In this document: positions 1 through 64,000 of the stretch, piece after piece
Position numbering within the stretch: position 1 is the first letter of the stretch
Layout: each line of letters opens with the position of its first letter
Source of the DNA: the human T2T-CHM13v2.0 reference genome, Homo sapiens
Length of the DNA: 64,000 bases
Assembly: GCF_009914755.1 (NCBI RefSeq)
Contig: NC_060926.1
Reading direction: 5' to 3' (one strand)
The notes under the pieces: generated by a model
The model's input: only the letters and a program-made list of their open reading frames with translations
Told to the model about the DNA's origin: nothing
Databases searched by the model: none
Program-made: the position numbers and the translations under genes

Positions 1-13
1 AATAAAATAAAAT

Positions 14-360
<347 letters not shown>

Positions 361-2339
361 TTACACTTGCTTCAGGAAAATTAACCAGGAAACAACAGAT
401 ACTTCATTAAACTCCTATTTGCAGGAGCCATAGTCACTGCAGCCCATACAGAAAAATCCCCCAAATTCATGATTACAATATCGCTTACTTTCATAAGTGT
501 TTGGGTTTTGAAATTTTATTATCATAAATGCTTTATGTGTTTACAAAAATCCAACCTGATTTGAACTAAACCTGTTTCCCACTGTATAACCCAAATAAGT
601 GCTGGGGTCCCATGTGGTACAATCTCAGTGTGAGTCCACATCAAAGACATATAATCCAGCCTTCAGAAGTAATTAAAAATAATTCCAATCTTTACTTGAA
701 TTTCTTTAAGGACTTTAATGGGGACCCAATTTATAACCCCCAGCCACATTTAAAATTCCCTTTCTTCCAATTCTCTTCGCTGTACTTAAAGCCTGTAACT
801 CCCTGAAACCGTTTTTCCTCCTCATTCTCAACTCTCCCAAAACAATAACGACTAAAAAAAATTCTTTACTGAATTTCTAATCAAGAAGCTTGGCTTTTTT
901 CCTCCCTCACTGTCTTTCCTTCCTCAGCTTATCTCCTCTCCAGAGACCTGTTCACAAATCTGTTTCTGTCCCCCTGTACTGATTACCTCTAACTGCAGAA
1001 ACCCCAGGGGGAAAGCAGAAAGAGACAGAAGATACTCATATGGTAATAAGTTTTGTTTCCAGACACCCCTAATAAGGCCGTGTTATGAAAATGGAAACAA
1101 AACCATTGCATTAAAAAACAATAAGCTAGATTGCAGAAGAAGAGGGAATGACTTGTGGACCAACATTCAAGAGGAGTCAGGGAGTGGGGTTGACGGCATA
1201 GATGTAGCTTTGACCCACCCAAAGAATGGACATATCTGAAATAGGTACAAAGGAATAATGAGAAGGTAAAAATGCATAAATAAACTAGATATAGATATAT
1301 TCTGGAACAAAAGAAAGCTCTTCTCTTGCCATCAGGGTAGAAGGATCCTAGAATTAAGCTTTGCTTGACACAGTGAGATTTCTGTGCTGACCAGCCAGGG
1401 TAGATTCCCGAGCCTCCTTCTCATCTCTGTAACATCATAAGGAGTAAGCTTGCCCCTCCTGGCTTGGAAGAGATGGACAGAGAAGACATTTACTTAATTT
1501 GTCTCAGAGGTTTCACACCCCAGCAGGAATGCTCTCCCACATTTTGGAAACAAATTTTGGAAATGGAATTCAGAGTCCCTGGAAGGACTATTGGGATGAG
1601 CAAGTCCAACCCTCCATGCTCTGTGCTTTCACGTAATCTGATGTATTCTTCACATCAAACCCAGGAGAAATGCATTCTTATTGTATTTTTTATAGAGGAG
1701 AAAACAAAGTTCCATAACTTGCCCAAGATAATGCCATTAGCAAATGGCAGGGCCAGGATTGAGAGGACTCTCTGGGCTCTCTGAAGTGGTCCAGGAAGCC
1801 TGAGCCTTAGCCAACAGCCCCGCAGACATAGCCTGCTCACATTGGCCTTGCTTTATTTCCAGGTTCTTCCAAGGACAGAAGCAGATCTGCCATGCTATCT
1901 CCTTTATTATCATCAGCACTTCCTTCCCACTGAATTACTTATCAGGATTTTACACGCTGTGGGCTGGATTTGCTCAGAAATGACTCTCAATTGGAGAGAA
2001 CTCTGCTATCGGGAGTTCTCCTGCTCCCAGGGAGCTGTGCCCCTTGAAGGAGGCATGTCCACCTGTCATTGGTTCCCTGGGTGCTTGTGGGCCTTCCCAG
2101 TCTAGAGAGAAATGAAGCAGTTTCCAGGTAAGGTCCCCGGTGGGTTTACCTGTGGCTACTTCCAAACTGGAGACAATTAAGAAAGAGATTGGAACCTAGA
2201 AGGAGTTGACAATTCAATCATTTCTTCCTTCATTAACTCAGTCCAGTTTGGATGAGGCACATTCAAGATGCCTCCAAGCAAGCTGAGAAAAATCAGTGGC
2301 AAAAATAACTATGTCTGTTCAAACAGGGAACTTGTAGAA

Positions 2340-2950
<611 letters not shown>

Positions 2951-3066
2951 GGGTGCACGGTGCAGGACGCAGGGCGCGCTCTAGAGTGAAGGAGTGACGA
3001 GCAAAGGGAAGGAATGGGCAAGCGTAGGCGAAGAGAGGAGGGCAGCGGGGGGTGCAAAGGTACTCA

Positions 3067-3216
<150 letters not shown>

Positions 3217-3229
3217 TCAGTGTAGCCTA

Positions 3230-3517
<288 letters not shown>

Positions 3518-3879
3518 CTACATGACGGACCCTGTTCTAGGTGTTAAGGACACAGCAGGATACAGGCCCTGCCCTATGGAACGCGCACTGTGCGTGCAGC
3601 AGTCTCACGCGCAAGTGAGTCTCTGGATTGTCCCCTGAGTGAGAGGGGACATGCCATTTCTCTCATCTGGGTCAAGACCGAACGTGCTTTCTCTGCTTGT
3701 TTATTTGTCTTTAAAACTGTTTTGGATTGAAAAACAAAATACTTATAGGTATCAGAATAAGAGGAAAGCCAAGACTCTTGGAAACGTTTGGATCCTAGGA
3801 CGGATTTCTTTTTGTGCCCCCCTGGGGTGGTCTGGTTGTACCTGGATGTAGGTGACATTGTCTAGAGCCTTGCTCACAA

Positions 3880-3990
3880 AGCAAGCAGCATCAGCAACCC
3901 CTGAGAGCTTGCCAGAAATGCAGAGCCTCAAGCCGCACCCAAGACCTGCTGAGTCAGCTCTGCTTCAGTCGAGTTTGAGAAGCACTGGCT
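3880..3990 (+). mobile_element. MER5A-like hAT fossil
   Basis: CAGCATCAGCA...GAGCTTGCCAGAAATGCAGA...CCCAAGACCTGCTGAGTCAG...AGTTTGAGAAGCACTG resembles the MER5A consensus with an internal deletion. Confidence 0.7.
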
Positions 3991-4128
3991 TGGTAAGTCC
4001 TTTGGTAAGACCAAGTTGGCCACAGCCTGCACTAGAGCCTGGGGCATAGCCTAGCTGGATGTCACTAGGAAGTTCCCACAGAGGGGTTGTGGTGAACTAA
4101 CTGCCTGCTGGAGGTGACTGGGGGATGA

Positions 4129-4456
<328 letters not shown>

Positions 4457-4636
4457 TGATGCCTTTAGGACAAGAACCTGATGGCCCCTCAGTCATATTG
4501 GACACAAGTTTACCATAGGCCCAGAGTTCATGGAGACAGAATAGACCTCCCAGGCCTTTCCTATCCAAGGAGGCTGAGAAGTTGGGACTCATAACAGAGA
4601 AATAGGCAGGAAGTTCTGAACTATCTGGGAAGATAG

Positions 4637-5351
<715 letters not shown>

Positions 5352-6327
5352 TGAGAGGTACAAAGATGAATCAACTCCCTTAGCAGTTGTCTTCTTTTCT
5401 AATGCATCATTGACAAAACTCAGAAATAGCCCCTGCGTGTTCAGGAGGTGGACAGAGTGGGGAAAGAGAGGAAAACCCATTATAAAGAAACAAAATGTGA
5501 CTTCATTGGGATTGTCTTTCAAAATGTGCCCTGTAATTTCCCAGTCGTGTGGTTCTTCTAACCAGAGCCATCCTGGCTTTACATTTTTTGGATCCAATCT
5601 GAACTCTGGCAGAAGCTGCAAATATCCTGCAGCCTGGGTCCCAGCCCCACCACTTCATCAAAACTGGCCTCCCCAGGGATATTAAAGCCACTTTATTGTT
5701 GCCAAATCCAGTGTATACTTCTCTGGGAGGGATCCCAAGACAGGACTACCCAACCAAGTCACTTCCAGAGTTCTGATCCATAGACATTCTGAGAGATCAT
5801 GAATGGTGTTGTTTTAAGCCACTAAATTTTGGGATACTTTTTTTTTTATAATAATGAATTTAGTTTTTTAAAAAAATGTGTCAAGTATTTGTTAACTCAT
5901 TAATGAGGGAACCAGCAAGATGACAAAGCTCATTCAAAAGAGGATATGAGAGGCTGGGCGTGGTGGCTCATGCCTGTAATCCCAGCACTTTGGGAGGCCA
6001 AGGCGGATGGATCATAAGGTTAATGCCCTAAAGGGCGATAAAACTATGACATTTGCAACTAAATAATCTGCAAAGAAGCATCTAACCCAGAGTCTACGCC
6101 CTCCTCAACAGCAAATAACAATTCAAATAAGTTGGAGTTCCCCTGGAGTTGGATGGCTCTGTGCAGGCTTGCTTTAGACTATACTCTAGTGAGACTTTGA
6201 ACGTATATGTCATCATCTTTTGCCTCGCTAATGAAGATTTGATAGATAATACTGCTTGAGATAAGACACCAATGAAATTGTCATTTTATGCAATACTATG
6301 GAGTAATTCATAAAATTATTTTACTCC

Positions 6328-6425
6328 TTTATTCAACAAATATTTATTAAGCACCCACTACGTGACCGACCCTGTTCTAGGTGATAAGGATACAGTAGAA
6401 TACAGTCCCTGCCCTTGTAGAACTT
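6328..6425 (-). mobile_element. L2 3'-end fragment
   Basis: ATTCAACAAATATTTATTAAGCACCCACTA...CTAGGTG...GATACAG...GTCCCTGCCCT. Confidence 0.7.
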
Positions 6426-6900
6426 GCAGCCCACTGTGGATTCATTTCAGTATAAAGTGTAGGCATTGTCCCAAAGCCGTAATTAGGCATCTCATCAGAA
6501 ATCAGCCCACTCCCCCACCCCAATCAAGAGCCCCTCCTGCTGTCCTGCTGTATGTGCATGAAACACAACATTGGCCTTTGGGGTGCACTTCTGAGCATTG
6601 GCCTTTGGGGTGCACTTCTGAGATGGGGGGTTCCATTTCTTGTTGTTCTTAGAAGTGGGACACACTTCTGAGAAGGGTGCTAAATGCCACCTTGTTTACT
6701 TCTTTATAAGGACTGCAACAGGTGAAAATTTGTTAAAGGAGAAGAGGCAGTTTTTTTTCTTTTTAAAGAAGCACACTGTATTTATCAAAAGGAAGCTGAG
6801 AATGACCCTGGATGTTACGGTACATGTGTATAGCTAGATGTTGGTTAAAAATGGAAATAAGAACTGACAAAGTCTTTGAAAAGTGTAACAGCTTTAGTCA

Positions 6901-7258
6901 GTGCTATAGTCTCAATGTTTATGTCTCCCTAAAATTCATATGTTGAAATCTTCACACCCAAGATTATGATATTACGAGGTGGGGCATGCAAGGAGGTGAT
7001 ATTGGGAGATGATTAGGTTATGGAGAGCTCTTACAATTCAGATGAATGCCTCAGAGACCCCTCCCCACTTCTGCCATGCAAGGTTAGGGTGAGAAAATGG
7101 CTGTCTAGGAGGAAGTCTCCCTCACCAGACACTGAATCTGTTGACCCCCTTGATCTCGGACTTCCCAGCCCCTAGAACTGTGAGAAAAAAATTTCTGCTT
7201 TTTATAAGCCACCCAGTCTATGGTATTTTGTTGTAGCAGCCTGAGTGGACTGAGACAG
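6901..7258 (+). mobile_element. MaLR LTR (MLT1-like)
   Basis: TG...AATTCATATGTTGAAATC...CCTTGATCTCGGACTTCCCAGCC...ATAAGCCACCCAGTCTATGGTATTTTG...GAGACA. Confidence 0.85.
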
Positions 7259-7275
7259 TCTGGGAATTCCTCTTC

Positions 7276-7659
<384 letters not shown>

Positions 7660-8164
7660 CTAAGGAGGCTGACCATGCCTACATTTGGTCATAGACTTCA
7701 ATGGAGTCCCCATCTCCATTGAAGAGAATAACACAAGTAGAGAGTGGCAGTGAATGTCAACAATTTGCAAGCAATAGCTCAATCAAGAGGCTTCTGTGGA
7801 GCCAATTTGTCAGAAGCTTTTAACCTTAAAATGTAGATGGTAATCCAGTGTAGCAGACACTGTGGTGTGCCACACAGAACCCCTCTTCAGGGCCAATGCA
7901 GCCATCCCCCAGCTGCTGAGAACGTCAGCTGCAGAAGATTCACCACAGGGACCCTCCCAGGGAATTGCCCTCGGCCACAAGGAGCTGTCTCACCAAAGGC
8001 TAGACTCTCTGGGGCAATGACTGGCTGATGCAGGGGCACAAACACCGACTGTAGGCTCAAATGCAGCTACCCTGGGAAAGAGGAGGAGAAGGATGATGTG
8101 GAGAACGGGCAGTGGATGACCTCAGTGCAATTTGTAATGTTTAATTCCTTAAAAAAGAAAAAGA

Positions 8165-8750
8165 GTCTGGGAAACATAGCAAGAACGCTGTCTCTACAAA
8201 AAAAGATAAAAATAAAAATAAATTAGCCGGACATGGTGGTGTGCACCTGTAGTCCCAGCTGAGGTGGGAGGATCACTTGAGCTCAGGAGGTTAAGGATGC
8301 AGTGAGCCAAGATCGCACCACTGCACTCCAGCCTAAGTGACAGAGTGAGACTCTGTCTCAAAAAAGAAAAAAAAAGAAAAGAAAAACGACCAGATAAGAT
8401 CTGATAAGGCCCGATGTTAATACATGAACTTTTAAATATTATTCTCCAGTCTTTTTTTTTTTTTTTTTGAGACAGGGTCTTGCTCTGTTGCCCAGGCTAG
8501 AGTGCAGTGGCACTATCTCAGCTCACTGAAGTCTTAATCTCCTGGGCTCAAGCAATCCTCCCACCTCAGCCTCCCAAGTAGCTGGGACCGCAGACATGCA
8601 CCACCATGCCTGGCTAACTTTTGTATGTTTTTGTAGAGATGGGGTCCCACTATGTTGCTTAGGTTGCTCTCGAACTCCTGGGCTCAAGCAATCCTCTCAC
8701 CTCAGCCTCTCAAGCTGCTGGGATTACAGTCATAAGCCACTGTGACCAGC
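8165..8750. mobile_element. Inverted pair of old Alus (partial AluJ + at ~8165-8387; AluJ - at ~8452-8750)
   Basis: AluJ-like consensus in opposite orientations. Confidence 0.85.
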
Positions 8751-9126
8751 CTATTCTCTATTCTTGATTGTATGTCCAAAATATACCATCATAAAAAAGC
8801 ACCACTGGAATCAAAGATAGGGGCTTAATGGGCATTTTTGTGCTTATTTAATCCTTTTCCTGTCTCTAGGCAGTGTACAGATAGGGGAAATTGTGTTTCC
8901 TGAGTACTTTTATATGCCATGGAACTGTGGGGGCTTTTTATATTTTGAAATATGAATTCACGTACATGTTAGGCAGAATTTTATACTCTTTCAAGGATCT
9001 TTCTAAAGATTTCACATTGGTAGCAGTTCCATTCACAGTCAGATATCAATAGAATTCATTCTAATATCAAACCTGTGGCTTTCTTGTTACAACTTAATCT
9101 GTTTCTTCAATGTGGAGTTTAACTCA

Positions 9127-9288
<162 letters not shown>

Positions 9289-9866
9289 TTAAAGGAAACC
9301 CCAGGAAGGCAAAGGCAGCTTGGGGCCCTGGAAGGGGCCACACCCAGGTCCCCAGCATTGATCCTACCTGTGCCCCACCCCAGTAGTCTCCGGACAGGCT
9401 CCTAACGTGTTTCAGTCTCTGCGCCCTCCTCTGTAGAACCTGGCAGATAGCGACTGAGGCTGTCTGCCACGTAGGGAGGGGGCCTGTGCTGGAGTTGCTC
9501 TGAATGTCCTGTCCGTTTGGCTGCGAGGTGGCTGTCCCTGCATTCTTTCACCAGGTTTCAAGACTCCTTGCATTCGCAGTACCCCCATTCCCATCCACAG
9601 AGGGCAGGCCGTAGACACTGGGTTGGCAGGGCACTGCTGCCACTTTGTTTATGCCCAGGCCCTTCCCTGGGCAGGGGGAGGGGCCATTCACTGTCGCTCC
9701 ATGTTTCCCAGCACAGCCCTTCTCCCTCTCCTCTCTCCACCCGATCCACTAAAGAGGGAGCCCGAAGTGCCCAGACTGGCACTTAAAGAGTGAAGAAAGG
9801 CAGCAGAGGGGTGAGCGCCGGGCCCCGCACTCCTGGGGGAGCAGCAGCAGCAAGGGCTCTGCCTTA

Positions 9867-10384
<518 letters not shown>

Positions 10385-10447
10385 ATGGCCGGGAAGGCGG
10401 CAGAGGAGAGAGGGCTGCCGAAAGGGGCCACTCCCCAGGATACCTCG
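10385..10447 (+). CDS. ABCG8: ABCG8 (sterolin-2) exon 1 CDS, 63 nt
   Basis: MAGKAAEERGLPKGATPQDTS, donor G|GTGAGT; codon 19 GAT (Asp) at 10439-10441. Confidence 0.98.
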
Positions 10448-10538
10448 GTGAGTGAGCAATGGGAAGTCGGCCCAGGCCTGGTGGGCGGGTAGGAGAAATC
10501 AAACCTTTCTCTCTTCCCTCAGGAGCCTTCTGTCCTAG

Positions 10539-11072
<534 letters not shown>

Positions 11073-13346
11073 TGAGACTCCATCATAGAAATGTGCTCAC
11101 ACATGCCAGGGACTCCACTGGTGTCTCCTCCATCCATGTGGCTGTCAGGTTGGTCTCAGTAATGAAGTGATGGGTGAGACAGGGTGACAGACGGCTTTTG
11201 TGGGAACATCAGCATGTGTGGCTCTAACAGGCAATCGTAAGTTCTGCGAGAAAGCTGGAAGGAGTAGAAGCAGCCAGGTGGCAGGAGGTGGAGGTATGTT
11301 TCCTTCCTCATTTTACCTGAGAAGTGTTTACTCAAGAAATAGCCTTTGACTGAATTCGGGATGTGGCAGGATTTGAAGCAGGAGGCTAAACTGGAAGACA
11401 AGCGAGAAGCAGATCCCCACTCCCACCACCTCACCCCATCCTACCTTTCCATCTTTGCCTGTTGTGGGTAGGAGGGAGGAGAGAAAGACAAGCATGATCG
11501 AGGATTCCACACCCAATGGGGAAAACAACCTGGACTGGCCTTGAGTTTCCAGGACTTGACTCGGCCAGACCCAAGGAGCCCACCATTTCTAGTCAGTTCT
11601 GCAACCACCACATCTGACCAGCTCTGCTCTCTGAATACCCTGTGGGGCCCACCACTTCGGGAAATGTTTAAAGCCTGAATAGAATAGAAAGTCAGCGGGA
11701 CTTTGGGAACACTTCCTGCCTGGGAGGGCTGACGATTCAGCCACCACAGCTTGAGAGGCAAAGAAATGCTAGGACCACACCAGAAATGCACGCAGGCCCT
11801 GCCATTTCTGCTTCCCTTCTGTCCGATCCTGTCACTCCAGGTGCTGAGTGACGGTCTGCCCGTAACACCTGTGGGTCTTGGAACAAGAGGATGAGGGTCA
11901 CATTTCCTATGTCTAGATATATAAAAGTCATCAGTCAAGCTATAAGAACAGTTAAATAAAATAGTTTCTATCCTCTTATCTTGACATATCTTCCTCACAA
12001 CCTGAAAGGCCATGTGTAAATTGAGAAATTCTAAGGCAACTTGGCTAGAATGCGCTGGTACGGGGGAGCCACTTCCAGCCCGAGCCACAACCTGTCCCCC
12101 TTTTCTGGCCCCCTCAGCTCCATCCCACTCCATGGGGCCCTCAACACCCTGGATGGTCACCCTCCTGCCTACCTGCATTGCAGCCCTGCCCTGCACAGAC
12201 ATATACTTCTCTGGCCTAAAAGTCCTCAGGAGGTTGGGCCTGGGAAGAGGTGTACAGACCCTGGGGATGGACTTGGGGCCATTTGCACAGAGAATATCTG
12301 GCATCTTGGGCACCTGGAGTGGCAAGTGCCCTTAACCCACAAACTCCTCATGCCATGGGCAGGAGCAGCAACAGAGAAGGACAAGAGAAACCCTGGCAGC
12401 AGGCAGAGCTGTGTGTGACCTAGGCTGAATGTTTCGATAAAATTTCTTCAGCCAGGAACAAGTCCTGCGTGTCCTCTTGCCAACCCTCCAGCCGTGAGTG
12501 TCAGCACATCACTCCCCCCGGGGCATAGGCTCCTCATCTCAGAACTAGAAACATGTGCTCTGTGAGTTTCCTTCTTGCCTAGGCATCTGACTCAGGAATT
12601 TGATCAGAAGTTAATACGAGGAGAAATTACAATGTAGCCCAGCATGAGCAGAGCTGGTTACCTACAAATAAACCTGCTTTTGCTTTTTTGGGTGTCACCT
12701 GTCAGAAATTCAAGTGATGTTCTGACAGTCGTACTGATTAAGATGTCAGCCGAATAGATACTTAAGTATTTGAAAAATACAGAGAGTTTGTCAAAACCTC
12801 AGGAAGAGTCTAACAAATCCTTCCTGGGAGCCAAGGAAAATATTTTAAAATGGAACAGAGGTCGTCCCCAACCCAGGCACGAATTTTCTTCCTCCGAAAG
12901 ATGAGCTGCCTGTGCAACTCCTGGAAGGCACAATCCCTCAATGGTGGTTGGAGTCAGGGCTGGCCCACACCTGCCTTCCCAGGCCACAGTGAAGGGGCTT
13001 GGGGTGAGCCTTGGAACAAGCAACCAGGCACCTCTCCCCTTCCTCTTACCCAGTTTCTGCTCTGCCTCCTCTGTCTGCCAGCTCCCTCCCCTTCTCAAAG
13101 CACCACACAGTGGAACCCAGTTGGGCTGCAGGTTACCTCCACACATTGCTCCAGACTCCAAATGTCTGACCTTCCTTCCTCAGCGCCTCCTCCATGCCTA
13201 AATCCGACCTGGGGATGTTTTGGCCAGCAGAAGTAATTTCTCAGCTCATTTACATTGTCTAATATCCCTCCTGCAGATATTTGTTTTAAAAACAACAACA
13301 GCAAGATGCATGTTAGCCCACATGAGTCTCTTAGAAATGGATAAGA

Positions 13347-13645
13347 TTTTTTTTTTTTTGACAGAGTCTCACGCTGTGGCCCAGGCTGGAGTGCAGAGGC
13401 ACGATCTCGGCTCCCTGCACCTCCACCTGCCGGTTCAAGTGATTCTCCTGCCTCAACCTCTTGAGTAGGGTAGCTGGGACTATAGGGGTGTGCCACCATG
13501 CCCGGCAATTTTTTTTTGTATTTTTAGTAGAGACAGGGTTTCACTGTTTTGGCCAAGCTGGTCTTGAACTCCTGGCCTCAGGTGATCTGCCCTCCTCAGC
13601 TTCCCAAAGTGCTGGGATTACAGGCATGAGCCACTGCGCACAGCT
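13347..13645 (-). mobile_element. Alu
   Basis: Antisense Alu consensus; GATTTTTT-like flanking repeat. Confidence 0.9.
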
Positions 13646-14738
13646 GGCAATGGCTAAGATTTTTTGATGATTCAACAACAACAACAAAAATGGGACAATG
13701 AAGCAATGTGCACAGTGACAGCGGAGAGGGCGAGTGAGGGGCAAGGCCGAAGGGCTGATCTGCCAGGAGTCCAGCATCTGTCCGAGCTGCTTTCAATCTC
13801 CTCAGGAGCTTGGGGCACAGACCTTCTTACCTCCTCTCCCTCAACCTCCCTCCTGCTTGGGGGCTTTGGCAACTGGGGTTGAGGTGGGAATGGAACTCTG
13901 GAGTTCTACTCACTGGCTTGCTCTCTCAATTTGACAACATATTGTGAAATATCGTACACAAATCAGCTTAAAGAACTCTCATGTACACACCACCAATTAC
14001 CAAAAGCTTTGAAGCTTGATCCCCGCACTCCTACTGTGTCCCCTTTCTCCTTTCATCTCTCCCCGCTCCCCAGAGATAACCCCTCTCCTGAATTAGGTGT
14101 TTATCTTTCCCATTTTTTTCTGTATAATTTTGGGTCTTTATGGTGATAATTCAAACATTAAGCAATGGAAGTCACTTTCGTCTGCTGTTTTTCATACTCT
14201 CCCAGAACTCTAAGGGTTCCCCACAGCACGCCTGCGGCATACTGTCACCGAATTTCTTTCCCTCCACCTCCACTGACCTGGAATGTTCTTTCCGAGAACT
14301 TCTGGCCCCCATCATTGCAGGGGTACTTTGACAAGAAGACTGCTGTATGTTATTTGTTATTTTCACGTAAGGCATAAGTCATGTTAGTTTCACCTACAGC
14401 ATGTGCGTGCATTGTGTACATAGTGAAAATAAACCCTGGTCAGATGCTTGAGGTCAGCCTCCCTCTCTGCCTGGTCTGTCTCGCTCCATCGTAATCACCT
14501 GTCTCATCTGCCAAAATCTAAGCTTTTCAACGGCCTTTTCATTGTCACATCCCAAATTCCAAGCCTGAAGGGTGTTCTGGGCTCCCCATAAGTGTTTGTT
14601 GGGTGCATGGTTGATTGAAGGAATGTATAGTGTGAGAATGGTAGCTTGAGGAGGAAAGTCTATGGGAACTTGTTAATGAAAGTGTACTTGTTCCTGCCTG
14701 ACAGAAATGTAAGAAAAATTGAATGCAGTAAAAAATGG

Positions 14739-14997
14739 AGGTCAGACGAGGTGGTTCACCCTTGTAATCACAGCACTTTGGGATGCTGAGGTGGGTGGAT
14801 CACTTGAGCCCAGGAGTTTGAGACCAACATGGTGAAACCCTGTCTCTACAAAAAATACAAAAATTAGCTGGGTGTGGTGGGGAGGCTGAGGTGGGAGGAT
14901 TGCTTGAGCCTGAGAGGTTGAGGATGCAGTGAGCTGTGATCATGTCACTGCACTCCATCCTGGGTGATAGAGCGAGACCCAATCCAAAGAAAAAGAA
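14739..14997 (+). mobile_element. AluJ with internal deletion
   Basis: GAGCCCAGGAGTTTGAG...; right-arm start missing. Confidence 0.85.
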
Positions 14998-15725
14998 ATG
15001 ATGGGGGACTTCCTGTTGCTTCTTTGTTTGGGCCTCAATGGTTTAAATGATTGAATTGTCAAAATAGGAGGAATTGAGATCTGCAGATGGTTAATACCAT
15101 TCAAAGGTATCAGCCGACACCATGAAACATTGATTTTTTAATGTACATTCAAATATACCACCACTTCGACAATAACAACAACATGATGATGATGATGAGA
15201 GGGACTTCCTCTCAAAGCTCCCAGCAGCATTTTCCATCACTTTGTTGCATGAACTCTTCATCAAAATCAGATATGAGGAGAAGTATGCCAGATGTTAGTG
15301 AGGACTAAGATGTTGGTTAGAATTTTTCTCAGGGTGGTATCTTCATGAATATTGGGCATTAACTCTCAACAGCTGCTTCCCTCTCACATGCTGCAAGTGT
15401 CATGTCTGTTTGGCCTCAGGAGATATTAAGCCAGCTGCAGGGAAGAGAAAGTTAAAGGCAAAGAGTTTGCCCACTCCAGTCAGGTCTTCTCAGAGCACAG
15501 AGGTTTTTTTATAGAACTCTCTCCGGTCCAGAGTCTGGGTCTCTTTACCAGAAGCTGCTTGGCTTCAGGCTCCACCAGCCTGAGGTTGAGGTTCTCTGGG
15601 AAGGTGCCCCGGGAGAAGCCCCAAACCTCTCTCTGAAGGGAAGAGGAGATGGGCCCTTGTCAGCACTCCTATTTTCCCAAAGCCCTGAGGTTCCACCTGT
15701 GCAATCCCATCTGTTGCCAATTTGA

Positions 15726-16010
<285 letters not shown>

Positions 16011-16204
16011 TAAAAGGGTGGGCCCAACTTGCAGGCCCTCTGCCCGCAAGGACAGAGTCCAGTCCACATTGATGCCTCACGTGTCAGGTGCAATAGGTGT
16101 CATCAATGGCATATATCAGAGCTGGAGGTTGAGAGGCTTGAAAAGAGAATAAAACTGTTGTATAAACATAAAACAAAATGCGTGAACCTATAGAAAAATG
16201 TCTC

Positions 16205-16413
16205 TGGGACTCTTTTTAAACTATATTTTGAAATAACTTTAGATTTTGGAAAAAATTGCAAAAATAACACAGTGTTTCCATATACCCATTGTCCAGCTTC
16301 CCCTAATGTTAACATCTTGCATACCCATAGTATAATTATGAACACTAAGAAATGAACAATGTACAATGCTATTAACTACAGACTTTATTCAGATTTCATT
16401 AGTTATATATATA

Positions 16414-16453
<40 letters not shown>
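16205..16453 (-). mobile_element. Old L1M 3'-end fragment followed by a (TA)n(TG)n(TA)n microsatellite (16403-16453)
   Basis: TTTTGAAATAACTTTAGATTT...AAAATTGCAAAAATA...CCATATACCC motif; dinucleotide runs. Confidence 0.6.
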
Positions 16454-16689
16454 ATTTTTTTTTTGTAAAATGTACTATCCCTGGAGCTTATAAAACATCC
16501 AGAGTGCAAAGACAATGACTGACCTTTCAGAGGCACCCAGGAACCCCCTGGTCAGATTCAAGGATCCATATTCCCACAGCTCCCCAGGGACCCAGATGGG
16601 ACATGGTGGGGTCTGGGATGGTGAACTTCAGAGGCCTGAGTCTGGCTTCCTGTGGGTGTGAGTTGGGACAAGCCAATGAGCCTTTCTCT

Positions 16690-16870
16690 GCTCTGCCACT
16701 TACCAGCTGTGTGACCTTGAGCAAGTTGCTTAACTGCCCTGAGCCTCATCTGTAAAACAAGGATTCTGAGCATATCTATGTTATAGATTTGCAGTGAGGA
16801 TTGAATAAGGTGATGGATGTTAAGTGATTAACACAATGTCTTGCACATAGTAAACATCTGATAAATTATT
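16690..16870 (+). mobile_element. MIR
   Basis: CTCTGCCACTTACCAGCTGTGTGACCTTGAGCAAGTTGCTTAAC...CTCATCTGTAAAA core. Confidence 0.85.
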
Positions 16871-16883
16871 AGTAAATTACTAG

Positions 16884-17288
<405 letters not shown>

Positions 17289-17487
17289 TAGAAACAGCAG
17301 CTACAGGTTCTCAGCATGGGTCCTGCTTCCGTGTTTGGTAGAACCTGGGTTGGGGCCTATTGTGTGTAGGTGAGGACATATCCTCTGTGGAGAGGGGCCA
17401 CCTGGGGAACGAAGATGCTGAACAGAAGTTGCTGAAGCCCTCTGAACCATTCAGCTCTCTAAGGAACCTTCTGATATCTCCCCACAG

Positions 17488-17644
17488 GTGGACCTGGCCT
17501 CTCAGGTCCCTTGGTTTGAGCAGCTGGCTCAGTTCAAGATGCCCTGGACATCTCCCAGCTGCCAGAATTCTTGTGAGCTGGGCATCCAGAACCTAAGCTT
17601 CAAAGTGAGAAGTGGGCAGATGCTGGCCATCATAGGGAGCTCAG
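17488..17644 (+). CDS. ABCG8: ABCG8 exon 3, 157 nt
   Basis: [20 protein letters not shown]...[10 protein letters not shown]; canonical splice sites. Confidence 0.98.
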
Positions 17645-18310
17645 GTACCGGAAAGGCAAATCGCTGGGCAATGGTTTCTCTCCTGGGATACAGAATGGTC
17701 CTTTGGACAAATGGATGCTTCTTATGGAGCTCTTTGCTGACTAGTAGAATAATACAGCAGAATGGCTGAGAACACAGGTTCTGGGTCAGACAGACCTGGG
17801 CTCAAATCCTGGCTCCTCCATTTGCTGGCTTGAGGGTAGGTGCTGTTGTTAAGAGTCATGAGTGCGCCTCTTGTCCACCCGAGGCTGTGGCCAGAGCATC
17901 TGACTTTGGCTAACACCTGGACGGAGAGATCAGCAAACAGCTCCAGCATGTAATGTTCTTTTCAGACTCCTCCAGCCATGAGGGGCATTGGTTCAGGTTG
18001 TTCCTCCACAATCACATTCTGATTATGGCCAGACAGCCCCTGCCACACTCTCACCTCTCAGACAGCCTCTCCAGTGTCTTACTTAGCACAACTTTCACTC
18101 ATCTGCAAAGAGCCAGGTTCTTGGAGTGCCTCAAATTGTCATTTCCATGGCCAAATTTAAAATGAGAGAATGTCTGAGCTGAAAGGGGGCTTGGGGAACA
18201 GAGGTCATTCTCATCATGTTCCACCTTTCTTTCTCCCTACCAGTTTGGAAGCATTTTCAGAGGAAGGTGTTCAAACTCCCTACTCCTCAGTGTGTCTAGA
18301 GTATCCTCCT

Positions 18311-18322
18311 GCACGCGCGCGT

Positions 18323-18358
<36 letters not shown>
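18311..18358. repeat. (CG)n(CA)n microsatellite
   Basis: GCACGCGCGCGTGCACACACA... Confidence 0.9.
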
Positions 18359-18360
<2 letters not shown>

Positions 18361-18758
18361 CCCTCCATTTGACAGATGAGGAGACTCAAATCCAAAGAAA
18401 TTGAGGGATTCTCGTAAGGACACATATTTAATGCAGAGCTAGAACTAGAACTTTGGTTTCATCATTCTCGGATCAAGACATTTCTCCCTGGGACACCCTT
18501 ACATAGTGCTGGAGAGAGCATTTTATATCTTTTAATTAATCATTTCCAGAGGTAGAGATTACTCAATTTTTTAAACATTCTGCTCCAAACTTTTACACCC
18601 GTCTGGTAGATAAGTTCTGTTTACCGTATAACCAAAGATCAAATGAAATCTTATGTATAAATGCACTTTGTAACTGAAACAGCATCACAGTCATGAAGTC
18701 CCTCTCACTCTGTCCCTGTCCCTGCAATCCTGACCTAAATAAGAAAAAAGTAGATCCC

Positions 18759-19396
<638 letters not shown>

Positions 19397-19479
19397 ATCT
19401 CCTGGTTGTTAATAGATTCAGTGTTGTTTGGCTTCAGGTTTACTTGCCTGTGTAAAAAAAACAAAAACAAAAAACAAAA

Positions 19480-19920
19480 CAACAACAAACAACTTTAGAC
19501 AAATAAATAGTAGAGTTGTCTGAGCAAATAGTGATTAATGAATCTGGCAGCACTCAAAAACAGGACCAGTTCAGAGGCTCCCCCAAGCAATTTGGTCAGG
19601 CAGTATTTATAGACAGAAAAAGGAAGTGCCCTACAGAAATAGCTGATTGGTTACAGTTGGGTGTTCACCTTATTTATTTGAGGGTGATGTGATCAGGTGT
19701 TGGGTATGGACAGGAGCTCATCAGTCGGTAGCCTGTGATTGGCTGATGCTTGGCTGCCATGATTGGCTGAGACTCAGCAACTTGTCTCAGCCAGTCTCTG
19801 TCTTAAGAGAATATACTGCTAAGATAAGTTGCAGTTTGTTTACATACTAAGTTTGCTTGCAGTTTGCTCTGTGGGAACTCAAAGTATGCAGGCAGCCTCA
19901 GGCCAAATTTAGTTTAACTG
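19480..19920 (-). mobile_element. ERV1-class LTR fragment (family uncertain)
   Basis: ACTTTAGACAAAT...ATTTATAGACAGAAAA...GCTGATTGGTTACAG with repeated GATTGG (CCAAT) boxes. Confidence 0.5.
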
Positions 19921-19963
19921 AGCAGCTGAAATTATTAAAATGATTTATTAGAAAGGTTCATCA

Positions 19964-20462
<499 letters not shown>

Positions 20463-20538
20463 TTATTGATTTGGAGATTCCAGCCATTGAATAAGGGTCT
20501 TGAATGCCAGTGGGTGTTTTGTCTTAGTTCATGGAAGG

Positions 20539-20909
20539 TGTATTAGTCCGTTTTCACACTGCTCTAAAGAACTACCTGAGACTGGGTAACTTATAAAGAA
20601 AAGAGGTTTAATTGACTCAGAGTTCCTCATGGCTGGGGAGGCCTCAGGAAACTTACAATCATGGTGGAAGGCAAAGGGGAAGCAAGGTACATCTTACATG
20701 GTGGCAGGAGAGAAGAATGAGGGGAGGAACTGCCAAAAACTTTTAAACCATAAGAGTGTAAACTTTTTAAACTCACTCACTATCATGAGAACAGCATAGA
20801 GGAAATCTACCTTTATGATCCAATCACCTCCCACCAGATCCCTCCCTCGACACGTGGGGATTACAATTTCGGATGAGATTCGGGTGGGGACACAGAGCCA
20901 AACCATATC
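20539..20909 (-). mobile_element. MaLR LTR (MSTA/THE1-like)
   Basis: TGTATTAGTCCGTTTTCACACTGCT...GGGGACACAGAGCCAAACCATATCA. Confidence 0.9.
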
Positions 20910-21250
20910 AGAGAGTCTCCCCAGATGCCACAGGCATCCTCCATTGGAAGGCTCCCCACCGCTCTCACAAAGTTTTGCTCAGAAAACGTGGCCTTCCTGC
21001 TTTCTGAGTGGGAATCCGTGGTCCCTGTGAATGTTGGTGAAGTCCTCTGTGTCCCTGGAGCCTGGCTCTGAAGCTTCTCTCCCAGGTTTCTCTCCTGGCT
21101 ATTTTGTTCCACTCATGTTCTCAGGGATCTTAAATGAGGTACACCCAGAGGTGGTGCACAGGCCCCTTCTACCCTGAGAGCCTCTGCACAGTAACCAGAA
21201 AGATCATGTGAAGAAGCTTCTTGGTTTTTGGAGATCAAAACTCCATCTGG

Positions 21251-21560
21251 GGCCGGGCACGGTGGCTCACGTCTGTCATCCCAGCACTTTGGGAGGCCGA
21301 GGCAGGCGGATCACCTGAGGTCAGGGGTTCGAGACCAGCCTGGCCAACATGGTGAAACCCCGTCGCTGCTAAAAATACAAAAATTAGCTGGGTGTGGTGG
21401 CGGGTGTGGTGGCAGGCACGGTGGCAGGTGCCTGTAATCCCAGCTACTCAGGAGGCTGAGGCAGGGGAATCTCTTGAACCTGGATGGTAGAGGCTGCAGT
21501 GCTCCAGCCTGGGCCACAGAGGGAGACCCCATCTCCAAAACAAACAAGCAAACAAGCAGA
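21251..21560 (+). mobile_element. Alu with internal micro-duplications and right-arm deletion
   Basis: Alu consensus with a repeated GGGTGTGGTGGC segment. Confidence 0.88.
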
Positions 21561-21785
21561 AAACACTCCATCTGCGGGAGTGGAAAGAGCTCATTCCTAG
21601 CTCCACGGTAGGAAGATGTTCTGAGCCTGAGCCCAATCCGCATTCACAGCTTGAACAGCTGTCACAGACAGAGGCTCACCGAAAGTTTTTGGAAACTGGA
21701 TCCAATCTGATGCTTACTTTCTCAAATCAATAATAATTAGTACATCATTCAGAAGAGGGTGCTGTTAACTTGAGTGCAATGAATC

Positions 21786-22270
21786 TTTTTTTAACTTTTA
21801 TTTTAGGTTTGGGGATGCACAAGTAGGTTTGTTATATAGGTAAACTAGTGTCACGGGGTTTTGTTGTACAGATTATTTAATCACCCAGGTAGTAAGCTTT
21901 GTACCCAAGTGTTTTTTCCTGCTCTCCCTCCTCCCATCCTCCACCCTCAGTTAGGTGAATCCTTTTTTAAAAAAGAGTATTAAAAATACCACTGATGCAC
22001 TTTGGGAGGCCCAGGCGGGTAGATCACCTGAGGTCAGGAGTTCAAGACCAGCCTCGCCAACATGGCGAAACCCTGTCTCTACTAAAAATACAAAAATTAG
22101 CCGGGCATGGTAGCGCCTGTAATCCCAGCTACTCAGGAGGCTGAGGCAGGGAGAATTGCTTGAACTCGGGAGGCAGAGATTGCAGTGAGCTGAGATCACA
22201 CCATTGCACTCCAGCCTGGGCAGCAGAGTGGGACTCTGTCTCAAAAAAAAAAAAAAAAAGAAAAAGTAAA
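21786..22270. mobile_element. Antisense L1 3'-end fragment (~21786-21950) and 5'-truncated sense Alu (~21997-22268)
   Basis: L1 3' UTR motif TTGTTGTACAGATTATTT..TCACCCAGGTA; the Alu is flanked by TACCACTGATG direct repeats. Confidence 0.8.
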
Positions 22271-22861
22271 AGTACCACTGATGAAAAGAAGAGAGATGGG
22301 TGTAGATACAGTCAGAACATATATGTACACTGTGCTGTAGTTTTAAATTGTTTCCACTTCTATTATTTCTCTATTTTTTTCTCCATTATTTCTCAAAATA
22401 GATTTGGTTTTGCATGTTTAAAAGACGCTCTATAAATGCTCCAAATTAGTCCTCACAAAGCCAGCTTCTGAGCCAACCGACATTGAATAATGAGACATTG
22501 CTGGCATGTTTGCCAGCCAAAAATAGTTATGTTAACACCAGCCTGCCTTGGGGAGAAAGGGCCTTGGTGGGTGGCAGGAGGGGACAAATGCTCCAGGCAC
22601 CAGCTGGCCCTGTGGCATCTAGGACTCTAGCTTTCTCCTGTCAGGCCACCACTGGCTGGCCTGGCCTGAACCCCCAGCGCCATCATGCCTTGCAGCCCCA
22701 CAGGGGTGCTCACGTTGGCTGCAGACAGAAGGCTTGGAGCTCCATGTCCTGGGCCCACCCCATCTAGGTCCAGGGACTATGCCACCTCTCTAGGGGCTGG
22801 TCACATCTGCACGGACAGAGTAGTCCGGGGTCCTGGAGAGTGTATGGGGAGCAGTGGCTGA

Positions 22862-23176
<315 letters not shown>

Positions 23177-23686
23177 TGACCCCCAGGTCCAAGAAGCTAC
23201 AGTGTCCATGCCCCGCTCCTCCCCTGCTGCCTTGCCTCAGGACCCAGCCGCAGGTCGAGTTTGAACAACTCAGCTTGCCTTCCGCCAGCCCTGGGCTGCA
23301 GCCCACCCTCCACCCTCCTTTCAAACCCCACAGCCCGCCAGAAGCTAGCTCAGCCCATTGGTTCCCTTCACTGCACTTGTCAAGATGTGGGATGAGTGTA
23401 TTTGTTTGTGTGTTTTCTGGGCCTCCATGTGGGTAGAGAGCCATGGTCCCCAATACACTGCCACGTTCCTAACACAGGGCACCATGCCCAGCACGTCGAG
23501 GCCCCTCGGGACCTGTGGAAAGAATCAGGGGAACCAATGTTGCAGCTTGGAACTCAAGTGCTGGAGCTGTCTCCCTTCACTTTCAAACCCAGCCGGAGGA
23601 GCGGGCGCCTTTATCCTTGGGGTCACAATGTGTCCAGCCCTGAAGGAGGCCCCTGAGGTGGCCTCAAAGCTCCTTCTGGCCCACAG

Positions 23687-24389
<703 letters not shown>

Positions 24390-25677
24390 TAGAAGCTTCT
24401 GACAAAGAGCTACCCTTCTGTGCATGATAGATTAGAAACTTGCAAACTCCAAAGATGGGAGGGCATGGAATTCAAGAGGGTGGGGATCAATAAATATCAG
24501 AGTCTTTATTCAGACTCAGTAGGGAAACAACCTTTAAGGTCAAGAAGTCACCAGATCTTAAAACATGCCCTGGTGTTCCCACAGTGGCAGGGAGCCTGAA
24601 GGTGCAGGGTGGCAGAGGGGGGCCCAGGGTGGTGGCCTTGGCCAGGGAATCTCTAGATGTGAAAATTGCTCTGGCAGCCCCAGGCTTGCCCTTTGCTTGG
24701 GTCCTGAACACTCAGCATATTACACTCAGGGAGCATGAGCCGCTTCCTTCATTCTGCAGGGGACAGTTGCCTTCCCAGGTACCTGGCCTGAAATCCTGAG
24801 TGCTGAGGAAGGGCATGGCTGCTGGACAGGCGTCATGGTTGTACCAGGTCCCAGGGAGACAGCTGTCATGGCTTATGCTATAGGTCGCCTGAGCCCCCAG
24901 CTTCCACCCAGGATGGCAAACTGTAGCAAGGACCCCACCAGTAAACAGGACAACAGCGATCATCTCCTTGAAGGCAAACATGGGGCCCAAACATGCCAGG
25001 CTCAAAGGGTCTCCTGTTTGACTCTCAAGCCCCGGCCAGGCCAAGGCCATCTCCATCTTTACAGATGAGAAGCCTGGAGCTTGCAGAGCTAAACACCTGT
25101 TCCAGCACAGTTGTAAGGCACAGAACTGGGACTGGTGCCCAGCCCTGGCTGTGACTCCTCGTCCAGCAGCCCACACCCTCCTCCTAGTGTCCCAAGTTCT
25201 CCACCATCCTTCCCCCAGGAGGACAGGCCGCCCCTTGCCCTCTGTACTCACATTCTGCATGAACTCACAGAAAGGTCACCTCCCTCCCTGTGCTCAGGTG
25301 GCAGCCTGGCTTCCTGACGGTGTGTCATCCTCAGGCCAGCCATCCCCAGAATAGGGGCCAAAAGGCACCTGCCGACCTGGCCATCGGGGAATAATTTAAA
25401 GTAACCCCAGAGAGGGGTTACCAGAAGTCAAGTGTCCACAGCAAACCTGAAAACTCTTTTTTACATTTTATATTGTTACTGGAAGGGGCTCTGGCCTGCA
25501 AGCCCTGGGGCAGGAACCTCTCACCAACCTGGGATGCAAGAGCTACACGGGGCCTGGGTTACCCAAAAATCTGATGTTTTGAGCTACAGTGCTGCACACT
25601 AGGGGGCCACATCATGGTTTATAAGACCCCACCTAGACATTATCTTGTCTTGAGATGTGTTATGAAAATGGGAGGAA

Positions 25678-25978
25678 GGGCCGGGTGCAGTGGCTCATGC
25701 CTGTAATCCCAGCACTTTCAGAGGCTGAGGCAGGCAGATCACATGAGGTCAGGAGTTTGAGACCAGCCTGGCCAACATGGTGAAACTCTGTCTCTAATAA
25801 AAATATATGAATTAGCTGGGTGCGTGACGCTTGCCTATAGTACCAGCTACTTGGGAGGCTGAGGCACGAGAATTGCTTGAACCTGAGAGGCGGAGGTTGC
25901 AGTGAGCTGAGATTGTGCCACTGCACCCCAGTCTGGGCGATAGAGTGAGACTCCATCTCAAAAAAAAAAAAAAAAAAA
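25678..25978 (+). mobile_element. Alu (S-type)
   Basis: Alu consensus with poly(A). Confidence 0.93.
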
Positions 25979-26425
25979 GGATATGGGAGGAGGGAAGGGG
26001 AAGAGAGAGGAGTGGGGAACCTCTAGCCAAGCCAAGGTTCTGGGGAAGGAATGAAGGGAGGGTGGGCAGGCATGCATGGTCCTAGACTGAGCTGGGTATA
26101 GGGAGATCCTGGCTGTGGCTGGGCTCAGTTTGCCTTTTCTGGCATTGCCAGGGCCTTGGAGGTAGAAGGCAGAGGCACTGCAAGAGGACAGCTGTGGTGT
26201 GGGGTTGCCTGGTGCTCCCTACAGGTTAGCATCCCTGGGATTTAGGAGGCAGGGGCTGATCAGATTGGGTCTACAGCCAAGTGTGCTGTCTCCCTCCTGG
26301 GGCAGAGCAGCCGACCAAGGGGTCAGTGAGAAATCTACCTGAAGTTGGCCGGTCCCTAGAACCCTCCAGCCAGACATTCTCCTGCTTTCGGCAGGGTGCC
26401 TGGGAGGCCAAGTTATTAATTTTCA

Positions 26426-29400
26426 GTGAGAATTCTCACCATCTGGATAGAACTCTCACAATCTGGATAGAATTCTCATTCTCTGGATAGAACTCTCAAT
26501 ATCTATCTGGATATAATTGTCGCCCTCTGAATAGAACTCTCACTATCTCAATACAATTCTCACCATCTAGATAGAACTCTCACTATCTGCATAGAATTCT
26601 CACTCTCTGTATATAACTCTCACTATCTATCGAGATAGAATACTCACTCTCTGGATAGAACTCTCACTATCTGGATAGAATTCTCACTCTCTGGATAGAT
26701 CTCTTACTGTCTATCTGGATAGAATTCTCACTCTGGGGACAGAACTCTCACTATCTATCTGGATGGAATTCTCTCCCTCTGCATAGGACTGTCACTCTCT
26801 GGATAGAATTCTCACCATCTGGATAGAACTCCCACTATCTGGAAAGAATTCTCAGTCTTTAGTTAGAACTCTCGCTATCTTTGTGGATACAGTTCTCACC
26901 CTCCAGAGAGAACTCTCACTATCTATCTAGATAGAATTATCACTCTCTGGATAGAAATCTCACTATCTGTCTGGATAGAATTCTCACCATCAGGATAGAA
27001 CTCTCACTGTCTGGATAAAATTCTCACCATCGGGATAGAACTCTCACTATCTAGATAGAATTCTCACTCTCTGGATAGAACTCTCACCATCTAAATATAA
27101 TTCTCACTCTCAGGATAGAACTCTCACTATCTATCTGGATGGGATTCTCCCTCTATGGATAGAACTCTCAGTGTATATCTGGATAGAATTCTCACTCACT
27201 GTATAGAACTCTCACTATCTGTCTGGATAGAATTCTCACCATGTGTATTGATCTCTCACTCTCGGGATAGAATTATAACTCTCTGGATAGAACTCTCACT
27301 ATCTATCTGGATAGAATTCTTACCATCTGGATAGAACTCTCACTATCTGAATAGAATTCTCACTCTCTGGATAGAACTCTCACTTTCTAGCTTGCTAGAA
27401 TTCTCACCCTCTGGATACAGTTCTAACTATCTGTATAGAATTCTCACACTCTGGGTAGAACTCCCACTATGTATCTGGATAGAGTTCTCACTTTCTGGAT
27501 AGAACTCTCACTATCTATCTGAATAGAATTCTCACCCTATGGGTAGAACTCTGACTATCTGTCTGGATAGAATTCTCTCCATCCTGACAGAACTCTCAAT
27601 ATCTGGATGGAATTCTCACTCTCTGGATAGAACTCTCACTCTCTTTGTGGATAGAACTCTCACTCCCTGTCTGGATAGAACTCTCACACCCTGTCTGGAT
27701 AGAACTCTCACTCCCTGTCTGGATAGAACTCTCACTCTCTAGATAGAACTGTTAATAACTGGATAGAATTTTCACCATCTGGATAGAACTCTCACTATCT
27801 GGATAGAACTCTCACCATGTGTATAAAACTCTCACTGTGTGGGAAGAGAACTCTCACTTTCTGGATAGAAATCTCACTTTCTATCTGGATAGAACTCTCC
27901 CCATGTAGATAGAACTCTCCCTATCTGGATACAATTTTCCCATCTGAATAGAACTCTCTATCCGGATAGAATTCTCACTCTCTGGGTAGAACTCTCTATC
28001 TATCTGGATATAATTCTCACTTTCTGGATAGAACTCTCACTATCTATCTGGATGGAATTCTCACCATCTGGAAGAAGTTTCACTATCTGGATAGAATTCT
28101 CACTCTAGATAAAACTCTCACTATCTATCTGGATAGAATTCTCACCCTCTGGATAGAACGCTCACTATCTATCTGGATAGAATTCTCACTCTCTGGATAA
28201 AACTCTCACTATCTGTCTGGTAGAATTCTCACCATCTGGATAGAATTCTCACTATCTGGATAGAATTCTTACTTTCTGGATAGAACTCTCAGTGTCTTTC
28301 TGGATAGAATTCTCACCCTCTGGATAGAACTCGCACTATCTACCTGGATAGAAGTCTCACTCTCTGGATATAACTCTCACTAACTGTCTGGATAGAATTC
28401 TCACTATCTGCATAGAATTCTATCTGTCTGGTTAGAATTTTCACTCTCTAGATAGAACTCTCACTATCTATCTGGATAGAATTCTCACTCTCTGGATAGA
28501 ACTCTCACTATCTATCTGGACAGAATTCTCACTCTCTGGATAAAACTCTTAACTATCTGTCTGGATAGAATTCTCACCATCTGGACAGAACTCTCACTAT
28601 CGGTCTGGATAAAATTCTCACCATCTGTGTAGAATTCTCACTATCTGCATAGAATTCTTACTCTCTGGATAGAACTCTCTCGTATTCCTCGATAGAACTC
28701 TGACCATCTGGATAGAACTCTCACTATCTATCTGGATAGAATTCTCATTCTCTGGATAGAACTCTCACTATCTGGATAGAATCCTCACTCTATATAGAAC
28801 TCTCACTATCTCTCTGGATAGAATTCTCACTCTGGAAAGAACCCTCACTATCTATATGGAAAGAATTCTCAACATCTGGATAGAATCCTCACTATCTGGA
28901 TAGAATTCTCACTCTCTCGATAGAACTCTTGCTATCTGTCTGGATAGAATTCTCACCACCTAGATAGAACTCTCAATAAATGGTAGAATTCTTACTCTCT
29001 GGACAAAACTCTCACTATCTTTCAGGATAGAACTCTTACTACCTGGAGAGAACTCTCACTATCTGGATAGAATTCTCAACATCTGAGGATAGATTTCCAA
29101 CTATCTATCTGGATATAATTCCCACTCTGTCGTTAGAACTCTCACTACCTGTCTAGATACAATTTTCACCATCCATGAACAACTCTCACAATCTGTATGG
29201 AATTCGCTATCTCTGGATAGAAGTCTTACTATCAATCTGGATATAATTCTCACTCTCTGGATAGAACTCTCACTATCTGGGTAGATTGCTCACCATCTGG
29301 ATAGAATTCTCACTATCTATCTATAGAATTCTCACTCTCTAGATAGAACTCTCAATATATATCTGGATAGAATTCTTACCATCTGGATAGAACTCTCACT

Positions 29401-32400
29401 ATCTGGAGAGAATTCTCACTCTCTGTGTGGAACTCTCACTATTTATCTGGATAGAATTCTCAACATCTAGATAGAACTCTCACTATTTGTCTGGATAGAG
29501 TTCTCACCATATGGACAGAACTCTCACTATCTGGTTAGAATTCTCACTCTCTGGATAGAACTCTCACTATCTGTCTGGATAGAAATCTCACCATCTGAAT
29601 TGAACTCTCACTAACTGGATAGAATTCTTATTCTCTGGATAAAACTCTCACTATCTTTCTTGATAGAACTCTTACTAACTGGGAGGAACTCTCACTATCT
29701 GGATAGAATTCTCAACATCTGGATAGAATTCTCACTATCTATCTGGATAGAATTCTCTGTCTCTGGATAGAACTCTCACTATATATCTGGACAGAACTCT
29801 CACAATCTGGATAGAATTGTCATTCTCTGAATAGTACTCTCACTATCTATCTCGATAGAATTCTCACCATCTGGATAGAACTCTATCTGTCTGGATAGAC
29901 TACTCACCATTTGGATAGAACTCTATTTTTCTGTATAGAACTCTCACTATCTATCTGGATGGAATTCCCACTCTCTGGATAGAACTTTCACTACCTGTCT
30001 GGATAGATTTCTCACACTCTGGTTAGAACTCTCACTATCTGGATAGAATTCTCACCGTCTGGGTAGAACTCTCACTATCTGGATAGAATTCTCACTCTGG
30101 ATAGAACTCTGACTATCTATTTCAATAGAATTCTCACCCTCTGGATAGAACTCTCACTATCTATCTGGATAGAATTCTCACACTCCGGATAGAACTCTCA
30201 ATATCTATCTAGATAGAACTCTCACTATCTGGATAGAATTCTCACCCTCTGGATACAACTCTCACTGTCTATCTGGATAGAATTCTTAGTCTCTGGATAG
30301 AAGTCTCACTCTCTGTCTGGCTATAATTCTCAAAATCTGGGTGGAACTCTCACTATCTATCTGGATAGAATTCTCACCATCTGGATAGAACTCTCACTAT
30401 CTGTCTGGATAGAACTGTCACTCTCAGAACTTTCTGGATAGAATTCTCACTGTCTGGATAGAATTCTCACCAAATGTCTGGATAGAATTCTCACTCTGTG
30501 GATAGAACTCTGACTGTCTATCTGGATAGAATTCTCTCCCTCTGGATACAACTCTCACTATCTGGATAGAATTCTCACACTCTGGATACAACTCTCACTC
30601 TCTGTCTGGATATAATTCTCACCCTCTGGATAGAATTCTCACTATCTGGATAGAATTCTCGCCATCTGCATGCACGGGATTCTAACTATCTGTCTAGATA
30701 GAATTTTCACCATCTGGATAGCGCTCTTACTATCTGGATAGAATTCTCACTCTGCATAGAACTCTCACTATCTATCTGGATAGAGCTCTTACTATCTGGA
30801 TAGAATTCTCACTCTGCATAGAACTCTCACTATCTATCTGGATAGAATTCTCACTCTCTGGATAGATCTCTCACTATTTGTCTGGAAAGAATTCTCACTC
30901 TGTGGATAGAACTGTCGCTATCAATCTGGATAGAATTCTCACCCTCTGGATAGAACTCTCACTATCTAGAAGGATTTCTCACCATCCAGATAGAACTCTC
31001 ACTATCTGGATAGAATTCTCACTATCTGGATAGAACTCTCACTATCTATCTTGATAGAATTCTCACCCTCTGGATAGCACTCTCACTATATATCTGGATA
31101 GAATTCTCGCTTGCTGGATAAAACTCTCACTATCCGTCTGGATAGAATTCTCACCATCTAGTTAGAACTTTCACTATCTGGATAGAATTCTCACTCTCTG
31201 GATAGAACTCTCACTATCTATCTGGATAGAATTCTCATTCTCTGGATAGATCTCTCATTATCTGTCTGGAGAGAATACTCATTCTCTGGATAGAACTCTC
31301 ACTATCAATGTGGATAGAATTCTCACCCTCTGGACAGAACTCTGAGTATCTGGATAGAATTATCATCCTCTGGATAGAACTCTCACTATCTATCTGGATA
31401 GAATTCTCACCCTCTGGACAGAACTCTGAGTATCTGGATAGAATTATCATCCTCTGGATAGAACTCTCACTATCTGTCTGGATAAAATTCTCACTCTCTG
31501 GATAGAACTCTCACTATCTGTCTGGATAGAATTCTCACCATCTGGATAAAACTCTCACTCTCTGGTAGAATTCTCATGATCTGGATAGAACTCTCACTAT
31601 CTGGATAGAATTCTTACACTCTGGATAGAACTCTCACTATCTTCCTGGACGGAACTCTCACCCTCTGGATAGAACTCTCACTATTTGGATAGAATTCTCA
31701 CTATCTGGATAAAAGTCTCACTCTCTGTTTGGTACAGTTCTCACGATCTGGATAGAACTCTCACTATCTGGATAGAATTCTTACACTCTGGATAGAACTC
31801 TCACTATCTTTCTGGATGGAACTCTCACCCTCTAGATAGAACTCTCACTATCTATCTGGTTAGAATTCTCACTCTCTCGATTGAAGTCTCACTATCTGGA
31901 TAGAATTCTCACCATCTGCAGAGAACTCTCACTGTCTATCTCGATAAAACTCTCACTACCTATCTGGATAGAACTCTCGCTATCTGGATAGAATTGTCAC
32001 CATCTGGGTAGAACTCTGACAATCTCTCTGGATAGAATTCTCACCCTCTGGATGGAACTCTCACTATCTGGATAGAATTCTTACTCTCTGGATAGAACTC
32101 TCACTATCTGCTGTATAGAATTCTCACCCTCTGGATAGAACTGTCACTATCTGTCTGTATAGAATTCTCACCCTCTGGATAGAACTCTAACAATCTGGAT
32201 AGAATTCTCACTCTCTGCATAGAACTCTCACTGTCTATCTGGATAGAATTCTCACTCTCTGGATAGAACTCTCACTATATATCTGGATATAATTCTCACT
32301 CTCTGGATAGAACTCTCACTATCCGGATAGAATTCTCACCATCTGGTTAGAATTATCACTATCTATCGGGATAGAATTCTCACTCTCTGGATAGAACCCT

Positions 32401-35400
32401 CACTATCTATATGGAAATAACTCTCACCATCTGGGTAGAATTCTCCCTATCTAGATAGAATTCTCACTGTCTACATAGAGCTCTCGCTATCTGTCTGGAT
32501 AGAATTCTCACCATCTAGATAGAACTCTCACTGACTGGATAGAATTCTTACTCTCTGGATAAACATCTCACTATCTTTCTTGATAGAACTCTTACTACTT
32601 GGAAAGAATGCTCACTATCTGTATAGAATTCTAACCATCTGGGTAGAATTCTCACTATCTATCTGGATAGAAGTCTCACTATCTATTTGGATAGAATTCT
32701 CATTCTCTGGATAGATCTCTCACTATCTGTCTGGATCGTATTCCCATTCTGTGGATAGAACTCTCACTATCAATGCGGATAGAATTCTCACCATCTGGAT
32801 AGAACTCTCACTATCTATCTGGATAGAATTCTCACTCTCTGGATAAAACTCTATCTGTCTGGATAGAATTCTCAGCATCTGGATAAAACTCTCCCTGTCT
32901 GTCTGGTAGAATTCTCACCATCTGGATAGAACTCTCATTATCTGGATAGAATTCTTACTCTCTGGATAGAACTCTCACTATCTTTCTGGATAGAACTATC
33001 ACCCTCTGGATAGAACTCTCACAATCTGGATAGAATTCTCACTCCCCAGATAGTGGACACTATGTCTCACTATCCGGATAGTGGACATAATTCTCACTAT
33101 CCGGATAGAAATTTCACCATCTGCATAGAACTCTCACTACCGGGATAGAATTCTCACTCTCTGGGTAGAACTCTCACTATCTATCTGGATAGAATTCTCA
33201 CCATCTGCATTGAAATCTCACTATCTATCTGGATAGAATTATCACTCTCTGGATAGAACTCTCACTATCTACCTCGATATAATTCTCACTCTCTGGATAG
33301 AACTAGCACTATGTGAATAGAATTCTTACTCTCTGGATAGAACTCTCGCTATCTGTCTGGATAGAATTCTCACCATCTAGATAGAACTCTCACTAACTGG
33401 ATAGAATTCTTACTCTCTTGGTAAAAATCTCACTATCTTTCTGGATAGAACTCTTACTACCTGGAAAGAACTCTCAGTATCTGGCTAGATTTCTCACCAT
33501 CTGGGTAGAATTCTCACTATCTATCTTGATAGAATTCTCACTCTTTGGATAGAACTCTCACTATCTGTCTGGATAGAATTCTCAGCATCTGGATAGAACT
33601 CTCACTATCTGGGTAGTATTCTCACTCTCTTGGTAGAACTCTCACTATCTATCTGGATAGAATTCTCACAATCTGGATAGAAGTCTTACTGTGTATCTGG
33701 ATAGAATTTTCACTCTCTGGATAGAACTCTCACTATCTATATGGAGAGAATTATCACCAACTGTATAGAACTCTCACTATCTGAATAGAATTCTCACTCT
33801 CTGGATAGAATTCTCGCTATCTGTCTGGATAGAATTCTCACCATCTAGATAGAACTCTCACTAACTGGATAGAATTCTTACTCTGAATAAAACTCTCACT
33901 ATGTTTCTGGATAGAACTCTTACTACCTGGAAACAACTCTCACTATATGGATAGTATTCTCACTATCTGGATAGAATTCTCACCTTCTAACTGGATAGAA
34001 TAGAATTCTCACTCTCTGGATAGAACTCTCACTATCTATCTGGATAGAATTCTCACCATCTGGATAGAACTCTCACGATCTGGGTAGAATTCTAAGTCTC
34101 TTGGTAGAACTCTCACTATCTCTCTGTGTAGAATTCTGATAATCTGGTTAGCACTCTTACTAACTGTCTGGATAGAATTCTCACTCTCTGGATAGAACTC
34201 TCACTCTCTGTCTAGGTAGAATTTTCACCATCTGGAAACAACTCTTACAATCTGGATAGGATTCTCACTCTCTGGATAGAACTCTTACTATCAATCTGGA
34301 TAGAATTCTCACTGTCTGTATAGAACTCTCACTATCTGGATAGATTTCTCACCATCTGGATAGAATTCTCACTCTGTGGGTAGAACTCTTACTATCTATC
34401 TTGATAGGGTTCTCACCATATGGATAGAACTCTCACTATCTATCTGGATAGAATTCTCACTCTCTGGATATAACTCTCACTATCTGGATAGAATTTTCAC
34501 TCTCTGGATATAACTCTCACTACCTATCTGGATATAATTCTCACTCTCTGGATAGCACTCACTATCTGGATAGAATTCTCACCATCGGGATAGAATTCTC
34601 ACTATATACCTAGATAGAATTCTCACAATCTGGATAGAACTCTCACTATCTATCTGGATAGAATTCTCACTATCTGGATAGAACTCTCACTATCTGCATA
34701 GAATTCTCACTCTCTAGATAGAACTCTCGCTATTCATCTAGAGAGAATTCCCATCTGAATAGTACTCTCACTAACTGGATAGAATTCCTACTCTCTGGAT
34801 AAAACTCTCACTATCTTTCCGGATAGAACTCTTAGTATCTGGAAAGAACTGTCACTATCTGGATAGAATTCTCACCCTCTGGATAGAACTCTCACTATCT
34901 ATCTGGATAGAATTCTATGTCTCTGGATAGAATTCTCACTATCTGTCAGGATAAAATTCTCACCATCTGGATAGAACTCTCACTGTCTATCTTGATAGAA
35001 TTCTCACCATCTGGATAGAACTCTCACTATCTGTCTGGATAGAATACTCACCATTTGGATAGAACTCTCACTATCTGTCTGGATAGAACTCTTACTATCT
35101 ATCTGGATGGAATTCTCACTCTGTGGATAGGACTCTCACTACCTGTCTGGATAGAATTCTCACTCTCTGGATAGAACTCTCACTATCTGTCTAGGTAGAA
35201 TTCTCACTCTCTGGATAGAACTCTATTTGTCTAGGTAGAATTTTCACCGTCCGGAAACATCTCTCACAATCTGGATAGGATTCTCACTCTGTAGGTAGAA
35301 CTCTTACTGTCAATCTGGATATAATTCTCACTCTCTGGGTAGAACTCTCACTATCTGGATAGATTTGTCACCATCTGCATAGAATTCTCACTATCTGTCT

Positions 35401-37283
35401 GGATAGAATTCTCACTCTCTGGGTAGAACTCTCACTATCTATCTGGATAGAATTCCCACCATCTGGATAGAATTCTTACTGTGTGGATAAAATACTCACT
35501 CTCTGGATAGAACTCTCACTCTCTCTATATATAGAATTCCCACGATCTGGATAGAACTTTCACTATCTGGATAGAATTCTCACTCTGTGGGTAGAACTCT
35601 CACTATCTATTTTCATAGAATTCTCACCATATGGATAGAATTCTCACTATCTGTCTGGATAGAATTTTCACTCTCTGGATGGAACCCTCACTACCTATCT
35701 GGATATAATTCTCACTCTCTGGATAGCACTCACTATCTGGATAGAATTCTCACCATCTGAATAGAACTGTCAGTATCTGAATAGAATTCTCACTCTCTGG
35801 ATAGAACTCTATCTATCTAGATAGAATTCTCACCCTCTGGATAGATCTCTCACCATCTGTCTGGGTAGAATTCTCTCCATCTGTATAGAACTCTAACTAT
35901 CTGGATAGAATTCTCACCATCTGCATGGAACTCTCACTATCTGTCTAGGTAGAATTCTCACTATGTGGATAGAGCTCTCACTATCTGGATGGAATTCTCA
36001 ATCTCTGCATAGAACTCTCACTATCTATCTGGATAGAATTCCCACCCTCTAGGTAGAACTCTCACTATCTGGATAGAATTCTCACCGTCTGCATGGAACT
36101 GTCACTATCTGGATAGAATTCTCACTCTCTGTATAAAACTCTCACTATCTATCTAGATAGAATACTCACTATCTGGATAGAACTCTCACTGTCTATCTGG
36201 ACGGAATTCTCACTCTCTGGATACAACTCTCACTATCTGGATAGAATTGTAACTCTCTGCATATAACTCTCACTATCTATCTAGATAGAATTCTCACTCT
36301 GTGGATAGAACTCTGACTATGTATCTGGATAGAATTCTCACCCTCTGGATACAACTCTCACTATCTGGATAGAATTCTCACTCTCTGGATAGAACTCCCA
36401 CTATCTGTCTGGATAGAATTCTCACCCTCTGGATAGAACGCTCACTGTCTGGATAGAATTCTCAGCATCTGCATGGAACTCTCACTATCTGTCTATGTAG
36501 AATTCTCAACATCTGGATAGAGCTCTCACTATCTAGATAGAATTCTCACCATCTGCATGGAACTCTCACTATCTGTCTAGGTACAATTCTCATCATCTGC
36601 TTAGAGCTCTCACTATCTGGATAGAATTCTCAGTCTCTGCATAGAACTGTCACTATCTATCTGGATAGAATTCTCACCCTCTGGATAGAACTCTTACTAT
36701 CTGGATAGAATTCTCACATCTGCATGGAACTCTCACTATCTGTCTGGATAGAATTCTTACCATCTGGATAGAGCTCTCAGTATCTGGATAGAATTCTCAG
36801 TCTCTGCATAGCACTCTCACTATCTGTCTGGATAGAATTCTCACTCTATGGATAGAACTCTGACTATCTATCTGGATAGAATTCTCACCCTCTAGATAGA
36901 ACTCTCACTATCTGGATAGAATTCTCACCCTCTAGATAGAACTCTCACTATCTGGATAGAATTCTCCCTACTGATAGAACTCTCACTCTCTCTCTGGATA
37001 GAATTCTCACTGTCTGGATAGAACTCTCAATATCTATGTGGATAGAACTCTCACTGTCTATCTGGATAGAATTCTTAATCTCTGGATAGAAGTCTCACTA
37101 TCAGTCTGGATAGAATTCTCACCATCTGGATAGAACTTTCACTATCTGTCTAGATAGATCTCTCACTATCTATCTGGATAGAATTCTCACTCTCTGGATA
37201 GAATTCTCACTATCTGTCTCGATAGAATGCTCACTCTGTGGATAGAACTCTGACTATCTATCTGGATAGAATTCTCACCCTCT
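26426..37283. repeat. Large tandem array (left arm) of 20/24-bp units CTGGATAGAA(C/T)TCTCAC(T/C)(A/C)T(+CTAT/CTGT) in ABCG8 intron 6
   Basis: Continuous periodic sequence, EcoRI site in roughly alternate units, TAG in nearly every unit (ORF desert). Confidence 0.97.
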
Positions 37284-38691
<1,408 letters not shown>

Positions 38692-41600
38692 AGAATTCTC
38701 ACCCTCTGGAGAGAACTCTCACTATCTGGATAAAATTCTCACTCTAGATAGAACTCTCACTCTCTATCTGGATAGAATTCTCACCATCTGGATAGAACTC
38801 TCACTATCTAGATAGAATTCTCACCCTCTGGATAGAACTGTCACTATCTGGATAGAATTGTCACCATCTGCATGGAACTCTCACTATCTGTCCAGATAGA
38901 ATTCTCACCATCTGGATAGAGCTCTCACTGTCTGGATAGAATTCTCAATCTCTGCATAGAACTCTCACTGTCTGGATAGAATTCTCAGTCTCTGTATAGA
39001 ACTCTCACTATCTGTCTGGATAGAATTCTCACTCTGTGGATAGAACTCTCCGTATCAATCTGGATAGAATTCTCACCCTCTGGATAGAACTGTCACTATC
39101 TGGAAGGAATTCTCACCATCTGGATAGAACTGTCACTATCTGGATAGAATTCTCACTCTCTAGATAGAATTCTCACTATCTTTCTCAATAGAATTCTCAC
39201 CCTCTGGATAGAACTCTCACTATCTCTCTGGATAGAATTCTGACTCGCTGGATAAAACTCTCACTATCCGTTTGGATAGAATTCTCACCATCTGGATAGA
39301 ACTCTCACTATCTGGATAGAATGCTCACTCTCTGGATAGAACTCTCACTATCAATCTGGATAGAATTCTCACTCTCTGGATAGAGCTCTCACTATCTATC
39401 TCGATATAATTTTCATTCTCTGGATAGATCTCTCACTGTCTGCCTGGATCGAATTCTCATTCTATGGATAGAACTCTCAGTATCAATGTGGATAGAATTC
39501 TCACCCTCTGGATGGAACTGTCACTATCTATCTCAATAGAATTCTCACCCTCTGGATAGACCTCTCACTAGCTATCTGGATAGAATTCTCACTCTCTGGA
39601 TAAAACTCTCACTGTCTGTCTGGATAGAATTCTCACCATCTGGATAAAACTCTCACTATCTGTCTGGTAGAATTCTCACTATCTGGATAGAACTCTCAGT
39701 ATCTGTATAGAATTCTTACTCTCTGGATAGAACTCTCACTATCTTTCTCGATAGAACTGTCACCCTCTGGATAGAATTCGCACTATCTATCTGGATAGAA
39801 TTCTGTCTCTGGATAGAAGTCTCATTATCTGTCTGGATAGAATTCTCACCATCTGCATAGAATATTCACTATCTGTCTGGATAGAATTCTGACCAGCTGG
39901 AGAGAACTCTCACTATCTGGATAGAATAATCATCGTCTGGATAGAACTCTGACTCTCTGTCTGGATAGCACTCTCACTACCTTTCTGGATAGAATTCTCA
40001 CTCTCTGGATACTACTCTCGCTATCTGGATAGAATTCTCAGCATCTGGATATAATTCCCACTATCGATCAGGATAGAATTCTCACTCTGTGGATAGAACT
40101 CTGACAATGTATCTGGATAGAATTGTCACCCTCTGGATAGAACTCTCACTATCTGGGTAGAATTCTCACTCTAGATAGAACTCTCACAATCTTTCAGATA
40201 GAATTCTCCTCCTCTGGATAGAGCTCTCACAGTCTGGATAGAATTCTCACTCTGTGGATAGAACTGTCACTATCTGGATAGAATACTCACCATCTCGATA
40301 GAACTCTCACTGTCTATCTGGATAGACTTCTCGGTCTCTGGATAGAAGTCTCAATGCCTGTCTAGATAGAATTTTCACCATCCGGATACAACTCTCACTA
40401 TCTGGATAGAATTCTCATTCTCTGGATTGATCTCTCACTATCTATCTGGATATAATTCTCACTCTCTGGATAGATCTCTCACTATCTGTCTGGATAGAAT
40501 TCTCACTGTGGGTAGAATTCTCACTATCATTCTGGACATAATTCTTACCCTCTGGGTTGAACTCTCACTATCTGGATAGAATTCTCACCATGTGGGTGGA
40601 ACTCTCACTATCTATCTGGATAGTATTCTCGCTCTCTGGAAAGAACTCTCACTATCTTTCTGGATAGAATTCTTACCCTCTGGATAGAACTCTCACTATC
40701 TGGATAGAATTCTCAACATCTGGATAGAACTCTTACTGTCTATCTGAATAGATTTCTCACTCTCTGGATAGAACTCTCACTATCTATCTGGATAGAATTC
40801 TCACTCTTTGGATGAAACTCTCAGTATCTGTCTGGATAGAATTCTCACCATCTGGATAAAACTCTCACTATCTGTCTGGATAGAATTCTCACCATCTGGA
40901 TAGAACTCTCAGTATCTGGATAGAATTCTTACTCTCTGGATAGAACTCTCACTATCTTTTTGGTTAGAACTGTCACCCTGTGGATAGAAATTTCTCTATC
41001 TATCTGGATAGAATTCTCCCTCTCTGGATAGAAGTCTCATTATCTGTCTGGATAGAATTCTCACCATCTGGATAGAAGTGTCACTATCTGTCTGGATAGA
41101 ATTCTTACCATCTGGAGAGAACTCTCACTATCTGGATAGAATTCTCACCATCTGGCTAGAACCCTCACTATCTGTCTGGATGGAACTCTCACTATCTATG
41201 TAGACAGAATTCTCACTCTCTGGATAGAACTCTCGCTATCTGGATTGAATTTTCACCATCTGGATGGAATTCTCACTGTCGATCACGTTGGAATTCTCAC
41301 TCTGTGGATAGAACTGTGACAATCTATCTGGATAGAATTCTCACCCTCTGGATAGAACTCTCAGTATCTGGATAGAATTCTTACTCTTGATAGAACTCTA
41401 TTTGTCTGCATAGACTTCTCACCATCTGGATAGAACTCTCAGTCTCTGGATAGAATTCTCACTGTCTGGATGGAACTCTCACTACCTGTCTCGATAGAAT
41501 TCTCACCCTCTGGATAGAACTCTCACAATCTGGATAGAATTCTCACTGTCTGGATATAATCCTCACTCTCTGGATAGAACTAGCACTATCTGGGTAGAAT

Positions 41601-42848
41601 TCTCACAATCTGGATAGAATTCTCACTATCTGGATAGAATTCTAACTCTGGATAGAACTCTCACTATCTATATGGAAAGAATTCACTCTCTGGATAGAAT
41701 TCTCACTGTGTATGTTGATGGAATTCTCAGGCTGTGGATATAACTCTCACTATCTATCTGGATAGAATTTTTACTATCTGGATAGAATTCTCACTATCTG
41801 GGTAGTATTCTCACTCTCTGGATAGAACTCTCACTCTCTATCTGGATAGAATTCTCACCCTTTGGATAGAACTCTCACTATCTGTCTGGGTAGAATTCGC
41901 TCCGTCGTAATAGAACTCTCACTATCTGGATGGAATTCTCACTCTCTGGATAGAACTCTCACTATCTGTGTGGATAGAATTCTCACCATCTGCATAGAAC
42001 TCTCACTATATGGGTAGAATTCTGACTCTCTGGATCGAACTCTCACTATCTGTCTGGAAAGAATCCTCACTCTTTGGATAGAACTCTCATTTTCTGTCTG
42101 GATAGAATTTTCACCATCTGGATAGAATCTCACTATCTAGATAGAATTCTCATTCTCTGGATAGAACTCTCACTGTCTATCTGGATAGAACTCTCACTCT
42201 CTGTCTCATTAGATCTCTCACTGTCTGTCTGGATAGAACTCTAACTCTCTGGATAGAACTCTTAATAACTCGATAGAACTTTCACCATCTGGATAGAACT
42301 CTCACCATCTGAATAAAACTCTCACTGTGTGGGAATAGAACTCTCACTCTCTGGATAGAACTCTCACTATCTATCTGGATAGAATTCTTACTCTAGATAG
42401 AACTCTCACTATCTGTCTGGATAGAATTCTCACCATCTGGATCAAACTCTCACTATCTGGATAGAATTCTCACCCTCTGGATAGAACTGTCACTATCTAT
42501 CTGGATAGAACTCTCCCCATCTGGATTGAACTCTCACTATCTGGATAGAATTCTCACCCTCTGGATAGAACTCTCACTTTCTGGATAGAATTCTCACCCT
42601 CTGGATAGAACTCTCACTATCTGGATAGAATTCTCACTCTCTGGATAGAACTCTCACTCTCTGGATAGAACTCTCACTATCTGGATAGAATGCTCACTCT
42701 CTGGATAGAACTCTCACTATCTGGATAGAATTCTCACCCTCTGGATAGAACTGTCACTGTCTATCTGGATAGAACTCTCCCCATCTGGATTGAACTCTCG
42801 CTATCTGGATAGAATTCTCACTCTCTGGATGGAACGCTCACTATCTGG
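38692..42848. repeat. Large tandem array (right arm), same 20/24-bp unit
   Basis: Same unit resumes immediately after the L1 poly(A) and ends about 460 bp before exon 7. Confidence 0.97.
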
Positions 42849-43178
42849 GAGCCTAACTACTCAGCCTCCCCCGACCAGCCCAACTTCTCCCCATGGAGGG
42901 GCACTGAGTCCTCATTAAAGCTTCCTGGACAGCTGGAGTTGGAGCCAGAGCATGACTGTCATGTGGCCCTTGGCTCTGAAGGCTCTTGCTCTGTCCTAAG
43001 ATGTCCTCAAAATGAGCCTGGGTAGTGGGACTTGGGCGGGGCCTCTACTCTTTCCCATTTTTTGATCCACTGCTCTTACCCTGAGGCTTCTGCAGATGTG
43101 GTCAGGCCTGGCAGGGTGAAGGACCAGCCCTTGGGGTCCCTCTGCCTCTCTCTGCTCTGCCCCTTGCTTCATGGCTGA

Positions 43179-43472
<294 letters not shown>

Positions 43473-43493
43473 TAAGGTGGCAGGCGACTCTGA

Positions 43494-43640
<147 letters not shown>

Positions 43641-43770
43641 TAATTATCTGTCATTTTATTACTGAACCCGCCCCCCTGCCCAAGTCTTTGTATATCACAT
43701 TAAGCCCTTTCTATTAAAGTGAATTTAAAGGAGAAAGTGAGAGGTAGAGTCATTTGAAAAAAACAGCATC

Positions 43771-44823
<1,053 letters not shown>

Positions 44824-45054
44824 CTGTCCGTACATCTTTATGGAAGTAATTGATTTTTTCCTCAGGATCATTTCTTTGAGTAACATTGCCAAGCTGATAC
44901 ATTCATGATAAAAGTAACAATCATTTATTGAGTACCTACTGTGGGACAGATGCTGTCATCAGTTTTCTGATTTAATCCTCAGAGCCACTCTATGAGGCAG
45001 GTATTACCATCCCCATTTTGCATAGGAGAAAAATGAGGCTTATGGAGACTGTGA

Positions 45055-45456
<402 letters not shown>

Positions 45457-45739
45457 TAATATTAGCATACAAATGAAAGTAAATTACCGAGTCTTAGCTG
45501 TTCCTATCCTAGCAGGATTTATATTTGACAGCAGAACACGAGCTACAGACTTGCAAAACCTGAAGAGCCTCATCAAACATCTAAATTGGGATGGCTTTAC
45601 TGTGCCTATTTAAAAAAAAAAATGAGAGACTTGGGCAATATGATAACTACTTTGAATTGTATTAAGAGAGTCTCCAAAACAGAAGCACTGTAGATTTATT
45701 CTACTTCTTCATTCTCTTTTCCTTTCCCTTATTTTTTAG

Positions 45740-45816
45740 GTTACTCAGAGAGGGCAATGCTTTACTATGAACTGGAAGACGGGCTGTACACCACTGGTCC
45801 ATATTTCTTTGCCAAG
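45740..45816 (+). CDS. ABCG8: ABCG8 exon 10, 77 nt
   Basis: [25 protein letters not shown]; long pyrimidine tract + tag|G, AAG|gtga. Confidence 0.97.
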
Positions 45817-46415
45817 GTGACTGGGCAGGGTTGAGAGCAAGTGCCCCCCACCCACCAGGGTGGGGGTAAGTGTGGAGAAAACGTTGCTACAAGGAAGGCT
45901 TTTCTGAACCATGGGGCCGTGGGTCATGTGAAGTCACCGATGCCACCAGATGCCACATTTTCTAGGGGAGTTTCAGAGACTTGAACTTTTATTTTAAACA
46001 TTTACCAAAACACCAGGACTGTGGACCAGGAATGATAGTTTTCTGGCCAGAAGGAATCTAAAAAAAAGAAGTCCTCATTGTATTTTACCTTTTCAGAGCC
46101 TCACTGTGGCCCCCCAGCAGGCCAGGCAGGTGTTTCCAGGAAGCAGAGGTTCAGAGAGGCTACGTGGCTCTCCAAGGCCACACAGCTACTTGATCTGGTC
46201 AGGGGGAGTAGGGACTTGAAACCAGGTCTTAGGACAGCAGGTGCCCATTGCTGCCCTGGGGGAAACAGGCTGAACTGCCCTAGAGGGAGCATTTGGTATC
46301 TGCAAGGGGGAGGCCAGCACTGAGCTCATGCTCCTGGGTCCCAGCACACCCTCCTGCCACAGCCTCATCATCACCAGGAGGGAAGGTTGCTATCTGGGGG
46401 CACTGCTACTTTTAA

Positions 46416-46781
<366 letters not shown>

Positions 46782-47717
46782 TAGGACTCATGTGACTGGA
46801 TGAAGCCTGCTTTCATCTGGAGATGGACACTTATCACTTAGATCCAACTCGAGGCTGGCCCTTCTGGAAGCAGAGGCCTTTGCCCACTGCCCTGGAGGCC
46901 AAAGGAATGATTCCATTAGAGATTCCAGATGCACCTCCTCCTATCCCACAGCTGATATCCAGAAGTCGCCCTTGACTGTCTCCCTCCCTCTCCACATCCA
47001 CCTGTGAGCCAGGTCGATTCTGCCTCCTGTTTCTCTGAAATGTCTGCTTGGCTGTGTCTCCATCCCTGGCCACCATTGTTTGAGCCTGGGCCACTGCCAT
47101 AGCCTGGTCTCTGTAACCTGGGCCCCTCCACATCCCTCTCGACTCAGCCACGCAGAGTGAGCTTTCCAAGGTGCAAACCCATGCCCCCCTTTGTTCAAAT
47201 CTTCCCAGGGTTGCTCAATCCCTGCGGCCTCCCCAGCTTTCTGAAGCCCCCAGCACACCCCACCCTCTCACCTCTGAGCCTGCCCAGCTATTGTCTCTGG
47301 GAATGTCATGCCCGCCTTCCATGGGGCATCTCTTCTGCCAGGGCTTTCCTGATGCACCCAGGCAGGGCTCATTGCCTCCTTCCCCTCCCCATACCATGCC
47401 ACCTCCATAGGATCAGGGCACAGGCTCCATTGTCTCTGGTGTGGGGCCGCTGAGTCTCCTCAGCCCACACAGTCCATGAAGCTGAGCACGTGCAGGGATG
47501 CCTCATCACATCCCTCTCGAGAATTGCTATGGATCAAATGTGTGGGTGACCCCGTGGCCTCTCAGCTCCCTCGGCCCCAGTCCATGTCCCCAGCAACCCC
47601 TCTGCCCTTTTGCCTCTTGGTCTCTGGTCTCTCTCCCCTCCTTGCTCATCAGAGAACTTGGGCCAGAGCCACCATGGCCCTGTCTCAGAGAGTGGGATGT
47701 GCCCTTGTGCAGGTAAG

Positions 47718-48866
47718 AGAGACTGTGTGACTGTGGGGAGACCATGGGAATATGGGGAGACTGAATACGGGGGAGACTGTGTCGATATAAAGGAGATCAT
47801 GGGAATACGGGGAGACCATGAGAATAGGAGGAGACCGTGGGAATATGGGGAGACGGTGAGAATATGGGAAGACTGCAAGAATATAGGGAGACCATGGGAA
47901 TATGGGGAGACTATGGGAATATGGGGAGATCACATGAATATGCAGGAGACTGTGAGAATATGGGGAGACCGTGAGAATATGGGGAGACTGTGGGAATATG
48001 AGGAAAGTGTGAATATGGGGGAGACCATGTCAATATAAAGGAGCCGTGGGAATATGGGGAGACTGTGGGAATATGGGAGAGAGAGTGTCAATATAAAGGA
48101 GACTGTGGGAATAGGGGGAGACCGTGGGAATATGAAGAGACTGTGTGAATATGGGGGAGACCATGTCAATATAAAGGAGATCGTCGGAATATGGGGAGAT
48201 TGTGCGAATATGGGGAGACCATGGGAATATGGGGAGACTGTGGGAATATGGGGAGATCATGTGAATATGCAGGAGACCGTGTCAATATAAAGGAGACAGT
48301 GGGGATATGGGGAGACCATGAGAATATAGGGAGACCATGGGAATATGAAGAAACTGTGTGAATATGGGGGAGACTGGGAGTATGGGGAGACTCTGGTAAT
48401 ATGGGGAGACTGGGAATATGAGGAAACTGTGAATATGGGGGAGACTGTGGGAATATGGGGAGACCGTGGGAATATGAGGAGACTGTGTGAATATGGGGAA
48501 GACCATGTCAATATAAAGAAGACCATGGGAATATGGGGAGACCATGGGAATATGAGGAAACTGGATATGGGGGAGGCCGTGTCAATATAAAGGAGACCGT
48601 GGGAATATGGGGAGACTGTGGGAATATGAGCAGACTGTGTGAATATGGGGGAGACCACATCAATATAAAGGAGATCGTGGGAATATGGGGAGATCGTGCG
48701 AATATGGGGAGCCCATGGGAATATGGGGAGACTGAATATATGGGAGACTGTGGGAATATGGGGAGATCATGCAAATATGGGCAGACCATGGGAATATGGG
48801 GAGACTCTGTGAATATGGGGGAGACCATGCGAATATGGGGAAACCATGAGAATATGAGGGACACCT
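47718..48866. repeat. G-rich ~20-bp minisatellite (GGAGAC(T/C)(G/A)TGGGAATATGG, variant GGAGACCATGTCAATATAAA) in ABCG8 intron 11
   Basis: About 1.15 kb of imperfect 20-21-bp units ending ~27 nt before the exon 12 acceptor. Confidence 0.95.
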
Positions 48867-48874
48867 GTGAGTAA

Positions 48875-49045
<171 letters not shown>

Positions 49046-49048
49046 TAA

Positions 49049-49246
<198 letters not shown>

Positions 49247-49416
49247 TTCACGCCAGACGTCTGCCCGCTGGTGGGGGACCTGAGCAGACCCTTCAACTGC
49301 ACTCCCTCCTCAGGAGCCCCTTCCTGGGGACAGTGAGGACAATGACCCTACAGATGCTCAGCTACATCCGGCCCAGGGTGCTGCAGTGGCACAGACCAGC
49401 CACAGGATGGCAGTAG

Positions 49417-49422
49417 AATAAA
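49417..49422 (+). terminator. Proximal poly(A) signal candidate for ABCG8
   Basis: First AATAAA about 170 nt after the stop codon. Confidence 0.55.
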
Positions 49423-50093
49423 GACAGTCGAAAGGGATTTCTGCTCACTGGCAGGAGACTGCGATGACTGGGAGAAAACCTGCACTCGGTGGCACCTACA
49501 ACGTTGCTAATTTATTTCCTTTTGATATGCATTTATATAGGCAACTCGATATAGGATGGGAGCAAACTAGGAATGAATTGGGTAGCTAGACTGTGCAGGA
49601 ATTGTTGGAACCTGGAGGGAACAATAACAGTAGCTAGCAGATTTGGCTTCATCTTCCAGGGGCCCCACACTCCGTGGTGAGCCACCATCAATACAGAAAG
49701 TGACCTAAGATGTACCAGCAAGATGCCATCCCTTCTTTTTGTGTGGGGTCATGGGCTCCAAAAGCCAACGTGAACAATTAAAAATGTATTGAGCATCTAC
49801 TCTGTAGCAGGTCCTGTGAAAACACTTTAGGTGGACAATCCCTTGAGGTAAGTGGTATCCCATTTTATAGGTGTGAAAACTGAAGCAAAAATTCATTTTC
49901 CTAAGGGCACATGGATACTTTGTGGTGGAGTCATATGGGGATCAGAAAAGCCTTTGAGGCCTTTGGAGTTAGAGGGCAGAAGGCAAGGCCTGAGCCGCTG
50001 TAAGCCTTAGGAGTTTAGGAAGGCTCCAGAAGACAAATGGGGTCTGTAGAGGCTGTTAACTCAGCCAGGCTTCTTAGAGTTGCATTTCACTAA

Positions 50094-50452
50094 CTGATAT
50101 GGTTTGGCTCTGCGTCCTCACCCAAATCTCACCTTGAATTGTAATAATCCCCAAGTGTCAAGGGCGGGACCAGATGGAGATAATTGAATCATAGGGGTGG
50201 TTTCTCTGATGCTGTTCTCCTGAGAGTGAGTGAGTTCTGATGAGATCCGACGGTTTTATAAGGGGCTTCCCTCTTCGCTCGGCTCTCATTCTCTCTCCCG
50301 CTACCCTGTGAAGAGGAGCCTTCCACCACGACTGCAAGTTTCCTGAGGCTGCCCCAGCCGTGCTGAACTGTGAGTCAGTTAAACCTCTTTTCTTTATAAA
50401 TTACCCAGTCTTGGGTATTTCTTCATAGCAGTGTGAGAGCAGATGAATACAC
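50094..50452 (+). mobile_element. MaLR LTR (THE1/MST-like)
   Basis: TGATATGGTTTGGCTCTG...CCCAAATCTCACCTTGAATTGTAAT...AAACCTCTTTTCTTTATAAATTACCCAGTC...AATACA. Confidence 0.9.
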
Positions 50453-51402
50453 TGGCCCTGCCTGGGTTTCAGAACCAGCCTTGAACCTTTCACAGTGGCC
50501 AGAGGATGGGGAGGCAGAGGCCCAGGTTGCACACTTCTTGCCTGAGTGTTGGGGACTATCTGACCCAAAACAGGTGCACAGAGGGCAGGAGAGGATGTTC
50601 CCAAAGGAAAATTAGAGTTTAGAATCAAAAGAAGGGGAAGGTGCGTGTTTGGGAGGTAAATAGCAAATACTCTTCATAGGTTCACTAGAGTCTTGCTACT
50701 CCAAGTACGATCCCTGGGCCAGCAGAATGGGCACAGCTGGAGCTGATTGGATAGGTCCCATGAGCCTCAGGCCCCACCCAGGCTCAATGAGTCAGAGTCT
50801 GCGTCTTAAGAAGACCCCCTGGTGATCTGTGCACATTCAAGCATGCTGCCGTTTTCCAAAGCACTTGCAACACTCAGGATGCTTGCACGGTCATGTTGCC
50901 ACCATCCAACCTGCAGACCCCATTCTTGAGATTGACTGGGAGTTCCTATCATGTCCTCCATAGCAAGGGGATCTAGACCAGAATCAAGCCTTGGATCTAG
51001 TTCTCAAGTCTCTTTTGTCTCTTTCAGTTTAGGAACAGTTTGTCAACTTTCCTTCACTTTTGTGACCTTGATACTTGAGTTTGAAGGCTGTCTCTCAATT
51101 TGTGTTCTGCCCAGTGCATCCTATCAGAAGGCATGTGATTTCAACTTCTCCCATACCAACAACGTTCACTTTGATCACTTGATTAAAGGGGTGTCTGCTA
51201 GGCTTCTCCACAGCCAAGTTACTATTTTCCCTCCCTTTATAATTAATAAGCATTTTGTAAGTGGGTACTTTGAAACTATGTAAATTGTAAACTTTCCATT
51301 TATGCATTTTAAAATTTTGATTGATGTAAACTTGTGAATTCCCATTGTATCCTTACAACCCTTTATTATTGTGATTAATTCTGATGCTCAGCTTGTCCCT
51401 GA

Positions 51403-51803
<401 letters not shown>

Positions 51804-52762
51804 GTGTCACAGGTTCATCTTGTATTTTCCCATCTCAGCCCTGGAATCCGATGTTTCTCCAGAGAATCTGGGTTCCTCTTAGTGGAAAATGGTATTTAGA
51901 AGCCAAGGTTTTGGTGATAAGTATGCTCTTTGCTTGTGGAACATCTCTGCTCCCAGGCTCTCTCAGTGAACAGAGTTAGGGAGTGTGTGTGTGTGTGCGC
52001 GCGCGCGCGCGCATGTGCATACATATACACCTAAGTACACATGAGTTTACTCTGATAACATCCATTTCCAATCCAGCATCACAGAGTTGATCCTAGGTTC
52101 TTCCCTCTTCTCTAATTGTGAGAAACCTGGCTTCCATTACCCTTAGGTTATTTACTCATTTGATTAACCGCCTGCAGGTAAGTAATCTCCCATCTACACT
52201 GCCACGCCTTCTCCTGTATGGACGTCCTGCCTACCCTGCTCAGGCTCTAACTCCCAAGTCCAGCTTTCCCTGAGTCTGCAGCTGTCTTCCTCACACTCCC
52301 GTGGCCCACCACAACTTCCCCCCACCTCCTTGTCACTGTGGTCCCCTAATGGCGTTAGGCCTGAATGAAGAAGGGGGAAGGATGAAGAGGACATTGGTAG
52401 CTTGCCTTAACTCCCCAGGTAATTCTAATGTGCAGTGATTGACAGCCACTAAGATACATCACCTGACTTTGTGAGTTCACCATTCGGTCTGCAATGGGTT
52501 TTGGTAACTCAGTGGCTCTGTATGCCGTGCTGAAGGGGAAAAGGGCAAAGTGCAAAGGCAGGAGGGATGGAGAAAATATAGCAGCTGCCATTTATTTGTG
52601 TTTTTCCTACAGCGGTGGTTCTCCACCCTGGTTGCCCATGCTGGAGCTTTAACAAAAGCCAATGTGGACCCATTGCCCAGAGACTCTGATCCCATGGGTC
52701 TGTTTTGTTTAAAATGCTCTTCAAGGCATTGTGAGGCCAGGAAAACAAAGAACCAAGGCTCT

Positions 52763-53370
<608 letters not shown>

Positions 53371-54299
53371 GGTAAAGGTTTTCAAATTTGCATTTTAAGC
53401 CCTCCAATTTCAAGTTATGCTATTGGTGGGGAATTTTAATTAAACAGAAAATAATCACCAATATTGGCTCAAATATTTCCTGATTTAAAAAAAAATCTGC
53501 TCTTGTTCCTATAAATAGTATATAAGATGTAATCTTGCCCTGGGTTAAACCAGTCTACAGAGGTAGATCTCGCATTTGCTTTTGTTTTCTTCTACTTCAA
53601 CTCTTGTCATGATCCCAAATTAAACAACTAGCAACAGAAATGTTCAAATCTGTCAAATCCAAGTGTTAACAGACCTGGGACCAGGGGTTCCTCATAGTGG
53701 CTTAGCACAGCATACAGACCACTTTCCTTTGGCCCAACCGGCCTTGGGGTCTGGAGCACCAAACAGGCCCTGAGGAAGCGTGCAAGGAACTGGAATGCGG
53801 GGAAAGTGATGAAATATTTTGTTGGTTGGCCTTTGCTTGTTTGCAAAATATATCCAATGCTCACACCTGAGAGACAACAGACATCCTTATTTGTGAATAG
53901 TCTGCACTAGATAATTCAGATTTCAAGTCATCTGTCATTCGTACTTGATAATGATTTGTTCTTCATTTAAAGTGGCCTGGGTACAGAGCAACATCCCCTG
54001 TCTTTATCACATGAGCTCTGCCTGAGGCAGCTTCAGCAGGTAGGCAGGCAGGCAGATGGAGCACAGCCCATTCTCTGCTGGTGCACTAGGAACAGCAGCA
54101 CGTGTGGTGTTAGCAGCTAATAATTAAAACAACGTTTAAGCAGTGGGTTGAGATTTTTAAACACAAACCAACTCAAAAACACTTCTCTGCTTTCTATGTA
54201 ATAGTGCTCACATCATTTGTATGATTGTCTCGTCTCTTTAAAATTGGAAATATTCTTGTTTCCCCAAACTGCTAATAAGCTCTACTGACCCATGCTAAA

Positions 54300-54305
54300 A
54301 ATAAA
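54300..54305 (+). terminator. Distal poly(A) signal candidate for a long ABCG8 3' UTR
   Basis: AATAAA in unique sequence just before an Alu; usage not shown by sequence alone. Confidence 0.45.
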
Positions 54306-54313
54306 GCTCTTTC

Positions 54314-55743
<1,430 letters not shown>

Positions 55744-57237
55744 CAACACGCTACTTTAGAGAACTCTCTGAGGATAGATCTCAACAGCCAACCATTGTCC
55801 AAACAACTGTGCAAGGGCAGGAAGACTGAAGCTGGTTGAACACTTTTGCTTTACCTGGACCTGATTTTTTTTTTCCTCCATGCAGAAAAGAAAAAGATAA
55901 GTGCCTATTTTTGATTTGCTAATGCAGCTTTTCTTTATTTGTACTAAGGCTGCATAATGTAGGCTTTGTAAAGTCCACGGGCCTGAAAGCACGATACATT
56001 TCTAATGGAAACACTCCCATGCATGATTGTACAACAGGAAAGCGATAAATTACCGTGATTTTGTACTCCCTGCAGCTATTAGTTCGGCCCTCCTTCAGGA
56101 ATGTTGCTTTCGGTTATAGAAATTCTACAAATATTGGTTCATCAGAAAGACAAATATTAAATGAAAATTATGCTCAAGGACATGAGAAAAAGTGTGCAGA
56201 GTACACACATTGCAGACTTGAGAAAGAAATTGTCCTCAGAACAATTTGCAATACAAAGCTTGCTTAATAATTTACTGGAACTGGTAAACTCAGCGATTAT
56301 GCCAGGCACTGGATCTTCAATTAAGTGTAAGAAAATAGGCTTACAGTGTAAGATGTCTGGAAACTGGGAGCACTTCTATTAATGTGAATGTGAGGGTTTT
56401 TTTTTTTAATTAGAATATTCTTACAGTTTCAATTCCAATTTGACTTTTAACTGACTTTAAACCGATTGCTTCCATTTCCTATTCATAGGAAGTAAATGAT
56501 TTTAGTCAGAGTCCTAGCCATGCAACTTATCAAGTTGATTCTGGGCAAATTCACTGCTGTGACCCTAGGTTTCTCACGGTGAATTCTCATTGCAAAAGGG
56601 CTGCCTGACCCATAGCAGTAGGTGCAGTGTTTAGAACGCACAGAACTGACTACAGACGGCTTGATTTACTGTGACAGGATTATGCTAGGTCTGGGGACAC
56701 ATAATGAGACCAAGAACTGGTCCCTGTGGAGTTCAGAATCTGTGTGGAAGATAGTGTGATACCTGCTCTGCTCAAGCAGCCGTGGAAGCCCTGGAAAGGG
56801 AACAATATGCTGGGTGAGGGGCCCAAGAGGCAGAGGTGACACTGACGGTATCTCAGCATTCTCGAAAAAGGGTGCAGGTGCTGAAGGCAGCCTGTCCGTG
56901 AGGTGGGTGGGCCCCAGCCATCTAGGGGGATGTAAAATGCTCTGATACAGATAGAACCTCCTTCATTTTAGGTGTCAATTTACCACACACCCAAGCTCTA
57001 CCTTCTAATTTTTGCCAACTTTATTCCACAGAAGTCTCAAATTATCTGCTTGTCCTTAAAACAGATAAGCACTGACTTTTGTCAGTTGTCTACATACAAC
57101 CTATAGGCCATTTAACAAGGAAATTCTAGCCATAACAGAGGTCCCTGCCTAAGTTTTAATTTATAATTCTAAGACTGAAGTCTTTTGAAATGGCTTAAAG
57201 CACTTGTGCAAACATTTGACAAGATAAAAATGAAGGT

Positions 57238-57540
57238 GCCAGTTGGGTGCAGGGCCTCGTGCCTGTAATCCCAACATTTTGGGAGGCCAAGGTGGGCAAA
57301 CTGCTTGAGCCCAGGAGTTCAAGACCAGCCTGGGCAACCGGACAAAACTCTGTTTCTTCAAAATACAAAAAATTAGCTGGCCGTGGTGGCATGCACCTGT
57401 AGTCTCAGTTACTTGGGAGTCTGAGGTGGGAGGATCACCTGAGACTGGGAGGTCAAGACTGCAATGAGCCGTGATCACGCCACTGCTCTACAGGCCGGGC
57501 AACAGAGTGAGACTGTTTGTTTAAAAAAGAAAAAAAAAAA
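57238..57540 (+). mobile_element. AluJ
   Basis: AluJ-like consensus with poly(A). Confidence 0.88.
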
Positions 57541-57554
57541 GCAGCAGCAGCCCA

Positions 57555-59932
57555 CAGATATTTACAGTATACTTTATTCAAAGCATTTCAGTTAAAATTA
57601 TTTTGGGTTCAAATACATGAACATATAATTATATATAAAATACTATAGTTCTCAATAGTTTACAGTGACATCTTTTTTAGAATTAGCTGCTTATAATTTG
57701 AGTGTAAATGTATTACAGAAAGCTGCTAAATTGTTTATATTTCTACTTATTTCAATTTAGCTATTAGATATTTAGAACACTCATAAGCCCACCTACAGTA
57801 TAGTTATTATACTTTAAATATTTATATTCAATAGGGGAATCAATACAATACAAAAGATATTTGAACAGCTAGTCCTTTGTAACACCCCCCCGCTGCTGCC
57901 GAGAGGGCTAGATAAGGGGGTCTTACCTATTTCCTCTGTACCACACTCACATTTTACCAGAGTCCATATACAGGGCCAGTGTGGAGTCACTTCATGCAAA
58001 TGAGATGGTACTTTCAGTTTCCCCAAAAAGATGACTGCGAAATCCAGATTACACCCCAACGTTATGCCTCACCTTGGAGACCTATTCTAATGAATGTCAA
58101 TTAGTGAATGTTGACTAACTTGTGGTTAGCATGACTGCAAAAAAATGAGGCCTGCTTCAGTGCAATCACTAAAGACAGGAGTGAGGCTCTTGGCCAGGCG
58201 TGGTGGCTCACACCTGTAATCCCAGCACTTTGGGAGGCTGAAGCGAGCGCAGGGGGAGGATCACTTGGGGCCAGGAGTTCGAGACCAACCTGGCCAACAT
58301 GGTGAAACTCCGTCTTTACCATACAAAAATTAGCTGAACATGGTGGTGCAAGCCTGTAATCTCAGCTACGTGGGAGGCTGAGGCACAAGAATCACTTGAA
58401 CCCAGGAGGCGGAGGTTGCAGTGAGCTGAGATTGCGCCACTGCACTCTGGCTTAAGCAACAGAGCAAGACTATCTCAAAAAAAAAAAAAAAAAAAAAGAT
58501 GCTTTTGGCAAACCTGTAACATGTGCAGGTCCTGCATCTGGGCAGTGCTCAAGGGAAAGCCGCACTATGTCCACTGGGCCAAGACTCAACGTTGGCCATG
58601 CCCCCTGCTTCCTTAAATCTAACGCCACAAAAAGAGTTGAAGTAAAAGCCTGGCCAATACCATGATGACATCTACTTCCTGGCTTCCCGCCATCAACCCT
58701 CCCTCACACCATCTGCGGGCAGGTAGCAGATGCAGGAGAGAGAGTTCCACAAGACAGAAGGTCAACAGCACAAGTTGCAAGAGGCCCGCCTACGTCCCCA
58801 AGGCAAGGTCTCCCCTGATGTGAACAGTGTGACCCAAGTTGGCACTGAAACTGGAACAGTAGGGAGTCACCAAATTCAAATGAACAAGGAATACCCCAAA
58901 ATGGGGAGAGTTCTCAAAACATTTTCAACATTTCGGTAATTAATTACCTCATCTCCAGTTAGGTCAATATTCCATATTATTAAGACACCTTTTATAATGG
59001 CAAACTCTCCTGACTACCTATCTTAGAATTTTTTTGAAGTCACTACTTACAGTGTAGATATTAACAGGCATGAGATTCAATATAGGGATCACTTTTATTT
59101 CAAACAATTAAATACAAACCAATATTTTACCCCTTCATAGATGAAATCACATCTTTTCAGGATATGAGTATAAAGTAACAAGCCTAGGGCAGAGCTTGTA
59201 CTGACAAAGTCCTGAAACTACAATGAGAGGAAACACATTGCTCTACTTCGGGATAAGTCATGACCGAGACTCAATTTCAGAGACGCTCTATGAACAGAGG
59301 TGCTTGAAGCCACAGTGGCAGAAGGGAAAGATGGGGAAGTGTGCCGAAGAGCCTCCAGGCATGACAGACAGTCCCCTGACCAAGCACAAGTAACAGGCCC
59401 TTTGGGTCTCTGCTTCTCACTGGAAAATGATGAAGCCTAGATCTGATGACTCCTAGTGCCAACATTTAACAAAGTTCGAAAGTTATGCAGGACTTCACAC
59501 ATGTACGGAATGGCTGTATCACAGAATATTATGCGTTAGAAAGTTCACGGTCACTATACCTAGCTCTAAAATTTTTCAGAGAAACAGCAGACTAATAAGT
59601 GAATCTTAAATAAAGGAATAACATTTTAATGAAATAAATGAAACAGAGCAGGGAAACCAAAGAGCCAATTAGGGGAAGAATCCTGAAAAAGTATGGCTTC
59701 ACACAGCAGCAGCATTGAAGAAAACACTATCGATTTTTCCCAGAGAAAAAAACTCCAAAAATGTCCAATAACCAAGTGCACAGAGTTATGGTCAATAAGA
59801 CTTTGAACATGCATCACACATACATAAGTACATAAAGAAAATTTTCATTTATTTTTCCCTCAGATATACTTCAAAATAACATGTAGACACAGAATCACAA
59901 ATATATACAAAACAAAGTATCGCCTGGTTATT
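57555..59932 (-). other. LRPPRC: LRPPRC 3' UTR with tandem poly(A) signals
   Basis: Minus-strand AATAAA (TTTATT on plus) at 59848-59853, 59094-59099 and 57573-57578; the 3' end is approximate. Confidence 0.75.
58192..58497 (+). mobile_element. Alu within the long LRPPRC 3' UTR (antisense in the mRNA)
   Basis: Alu consensus with poly(A). Confidence 0.9.
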
Positions 59933-59989
59933 TCAAGAAGAGTTTTCCCTCAATTTTCTTAGCTGCTGTGCATAAAATTCAAAGCTTTC
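59933..59989 (-). CDS. LRPPRC: LRPPRC last coding exon, 57 nt including TGA
   Basis: ESFEFYAQQLRKLRENSS*, in frame with the previous exon; matches the LRPPRC C-terminus. Confidence 0.95.
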   Translation of the reverse strand, partial: ESFEFYAQQLRKLRENSS

Positions 59990-60368
59990 CTGTTAAGGAG
60001 AAAAAAAGAGGGAAGTTAGAGATACCAGCAAGAGGTGATGGTACATAACTTAAAAAATCATAAAACACTACCAACTGGTAGCTAAGACTGCCAGGCCCAT
60101 GGAAGATGCTGCCCCTCAAGCTTCAGTACTCCTTCCTTGTTTCATGAAATCACAAGTTCAAGGGCCTCGGGTTCAGAGTTAAAGCTAGCAGCAGGAGGTA
60201 GGGTGCGTGTGTGTATACGTGTGTATGTGCAAGCATGTGTGTGTGCACATATGGAGGTATGGGTATGGAAGGCTGAGGTGTTTGAAATAAACACGGTGTA
60301 TTGACTCAGTTCAATGACATAACAAAAAGGAATTGTGCATATGTGATTTCTCTTATTAAAGAAAACAT

Positions 60369-60761
<393 letters not shown>

Positions 60762-61056
60762 CTACAGGCCATTAAATCCTATTTCAAGTTGAAATGAGAG
60801 AACTGCCCCAAGGACATTTGGTAAATCCATGCCTATAGCTGAAGGTCTGAGACAGACCTTGTATTTTAAACTGTGGCCCCAGAGAGCTATGTTCTCCGAC
60901 TGCCGCAGCCAAGGCATGCTGCTCAGTCCCTCAAGCCATCCCCTGAGGGCTCTTCACAGAGATCTAATCCTCATGTAATTAAGTCTTCAACTTATTTTCT
61001 TACACATTGTTATGAAGTGCACATAAATCTGCAGAGGTATTTTTTCCCCTTAATTA

Positions 61057-61233
<177 letters not shown>

Positions 61234-61766
61234 TTAATCAGAGATAAAGACAACCTATCTTACTCTTTTCACCAAAACAGCCACTCAGGGACGGCTGGAT
61301 CCCTTTATCCCACGGCAAATGAACACTTAACTACTTTCAGTAAGAAGCCACATTCAGAATCTACCATCTCCCTCACTTCTCTACATCCCTCATTCGGCAT
61401 CACTCACTTTGAAGGAGAAGAAAATGACAAATATGGCTACATTTAAAGGACTTTAGAATAATATTGATACCATTCACTTAGGTTATTACATTATTTAAGA
61501 CCTATGATAGTTCAAGTGACCACAAACTGAAGTCCTCAGTTATAAAATAATACACACCATTCAATCCCCTTTGGCTTAAAACCACTGTGAAATCAAGATA
61601 ATCCAGGAACTGTTGTGGAGAGGGACATGTCAATTATGTAGAAATCTACATCAACATCAAGATCATCAGCTCAACATCAAAAAAGCTTTTCATTTTTCTA
61701 TTGTAAAATAAACAAATATGGAAAGTATAGTTAGCTACAATGATACACACACACAAAAAACCTATA

Positions 61767-62066
<300 letters not shown>

Positions 62067-62657
62067 AAACCTATAAGGAGACATTAACAAGTTACACTAG
62101 TTTCACTTAAGTGAATGATGAAATATGTTAGGAGCCAAATTTGGCTGGCTCTCTACTTGTGGCTGATTTGTGGAAATTTTTTAGTTTACCATGGAGATGG
62201 TAAGGGCTCTGCTAACAATTACTGCTGGTAATTCAACTCCTTAATTTTGCATTAGATTGTTAGCATCTAAGCATCACATAAACCCCTGCCCTACACTGAC
62301 TCTGATATTGTCAACCGCAACTCCGGCAGCACCAGGGGAACCCCTAAGACAGAGGTGAGACGTTCAGCAATCAAAGAGTCTCCCAAAGTGGAATGAGGGT
62401 GACTCATCAGCTCTTAGTGGAGTTGGAACACATCTTTGCTGTTTCCATGAAGTCAACTTCTTGTGTAAATCCTTTATTTCCCTTCCTGAGGAGCTGAACC
62501 CTTTAAGGGCTCAAGCTCTATCTTCTAGGAAGCTGCTCCGAAAATTCTGGCATCTTGCCTTTCTTTACTTCTTGATTTTCTACCTTCCTCCCAAAATGGA
62601 TTACCTAATTTAGTAGTAACACACACAGATTTATGCGCTTGACACTATTTCACATTA

Positions 62658-64000
62658 CAGGCATACCTTGGCTTTAATGCACTTTACAGATGTTGCGTTA
62701 TTTACAAATTGAAGGTTTATGGTAACCCTGCCTTGGGCAAGTCTATCAATGCCATTTTTCCAACAATATGTGCTTACTTTGTGTCTCTGTGTCACATTTT
62801 GGTAATTCCTGGAATATTTCAACCTTTTTCATTATTGTTATATCTGTTACGGTGATCTGTGACCAGTGATCTTTGATGTTACTATTGTAATTGGGGGATG
62901 CTATGAACCATACACATGGAAGATGGCAAACTTGAGAAACGTGTTCTGACTGCGATGCTGACTAGTAATTCTCCTGTCTTCCTCTACTCAGGCCTCCCTA
63001 TTCTGAGACACAACAATATTGAAATTAGGCCAATTAAAAACCCTATTATAGCCTCTAAGTGTTCAAGTGAAAGAGTCATACATCTCTCATTTAAATCAGA
63101 AGCGAGAAATGAAATGATTAAGCTTAGCTTAGTGAGGAAGGCATGTCAAAAGCCGAGATACGCTGAAAGCTAGGCTTCTTGCGTGGAACAGCCAGTTGTG
63201 AATGCAAAGGAAAAGTCCTTGAAGGAAATTAAAAAGGTGCTACTTCACTGAACACACAAATGATAAGAAACTGACACAGCCTTACTAGTGACATGGAGAA
63301 AGTTTTATTGGTCCGGATAGAAGATCAAACCAGCCACAACATTCCCTTAAAAGCCAAAGCCTAATCCAGTGCAAGGCCCTAATACTAGCAGAGGCTGGTT
63401 CATGAGGTTTAAGGAAAGAAGCCATCTCCATGACACGAAAGTCCAAGGTGAAGCAGCAAATGCTGATGCAGAAGCTACGGCAGGTTATCCAGAAAATCTA
63501 GCTAAGACCACTGATGAAGGCGGCTACACTAAACAACAGATACTCCATGTAGATAAAACAGTCTTATATTAGAAGATGTCATCAAAGATTTCATAGCTAG
63601 AGAGGAAAAGCTAATGCCTAGCTTCAAAGGACAGGCTGACTCTATTTTCAATGGCTAATGCAGCTGGTGACTTTATGTTGATGCCAATGCTCACTTACCA
63701 TTCCCAAATCCTAGGGCCCTTAAGAATTACGCTAAATTTATTCTGCCTGTGTTCTATAAATGGAACAACAAAGCCTAGAGGACAGCATGGATGTTTATAC
63801 ATGGTTCACTGAGTATTTAAAGCCTGCTGTAGAGACCTACTGCTCAGGAAAAAAAAGATTCCTTTCAAAATATTACTGCTCAGTGATAATGCACCTGGTC
63901 ACCCAAGAGCTCTGAAGGAGATATACAGGGAGATTAATGTTGTTCTCAGGTGCCCTAATAAAACATCCATTCTGCAGCCCATAGATCAAGGAGTAATCTT
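62658..64000 (+). mobile_element. Tigger1 DNA transposon fossil (runs off the right edge)
   Basis: TA + CAGGCATACCT terminus; decayed transposase fragment [25 protein letters not shown]...[16 protein letters not shown]. Confidence 0.9.

What the first reader, a model, noticed from the sequence alone, without database searches (positions are those of the whole stretch)
26426..42848. ~15-kb satellite-like array inside ABCG8 intron 6 whose unit is two overlapping palindromes
Seen: ~10.9 kb + ~4.2 kb of 20/24-bp units (roughly 700 by length), making up most of a 19.1-kb intron. Each unit joins CTATC-TG-GATAG (perfect CTATCTAGATAG in some copies) to AGAATTCT. The unit equals the 24-mer CTATCTAGATAG-TGAG-AATTCTCA, whose tandem array is its own reverse complement, minus four bases (TGAG). 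The array starts exactly at a perfect 14-bp palindrome, GTGAGAATTCTCAC (26426-26439), that still contains those bases. Inference: the unit arose in place by fold-back/template-switch synthesis from this seed and then amplified. It may form cruciforms in DNA or dsRNA in the pre-mRNA. I do not recognise it as a named satellite family.
Basis: partly seen in the sequence, partly recalled or inferred. Interest (0 to 1): 0.85.

Follow-up and report, generated by a model that had tools for sequence, protein, structure and literature searches.

The report
Old intronic minisatellite in ABCG8
Most of ABCG8 intron 6 is a 15-kb, single-locus, one-directional array of about 710 decayed 20/24-bp repeats split by a later L1 insertion; it is already in print, and its short palindromes look incidental.

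Summary
The array is real. TRF finds it at 26429-42848. My segmentation gives 710 units: 454 of 20 bp and 207 of 24 bp. The repeating unit is not one 20-mer made of two palindromes. It is a 40/44-bp dimer of two alternating subunits, AGAATTC-type and AGAACTC-type.

All units point the same way (TCTCAC 444, GTGAGA 1). The consensus matches its own reverse complement no better than shuffled units do. A palindrome-coverage statistic reaches only about 1-5% of shuffles. DNA hairpins are weak, at -2.9 to -4.0 kcal/mol.

The array is locus-specific in T2T-CHM13 and its flanks are unique. Units sit about 8% from their subtype consensus, and their similarity does not depend on distance, so the array is old and no longer turning over.

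A 5'-truncated L1 with a poly-A tail and a 16-bp target-site duplication split the array later. This structure is already published (Ross 2014, PLoS One).

The 14-bp boundary palindrome exists, but chance can explain it (about 0.005-0.06). Birth in place is supported. The fold-back origin is not supported, but it needs outgroup genomes that I could not reach.

Verdict: an ordinary, already known minisatellite of low interest.

The parts
26426..26439 (.). Perfect 14-nt palindrome GTGAGAATTCTCAC at the left edge. It consists of flank bases GTG followed by the first 11 nt of the first E-type unit.
   Evidence: It is unique in the window. The DNA hairpin is -2.9 kcal/mol and 57 of 200 shuffles fold as well.
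26429..37283 (+). Left part of the minisatellite: 513 units, in which a 20-bp E-type subunit alternates with a 20/24-bp C-type subunit (44-bp dimer most common).
   Evidence: TRF; segmentation and subunit typing.
37268..37283 (+). Left copy of the L1 target-site duplication, AGAATTCTCACCCTCT.
   Evidence: Read directly from the sequence.
37284..38692 (+). 5'-truncated L1 3' end with a poly-A tail, inserted into the array.
   Evidence: The translation matches LINE-1 ORF2p residues 1037-1158 with E 1.1e-79. The genome holds 12,603 candidate copies, and the best 39 other copies are 97% identical. The poly-A tail and the duplication are visible. Ross 2014 also calls it a LINE insertion.
38692..38707 (+). 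Right copy of the target-site duplication. Its first A cannot be told apart from the poly-A tail.
   Evidence: Read directly from the sequence.
38694..42848 (+). Right part of the same minisatellite: 197 units with the same two subunit types. The 40-bp and 44-bp dimers are about equally common.
   Evidence: Unit identity between the two parts (0.83-0.85) equals identity within each part.
26323..26336 (+). Flank copy TCAGTGAGAAATCT of the left-junction 14-mer TCAGTGAGAATTCT (26423-26436), exactly 100 bp upstream. Its meaning is unknown.
   Evidence: About 0.09 such matches are expected per window.

Best explanation
This is an old, single-locus, head-to-tail intronic minisatellite. A ~20-bp motif first became a 40/44-bp dimer of two diverged subunits: E-type AGAATTCTCAC..TCTGGAT and C-type AGAACTCTCACTATC(TATC)TGGAT. 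That dimer was then amplified to about 15 kb by ordinary tandem-repeat mechanisms, namely replication slippage followed by unequal sister-chromatid or homologue exchange (inferred). Amplification then stopped and the units decayed independently by point mutation (shown). A 5'-truncated L1 later inserted into one E-type unit and split the array into 10.9-kb and 4.2-kb parts (shown). The array is transcribed as part of ABCG8 intron 6 and spliced out. It is most likely neutral, and its main effect is to lengthen the intron about five-fold. The short palindromes (AGAATTCT in E-type units, CTATC-TG-GATAG at C-to-E junctions) are real. They are best read as incidental features of the motif, at most a minor aid to early slippage, and not as the generator of the repeat.
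For: - Structure: 710 units, and E/C alternation in 541 of 708 neighbour pairs.
- One orientation only: TCTCAC 444 against GTGAGA 1; 536 forward and 0 reverse matches to the 20-mer; 1 minus-strand HSP of 12,917.
- Locus-specific: genome counts equal window counts within the control level. The DNA search hits only this locus. Flanks are unique.
- Old and not turning over:
  - 471 distinct sequences among the 710 units.
  - Mean identity to subtype consensus is 0.921 over the 642 units with standard lengths, flat along the array.
  - Pairwise identity is the same at 100 bp or less (0.826), beyond 2 kb (0.822) and across the L1 (0.834).
  - For all 49 of 49 300-bp chunks, the best non-self match averages 86.8% and peaks at 92.7%.
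  - 1-kb chunks match at 80-87%.
- The L1 came later: it has an intact 16-bp target-site duplication made of a repeat unit, and a poly-A tail; an ORF2p match; and 97% identity to its best genomic copies, against about 8% unit decay.
- Independent description: Ross 2014 reports a 10.8-kb repeat, a 4.1-kb repeat and a 1.4-kb LINE in the older reference genome (passages read). These sizes match this assembly within rounding.
Against: - The array folds better than composition-matched shuffles. RNA z is -4.4 (0 of 200 shuffles as good) and DNA z is -2.5 (1 of 200). Arrays of the consensus dimer beat arrays of shuffled dimers, with z of -3.1 (0 of 200) and -2.3 (4 of 200). The quasi-palindromes are therefore a real property, not nothing.
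- The palindrome-coverage statistic is nominally significant, at 1.4-4.7% of shuffles.
- The left-junction 14-mer recurs 100 bp upstream, where 0.09 matches per window are expected. The simple model does not explain this.
- A SNP inside the array, rs4952688, is reported to go with 40% lower hepatic ABCG8/ABCG5 expression by an unknown mechanism (review passage). Strict neutrality is therefore not shown.
- The slippage and unequal-exchange mechanism, and the age, are inferred. No outgroup or population data could be examined.
Confidence: 0.8

Rival explanations
1. The unit was created in place by fold-back or template-switch synthesis from the 14-bp palindromic seed, through a self-complementary 24-mer ancestor that lost TGAG. 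The array can extrude cruciforms or form dsRNA.
For: - The 14-nt perfect palindrome sits exactly at the array edge.
- Read on the minus strand, the flank continues the unit for 13 nt (AGAATTCTCACTG, an existing TG variant).
- The junction 14-mer recurs 100 bp upstream.
- Palindrome coverage is 18/20, reached by 70 of 5000 shuffles.
- Fold z-scores are -2.3 to -4.4.
- In RNA, CUAUCUGGAUAG is fully self-complementary once G-U pairs are allowed (stems visible).
Against: - None of the 710 units is inverted, and none keeps TGAG.
- The real 24-bp units carry an extra TATC instead.
- Self-complementarity of the consensus is at chance.
- The hypothetical 24-mer array folds at -0.85 kcal/mol per nt. 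The real array folds at -0.26, no better than other intron sequence at -0.28.
- Hairpins are only -2.9 to -4.0 kcal/mol.
- The longest inverted repeats are 71-81% complementary and lie 182-15,139 nt apart.
- The seed needs only 3-5 chance flank bases.
Confidence: 0.1
2. The array is a functional cis element. One version is a platform or sink for GATA factors, which regulate ABCG5/ABCG8. Another is a pyrimidine-rich RNA-protein binding tract in the pre-mRNA.
For: - The array holds 369 WGATAR motifs (322 on the minus strand), or 24.6 per kb against 1.6 per kb in the rest of the window.
- GATA4 loss lowers Abcg5/Abcg8 in mouse liver, and GATA4 acts on the human intergenic promoter in HepG2 (passages).
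- SNP rs4952688 inside the array is linked to lower expression.
- The sense strand carries 450 YCTCAC and 156 TCTCT motifs.
Against: - Any tandem repeat multiplies whatever motif its unit happens to contain, so enrichment alone is not evidence.
- The units are decaying freely, about 8% from consensus with no sign of constraint.
- No binding or chromatin data were examined here.
- The SNP association may simply reflect linkage, as Ross 2014 itself notes ('or nearby linked sequence').
Confidence: 0.07
3. The array was imported. It would be the internal tandem repeat of a transposable element, or a copy of a dispersed satellite family.
For: None was found. Very old, highly diverged element fragments in the flanks would escape the BLAST-level searches used.
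Against: - There are no extra copies of the unit in the whole assembly beyond control level.
- 444 bp of left flank and 460 bp of right flank are single-copy.
- Rfam finds nothing in 24000-44000.
- No Dfam or RepeatMasker library was available, so this was not tested against named families.
Confidence: 0.03

Closest known systems
The long ABCG8 intronic compound repeat described by Ross 2014 (PLoS One 9:e101093, PMC4079513)
   Same: It is the same object. The paper describes a 10.8-kb repeat and a 4.1-kb repeat with closely related units, separated by a 1.4-kb LINE insertion, inside an ABCG8 intron, with rs4952688 in the 4.1-kb part (passages read).
   Different: The passages I read give no unit anatomy. 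They do not mention the E/C dimer, the palindromes, the target-site duplication, the single orientation, the lack of homogenisation or genome-wide uniqueness. The paper's supplementary files were not opened.
Classical minisatellites / VNTR arrays (10-100-bp units, single locus)
   Same: Unit size is 20-44 bp. The arrangement is head-to-tail, at a single euchromatic locus, with hierarchical unit structure.
   Different: It is unusually long (15 kb, about 710 units) and degenerate. There is no local homogenisation. Copy-number polymorphism, which defines a VNTR, was not testable here.
Palindromic or inverted-repeat DNA that extrudes cruciforms (for example the AT-rich palindromes at translocation breakpoints; recalled, not examined here)
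   Same: It contains short perfect palindromes of 8-16 nt.
   Different: Arms are only 4-8 nt, against hundreds of nt in the recalled examples. The array as a whole is strand-asymmetric and not self-complementary.

Membership tests
Minisatellite (tandem repeat, unit 10-100 bp) | Unit length of 10-100 bp, repeated head to tail. | tested here: met
   TRF periods are 20, 44 and 84. There are 710 units, all in one orientation.
Minisatellite (tandem repeat, unit 10-100 bp) | Single locus, not a dispersed element. | tested here: met
   Genome counts equal window counts within control level. The DNA search returns only this locus.
VNTR (variable number tandem repeat) | Copy number varies between individuals. 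| not testable with these tools
   Only one assembly is held. Sizes in Ross 2014 for the older reference (10.8, 4.1 and 1.4 kb) match within rounding, and the CNV column of that paper's summary table is blank for ABCG8.
Satellite DNA family | Many arrays or loci share the unit, typically in heterochromatin. | tested here: not met
   No other array exists in the 3.1-Gb assembly.
Self-complementary (palindromic) tandem array | The array equals its own reverse complement. | tested here: not met
   The best cyclic match to the reverse complement is 12/20, 20/40 and 22/44, which is chance level. TCTCAC occurs 444 times against GTGAGA once. G is 15-16% against C at 24%.
Cruciform-forming inverted repeat | Long, near-perfect arms with a short spacer that give a stable hairpin. 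| tested here: not met
   The longest perfect palindromes are 14-16 nt, and there are 8 of them in the array. Hairpins are -2.9 to -4.0 kcal/mol with z of -0.7 to -1.5.
Transposon-derived tandem repeat | The array lies inside a dispersed element whose flanks recur in the genome. | tested here: not met
   Flanks 25985-26428 and 42849-43308 are single-copy. The only dispersed pieces are an Alu 445 bp upstream and the later L1. The searches had BLAST-level sensitivity only.
LINE-1 insertion (the interrupting 1.4 kb) | ORF2/3' end sequence, poly-A tail and target-site duplication. | tested here: met
   The translation matches ORF2p residues 1037-1158 with E 1.1e-79. A poly-A tail and a 16-bp duplication are present. 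The genome holds 12,603 candidate copies.

The most novel reading that the evidence does not exclude
The array is not inert. With about 370 WGATAR motifs in 15 kb, inside a gene pair that GATA4 regulates, it could act as a lineage-specific GATA-factor platform or sink. That would tune ABCG5/ABCG8 expression in liver and gut, and would explain the expression-linked SNP rs4952688 that lies inside it.
Probability: 0.06. Interest if true: 0.6.

Novelty: already known. Interest (0 to 1): 0.17.

Why it matters
ABCG5/ABCG8 controls sterol excretion, and variants at this locus affect LDL cholesterol, gallstones and coronary disease. A 15-kb repeat that fills 79% of one intron hampers short-read mapping, and it carries at least one SNP linked to expression. 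Knowing that it is an old, stable, single-orientation array helps in interpreting variants there. It is not an active or structure-forming element. As a piece of genome biology it is an ordinary, already recorded minisatellite. The palindrome-seed idea adds little unless outgroup genomes support it.

Tried and rejected
- Pfam scan of three reading-frame pieces of the insert gave 0 families. The PDB sequence search then identified L1 ORF2p.
- Rfam at gathering thresholds over 24000-44000 gave 0 matches.
- Paper searches:
  - The unit's 15-mers, both strands, found 0 papers.
  - 'ABCG8'+'VNTR' found 14 papers, none about this array apart from Ross 2014.
  - 'ABCG8'+'tandem repeat'+'intron' found 16 papers, of which only Ross 2014 is relevant.
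  - A wider six-term search added nothing on ABCG8.
  - 'rs4952688' found 2 papers.
- Degenerate units beyond the array edges were not found. The local alignment score of the left flank to the consensus is 15 forward (100 of 158 control chunks as good) and 21 reverse (11 of 158). The right flank scores 15 in both directions.
- A four-unit higher-order repeat from alternation of E-variants is weak and not significant (365 of 2000 and 1083 of 2000 permutations).
- Recent block duplications are absent. There is only a weak ~1.21-kb periodicity at 82-87% in the right part.
- No primate or mouse genome, Dfam library or population assembly is held.
Full report
**What is there**

TRF reports one tandem array over window 26429-42848. 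It has period 20 throughout, a stronger 44-bp period in 26429-37283, and a 40-nt consensus in 38692-42848.

A wrap-around alignment to the 20-nt consensus cuts the array into 710 units, 513 left of the interruption and 197 right of it. Of these, 454 are 20 bp and 207 are 24 bp.

The two parts measure 10,858 and 4,155 bp. The insert is 1,410 bp and intron 6 is 19,107 bp. The repeat is therefore 79% of the intron, or 86% with the insert.

**Anatomy of the unit**

The array is not a run of one 20-mer. Two subunit types alternate:
- E-type, AGAATTCTCAC[TC/CA/CC]TCTGGAT. It is almost always 20 bp.
- C-type, AGAACTCTCACTATC(TATC)TGGAT. It is 20 or 24 bp.

EC or CE neighbours account for 541 of 708 adjacent pairs. 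E+C dimers are mostly 44 bp (145) or 40 bp (96). The amplified unit was therefore a 40/44-bp dimer.

It is exact in 64 places, plus 7 with the perfect TA centre. The other junction, CTCTCTGGATAGAACTCT, is not palindromic.

GATAGTGAGAATTC never occurs.

**Is it palindromic beyond chance?**

The array is strongly strand-asymmetric:
- TCTCAC occurs 444 times against GTGAGA once, and G is 15-16% against C at 24%.
- The 20-mer with up to 3 mismatches matches 536 times forward and 0 times reverse.
- Only 1 of 12,917 self-BLAST HSPs is on the minus strand.

The consensus units match their own reverse complement at 12/20, 20/40 and 22/44. Shuffled units do as well in 2341, 2251 and 1793 of 5000 trials. 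The longest perfect palindrome is 8 nt, which 443-887 of 5000 shuffles reach.

It gives:
- 18/20 for the idealised monomer (70 of 5000 shuffles as high);
- 18/40 for the 40-bp dimer (228 of 5000);
- 19/44 for the 44-bp dimer (235 of 5000).

This is nominal significance for a measure chosen after seeing the data.

**Folding**

Folding agrees that there is some self-complementarity:
- A real 300-nt stretch gives z of -4.4 as RNA and -2.5 as DNA against dinucleotide shuffles.
- Arrays of the consensus dimer beat arrays of shuffled dimers, with z of -3.1 and -2.3.

This comes from CUAUCUGGAUAG pairing with its neighbour copies, with G-U at the centre, in helices of about 9-10 bp.

In absolute terms the array is not more structured than other sequence:
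- It folds at -0.256 kcal/mol per nt.
- DNA hairpins of the seed and of two units are -2.9 to -4.0 kcal/mol, with z of -0.7 to -1.5.
- The 25 longest inverted repeats are only 71-81% complementary and lie 182-15,139 nt apart.
- Only 8 perfect palindromes of 14-16 nt lie in the array.

Cruciforms and long dsRNA are therefore unlikely.

**The seed**

GTGAGAATTCTCAC at 26426-26439 is real and unique. It consists of three flank bases, GTG, in front of the first unit's AGAATTCTCAC. Inside the array those three bases are GAT in 137 of 173 cases.

By my arithmetic the chance of the palindrome is 1/64 to 1/16. It is about 0.005 if the next two flank bases are also counted as an allowed unit variant. 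This is suggestive at most.

One thing remains unexplained. The junction 14-mer TCAGTGAGAATTCT recurs with one mismatch exactly 100 bp upstream, at 26323-26336, where 0.09 matches per window are expected. The 100 bp between the two copies does not resemble the unit.

**Origin and spread**

In the whole T2T-CHM13 assembly the unit exists only here.

| Pattern | Genome (fwd+rev) | Window (fwd+rev) | Control (fwd+rev) |
|---|---|---|---|
| 34-mer, up to 2 mismatches | 113+0 | 113+0 | 0+0 |
| 20-mer, up to 2 mismatches | 343+7 | 339+0 | 4+4 |
| 18-mer, up to 1 mismatch | 439+1 | 434+0 | 1+2 |

A 601-bp piece of the array hits only this locus. The right flank and the 444 bp of left flank are single-copy. 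Further left lies an Alu at 25700-25980. The repeat was therefore born here and was not imported. No Dfam library was available.

**Age and dynamics**

Several results show an old array that is no longer homogenised:
- 471 of the 710 unit sequences are distinct.
- Mean identity to the subtype consensus is 0.921 over the 642 units of standard length. It is flat along the array except for the last 22 units, at 0.965.
- Pairwise identity does not depend on distance. For E-type units it is 0.826 at 100 bp or less, 0.822 beyond 2 kb, and 0.834 between the two parts.
- The best non-self match of each of the 49 300-bp chunks averages 86.8% and peaks at 92.7%.
- 1-kb chunks match at 80-87%.

**The interruption**

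The interruption at 37284-38692 is a 5'-truncated L1 on the plus strand:
- Its translation matches LINE-1 ORF2p residues 1037-1158 with E 1.1e-79.
- It ends in poly-A and is flanked by a 16-bp duplication, AGAATTCTCACCCTCT, which is itself a repeat unit.
- It is 97% identical to the 39 best of 12,603 candidate copies in the genome.

The array therefore existed before the L1 arrived, and its units have decayed several times more than the L1 has. I infer that the L1 is of hominid age and that the array is of early anthropoid age or older. The rate calibration is recalled and no outgroup was available.

**Prior knowledge**

A review (PMC6995538, one passage) says that the AA genotype of that SNP lowers hepatic ABCG8 and ABCG5 expression by 40%, by an unknown mechanism.

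I found no paper that gives the unit sequence or discusses its palindromes. Supplementary files were not opened.

**Function**

The most likely state is neutral intronic DNA. Two leads remain untested.

The first is GATA binding. The array carries 369 WGATAR motifs, or 24.6 per kb against 1.6 per kb elsewhere in the window. GATA4 is a published regulator of ABCG5/ABCG8 (passages).

The second is RNA-protein binding. The sense RNA is rich in YCUCAC and UCUCU.

Any tandem repeat multiplies whatever motif its unit contains, and the units show no sign of constraint. I give the functional reading about 6-7%.

**Verdict**

It is unsupported on fold-back origin and on structure formation. The object is an ordinary, already published, old minisatellite.

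Noticed in passing
window 26323-26336 and 26423-26436: The 14-mer that spans the left array junction (TCAGTGAGAATTCT) has a one-mismatch copy exactly 100 bp upstream in otherwise unique flank. About 0.09 such matches are expected per 64-kb window. The sequence between the two copies is not unit-like.
   Followed up: partly
window 26429-42848 (mostly minus strand): The array holds 369 WGATAR (GATA-factor) motifs, about 15 times the density in the rest of the window. ABCG5/ABCG8 are published GATA4 targets. This is a lead only.
   Followed up: partly
window 42357-42811: The last 22 units at the right end are 96.5% identical to their subtype consensus, against 91-94% in every other bin. This may mark a somewhat younger local amplification.
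   Followed up: no
window 38975-41919: The right part of the array shows a weak ~1.21-kb periodicity. 1-kb chunks find their best match 1212-1222 bp away at 82-87% identity.
   Followed up: partly
window 25700-25980: An Alu element lies 445 bp upstream of the array. The genome holds 3214 candidate copies, the best at 86-88% identity.
   Followed up: no
window 16432-16453 and 51996-52013: The palindrome scan turned up short (TA)n and (GC)n microsatellites.
   Followed up: no

What the first reader, a model, noticed from the sequence alone, without database searches (positions are those of the whole stretch)
47653..47712. Candidate in-frame 60-nt cassette exon in ABCG8 intron 11
Seen: a ~55-nt AG-free pyrimidine tract ends in CATCAG| (47652), followed by exactly 60 nt ending at a near-consensus donor CAG|GTAAGA (47713). 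In the phase-1 frame of intron 11 it is stop-free and would insert ENLGQSHHGPVSESGMCPCA between T585 and V586, in the extracellular region after TM5, adding two cysteines. The G-run VNTR begins immediately downstream, and G-triplets downstream of a donor are established hnRNP H/F splicing enhancers. Inference: a VNTR-length-dependent alternative ABCG8 isoform or latent pseudoexon, relevant to unexplained sitosterolemia alleles.
Basis: partly seen in the sequence, partly recalled or inferred. Interest (0 to 1): 0.7.

Follow-up and report, generated by a model that had tools for sequence, protein, structure and literature searches.

The report
Dormant pseudoexon in ABCG8 intron 11
A 60-base stretch inside an intron of the human sterol-transporter gene ABCG8 has strong exon-like borders but lacks a normally placed branch-point adenosine, so it is likely skipped, and a single-base change that supplied one would be predicted to switch it on and likely damage the protein.

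Summary
The sequence observation is exact: a 57-nt AG-free tract, CAG|47653, 60 nt, CAG|GTAAGA at 47713, giving an in-frame 20-aa insert between T585 and V586. Such a pair is locally rare, but genome-wide a pattern fitted to it occurs 296 times against 269 for the reversed control, so the look alone says little. The acceptor has no adenosine from -56 to -6, whereas 12 of 12 real ABCG8 acceptors have a TnA branch-like motif at -14 to -45. RefSeq has no such exon. 105 of 120 homologs keep the junction uninterrupted and none carries the cassette. One surprise: a minke whale ABCG8 model leaves exon 11 for the orthologous segment (7 identical residues, same frame) and ends there. 'VNTR-length dependence' is unsupported: intron 11 has the same net length in the hg19 reference and CHM13. 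Verdict: most likely a dormant pseudoexon, not a functional isoform, and a plausible site for deep-intronic sitosterolemia alleles. No RNA data could be queried.

The parts
46479..46746 (+). ABCG8 exon 11 (ends phase 1; donor CAG|GTAAGG)
   Evidence: annotation supplied; translation; PDB match residues 497-585
47594..47650 (+). AG-free pyrimidine tract, 57 nt, CU-rich (10 CU tetramers); no A from 47597 to 47647
47595..47596 (+). Only adenosines that could serve as a distal branch point (-58, -57); they lack the T at -2 of the yTnAy consensus
   Evidence: role inferred
47650..47652 (+). Candidate acceptor CAG; a second AG at 47653-4 would give a 58-nt frameshifting exon; upstream AGs at 47564-5 and 47579-80 would give in-frame 147- and 132-nt exons
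47653..47712 (+). Candidate 60-nt pseudoexon (c.1756+907 to +966), in frame, two exonic GGG triplets
47658..47733 (+). Segment orthologous to the tail of minke whale ABCG8 isoform X2 (P0042): 7 identical codons at 47658-47678, then colinear to about 47733; at the human GT the whale protein back-translates to CAR ATG
47713..47718 (+). Candidate donor GTAAGA (8 of 9 consensus positions with the exonic CAG)
47719..48865 (+). Degenerate G-rich minisatellite, 19-nt unit, about 60 copies, 68 G-runs, 10 AATATA and 8 TATAAA, no AATAAA or ATTAAA
   Evidence: one weak relative elsewhere in the genome
48894..49021 (+). ABCG8 exon 12; weak tract (52% pyrimidine) but a GTAAC branch-like motif at -20

Best explanation
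This is likely a dormant pseudoexon: the 60-nt segment has a near-consensus donor and a long pyrimidine tract but no adenosine where a branch point normally lies, so the spliceosome is predicted to skip it (inclusion likely under about 1%), and its 20-residue insert would likely disable ABCG8 rather than form a working isoform. Shown: the sites, the frame, the A-free 51 nt, the TnA motifs at all real ABCG8 acceptors, the uninterrupted junction in homologs, the orthologous segment in a whale model. Inferred: U1 and U2AF can probably bind, but U2 has nothing good to pair with, so lariat formation goes to the weaker-looking exon 12 acceptor, which does have a branch motif; PTBP1 on the CU-rich tract, exonic GGG silencers and pairing of the tract with the purine-rich repeat may add to the silence. 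Predicted: a single-base change that creates a branch motif in c.1756+848 to +890 (13 such changes) would switch the exon on and act as a loss-of-function allele that exome sequencing misses.
For: No A at -56 to -6 and no TnA between -57 and -6, against TnA at -14 to -45 in 12 of 12 real acceptors. Not in either RefSeq ABCG8 transcript in the supplied annotation, although its acceptor tract looks stronger than exon 12's (0.90 vs 0.52 pyrimidine). Genome-wide this architecture is hardly enriched over a reversed control, 296 vs 269. 105 of 120 homologs join the exon 11 and exon 12 peptides with no insertion; the other 15 are 11 read-throughs into the intron, 3 deletion or skip models and the whale model. 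ABCG1 aligns over the junction with equal length, 44 vs 44 residues (weak, E 0.38). The site lies between TMH5 and the conserved re-entry helix, which holds disease variants such as L596R (PMC7756502 passages); A588P, G574R/E and G575D flank it (PMC13158039 passages). No representative protein carries the insert peptide. Exonic G-runs act as silencers (PMC12062376 passage); PTBP1 binds CU-rich tracts upstream of repressed exons (PMC10551640 passage).
Against: No RNA-seq, SpliceAI or MaxEntScan could be run, so silence is inferred from annotation. The pair is the strongest in 19.9 kb of non-repeat ABCG8 intron and has no equal in 400 kb of background strand. Long AG-free zones with distal branch points occur at real regulated exons (recalled), and adenosines exist at -57/-58. 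A whale model shows that the orthologous segment can be spliced. A primate protein with a 20-aa insert could be hidden inside the 58-member cluster of P0001, which I could not list; the search had only 2 candidates and is weak evidence.
Confidence: 0.72

Rival explanations
1. A genuine minor cassette exon, included at a few percent in liver or gut through a distal branch point at -57/-58 and held down by PTBP1.
For: Very long AG-free zone with adenosines at its 5' edge; strong donor; frame-preserving and stop-free; orthologous segment spliced in a whale model in the same frame; locally rare architecture.
Against: The distal adenosines lack the -2 T; no RefSeq model; no homolog with the cassette among 120; the whale protein implies no GT at the human donor, so the cassette as such is not conserved; the whale's first 14 nt do not align to the human acceptor (score below the null mean).
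Confidence: 0.13
2. The acceptor is used on its own as an alternative last exon, reading through the donor into the minisatellite and ending at weak poly(A) signals there, as the whale model appears to do.
For: P0042 leaves exon 11 for this segment and stops 28 residues later; the human frame stays open from 47550 to 48038; the repeat holds 10 AATATA and 8 TATAAA hexamers.
Against: No AATAAA or ATTAAA in intron 11; same branch-point defect; U1 bound at the strong donor would be expected to suppress nearby cleavage (recalled); a single automated gene model whose read support I could not see.
Confidence: 0.07
3. One reading: hnRNP H/F on the G-rich repeat enhances the donor, so repeat length sets the inclusion level.
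For: 6 G-runs within 100 nt of the donor; G-runs downstream of donors are enhancers (PMC12062376 passages).
Against: Length variation not seen: 2624 nt between c.1505 and c.1895 in both the hg19 coordinates and CHM13 (only two assemblies); array is degenerate (72% matches, longest exact repeat 37 nt); in the TP53 study G-runs were needed by a weak donor while a strong one worked without them; the limiting defect here is at the branch point; changes in total array length would not alter the donor-proximal G-runs (inference); predicted tract accessibility is lower with the repeat (0.36) than with 8 of 8 replacement sequences (0.43-0.55).
Confidence: 0.04
4. Only the donor matters: either as a transient recursive site (AG|GT at 47711-47714) or as the end of an internal first exon that uses the perfect Kozak ATG at 47674.
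For: CAG|GTAAGA doubles as an AG|GT junction; GCCACCATGG at 47668-47677 (2 in the 64-kb window counting both strands, 0 in 200 kb of background).
Against: Intron is only 2.1 kb and the tract before 47711 is short; the ATG is out of the ABCG8 frame and gives a 30-aa peptide; no promoter evidence.
Confidence: 0.04

Closest known systems
Deep-intronic pseudoexons activated by variants (general class, recalled; includes branch-point-creating variants)
   Same: Intronic segment of exon size with pre-existing good acceptor and donor, unannotated, one element short of recognition.
   Different: No activating variant or patient is known here (searches and the catalogue passages); the missing element is the branch point and not the donor; the insert is in frame, so it would escape nonsense-mediated decay.
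PTBP1/2-repressed non-conserved cryptic exons (Ling et al. 2016; title seen in a reference list; content recalled)
   Same: CU-rich tract next to an unannotated exon.
   Different: No knock-down or CLIP evidence tested; the tract is not a pure CU microsatellite and has the same CU tetramer count (10) as the constitutive exon 2 acceptor.
Minke whale ABCG8 isoform X2 (P0042, NCBI model)
   Same: Leaves exon 11 for the orthologous intron 11 segment in the same frame; 7 identical residues.
   Different: Starts 3 codons earlier, so a different or shifted AG; runs through the position of the human donor and stops, giving a truncated 616-aa protein instead of a cassette.
VNTRs that modulate splicing of a neighbouring exon (class recalled)
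   Same: Intronic minisatellite adjoining a splice site.
   Different: No length variation or splicing association shown; the ABCG8 repeat discussed in print is the much larger one in intron 6 (PMC4079513 passages).

Membership tests
Pseudoexon (latent exon) | Canonical AG and GT with consensus-like context at exon-size spacing inside an intron | tested here: met
Pseudoexon (latent exon) | Absent from annotated mature transcripts | tested here: met
   RefSeq table supplied with the finding; no cassette among 120 homologous proteins; GENCODE not available
Pseudoexon (latent exon) | Negligible inclusion in normal tissue RNA | not testable with these tools
   no RNA-seq access
Pseudoexon (latent exon) | Can be activated by a variant or by loss of a repressor | not testable with these tools
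   13 branch-motif-creating single-base changes listed in silico; needs a minigene
Functional alternative cassette exon | Usable branch point upstream of the acceptor | tested here: not met
   no A at -56 to -6, no TnA at -57 to -6; 12 of 12 real acceptors have one; a non-consensus distal branch point is not excluded
Functional alternative cassette exon | Conserved splice sites and peptide across species | tested here: inconclusive
   7 codons shared with one whale model, but donor apparently absent and acceptor shifted there; no primate or other mammal genomes available
Functional alternative cassette exon | Reading frame preserved, no stop | tested here: met
Functional alternative cassette exon | Insertion site tolerant of length change | tested here: not met
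   no insertion in 105 of 120 homologs, the rest being read-throughs, deletions or the truncated whale model
Splicing-modulating VNTR | Copy number varies between people | tested here: inconclusive
   same net intron length in two assemblies; population data not available
Splicing-modulating VNTR | Inclusion level tracks repeat length | not testable with these tools
   needs sQTL data or minigenes

The most novel reading that the evidence does not exclude
Intron 11 of ABCG8 holds an old latent acceptor region, spliced as a terminal exon in a whale, that in humans is closed by a near-perfect donor into a complete in-frame exon kept silent only by a 51-nt stretch purged of adenosines; it is a one-base hot spot for deep-intronic sitosterolemia alleles (c.1756+848 to +890), and the adjoining minisatellite, which begins in the same ancestral segment, helps mask it by base pairing.
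Probability: 0.15. Interest if true: 0.55.

Novelty: new member of a known kind. Interest (0 to 1): 0.3.

Why it matters
If the exon is merely dormant it is one of very many exon-like decoys in human introns and matters little. Its value is practical: it names a 43-nt window and 13 specific changes that a diagnostic laboratory could look for in genome sequences of sitosterolemia patients with only one known ABCG8 allele, and such an exon would be a natural target for a splice-blocking oligonucleotide. The whale model shows the region is not inert in all mammals and offers a small case of exon-like signals turning over on orthologous intron DNA.

Tried and rejected
Searches used the wrong frame of exon 11 (my slip); one search's empty result is uninformative and cost one of three protein searches. 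One search's strand comparison was distorted by the 16-kb tandem repeat in intron 6 and was redone without it. AlphaFold model of ABCG8 from 24 of the 120 homologs: pLDDT 40.8, not used. Search with the whale tail found only itself among 2 candidates. Search of 1.84 billion representatives with the human frame 47550-47738 gave 2 low-complexity hits outside the insert. No Pfam family for the intron frame; no Rfam match near a gathering score. The acceptor-exon segment is single-copy in the genome at this sensitivity, so no repeat origin was shown. A specific hairpin between tract and repeat was rejected: z = -0.29, and 21 of 60 shuffled tracts paired as well; real acceptors have similar predicted accessibility (0.32-0.48). 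Use of the 47713 donor to extend exon 11 after loss of its own donor (c.1756+2T>A) would meet a stop early in the intron. Literature searches: ABCG8 + intron 11 (15 papers), + pseudoexon + sitosterolemia, + VNTR, + alternative splicing + isoform + exon 11 (unrelated), + cryptic exon; nothing in the listings describes this exon, but I opened only PMC13158039 and PMC4079513 of these, the library lacks most subscription papers, and no supplements were read. Xiao 2009, Ling 2016 and two further primary papers I asked for by recalled id were not held.

Full report
Observation. The annotated coding exons translate to the 673-aa ABCG8; exon 11 ends in phase 1; the candidate 47653-47712 (c.1756+907 to +966) has acceptor CATCAG, donor CAG|GTAAGA, and adds 20 residues without a stop between T585 and V586. 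The AG-free zone is 57 nt and 82% pyrimidine. The minisatellite starts 7 nt after the exon end (47719-48865, 19-nt unit, 60.3 copies, 72% matches). Searches used a wrong frame of exon 11 and are disregarded.

Chance. No MaxEntScan or SpliceAI was available, so I used simple rules (pyrimidine fraction at -25 to -5, AG-free length, donor matches). At the candidate's own level it is the only pair in 19,882 nt of non-repeat ABCG8 intron, with none on the opposite strand and none in 200 kb of chr2 background read on both strands; slightly looser rules give 2 pairs in those 400 kb of strand; rules loose enough to admit most real ABCG8 sites give about 150 pairs per 100 kb. The thresholds are post hoc and the background is AT-richer. 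A whole-genome pattern that the candidate matches (16 pyrimidines, 6 any, YAG, 45-70 nt, MAGGTRAG) has 296 hits, and the reversed control 269; a stricter relative had 44 against 29. The reversed control is not a perfect null, but the result says that most stretches with this look are not exons. So the pair is striking for its window and unremarkable for the genome.

What is missing. The tract has no adenosine from 47597 to 47647 (51 nt; 0 A, 7 G) and no TnA motif between -57 and -6. All 12 real ABCG8 acceptors have at least one TnA at -14 to -45, including exon 12, whose tract is poor but which has GTAAC at -20. All 56 strong decoy acceptors in the AT-rich background had an A in -50 to -15, so the A-free stretch is itself unusual. 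The nearest adenosines, at -57 and -58, lack the T two bases upstream that the yTnAy consensus (recalled) requires. This is the simplest reason why an acceptor that looks better than exon 12's is absent from both RefSeq transcripts. Possible helpers, all inferred: PTBP1 on CU-rich tracts (PMC10551640, passages; but the constitutive exon 2 acceptor has as many CU tetramers); two exonic GGG triplets (exonic G-runs are silencers: PMC12062376, passages); and pairing of the tract with the purine-rich repeat (predicted accessibility 0.36 against 0.43-0.55 in 8 of 8 replacements, but 21 of 60 shuffled tracts pair as well and real acceptors score 0.32-0.48). Thirteen single-base changes between c.1756+848 and +890 would create a TnAy motif without creating an AG.

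Homologs. A search with the exon 11 peptide found 166 proteins, of which the best 120 were returned. Of these 120, 105 continue directly into the exon 12 peptide with no insertion, 11 read on into the intron, 3 lack part of the region, and none carries the cassette. Among the 87 that fitted my strict pattern W584, V586, S591, S594 and F595 are invariant (V586 and the last three partly by construction of the pattern). ABCG1 aligns across the junction with equal length (E 0.38). The site lies between TMH5 and the re-entry helix, which reviews describe as conserved and as carrying disease variants (PMC7756502 and PMC6824678, passages); the catalogue lists G574R/E, G575D, A588P and L596R nearby (PMC13158039, passages). 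My own structure prediction failed (pLDDT 40.8), so disruption by the insert is an inference. Limits: clustering at 90% identity could hide a primate isoform with the insert in the 58-member cluster of P0001; two searches found nothing further but are weak.

The whale model. The remaining protein, P0042 (Balaenoptera acutorostrata ABCG8 isoform X2, 616 aa, cluster of 2), leaves the canonical sequence exactly at the end of exon 11 and ends 28 residues later; residues 594-600 are identical to residues 3-9 of the human insert. All 21 bases at 47658-47678 are compatible with it, the best place in intron 11; no 7-residue match to the whale tail occurs in 399,920 background codons; and the rest of the tail aligns colinearly to about 47733 (7 of 400 random starts scored as well). 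In that back-translated alignment the human GT faces ATG, so the whale model reads through the place of the human donor, and its last codons match the first unit of the human minisatellite. The whale's first 14 nt do not align to the human acceptor. Reading: the segment is orthologous, and an acceptor within a few bases of the human one is used in at least one automated gene model; the cassette itself is not conserved. Seven shared codons do not prove coding selection, and a same-frame case is the only kind a protein search could reveal. I could not see the model's read support or any whale DNA.

The repeat. Published coordinates put c.1505 at 2:44102301 (PMC9786046, table passage; build not stated in the passage, taken as hg19 because the exon 10-11 spacing of 691 nt and the second coordinate agree) and c.1895 at chr2:44104925 (PMC5241214, hg19, passage): 2624 nt apart, the same as in this CHM13 window. 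Six G-runs lie within 100 nt of the donor, at the top of the range of real ABCG8 donors (0-6). In the TP53 minigene study G-runs were required by a weak donor, while a strong cryptic donor was used when they were deleted; the candidate donor is near consensus, so G-runs are unlikely to be limiting (inference; the dependence on donor strength reported by Xiao 2009 is recalled, the paper was not held). The ABCG8 repeat discussed in print is the large one in intron 6 (PMC4079513, passages; 26429-42848 here).

Prior description. Five searches showed no listing that describes this exon; I read passages of two of the listed papers only, and no supplements. In the 2026 catalogue of 155 cases the word 'intronic' does not occur in the main text, and the only ABCG8 intron 11 variant in the passages seen is c.1756+2T>A. 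GENCODE, GTEx and ClinVar could not be consulted.

Verdict. A real, well-formed but most likely dormant pseudoexon (0.72), silent chiefly for want of a branch point; a minor regulated cassette 0.13; an alternative last exon as in the whale model 0.07; repeat-length control 0.04; donor-only uses 0.04. It is a new member of a known kind. Interest 0.3: modest, raised by the whale link and by a short list of directly testable variants.

Noticed in passing
window 47668-47677 (+): Perfect Kozak context GCCACCATGG inside the candidate exon; the ATG is out of the ABCG8 frame and, spliced to exon 12, would give a 30-aa peptide. Probably chance; a second copy lies on the minus strand of the window.
   Followed up: partly
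window 26429-42848 (+), ABCG8 intron 6: About 16 kb compound tandem repeat (20/44-nt units) interrupted at 37284-38691; described in PMC4079513 as 10.8-kb and 4.1-kb arrays separated by a LINE.
   Followed up: partly
window 44547-44664 (+), ABCG8 intron 8: Second exon-like pair (118 nt, frameshifting, donor CAG|GTGTGT) inside a stretch masked as repeat (44516-44829); looks like a typical repeat-derived decoy.
   Followed up: no
window 47550-48038 (+): The ABCG8 frame stays open for 162 codons from upstream of the acceptor into the minisatellite; no Pfam match.
   Followed up: partly
P0042 (minke whale ABCG8), about residue 272: The histidine of the H-loop motif present in human ABCG8 and in P0043 is glutamine in the minke whale model.
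   Followed up: no
G000:C8:142836889-142837163: The only other genomic match to the intron 11 minisatellite, 67% identity over about 290 nt.
   Followed up: no
about G000:C2:44497626-44497708 (+), locus L006: An 83-nt exon-like pair with donor CAG|GTAAGA in the background region used as control; not checked against annotation.
   Followed up: no
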